A stretch of DNA of 12,403 nt, taken from assembly GCA_029856365.1 (NCBI GenBank), contig JAHQWW010000113.1, forward strand, positions 1 to 12,403, in the 5' to 3' direction. Shown piece by piece: positions 1 through 12,403 of this stretch. The notes below the pieces were generated by a model. The model saw only the letters and a program-made list of their open reading frames with translations. It did not search any database and was not told the origin of the DNA. The translations under genes and the position numbers were made by a program. The DNA is from Candidatus Hodarchaeota archaeon. GTDB lineage: Archaea; Asgardarchaeota; Heimdallarchaeia; Hodarchaeales; Hodarchaeaceae. Positions within the stretch are counted from its first letter, which is position 1. Each line of letters opens with the position of its first letter.

Positions 1-147
1 TATTTCATTTATGACTTCTCCAGAACCAGGAGCATGAAATTTGACTGTGTTCATTCGATCAATGATAGTATCTGGTTCGATATAAATCTGTTGACTTAAA
101 TATTCCTTGCATACTAGTTTTCTGGGCATTTCAGGAGGATCACTCAT
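1..147 (-). CDS. Hypothetical protein, N-terminal part only (runs off the left edge)
   Basis: Manual translation from the ATG at 147 stays open to position 1: MSDPPEMPRKLVCKEYLSQQIYIEPDTIIDRMNTVKFHAPGSGEVINEI. An in-frame TGA lies just upstream. It is co-directional with, and 41 bp downstream of, the 189..728 gene. Confidence 0.55.
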   Translation of the reverse strand, partial: MSDPPEMPRKLVCKEYLSQQIYIEPDTIIDRMNTVKFHAPGSGEVINEI

Positions 148-188
148 CGTCAGTCACTTTTATCCAATAAAATGACATAATTTGTAGA

Positions 189-728
189 TTAATCAAAAAA
201 CTCATCTAATCTGATTGTTTTCCTATATTGTTTGATTTTTTCTTCTACTACTGCAGCAGCAATTTCTTCTCGTTGTTTTAAGGATTTATGAGGAGTTGCT
301 TCACGTAGTTTCAGTAATTCTTCGTCATACCATCTAGAGATCTGTTTTTCTTCAGGATGAGGTTCTACATATTGTTTCTGTTTTTGGAGATACTTTTTAA
401 GGCGAGAAAGGACATATTTTTCAGTCAGCTCCTGACGAATCTTCAATGTCTCGTGAGGATGAGCTAATCTGATCTGATTGTCGGCCTCTTGCCACCATCT
501 AGCTAAAATCTTAGGACTTGGAGGCACTGACTGCTTCCACTTATGTTTTTTCAAGAATTCTTCCTTTTTTTTCAAGGAATCCTGTGGATATGCCTCCCTA
601 ATTTCTTTCTCTGCTTTAATCCACATTTGAGCAAATCTGTTAGGGTCCAGCTTAACACGATTTTTGTTCCGATTAGCCAACTTTTGTGTTGGATCCAACT
701 CCGACTTTTCTGTATTATTATTTGTCAT
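189..728 (-). CDS. Hypothetical basic helical protein with three internal ~30-aa repeats and a C-terminal PIP-box-like motif
   Basis: 179-aa K/E/R-rich ORF. Repeats at aa 28-58, 71-101 and 126-156 share (F/L/I)(A/S)(Q/R)(M/W)(W/Y)x6(I/L)RxAxPxx(S/T)LKx(K/R)xE. The protein ends RKTIRLDEFFD. Confidence 0.8.
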   Translation of the reverse strand: MTNNNTEKSELDPTQKLANRNKNRVKLDPNRFAQMWIKAEKEIREAYPQDSLKKKEEFLKKHKWKQSVPPSPKILARWWQEADNQIRLAHPHETLKIRQELTEKYVLSRLKKYLQKQKQYVEPHPEEKQISRWYDEELLKLREATPHKSLKQREEIAAAVVEEKIKQYRKTIRLDEFFD

Positions 729-778
729 GATTATCTCATCAGAATCAAACTGATGTTCATAAAACCTTGGATCTGATC

Positions 779-802
779 ATTCCTAAAAATCTTTTTAGGA
801 AT
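779..802. promoter_or_regulatory. Perfect 11-bp inverted repeat, candidate operator or hairpin
   Basis: ATTCCTAAAAA-TC-TTTTTAGGAAT, about 50 bp upstream of the ATG at 728. Confidence 0.45.
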
Positions 803-953
803 TCGATGATTTTTTTTATCATAATTTAGGGCTGGAAGACTAATCCTAATCAGCATTAGTACATCAATGCTTTAATGTAAAAACTTGGTTCATCATTCCA
901 TTAATAAAGGATACTTCGATAATTGGTAATGAATACAATATTTACATAATTGT

Positions 954-2120
954 TTAAGAAAATTCTTTGATAATCCACTCAAAACTATATTTGAAATCCC
1001 ACCTTTGCCAAAAATGAGCTAAAATTACAAAAAATAGACTGTACAGAGATGCTAGTGACATTAACACTGATTCAGAAGGGATAAGTGAAGGATCAAAGAC
1101 TCCAACAACAGGATGAATCAAATAAACAGTTAGAGAAATCTTACTGACAATGATTATAGGATAGAATAGTCTAATGGTGGATTTGCGAGGGATTTTTTGG
1201 TAGATATCAAGTAACAAAACTAGGATTACAAAAATAAAGCCAATAAGCCCAATTGAGATGAATACGTGAGAAAAAGATGACGTATATCCTATCCCGTGTG
1301 AGACAAATCTTTCTTCTAATGAATACAATAGCCCAATGACTAGGAAAATAAGGTTAACACTTAGTAATATAACCGATTTTTCAGTAACACGAATTTTATG
1401 GATGTTACTTAAATCGAGAAAGGAAGCAGTAATGCCGCCAGCTAACGGAAATGAAAGCCATGGGATCACACCACTCGTTGAAATATCAAGAAGAGCGTAT
1501 TCAATAATCCTTTTGATTTCAGATTGTACTGGAAAAGCCACTGGTTGTTTCATCATATAATCGTGGAATAAAAAGAAAAAGGCGATAATCAATGCGAAAT
1601 TTAATAGTAGAATGACAGTAAGACATTGCTGTGAACTCCAATAACCATTGATTTTCTCTTCAATCCAACATGCGAGTTCCCACATAAGAAGGAGGAAAAT
1701 TGTAGAAAAAGCAAAAAGATGAAATAGGTGCCAATTAAAAATATAATTGAATGATTTTTCTGGTTCTCCTCTAGAAAATGCCATTATTATCATTGTAATA
1801 ACTAAGAAAAAAAGAAAAATTATGCTTCGTTTTATTGCATGAGATCTAATCTTGTTCCGATTTAAGATATCTCCTCCTCGTTTCAGAAAAGAATTAACTT
1901 GATTGAACCCATAGAGGAAAAGAAAACATGGGAAAACCATCAGGCCCAGGATCATAATAATTGTTACGAGAAGTCCGCTTTCCTCATAATTAACAGCCAT
2001 TGAATTATCCCACCACCCAATAAAATGCCCAAAAATCATGGGGAAGACCGAGAATCCTTTCAATAGATCGACAGTTATGAAATAGAATCGATTCTGTTCA
2101 TTGTTTGCATTTTCATTCAA
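954..2120 (-). CDS. Polytopic membrane acyltransferase-like protein (DUF1624 / heparan-alpha-glucosaminide N-acetyltransferase-like, acyltransferase-3 superfamily)
   Basis: N-terminal RFYFITVDLLKGFSVFPMIFGH matches the family pattern R..lD.lRG....Mi..H. Also FLFLYG, an IPWL motif and C-terminal SKISLTVYLIH (family G..SL..Yl.H). About 10 hydrophobic segments; TTG start. Confidence 0.7.
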   Translation of the reverse strand: MNENANNEQNRFYFITVDLLKGFSVFPMIFGHFIGWWDNSMAVNYEESGLLVTIIMILGLMVFPCFLFLYGFNQVNSFLKRGGDILNRNKIRSHAIKRSIIFLFFLVITMIIMAFSRGEPEKSFNYIFNWHLFHLFAFSTIFLLLMWELACWIEEKINGYWSSQQCLTVILLLNFALIIAFFFLFHDYMMKQPVAFPVQSEIKRIIEYALLDISTSGVIPWLSFPLAGGITASFLDLSNIHKIRVTEKSVILLSVNLIFLVIGLLYSLEERFVSHGIGYTSSFSHVFISIGLIGFIFVILVLLLDIYQKIPRKSTIRLFYPIIIVSKISLTVYLIHPVVGVFDPSLIPSESVLMSLASLYSLFFVILAHFWQRWDFKYSFEWIIKEFS

Positions 2121-2660
2121 GTTTTCATCTATCCAATTAAGAAAATAGAATGCATTATGAGAGGCTAGAACTTATAATAAATAATCCCTATCTAAAATAT
2201 TAATTTGTAAAGGAAATTTGGAACTGGTTAGGTATTGTATCGAAAGATTCTATCGCTTTATATTTCGTCCAATAATCATGGTAAATATTATTTGATATAT
2301 TTTACGACAACCTATACTATCTTTTCAACCTAAAGGGAAATGTTTAAACGTTAGAGGAAAGAATGTCGTTCGGAGTGAAAATCCATGTGGGATCACGAAA
2401 TTTGTTTGCAACTCCTTTTTTACTAACCACTGGATACTAGACTCCAAAGTCGTACATTTAATTGGTTTTTTTTACTGGAAGAATCATTTTTATGAGTTTT
2501 TGAAAACATTTACTGAATTTTTGGTAGGTGACTTCAGGATGGATCGTAAAATTTGGTAAAAAGAACAAGAAAGAGAATGAGAAACAAAATGAACAGAATT
2601 GGACAAAACATACACTTTTCGAGTTAGTCCAAATATTACCAAATGTGAATTTCCGAAATC

Positions 2661-2666
2661 GGAGGA
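2661..2666 (+). promoter_or_regulatory. Ribosome-binding site of ileS
   Basis: GGAGGA 9 nt upstream of the GTG start at 2676. Confidence 0.55.
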
Positions 2667-2675
2667 AGAGACGCG

Positions 2676-5636
2676 GTGAATGATTCTCTCTTCACTCCTG
2701 TGACTGCGAAACTTGAATGGGCAGCAGTCGAAAAGACCACACTCAAATTTTGGGAAGACAAGAGGATTTTTCAAAAGTTGAAAACTAAGCTTCAAAGCTC
2801 TAACCTACAATTTAGCTTCATTGATGGCCCCATCACGGCAAATAACCCTATGGGAGTACACACAGCTCGCGGTCGTACCTTGAAAGATATTTTTCAACGT
2901 TATTGGGCCATGCGGGGTTATAATCAACGGTTTCAAAATGGATTTGACACACAAGGTCTCTGGGTCGAAGTTGAAGTCGAAAGAGCCCTTGGCTTAAATT
3001 CAAAACAAGATATTATGAAAATGGGTATAGAGGCTTTTATCAATCAATGTAAAGCTCGCATAAATAAATATTCAAAGATTATAACGCAACAATCAAAAAA
3101 ACTTGGTCAACAGATGGATTGGGACAACAGTTATTATACTCACACTGATCAGAATATTGAGCACATCTGGTTTTTCCTGAAGATCTGTCATGAAAAAAAT
3201 TGGCTCTATCGTTCTCGTCTTGTGATGCCATGGTGTCCACGCTGTAGTACCAGTCTTTCTGCTCATGAAATGGCGGACTCATATAGATTAGTGAATCATC
3301 CTTCGGTGTTCTTACAGCTCCCCGTCTTGGGAATTCCCAATCGTTATTTCTTGGTCTGGACAACAACTCCTTGGACGCTAACAGCAAATACTGCTTTAGC
3401 AGTACACCCAGACTTAACTTATGTGCTTGTTAAAAAGAATGATAAGGAATTTTATCTTGCAGAGGATTCGATTGAAGTTTTTGGCCCTGAATTTTCACTA
3501 TTAGACTCTATTAAAGGTTTTGATTTATTAGACTTGAATTACAAAGCTCCTTTCACAGACCTTCCACTCCAAAAAGGGATTAAGCATAAACTTATTCCTT
3601 GGAAAGAAGTATCTTCCGATGAGGGAACAGGTATAGTTCATATCGCCCCTGGGTGTGGTGCAGAAGATTTTGAATTAGGAGAACAATATGAACTAGATGT
3701 CATTGCTCCCATCAATGATAGGGGAGAACTAGTTGAAGGTTTGAGGCAACTAAGCGGGTTAAATACCCAAGAAGCAGCATCACCTATTTTTAAACGCCTT
3801 ACTGAGAAAGGATTTTTATTTAAGATAGAAACAGTTGAACATCGATATCCCGTCTGTTGGCGCTGTAAAACCGAGCTCGTTTTTAAAATAGAAACCGAGT
3901 GGTTCATATCATGTGATGAGATACGAACCCTACTTCAACAAGCCAATAATGATGTTCACTGGGTACCAACACATGCTGGAAAACGAATGCACGATTGGTT
4001 GGAAAATATGAGTGATTGGTGCATCTCTAGGAAGCGTTATTGGGGGCTGCCATTACCTTTCTATCTCTGCAGTTGCGGACAAGTGACAGTGGTTGGAAGT
4101 CTTCAGGAATTAAAAGAATTGGCAGAAGATCCGCATCAAGTAGAAGAATTAAGCGAATTACATCGTCCATGGATTGATAAAGTGAAAATCTCATGTCCAA
4201 GTTGTGGGAAATTAGTTGAACGTATTCCTGAAGTAGGTGATTGTTGGTTAGATGCTGGGATAGTCCCATTTTCTACTCTCAATTATCATAAAAATCGAAA
4301 AAAATGGGAAAAGTGGTTTCCCGCTGATATGGTCTGTGAAATGATAGAACAGGTTAGACTTTGGTTTTATTCACAACTCTTTATGTCGGTTGCATTAGAA
4401 GGACGTGCGCCCTTCAAGACAGTTGTAGTGTACGAGGAAGTTAGAGATGAAAATGGTGCACCTATGCACAAATCTTCTGGTAATGCAATTAGCTTTGATC
4501 ACGCTCTCTCAGAAATGGGCGCCGATATTATGAGATGGAATTATGCAACACAAAAATCAGACGCATTTCTACGTTTTGGATTCACCATTGCCAATGAAAT
4601 TCAACGTAAGTTTGTACCTTTCTGGAATGCGGTTAGATTCTTTATAAACTTCGCTGCTTTGGATGTTAATGAAGCTTCTCAATTATCTCAGCCTTCTACT
4701 AATGTGTTTGATCAATGGATTCTAGCTAGACTGAATAATTTAATTAATAATTATCATGAGAGCTTAACAAATTGGGACTGCAAAAAGCCCACTCTTCTAC
4801 TTGAAGAATTCTTTAATGATCTTACTAATTGGTATATCCGAAGTTCACGAAGGAGATTTTGGAAGGAAAAAGATCCGTCTGACGACAAAGATGCAGCTTA
4901 TTCAACATTATATCAAGTTTTGATAAATGCAAGCTATCTATTAGCTCCTTTCATGCCATTCTTATCTGAACACATCTTTCAACTTCTCCGACATCCATTT
5001 AATAAACGGTTACCAGAAAGTGTTCATCTGTGTTCACTTCCAAAGAAAAAAGATATTTCTTCCTCACACGAAAAAGTGTTAGAATCTTTTCAAAAATATC
5101 AGAATATTGTCGAACTAGGTCGATCACTGAGGAATAAAGCCCAAATCAAACTTCGCCAGCCGCTCTCATTGGCTATCATCGTAGGAGATCCACCATTCAT
5201 ATCTAGTAAGTACGCAACACAGTTGTTTGAATACCTTAGGCAAGAATTAAATGTTAAAGAGCTTAAATATGTCCAAGATTTAGCTAGGGAGGTAATAAAT
5301 CAAAAATATCTCTTTCAAGCATCTAAAGAGTATGATTTAGCTTTACTTCTCGTAACTGAGATGACTCCAATATTAAAACGGGAAGGTATGGCACGAGAGA
5401 TAGTTAGGGTAATACAACGTTTGAGGAAAGAAGCTAATCTTAACATAGACACGAGGATCAATATTAAATATGAAACTGATTCGTTAGAAATTCTTGAAAG
5501 TATAAAATCGTATAGAGAATATATGAAAGCGGAAACATTAGCCTGTGAAATATGTTTGGAATCTTTAGAAGATAAAGATTTCTTTTCAATCAATGGATTC
5601 GATTTGAATCTTACACTTGAAGTGGTGTTCAATTAG
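2676..5636 (+). CDS. ileS: Isoleucine--tRNA ligase, type 2 (IleRS2, GxHH-like subgroup)
   Basis: DGPITANNPMGVHT (HIGH-equivalent), GFDTQGLWVE, CP1 editing motifs WTTTPWTL and GTGIVHIAPGCGAEDF, DWCISRKRYWG, ELHRPWID, PMHKS (KMSKS-equivalent), NWYIRSSRRRFW and type-2 C-terminal EGMAREIVRVIQRLRKEA. Zn-knuckle-like CPRC, CWRC, CSC and CPSC motifs. Confidence 0.97.
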   Translation: MNDSLFTPVTAKLEWAAVEKTTLKFWEDKRIFQKLKTKLQSSNLQFSFIDGPITANNPMGVHTARGRTLKDIFQRYWAMRGYNQRFQNGFDTQGLWVEVEVERALGLNSKQDIMKMGIEAFINQCKARINKYSKIITQQSKKLGQQMDWDNSYYTHTDQNIEHIWFFLKICHEKNWLYRSRLVMPWCPRCSTSLSAHEMADSYRLVNHPSVFLQLPVLGIPNRYFLVWTTTPWTLTANTALAVHPDLTYVLVKKNDKEFYLAEDSIEVFGPEFSLLDSIKGFDLLDLNYKAPFTDLPLQKGIKHKLIPWKEVSSDEGTGIVHIAPGCGAEDFELGEQYELDVIAPINDRGELVEGLRQLSGLNTQEAASPIFKRLTEKGFLFKIETVEHRYPVCWRCKTELVFKIETEWFISCDEIRTLLQQANNDVHWVPTHAGKRMHDWLENMSDWCISRKRYWGLPLPFYLCSCGQVTVVGSLQELKELAEDPHQVEELSELHRPWIDKVKISCPSCGKLVERIPEVGDCWLDAGIVPFSTLNYHKNRKKWEKWFPADMVCEMIEQVRLWFYSQLFMSVALEGRAPFKTVVVYEEVRDENGAPMHKSSGNAISFDHALSEMGADIMRWNYATQKSDAFLRFGFTIANEIQRKFVPFWNAVRFFINFAALDVNEASQLSQPSTNVFDQWILARLNNLINNYHESLTNWDCKKPTLLLEEFFNDLTNWYIRSSRRRFWKEKDPSDDKDAAYSTLYQVLINASYLLAPFMPFLSEHIFQLLRHPFNKRLPESVHLCSLPKKKDISSSHEKVLESFQKYQNIVELGRSLRNKAQIKLRQPLSLAIIVGDPPFISSKYATQLFEYLRQELNVKELKYVQDLAREVINQKYLFQASKEYDLALLLVTEMTPILKREGMAREIVRVIQRLRKEANLNIDTRINIKYETDSLEILESIKSYREYMKAETLACEICLESLEDKDFFSINGFDLNLTLEVVFN

Positions 5637-5791
5637 AATTCATTATTAATTCAGTTCAATCTATTATTCTCCTTTCTGATTATCTCCCACTTTGTTTTTA
5701 GATGCAAGATTTTCGAAAACATACGAAATAATTAGCTTGGTGAGTAATTCTTAAACTAATACATTAACCTCAAAGAATAGCTAATTCAAAA

Positions 5792-5799
5792 TATATAAA
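5792..5799 (+). promoter_or_regulatory. Candidate archaeal TATA box
   Basis: TATATAAA preceded by A-rich CAAAA, about 90 bp upstream of the 5884/5893 start. The AT-rich context limits specificity. Confidence 0.3.
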
Positions 5800-5883
5800 A
5801 ACAAAGTAAAATGAGAAATCTTATCTATTAATCCTTGTCTCAAGAAAAATCTTTTTCTCCTATACTCATTATTTCAATGAAAG

Positions 5884-7263
5884 TTGAGTAGAATGACACC
5901 AGAGATTGAAAATCTATGCCGGAAACATGGCGCTATACTTGTCACCGATGACCCTGACTTTCTAAACTGTTGCGGCCGATGTGAGGTTGCTGCTTCTCTA
6001 GGTTCAGTGAATCTTTGTCCGCAACGGGTTCATACGTCAAATAGTTGCTGCCCCTCATGTAACATCTTCTTGGAACATGGATCAGAAGCAATGTTGGCTC
6101 ATTGGAAAGACCAAGCTCAATTCGTGGCTGGTTTTCAAATTGTAGTGCCACTCAGAATCACTGAAGAAGTTATTCGATCAGCATTCAGACTACAGAAGGT
6201 TCCAGTCAATCAGTTAGGAATTTTATACGAATGGAAGAACTCACGGACTTTAGATATTGTGTTTGAGAGGCATATCGACTGGGTAATGACAATCAAACAT
6301 ACCTATTGGCCTTTAGATCCAAACATTGAAGAGTCATTCTTACTGGATCCTCTCATTTATGGCCTTGCTGGTTTTCCTGCCCGTGCAGGAGCCTCTCTTT
6401 TTTCTCAGCTTCAATCATTATTTGAGGATCTTAAAACATGGTTGACAGAAAACTATCAGATTGATCCTCTGGAATTATTCGATACTGATCATCCTTCAAA
6501 GAATACGTACACGAATTTTCCCTCGTATTATGCCTCATACTACCTCCGCTTTGATAATGCTGACAATCTAACCATTAATATCATGGCTCCAGATTATAAG
6601 AAATCAGAAGAACCTGAGGTGTGTTTAGTGCATATGGGAGATGATCAGATTCCAGTTGTTTTATTTCAAAAGATTAATGAAGCTCTAGTTATGCAAAAGG
6701 GATTAGTGAATGCTTGGCTTACGATTGAACCTGCATTGCAAAAAATGCTGGAAGAATTGTCTGATATCACAGCAGAGATGCGTACTATTACAAGCTCAAC
6801 CGTTACTCAATTAAGTGAATTCTTGGATCGCACACAGGATATCCAAGCCCAGTTTCTCAAGCTTAAACCTGCTATTTCTAAAATGCAGGGACATCTAAGC
6901 CCAATTGTCCCTTTGTTGTCAGAACCATTGATTCAGAGATTATTTCCAAATTTCAATCTCAATCTCATGAATTCATGGATAGACTTCGCGAAATCAGTTG
7001 AGCGGTCTGTCGAAGGAGCTACTTCTTATATACAGGGTAAGATGAATCTATTATCTCTTGAACAGGAAAAACGGACTACAAAAAGGCTTAACTTTTTAAC
7101 TGCGTTATTCGGATGCCTCTCTGGATTAAATCTTTTGGTTGCTCTGTTAGCATGGTCTCAACCAACACCTGATGAAGGAACATTCTTTGCAACTGTTGTT
7201 TTAATAATTGCGTTAATCGCTCTAACTCTTGTCTTTGTCGGTAGAGTTATATCCCGAGAGTAA
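5884..7263 (+). CDS. Hypothetical membrane protein: Cys-rich N-terminal domain plus CorA-like helical stalk and two C-terminal TM helices (no GMN motif)
   Basis: 459 aa, starting at TTG 5884 or ATG 5893. N-terminus has CRKH, CCGRC, C and CCPSC. Long amphipathic helices span roughly aa 260-400, followed by LSLEQEKRTTKRLNFLTALFG and two hydrophobic helices at the extreme C-terminus. Confidence 0.6.
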   Translation: MSRMTPEIENLCRKHGAILVTDDPDFLNCCGRCEVAASLGSVNLCPQRVHTSNSCCPSCNIFLEHGSEAMLAHWKDQAQFVAGFQIVVPLRITEEVIRSAFRLQKVPVNQLGILYEWKNSRTLDIVFERHIDWVMTIKHTYWPLDPNIEESFLLDPLIYGLAGFPARAGASLFSQLQSLFEDLKTWLTENYQIDPLELFDTDHPSKNTYTNFPSYYASYYLRFDNADNLTINIMAPDYKKSEEPEVCLVHMGDDQIPVVLFQKINEALVMQKGLVNAWLTIEPALQKMLEELSDITAEMRTITSSTVTQLSEFLDRTQDIQAQFLKLKPAISKMQGHLSPIVPLLSEPLIQRLFPNFNLNLMNSWIDFAKSVERSVEGATSYIQGKMNLLSLEQEKRTTKRLNFLTALFGCLSGLNLLVALLAWSQPTPDEGTFFATVVLIIALIALTLVFVGRVISRE

Positions 7264-7267
7264 ATAA

Positions 7268-7344
7268 TTTTAAAAAAGCTTTTTGTAGTTGAATCTAGTG
7301 TAATCAATATTATAAGCTAATATTTAGAAAAAAAAGAGGAGGGG
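7268..7344. terminator. Probable bidirectional terminator region between convergent genes
   Basis: Palindrome AAAAAGCTTTTT (7273-7284) gives T-tracts on both strands. A minus-strand pyrimidine run CCCCTCCTCTTTTTTTT immediately follows the RDD stop. Confidence 0.45.
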
Positions 7345-7347
7345 TAT

Positions 7348-7662
7348 CTATCGGTCCTTAATAACAATAGTTCCACCGATATAGTCACCGAAACGCCGAC
7401 GGCCAGGAGTAATCAATAATAAACATGGACATATACCACAACAGTTACGAAGACAAGAGTCGACGATGGTTGCGGGTTGACCGGTTCCGAATTTCACGAC
7501 ACGAAGGCCCATCATCCCCTTGCCTATGCTACGACCGTCTCTAATCCCATCTTTTATACAGAAATAGAATGGAATGCAACTTAATATGTCGTCGATTATG
7601 TATGCAACACACCGATCTGCACAAGGAGCTTGTCTCTGAATTAATGTTTGTTGTCTTGACAT
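7348..7662 (-). CDS. RDD family protein, minimal Cys-rich variant
   Basis: RDD hallmarks R-CVAYII-D, GRSIGKGMMGLRVV, LRN and RRFGDYIGGTIVI. Likely start is ATG 7662 after GGAGATAAGGTGAAA (the track uses GTG 7668). 9 Cys in 104 aa. Confidence 0.85.
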   Translation of the reverse strand: MSRQQTLIQRQAPCADRCVAYIIDDILSCIPFYFCIKDGIRDGRSIGKGMMGLRVVKFGTGQPATIVDSCLRNCCGICPCLLLITPGRRRFGDYIGGTIVIKDR

Positions 7663-7838
7663 TTTCACCTTATCTCCAGCTCACTTCAAATGGAGAATAT
7701 CATAATACAACTATAATTTCACTAAAAAAGATTGTGGTAGTGCAAACCTCTTTGGAATTGATTCACCAAGAATTCATGAAAAATCCATTTAATTAATGAT
7801 GTATTGATATAAAAAGGAGTATTACAACTGATTTGAAC

Positions 7839-8429
7839 TCATTCTTCAAGTTTATCGGGATGTAAGGCAAATGGATCATGAATACCCCCATGAACAGCTT
7901 GAGCCAGAAAAATCTTTTCTCGATCTGCATAGATTTGAAATCCAGTACAATACGGCATATTATTAAATTCTTTACAATGGTTACAAACATCATTATTACT
8001 CTTCGCTCGCTGTTGATTAAGATAAAAATAACCAGGTATAAAATTCAATAAGATCCACCCTTTGATTAGCCAGTTCGGAGTGAAAACAAATTGGACAAAA
8101 GCCAATGAAAATGAAACTCCTAATAAAAACCGAGCAACATCTTTAATCTTACGATTTTCAATCCAAAGTGCTGTTACAATAGTAGGGAAAATTAATGAAT
8201 ATAAAACAAGACCCACTTGAATTTCAGTTAAACCATGCCACCATCCCAAGAGATTTCCCACAACTATAATGAAAAAAGAGAATATCATACCTGAATATTG
8301 CATCACACACCCCCGACAAACCTTGGTTTCCCTAAAAACATAGACATGATCTTTAAATTGATCACAAAAAGGATGATGAGAAATTCGATACGGGCCAAGT
8401 ATTCTACGATCGAGATTACGAGTGGACAT
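7839..8429 (-). CDS. Putative metal-binding membrane protein, DUF2085-like
   Basis: N-terminal SHHPFC..H..VCRGC..YSG resembles the DUF2085 pattern CH...vCaRC.G.y.G. About 4 TM segments, then a C-terminal CNHC...C cluster. Confidence 0.55.
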   Translation of the reverse strand: MSTRNLDRRILGPYRISHHPFCDQFKDHVYVFRETKVCRGCVMQYSGMIFSFFIIVVGNLLGWWHGLTEIQVGLVLYSLIFPTIVTALWIENRKIKDVARFLLGVSFSLAFVQFVFTPNWLIKGWILLNFIPGYFYLNQQRAKSNNDVCNHCKEFNNMPYCTGFQIYADREKIFLAQAVHGGIHDPFALHPDKLEE

Positions 8430-8476
8430 GATTCAATGACCTAATATCTAAAAATACTAAATTATTATTCTTACCA

Positions 8477-10000
8477 TTATTTACGATTTAGTAGCTGTTT
8501 TAAGAATCTGAGGTGTTGCTTTTCGAGCTCCTTTTTATTGCTTTCATCAAGAACAGAAGCTAAAAATGGAGCAGAATATTTCTGAAAAGCAATTTTTCTA
8601 TTATATTTTTTTTTCCAGTAGTTAAAACCTTCTTCTGTTTCCCCTTTTAAATGATAAAGTAAAGCCACTTCATAGTGGTATTGGTTTTCTTGCATCTTAT
8701 CTTTTGATTTTCTCACTACCGGGAGGATAAATTCACGTGATACTGTGATTGCGCCTTGATAATCTTTTGTTGCCACAAGTTCATTTCGATAATTGCTTCC
8801 TAGTGTGATCAGTTCATCCCAGTTTTTTCTTTTCTTGAAATAATCACTTGCAATGATTAAATACTCCCATGCAGGTTTTAAAGCCCCCATCTTCAGGTGC
8901 ATATAGCCTAAATTTCCTTGTGTAGAAGCAATACTGTCAGGATCTTGAGGTTTCATGCTAAAAAGGACCTCTAACAATTGAGTGTAAATCTTGCGAGCTT
9001 CCTCAAATTCTTCTTTATTAATTGCAATCCTTGCCAAATTATCTAGAGAGTATCCTATACTTAATGAATTGCGTGTAGGTAGTTCTAGTATTCTTTCAAA
9101 TGTTTTCTTGGCGATATCTGCTTGGTTTTGATTCAGATAGCACTCACCAAGCTCGAGAAGGATTCCATCTGTTGGGTTTTCTATCTGGTTGTAGGTGTCA
9201 ATTGCTTTATCAATCGATCCTGCTGCTTTAGCAGAACGTGCTTGTGTTGTAAGAGCTATATTTTGACCTAGGACATTTTGTAGTTTTTCATATAGAGACG
9301 CAGCTTTAGAGCTGTTCTTCTGAGCACTAATATATTCTCTTCTAAGAAAATAAGATTCAGCTAGATTATGGTAGGTAGCAGCAAGATTGGTTATATCTTG
9401 GATTTCTTTGAATACATCTCGTGCTTTTTCAAAATGAGACATCGCAAGATCAACCTCTCCATTCTGGTAATACATACTTCCAATATTTAAATGCGAGCTG
9501 CCGATTGCCTCTTGTTTTCCTTCCAGTTGAGCTATTTCAAGAGCTTTAAAATGGAATTTCTGAGCTTCTTTAAAACGTTCGAGAAAAATATAGACGTTTC
9601 CAAGATTATGATATATTTTCGATAGTCCTTCATTGTTTTTTGCTAGCTTAAATGCTTTCTCTGCATTTTGATAATGAACTAATGCGTCAGAATACCGTTG
9701 GTGCAAGCGATAAATCTTACCCAAGATGTTTTCAGAATCACCTACCATTGAATGATTACCAAGTTTCTGAAACTTTGGTAAGAGTCTTTCAACAATCTTT
9801 TTGGCGTTTTTAGAATCCCGAATAGAATAATATGCTTCTGCCAGCTGGTATTCCAAATGAAGTTTCTTATTTTGTGATTCAACTTTGGGGATTTCTTCTT
9901 CTAGCATATTAATTAGATCATGAAACCTTCCTTGACGGGTAAGTATTTTAATACGTTCATTATTTATTGTCATTTTATTCGATAGGGGATTTATTCCCAT
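8477..10000 (-). CDS. Tetratricopeptide repeat protein
   Basis: Repeated ~40-aa units (ENILGKIY..ALVHYQNA, YHNLGNVY..AQKFHFKA, HLNIGSMY..AMSHFEKA, YHNLAESY, DNLARIA, QGNLGYMH). No catalytic domain is apparent. Confidence 0.9.
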   Translation of the reverse strand: MGINPLSNKMTINNERIKILTRQGRFHDLINMLEEEIPKVESQNKKLHLEYQLAEAYYSIRDSKNAKKIVERLLPKFQKLGNHSMVGDSENILGKIYRLHQRYSDALVHYQNAEKAFKLAKNNEGLSKIYHNLGNVYIFLERFKEAQKFHFKALEIAQLEGKQEAIGSSHLNIGSMYYQNGEVDLAMSHFEKARDVFKEIQDITNLAATYHNLAESYFLRREYISAQKNSSKAASLYEKLQNVLGQNIALTTQARSAKAAGSIDKAIDTYNQIENPTDGILLELGECYLNQNQADIAKKTFERILELPTRNSLSIGYSLDNLARIAINKEEFEEARKIYTQLLEVLFSMKPQDPDSIASTQGNLGYMHLKMGALKPAWEYLIIASDYFKKRKNWDELITLGSNYRNELVATKDYQGAITVSREFILPVVRKSKDKMQENQYHYEVALLYHLKGETEEGFNYWKKKYNRKIAFQKYSAPFLASVLDESNKKELEKQHLRFLKQLLNRK

Positions 10001-10044
10001 CTTTGAAAAACATTCTGGGAAATTAATAATTTCTCACTGATTGC

Positions 10045-10857
10045 TTATAATCGCTGAAGTAAAACAAGACGCATAATTCCCCAAGGATTGTAGTAACCCT
10101 GAGATTCAAGCTGGTTTTCAAGTTCCCTCAACATTTTCTTCTGAATCTCGGTTAAGGCTTTATTACTATCATCAGGGGGATTTTTACTATCCAATTGTTG
10201 TTGTAAATAACCTTGAGCGTACATTTCAACTGCTTTGAAACCTACTTCACGAGACCACTGACAATTAGGTTTGAAAGAATCATGAAAAACTAAATCATAT
10301 TCAAGATTCTGTTGAGAGAGAATATTTTCAAAAGACTCTCTTGAGAAGTTATCCAAAAGCGCAAGGAATCCATGATGTGAAACTGTTCTCAGGAGTTCAG
10401 ATACAACAGCTACTAAGCTTTCTTTCCCGCGAGTGATGATAATATCCTGTAATCCGAGGAAACACGACACGCAATCAAATTTCATTGATATTAAAGGCAA
10501 CCGTAATGCATCAGCTGAAATGAGGTGAGCTTTTACTTCACCCTGAGACAGCAAAGAAGCGATCCTATTGTGAGGGGGATCAAAATCAAGATTCAGTCCA
10601 ATCAATTCAGCTTGTGGAAAACGCCAACCGAGTTCAACTAAAAATGTTCCATACCCGCAGGCTACATCCAATATAGTAAGATTACGGTGGGGATCTAGAT
10701 GTTCAACTAAGAGTGATGTTGCCCAACGTGCAGTACCCCCCCAACCGATATCAAATCCATCGATAATGCGATCATTCTCAGGAAGACCTTGTGTAAACCA
10801 AGCTCTAAGTTTATTTTCCTTCTGGACGATATTTTCTTCATCAGAGGATATTCTCAT
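10045..10857 (-). CDS. Class I SAM-dependent methyltransferase
   Basis: Motif I ILDVACGYG, followed by LIGLNL, ADALRLPL and FDCVSCFLGL. Confidence 0.9.
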   Translation of the reverse strand: MRISSDEENIVQKENKLRAWFTQGLPENDRIIDGFDIGWGGTARWATSLLVEHLDPHRNLTILDVACGYGTFLVELGWRFPQAELIGLNLDFDPPHNRIASLLSQGEVKAHLISADALRLPLISMKFDCVSCFLGLQDIIITRGKESLVAVVSELLRTVSHHGFLALLDNFSRESFENILSQQNLEYDLVFHDSFKPNCQWSREVGFKAVEMYAQGYLQQQLDSKNPPDDSNKALTEIQKKMLRELENQLESQGYYNPWGIMRLVLLQRL

Positions 10858-10883
10858 TGAATATCGAAATCCAAATACTTGTC

Positions 10884-10932
10884 TTGATATTCTCTTTCTT
10901 TAGAAAAGAAAGAAATTTGATATTCTCTTTCT
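10884..10932. repeat. 16-bp perfect direct repeat (33-bp period) with an intervening hairpin
   Basis: TTGATATTCTCTTTCT at 10884-10899 and 10917-10932. TCTTTCTTT (10893-10901) pairs with AAAGAAAGA (10905-10913). Confidence 0.7.
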
Positions 10933-10935
10933 CTC

Positions 10936-11970
10936 CTATTTTACTAAGCTAACTGCATTTCTGACAGCTGCTTCAGCATCTTTCATGATTCTTTCCATAA
11001 TATCAGAAACACTTTCAATGCTGTCAATCAAACCAATACTTTGGCCAAGGAGAACAGCCCCATCGTTGATGTTGCCTTCATAGGCTAATTCGTAAGCTCT
11101 GATTGTCTTGGCTATTTCGTCAACATCAAAGGTGGCCTCTTGAGCCAGTTTCTCTTCTTTACTAGTAATAGGCTTGTGTTCCCTTGCATATTCGTTTTTC
11201 CATAATCTGATGGGACCGAAGACTCCTGTTGCCATAATGGTATCTTGAGCTTTCGCCGGTGGGACAACATTCTTGTAAGTGTCATGAAATTCACTTTCTT
11301 TTGAAGCAATGAATCTTGATCCCATAGCAACAGCTCCAGCTCCAAGTGATAACGCAGCAGCTAATCCTTCTCCTGTAGCAAATCCTCCACAGGCAACCAT
11401 AGGTACCTCTGGGAATTTTTGATGCACCTGTTGAAGAACTACTAGAGTGCTAACCTTCTCATACGATTGATGTCCACCTCCTTCACCACCAGTGACCACT
11501 AGTCCGTCAACACCTGCTGAAACACATTTTTCAGCTAACCACAAAGCAGGAGCAACATGAAAATGTTTGATCTCTGAATTCTCTTTTAATTTTTGATATG
11601 GTGGAGCATTTGGTAAAATCTTGGCTGAGCCTGCGGATGTCAATGCATATACACACTGATCCCTGATTTTCTGATTCTCCATGATAAACTTTGGGATTTC
11701 CCAACAGAGCATTTCTGCATTTGGCTCCATCCGGGATGTCCTGATATTGAAACCGAAGGGCTTATCGGTATATTCTACAACAGTTTTCATATTTTTTTTC
11801 ATTTCTTCAACTGGATCTGCGTCTGATAAGCCAACATGTGAGATTACACCTAAACCTCCTGCTTCAGACACTGCTATAGTCAAATCTGTGGTGTAGAAAG
11901 GACCCATGGGTGCTGCTATTATAGGGTGTTTAATTCCCAACATTTTCGTAATATTTGTTTCAATTGTCAT
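10936..11970 (-). CDS. Nitronate monooxygenase / FabK-like FMN-dependent oxidoreductase
   Basis: ITKMLGIKHPIIAAPM, AVSEAGGLG, KPFGFN, catalytic GGEGGGH and FMN-binding ACGGFATGEGLAAALSLGAGAVAMGSRF, plus GQSIGLI. Likely start is ATG 11970 (the track uses 11991). Confidence 0.92.
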   Translation of the reverse strand: MTIETNITKMLGIKHPIIAAPMGPFYTTDLTIAVSEAGGLGVISHVGLSDADPVEEMKKNMKTVVEYTDKPFGFNIRTSRMEPNAEMLCWEIPKFIMENQKIRDQCVYALTSAGSAKILPNAPPYQKLKENSEIKHFHVAPALWLAEKCVSAGVDGLVVTGGEGGGHQSYEKVSTLVVLQQVHQKFPEVPMVACGGFATGEGLAAALSLGAGAVAMGSRFIASKESEFHDTYKNVVPPAKAQDTIMATGVFGPIRLWKNEYAREHKPITSKEEKLAQEATFDVDEIAKTIRAYELAYEGNINDGAVLLGQSIGLIDSIESVSDIMERIMKDAEAAVRNAVSLVK

Positions 11971-12200
11971 AATTCTTCCCTTAATTATCATTTTTCGATT
12001 AATATAGGTATGATGCTTAAGAAATTTCAGCTATTATTAGTATTATGCTTAATAACGTCATTAAATAGTTAAAATGTATTTATATAGAATTTCTTTGGGA
12101 GTAAGAAGATTTTTTCTCGGGAATGGATTCTCCTTCATTCTTATCAAAAATAAGTTGGAGGTAAATCCTGTAGGAAAACAAGATGAGGAAAAAGGATAAC

Positions 12201-12403
12201 TTACTGATCAAGAATGACTACTGTTCCTGCAGCTTGATCACCAATACGTCGGCCATCTTGATCCATGAGAGCAACTAGGTAGCAACAGCATCCGTCAAGA
12301 CAACCAGGACAGCAATTACGAATGAAAGACTGCCCCATCGTAGCGGGCATACCTGTTTGAAAGTCAACAACCCGCATCCCCATAAGCCCCTTGCCAATGG
12401 ATT
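12201..12403 (-). CDS. RDD family protein, Cys-rich paralog; 5' part lies outside the window
   Basis: The frame stays open to the window edge, giving SIGKGLMGMRVVDFQTGMPATMGQSFIRNCCPGCLDGCCCYLVALMDQDGRRIGDQAAGTVVILDQ, which aligns to 7348..7662. The ATG at 12383 is therefore internal. Confidence 0.85.
   Translation of the reverse strand, partial: SIGKGLMGMRVVDFQTGMPATMGQSFIRNCCPGCLDGCCCYLVALMDQDGRRIGDQAAGTVVILDQ

Follow-up and report, generated by a model that had tools for sequence, protein, structure and literature searches.

The class I signature HxGH is among the most conserved motifs in biology, which raises the question of what an isoleucyl-tRNA synthetase (IleRS) that reads G-V-H-T at this site is doing in an archaeon of the Hodarchaeales, a group among the closest archaeal relatives of eukaryotes. 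We analysed a stretch of 12,403 nucleotides (the window) from a Hodarchaeales (Heimdallarchaeia) metagenome-assembled genome (MAG), in which the gene occupies positions 2676–5636 of the forward strand, starts with GTG and encodes 986 residues (translation GPITANNPMGVHTARGRTLKD). The protein is a full-length IleRS (TIGR00392, the ileS equivalog, 722.8 bits with a cut-off of 621.4) with the Pfam domains tRNA-synt_1, Anticodon_1 and DUF5915, and models of ValRS, LeuRS and MetRS all scored far under their cut-offs. Homologues are 985–990 residues long (query coverage 100%). The nearest solved structure in phmmer searches was P. megaterium IleRS2 (PmIleRS2, 8c8w), with scores of 577–586 bits against the PmIleRS2 and T. 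thermophilus structures and 251–315 bits against IleRS1 structures, and the C-terminal domain is likewise of type 2 (ARD3-type, no zinc-binding C-terminus; PF19302, residues 880–983, E = 4.8e-20). The INS subdomain of ~80 residues, with boundaries taken as PmIleRS2 851–925, is absent: only ~20 residues match PmIleRS2 853–936. The MupA and MupB models, whose cut-offs are 1900, gave 613 and 585 bits, so the protein is not an orthologue of either.

The signature covers residues 60–63 (2853–2864, forward strand; codons GGA GTA CAC ACA). As in G/AXHH enzymes, Gly and His have traded places at positions 1 and 3 (G60, H62), while position 4 is T63 and not His. In the phmmer alignment GVHT lined up exactly with the GVHH of 8c8w, an engineered mutant, and with the signature position in 8c9d. 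Rechecking the translation and coordinates returned GVHT, GFDTQGLWVE and PMHKS just as the original prediction had placed them, but the last two, which it had listed together with the signature, are clade-wide and no further peculiarities of the gene, GFDxQGLW and xMHKS being the forms found across the whole bacterial GxHH clade. GFDTQGLWVE (residues 89–98, 2940–2969) is the clade-typical version of GWD(C/T)HGLP and retains the amino-group-binding Asp; PMHKS (residues 596–600, 4461–4475) is that of KMSKS, with the second, catalytic Lys (K599) retained and the first replaced by Pro, as throughout the clade. The lead-in to the signature, GPITANNP (2826–2849), also has the form usual in the bacterial GxHH clade, where canonical enzymes have GPPTANGxP. 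Editing and zinc motifs had been described as intact, and all of them align with PmIleRS2: the CP1 zinc knuckle (CPRC, 3234–3245, and CWRC, 3855–3866) with CPSC/CWRC, the Thr-rich CP1 editing-site motif WTTTPWT (residues 228–234, 3357–3377), the editing-site His and Asp motif GTGIVHIAPGCGAED (residues 317–331, 3624–3668) and a second Cys cluster, CSCG ... CPSC (4068–4205), with the Cys pairs of the structure (all on the forward strand).

The genome holds two ileS matches above the cut-off. The other, on contig C172, is canonical (HMGH, GWDCHGLP, KMSKS) and only 34% identical to the GVHT copy, so the GVHT gene is a second copy, as had been suspected. Both copies lie on one chromosome in a closed 4.94-Mb relative. 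A canonical-type copy was present in almost every relative searched, and a second match in 10 of the 22 same-genus genomes, the source genome counted; five same-genus genomes that are 91–94% complete yielded no second copy, which is therefore dispensable. The canonical Asgard IleRS is itself of type 2, with PmIleRS2 as its best PDB match and alignment through the INS region. The GVHT gene has a GC content of 37.7% (36.0% in the rest of the window) and lies among genes for an acyltransferase-like protein, a TPR protein, a methyltransferase, an NMO and hypothetical proteins, none of which points to a biosynthetic cluster, a mobile element or a resistance setting. These flanking genes are kept at four other GVHT-type loci and partly at one GVHH-type locus. 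Same-genus genomes without the gene offered no informative empty site, the 459-aa neighbour occurring in only one of them and in a different context.

In a tree rooted on canonical Asgard IleRS copies as the outgroup, the second copies of Heimdallarchaeia nested among bacterial GxHH sequences (Armatimonadota, Chloroflexota and others), a placement that points to a gene of bacterial type, probably acquired horizontally, as originally proposed. An enzyme of this type was the sole IleRS-level match in four relatives within the clade (three bacterial MAGs and one Woesearchaeota MAG), so housekeeping function is compatible with the motif forms seen across the clade. GVHT itself is neither rare nor peculiar to this gene, contrary to the initial reading: it is fixed throughout one subclade of Hodarchaeales, which comprises at least 16 clusters at 90% identity (T in 16 of 16), and residue 63 is the sole alignment column that sets this clade apart from all GVHH relatives. 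In a sister subclade of second copies, position 4 is His and the KMSKS motif reads PMSKS, so the role of the second copy does not depend on Thr. Monophyly of GVHT in Hodarchaeales was not rejected by approximately unbiased (AU) tests on 38 rows (p-AU = 0.093), the free tree placing the GVHH/PMSKS subclade inside GVHT. Between second copies, dN/dS was 0.10–0.16, indicating purifying selection; canonical copies of the same genome pairs gave 0.045–0.10, and the nonsynonymous evolution of the second copy was ~2.3 times faster. The truncated GVHT gene of bin272 (Heimdallarchaeota) was considered as a pseudogene and rejected as such, its interruption being a 100-N scaffold gap and no mutation.

Thr at position 4 recurs elsewhere. 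A metagenome pattern scan for the signature gave at least 120 matches, 119 of which belong to a separate Actinomycetota (Gaiellaceae-like) clade with G/A-x-H-T, and a follow-up homologue search found G/A/C-x-H-T in 114 of 120 Actinomycetota-type cluster representatives among the matches listed, which together rule out that GxHT is unique. The signature is thus common, although no paper documenting it was found: the literature covered, from which subscription journals are mostly missing so that absence is not proof, describes neither G/AxHT nor the second copy in Asgard archaea. The Actinomycetota soil clade, known from sequence databases with no publication found, resembles the Hodarchaeales copy in its GVHT/AVHT/AIHT signature, in GFDCQGLW and in belonging to the wider GxHH family. 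It differs in having a bacterial and not an archaeal host, in its lead-in (GPVTANK.L versus GPITANNPM) and in its KMSKS loop, EMHGS, in which the second Lys retained by the Hodarchaeales copy is lost too. It is also of independent origin: a joint clade of the two groups was rejected (AU p = 7e-36, an optimistic value because the group was defined after the tree was seen), which rules out one origin for all xxHT enzymes. A comparison of alignment columns revealed no compensatory substitutions common to the two Thr lineages alone; positions 69, 424, 580 and 653 are common to the Asgard and Actinomycetota enzymes, but also to the His-bearing Asgard sisters. That some archaeal IleRS carry HxGT, part of the background to the original prediction, was confirmed in 18 of ~136 representatives with the motif region aligned, with Micrarchaeota, Aenigmarchaeota and Thermoplasmata among the carriers. 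These DPANN and Thermoplasmata enzymes share Thr at position 4 with the Hodarchaeales copy and are otherwise ordinary IleRS, but they have His at position 1, Gly at position 3 and GFD/GYDxHGLP, and sit on other IleRS branches. The GVHT variant is real and conserved, but because soil actinobacteria often carry this signature too, it extends the known GxHH enzymes modestly and reveals no new kind of system.

The established members of that group are the IleRS2 of D. radiodurans (ALHH) and S. griseus and the engineered GVHH enzymes of P. megaterium and T. thermophilus (PMC10485003; 8c8w). Like them, the Hodarchaeales copy is built as a type-2 enzyme: it ends in the PF19302 domain and lacks a zinc-binding C-terminus. 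Its signature, which aligns residue for residue with the GVHH of 8c8w, likewise opens with Gly and has His in third place, and its phylogenetic position is within the bacterial GxHH clade. Unlike them, it has Thr at position 4, lacks INS and resides in an Asgard archaeon with an extra, canonical IleRS; PMHKS for KMSKS and GFDTQGLW for GWDxHGLP set it apart from the Priestia and Thermus IleRS2, both being clade-wide differences.

We therefore asked which account of the second copy fits best, and with moderate confidence favour a working accessory IleRS of bacterial IleRS2 ancestry, in which Thr was fixed later and which backs up the canonical enzyme. Its intact motifs and purifying selection make it look active, in line with the earlier expectation. 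An ancestor of Heimdallarchaeia or Hodarchaeales would have taken the gene from a bacterial IleRS2 lineage that already had GxHH, GFDxQGLW and xMHKS, after which it would have been inherited vertically at a stable chromosomal locus beside the canonical archaeal IleRS (HMGH/KMSKS), with signature residue 4 changing from His to Thr in Hodarchaeales and remaining fixed thereafter. In catalysis, the position-3 His would stand in for the first His of HxGH, as crystal structures have shown it to do in GXHH IleRS2, the Lys of PMHKS would act as usual, and the Thr hydroxyl may take over the imidazole contact to the adenylate or ATP. Thr is tolerated at this position in other IleRS, as in the HxGT of many archaeal enzymes and the G/AxHT of the Actinomycetota clade. 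The accessory isoenzyme might be less sensitive to natural IleRS-site inhibitors, or otherwise condition-specific, while backing up the canonical copy.

A related account, possible though on the improbable side, has no inhibitor link at all: the second copy would be a condition-specific isoenzyme whose kinetics (no INS, other tRNA affinity, other turnover) suit certain growth states, and the His-to-Thr change would be nearly neutral or epistatically locked, having become possible once the position-3 His had taken over catalysis. The missing INS in a 986-aa protein whose canonical counterpart aligns through that region suits this account, given that loss or impairment of INS is reported to raise kcat and KM for tRNA (2026 preprint), as do the lack of a resistance or biosynthetic gene context and the variability of position 4 in other IleRS (HxGT, HxGN, HYGS and GVHN). 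However, His-to-Thr takes two base changes, became fixed in two lineages independently and shows 100% conservation thereafter, which is more than simple neutral drift predicts, and position 4 has been linked to mupirocin binding (PMC10485003).

The favoured accessory-enzyme reading leaves room for inhibitor resistance of the second copy, which would be plausible by analogy alone. The HxGH to GxHH swap in IleRS2 was unexpectedly found in 2023 to give mupirocin hyper-resistance (Brkic et al. 2023, PMC10485003). In the enzymes assayed there, the only ones for which this is known, G/AXHH increases the mupirocin Ki by as much as 1000-fold, to the high micromolar to millimolar range, and laboratory selection for mupirocin resistance yielded His-to-Gln at position 4 of S. 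aureus IleRS1 (PMC10485003). Several observations speak against the favoured reading or its inhibitor role. The GxHH form was inherited from bacterial ancestors in which it belonged to a housekeeping enzyme, and need not reflect inhibitor selection; and the canonical Asgard IleRS is also of the IleRS2 type, comparatively mupirocin-tolerant according to the cited literature, which makes a resistant back-up less necessary. Further points on this side are the neighbouring genes, which suggest neither resistance nor biosynthesis nor mobility, the faster nonsynonymous evolution of the second copy, its dispensability in the five same-genus genomes and the His-bearing sister subclade. A bolder generalization, which we regard as unlikely, is that G/A-x-H-T marks a convergent single-His class of IleRS2 with at least two origins and an inhibitor affinity below the GxHH level, the Heimdallarchaeia copy being an inhibitor-tolerance gene. 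Loss of the fourth His would then lower affinity for natural inhibitors in the ATP/adenylate site, and, if true, this would be the first target-duplication type of antibiotic tolerance in Asgard archaea.

It is quite improbable that the second copy is instead a non-translational paralogue or pseudo-enzyme that activates Ile poorly and serves in regulation, in editing in trans or in secondary metabolism (Ile-AMP/Ile-tRNA). All three classic catalytic motifs are indeed off consensus, with a single signature His and Pro and His in the KMSKS loop, dN exceeds that of the canonical copy, and several relatives dispense with the gene. Yet GFDxQGLW and xMHKS also occur in the enzymes that are the sole IleRS-level match of four relatives' genomes, GXHH enzymes are catalytically competent (PMC10485003), and across lineages as low as 54% identity the protein retains, under the low dN/dS reported above, the GFD Asp, the PMHKS Lys, its position-3 His and editing residues, and both its anticodon-binding and its C-terminal domain. 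An artefact, whether a misread Thr codon or contamination by a bacterial contig in an archaeal MAG that is 83.6% complete with 4.2% contamination, can be dismissed, as the original prediction had already argued for the ACA codon: seven independent assemblies, whose nearby codons differ synonymously, have ACA or ACT for Thr63, synteny of the gene and its surroundings holds across several Hodarchaeales genomes, both ileS copies share one molecule in the closed chromosome, and the GC content of the gene matches the window.

Overall, the second copy, its bacterial origin, its active appearance and the HxGT background stood up, and the supposed rarity and extra motif peculiarity did not. The signature has moved one step beyond GxHH at least twice, leaving a single His in G/A-x-H-T, once in an accessory IleRS of Hodarchaeales and once in a very abundant soil actinobacterial lineage, and the two offer natural test cases for the fourth His in catalysis and inhibitor binding. 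In many Heimdallarchaeia, two IleRS genes that differ in ancestry are kept side by side. Two IleRS genes per genome also occur in Bacilli with paired IleRS1 and IleRS2 (P. megaterium) and in staphylococci with plasmid MupA or MupB, where one IleRS is of a more inhibitor-tolerant type. Unlike in these pairs, both Hodarchaeales copies are of type 2, and unlike MupA/MupB, the Hodarchaeales locus is chromosomal and syntenic, not plasmid-borne.

The longest open reading frame of the window (positions 2676–5636, + strand, GTG start) encodes an isoleucyl-tRNA synthetase (IleRS) of 986 aa, whose translation starting at residue 51 reads GPITANNPMGVHTARGRTLKD and which passed the curated ileS model TIGR00392 (722.8 bits vs. 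a cut-off of 621.4). Translation and codon checks bore out every coordinate of the original prediction and placed the GVHT signature at residues 60–63 (2853–2864, + strand, codons GGA GTA CAC ACA), GFDTQGLWVE at residues 89–98 (2940–2969, + strand) and PMHKS at residues 596–600 (4461–4475, + strand). The best solved relatives were the P. megaterium IleRS2 (PmIleRS2) structures of Brkic et al., and in the phmmer alignments GVHT coincided exactly with GVHH of 8c8w, an engineered mutant with hyper-resistance, with the editing motifs WTTTPWT and GTGIVHIAPGCGAED and the Cys pairs CPRC/CWRC and CSCG/CPSC conserved relative to PmIleRS2. By sequence, the enzyme is an IleRS2 of the G/AXHH type whose fourth signature position is Thr, a variant that no paper we found describes: the literature found covers G/AXHH only (PMC10485003; bioRxiv 10.64898/2026.02.03.703510), and neither G/AxHT nor a second Asgard IleRS was mentioned in the papers our search returned. 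In our view, the GVHT enzyme is chiefly useful to IleRS enzymology, as a naturally occurring test case.

The closest homologues of the window IleRS (54–91% identity) came from MAGs labelled Hodarchaeales, Heimdallarchaeota or Promethearchaeota. Two ileS matches exceeded the cut-off in the assembly to which the window belongs (83.6% complete, 4.24 Mb in 204 contigs), the window gene and a gene of ~1,096 aa on contig C172 (908.9 bits) with canonical HMGH, GWDCHGLP and KMSKS and 34% identity to the window protein, bearing out the suggestion that the GVHT enzyme is a second-copy IleRS. Canonical-type IleRS (H-x-G-H, mostly GWDCHGLP, and KMSKS where the pattern matched) occurred in almost all of 40 relatives. 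Of 22 genomes in the genus, counting the window's own, 10 had a GxHH-type second copy. An eleventh same-genus genome, CP070760.1, carries the 5' part of the second copy followed by a scaffold gap; this GVHT gene (L060, 3023141–3036169) is not a pseudogene, the 100-N run after residue 345 being a scaffold gap in a ‘closed’ Heimdallarchaeota chromosome. Both ileS genes lie on one molecule, 1.1 Mb apart, in the closed 4.94-Mb chromosome CP070695.1, which excludes bin contamination as the source of the second copy. Five same-genus genomes, each 91–94% complete, yielded no second copy, so the gene behaves as accessory. In three further families of Heimdallarchaeia, the canonical IleRS was likewise accompanied by one from the GxHH clade (loci L045–L051 in genomes G024–G027, G031, G033 and G037), mostly ~1070–1080 aa long with GVHH, GMHH or GLHH and, where the pattern matched the loop, AMHRS or PMHRS (xMHRS), such that dual IleRS are widespread in the class. 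These results are evidence that many Heimdallarchaeia retain two IleRS genes of different ancestry.

We rooted maximum-likelihood trees (LG+G4, quick search, SH-aLRT support) on the canonical IleRS of Asgard archaea. Second copies from Hodarchaeales formed one clade (99–100% support) nested within the bacterial GxHH radiation, which supports the horizontal derivation put forward originally, and the other Heimdall second copies clustered with them at moderate support (83–85). GVHT occurred in two subclades, a main one and a smaller one (P0020–22), and a GVHH/PMSKS subclade (P0015–18) was sister to the main one. GVHT monophyly was not rejected (AU test, p = 0.093), so Hodarchaeales gained Thr in one or two events, with one possible reversion. 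A change from CAY to ACN requires two base changes; an Asn intermediate between position-4 His and Thr is plausible because a GVHN enzyme (P0119) exists in the bacterial clade. The Thr63 codon was ACA or ACT in seven independent assemblies, with flanking codons differing synonymously. The ileS2 locus was syntenic with four other GVHT-type loci and partially with one GVHH-type locus (shared flanks: proteins of 179 and 196 aa, a 459-aa hypothetical, a TPR protein, a methyltransferase and an NMO). The GC content of ileS2 matched that of the rest of the window (37.7% vs. 36.0%), which points to an old acquisition followed by vertical descent.

Motifs were compared across 120 aligned close homologues plus 150 representatives at the 50% identity level. 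GPITANNPMG, the swapped GxHH, GFDxQGLW and xMHKS were all common to a large bacterial clade with named members in Armatimonadota, Chloroflexota, Caldisericota, Tectomicrobia and Clostridia. Since a clade enzyme was the sole IleRS-level match in four relatives (three bacterial MAGs and one Woesearchaeota MAG, of unreported completeness), such deviations from the textbook forms are compatible with housekeeping function. The signature is unusually plastic within this bacterial GxHH-clade IleRS2 lineage, further variants being GVHN, GVTH, CMHH and AAHH (in P0119, P0051, P0133 and P0141). Only the position-4 His-to-Thr change sets the Hodarchaeales subclade apart: among columns conserved within the GVHT group and unlike the bacterial consensus, residue 63 alone also told GVHT, with T in 16/16, apart from the Asgard GVHH sisters and the remaining Heimdall second copies, with H in 5/5 and 6/6, and bacterial relatives all had His there.

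Scanning JGI metagenome DNA for the encoded pattern G-P-x-T-A-N-x-x-x-[G/A]-x-H-T-A-x-G-R gave at least 120 matches (L063–L182); among the 120 listed, 119 read GPVTANK.[L/M][G/A][V/I]HTAWGR with GFDCQGLW (a few GWD/GYD or cut off) and one (L137) was of the Asgard type. Homologues of a full-length example (L104:5224-8280) were annotated as Actinomycetota or Gaiellaceae, 114 of 120 cluster representatives homologous to it had G/A/C-x-H-T, and a single cluster of this clade held 649 members. The swapped signature with position-4 Thr, originally put forward as new, is therefore not rare in sequence space. Unswapped HxGT was found in 18 of the 150 representatives (named carriers Micrarchaeota, Aenigmarchaeota and Thermoplasmata), where HxGN and HYGS were also present. 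The Actinomycetota G/AxHT clade was separate from Asgard GVHT, and enforcing a single xxHT clade, a group named after the tree was seen, changed the log-likelihood by −265.7 units (p-AU = 7 × 10−36). Its KMSKS differs in reading EMHGS, with the second Lys lost as well; a Lys is conserved in its lead-in GPVTANK, adjoining the signature. Position-4 Thr became fixed convergently and was then fully conserved, which suggests that it is either advantageous or locked in by epistasis; an advantage, if there is one, might lie in weaker binding of inhibitors. Residues 69, 424, 580 and 653 of the window protein (window ~2880, 3945, 4413 and 4632) are candidate permissive substitutions for His-to-Thr, reading L/N/F/V in the Thr clade of Actinomycetota and in Hodarchaeales second copies of either form (Thr or His), and Y/A/Y/Y in the bacterial GVHH consensus.

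In GXHH IleRS2, Nε2 of the position-3 His occupies the place of the first HXGH His, for which a shift of helix α1 gives room, and with the swap the Ki for mupirocin increases by as much as 1000-fold at a kinetic cost of at most about 10-fold; in S. aureus IleRS1, laboratory selection of mupirocin resistance gave a position-4 His-to-Gln change (PMC10485003). In the window enzyme, H62 and K599 would stabilise the transition state, and the T63 hydroxyl would stand in for the contact of the fourth-His imidazole, a replacement whose tolerance is indicated by the natural HxGT and G/AxHT enzymes. Pairwise dN/dS was 0.10–0.16 for the GVHT copy and 0.045–0.10 for the canonical copy over the same genome pairs, and non-synonymous divergence was ~2.3 times higher in the former, indicating that the second copy is constrained, but less tightly than the canonical one.

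Together, the sequence comparisons support the reading of the window gene as a second ileS of horizontal origin whose product is probably active. A role as an inhibitor-tolerant back-up is plausible from the parallel to bacterial IleRS pairs, the GxHH pedigree and the patchy distribution of the second copy, although the canonical enzyme is itself type 2, resistance, mobile-element and biosynthetic context are all absent around ileS2, and one sister subclade manages without Thr. Alternatively, the second copy may be kinetically specialised, as the window enzyme lacks the INS subdomain (~80 residues; PmIleRS2 residues 851–925) at residues 869–889 (window ~5280–5345) while the canonical IleRS of the same genome retains it, aligning throughout that region; INS loss is reported to be recurrent among prokaryotes, and an impaired INS to increase kcat and KM for tRNA (2026 preprint, bioRxiv 10.64898/2026.02.03.703510). 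A pseudo-enzyme is unlikely because catalytic, editing and tRNA-binding parts are retained under purifying selection, which also makes the activity foreseen in the original prediction probable.

The gene for the 459-aa hypothetical protein (5884–7263, + strand) follows ileS2 248 nt downstream, in the same orientation. Its product is rich in Cys at the N-terminus, carries a hydrophobic helix at its C-terminus and had no match in Pfam or NCBIfam. A relative without a second ileS (G001) has a homologue in a different context, and in four relatives the protein likewise adjoins the second ileS, at 82–92% identity.
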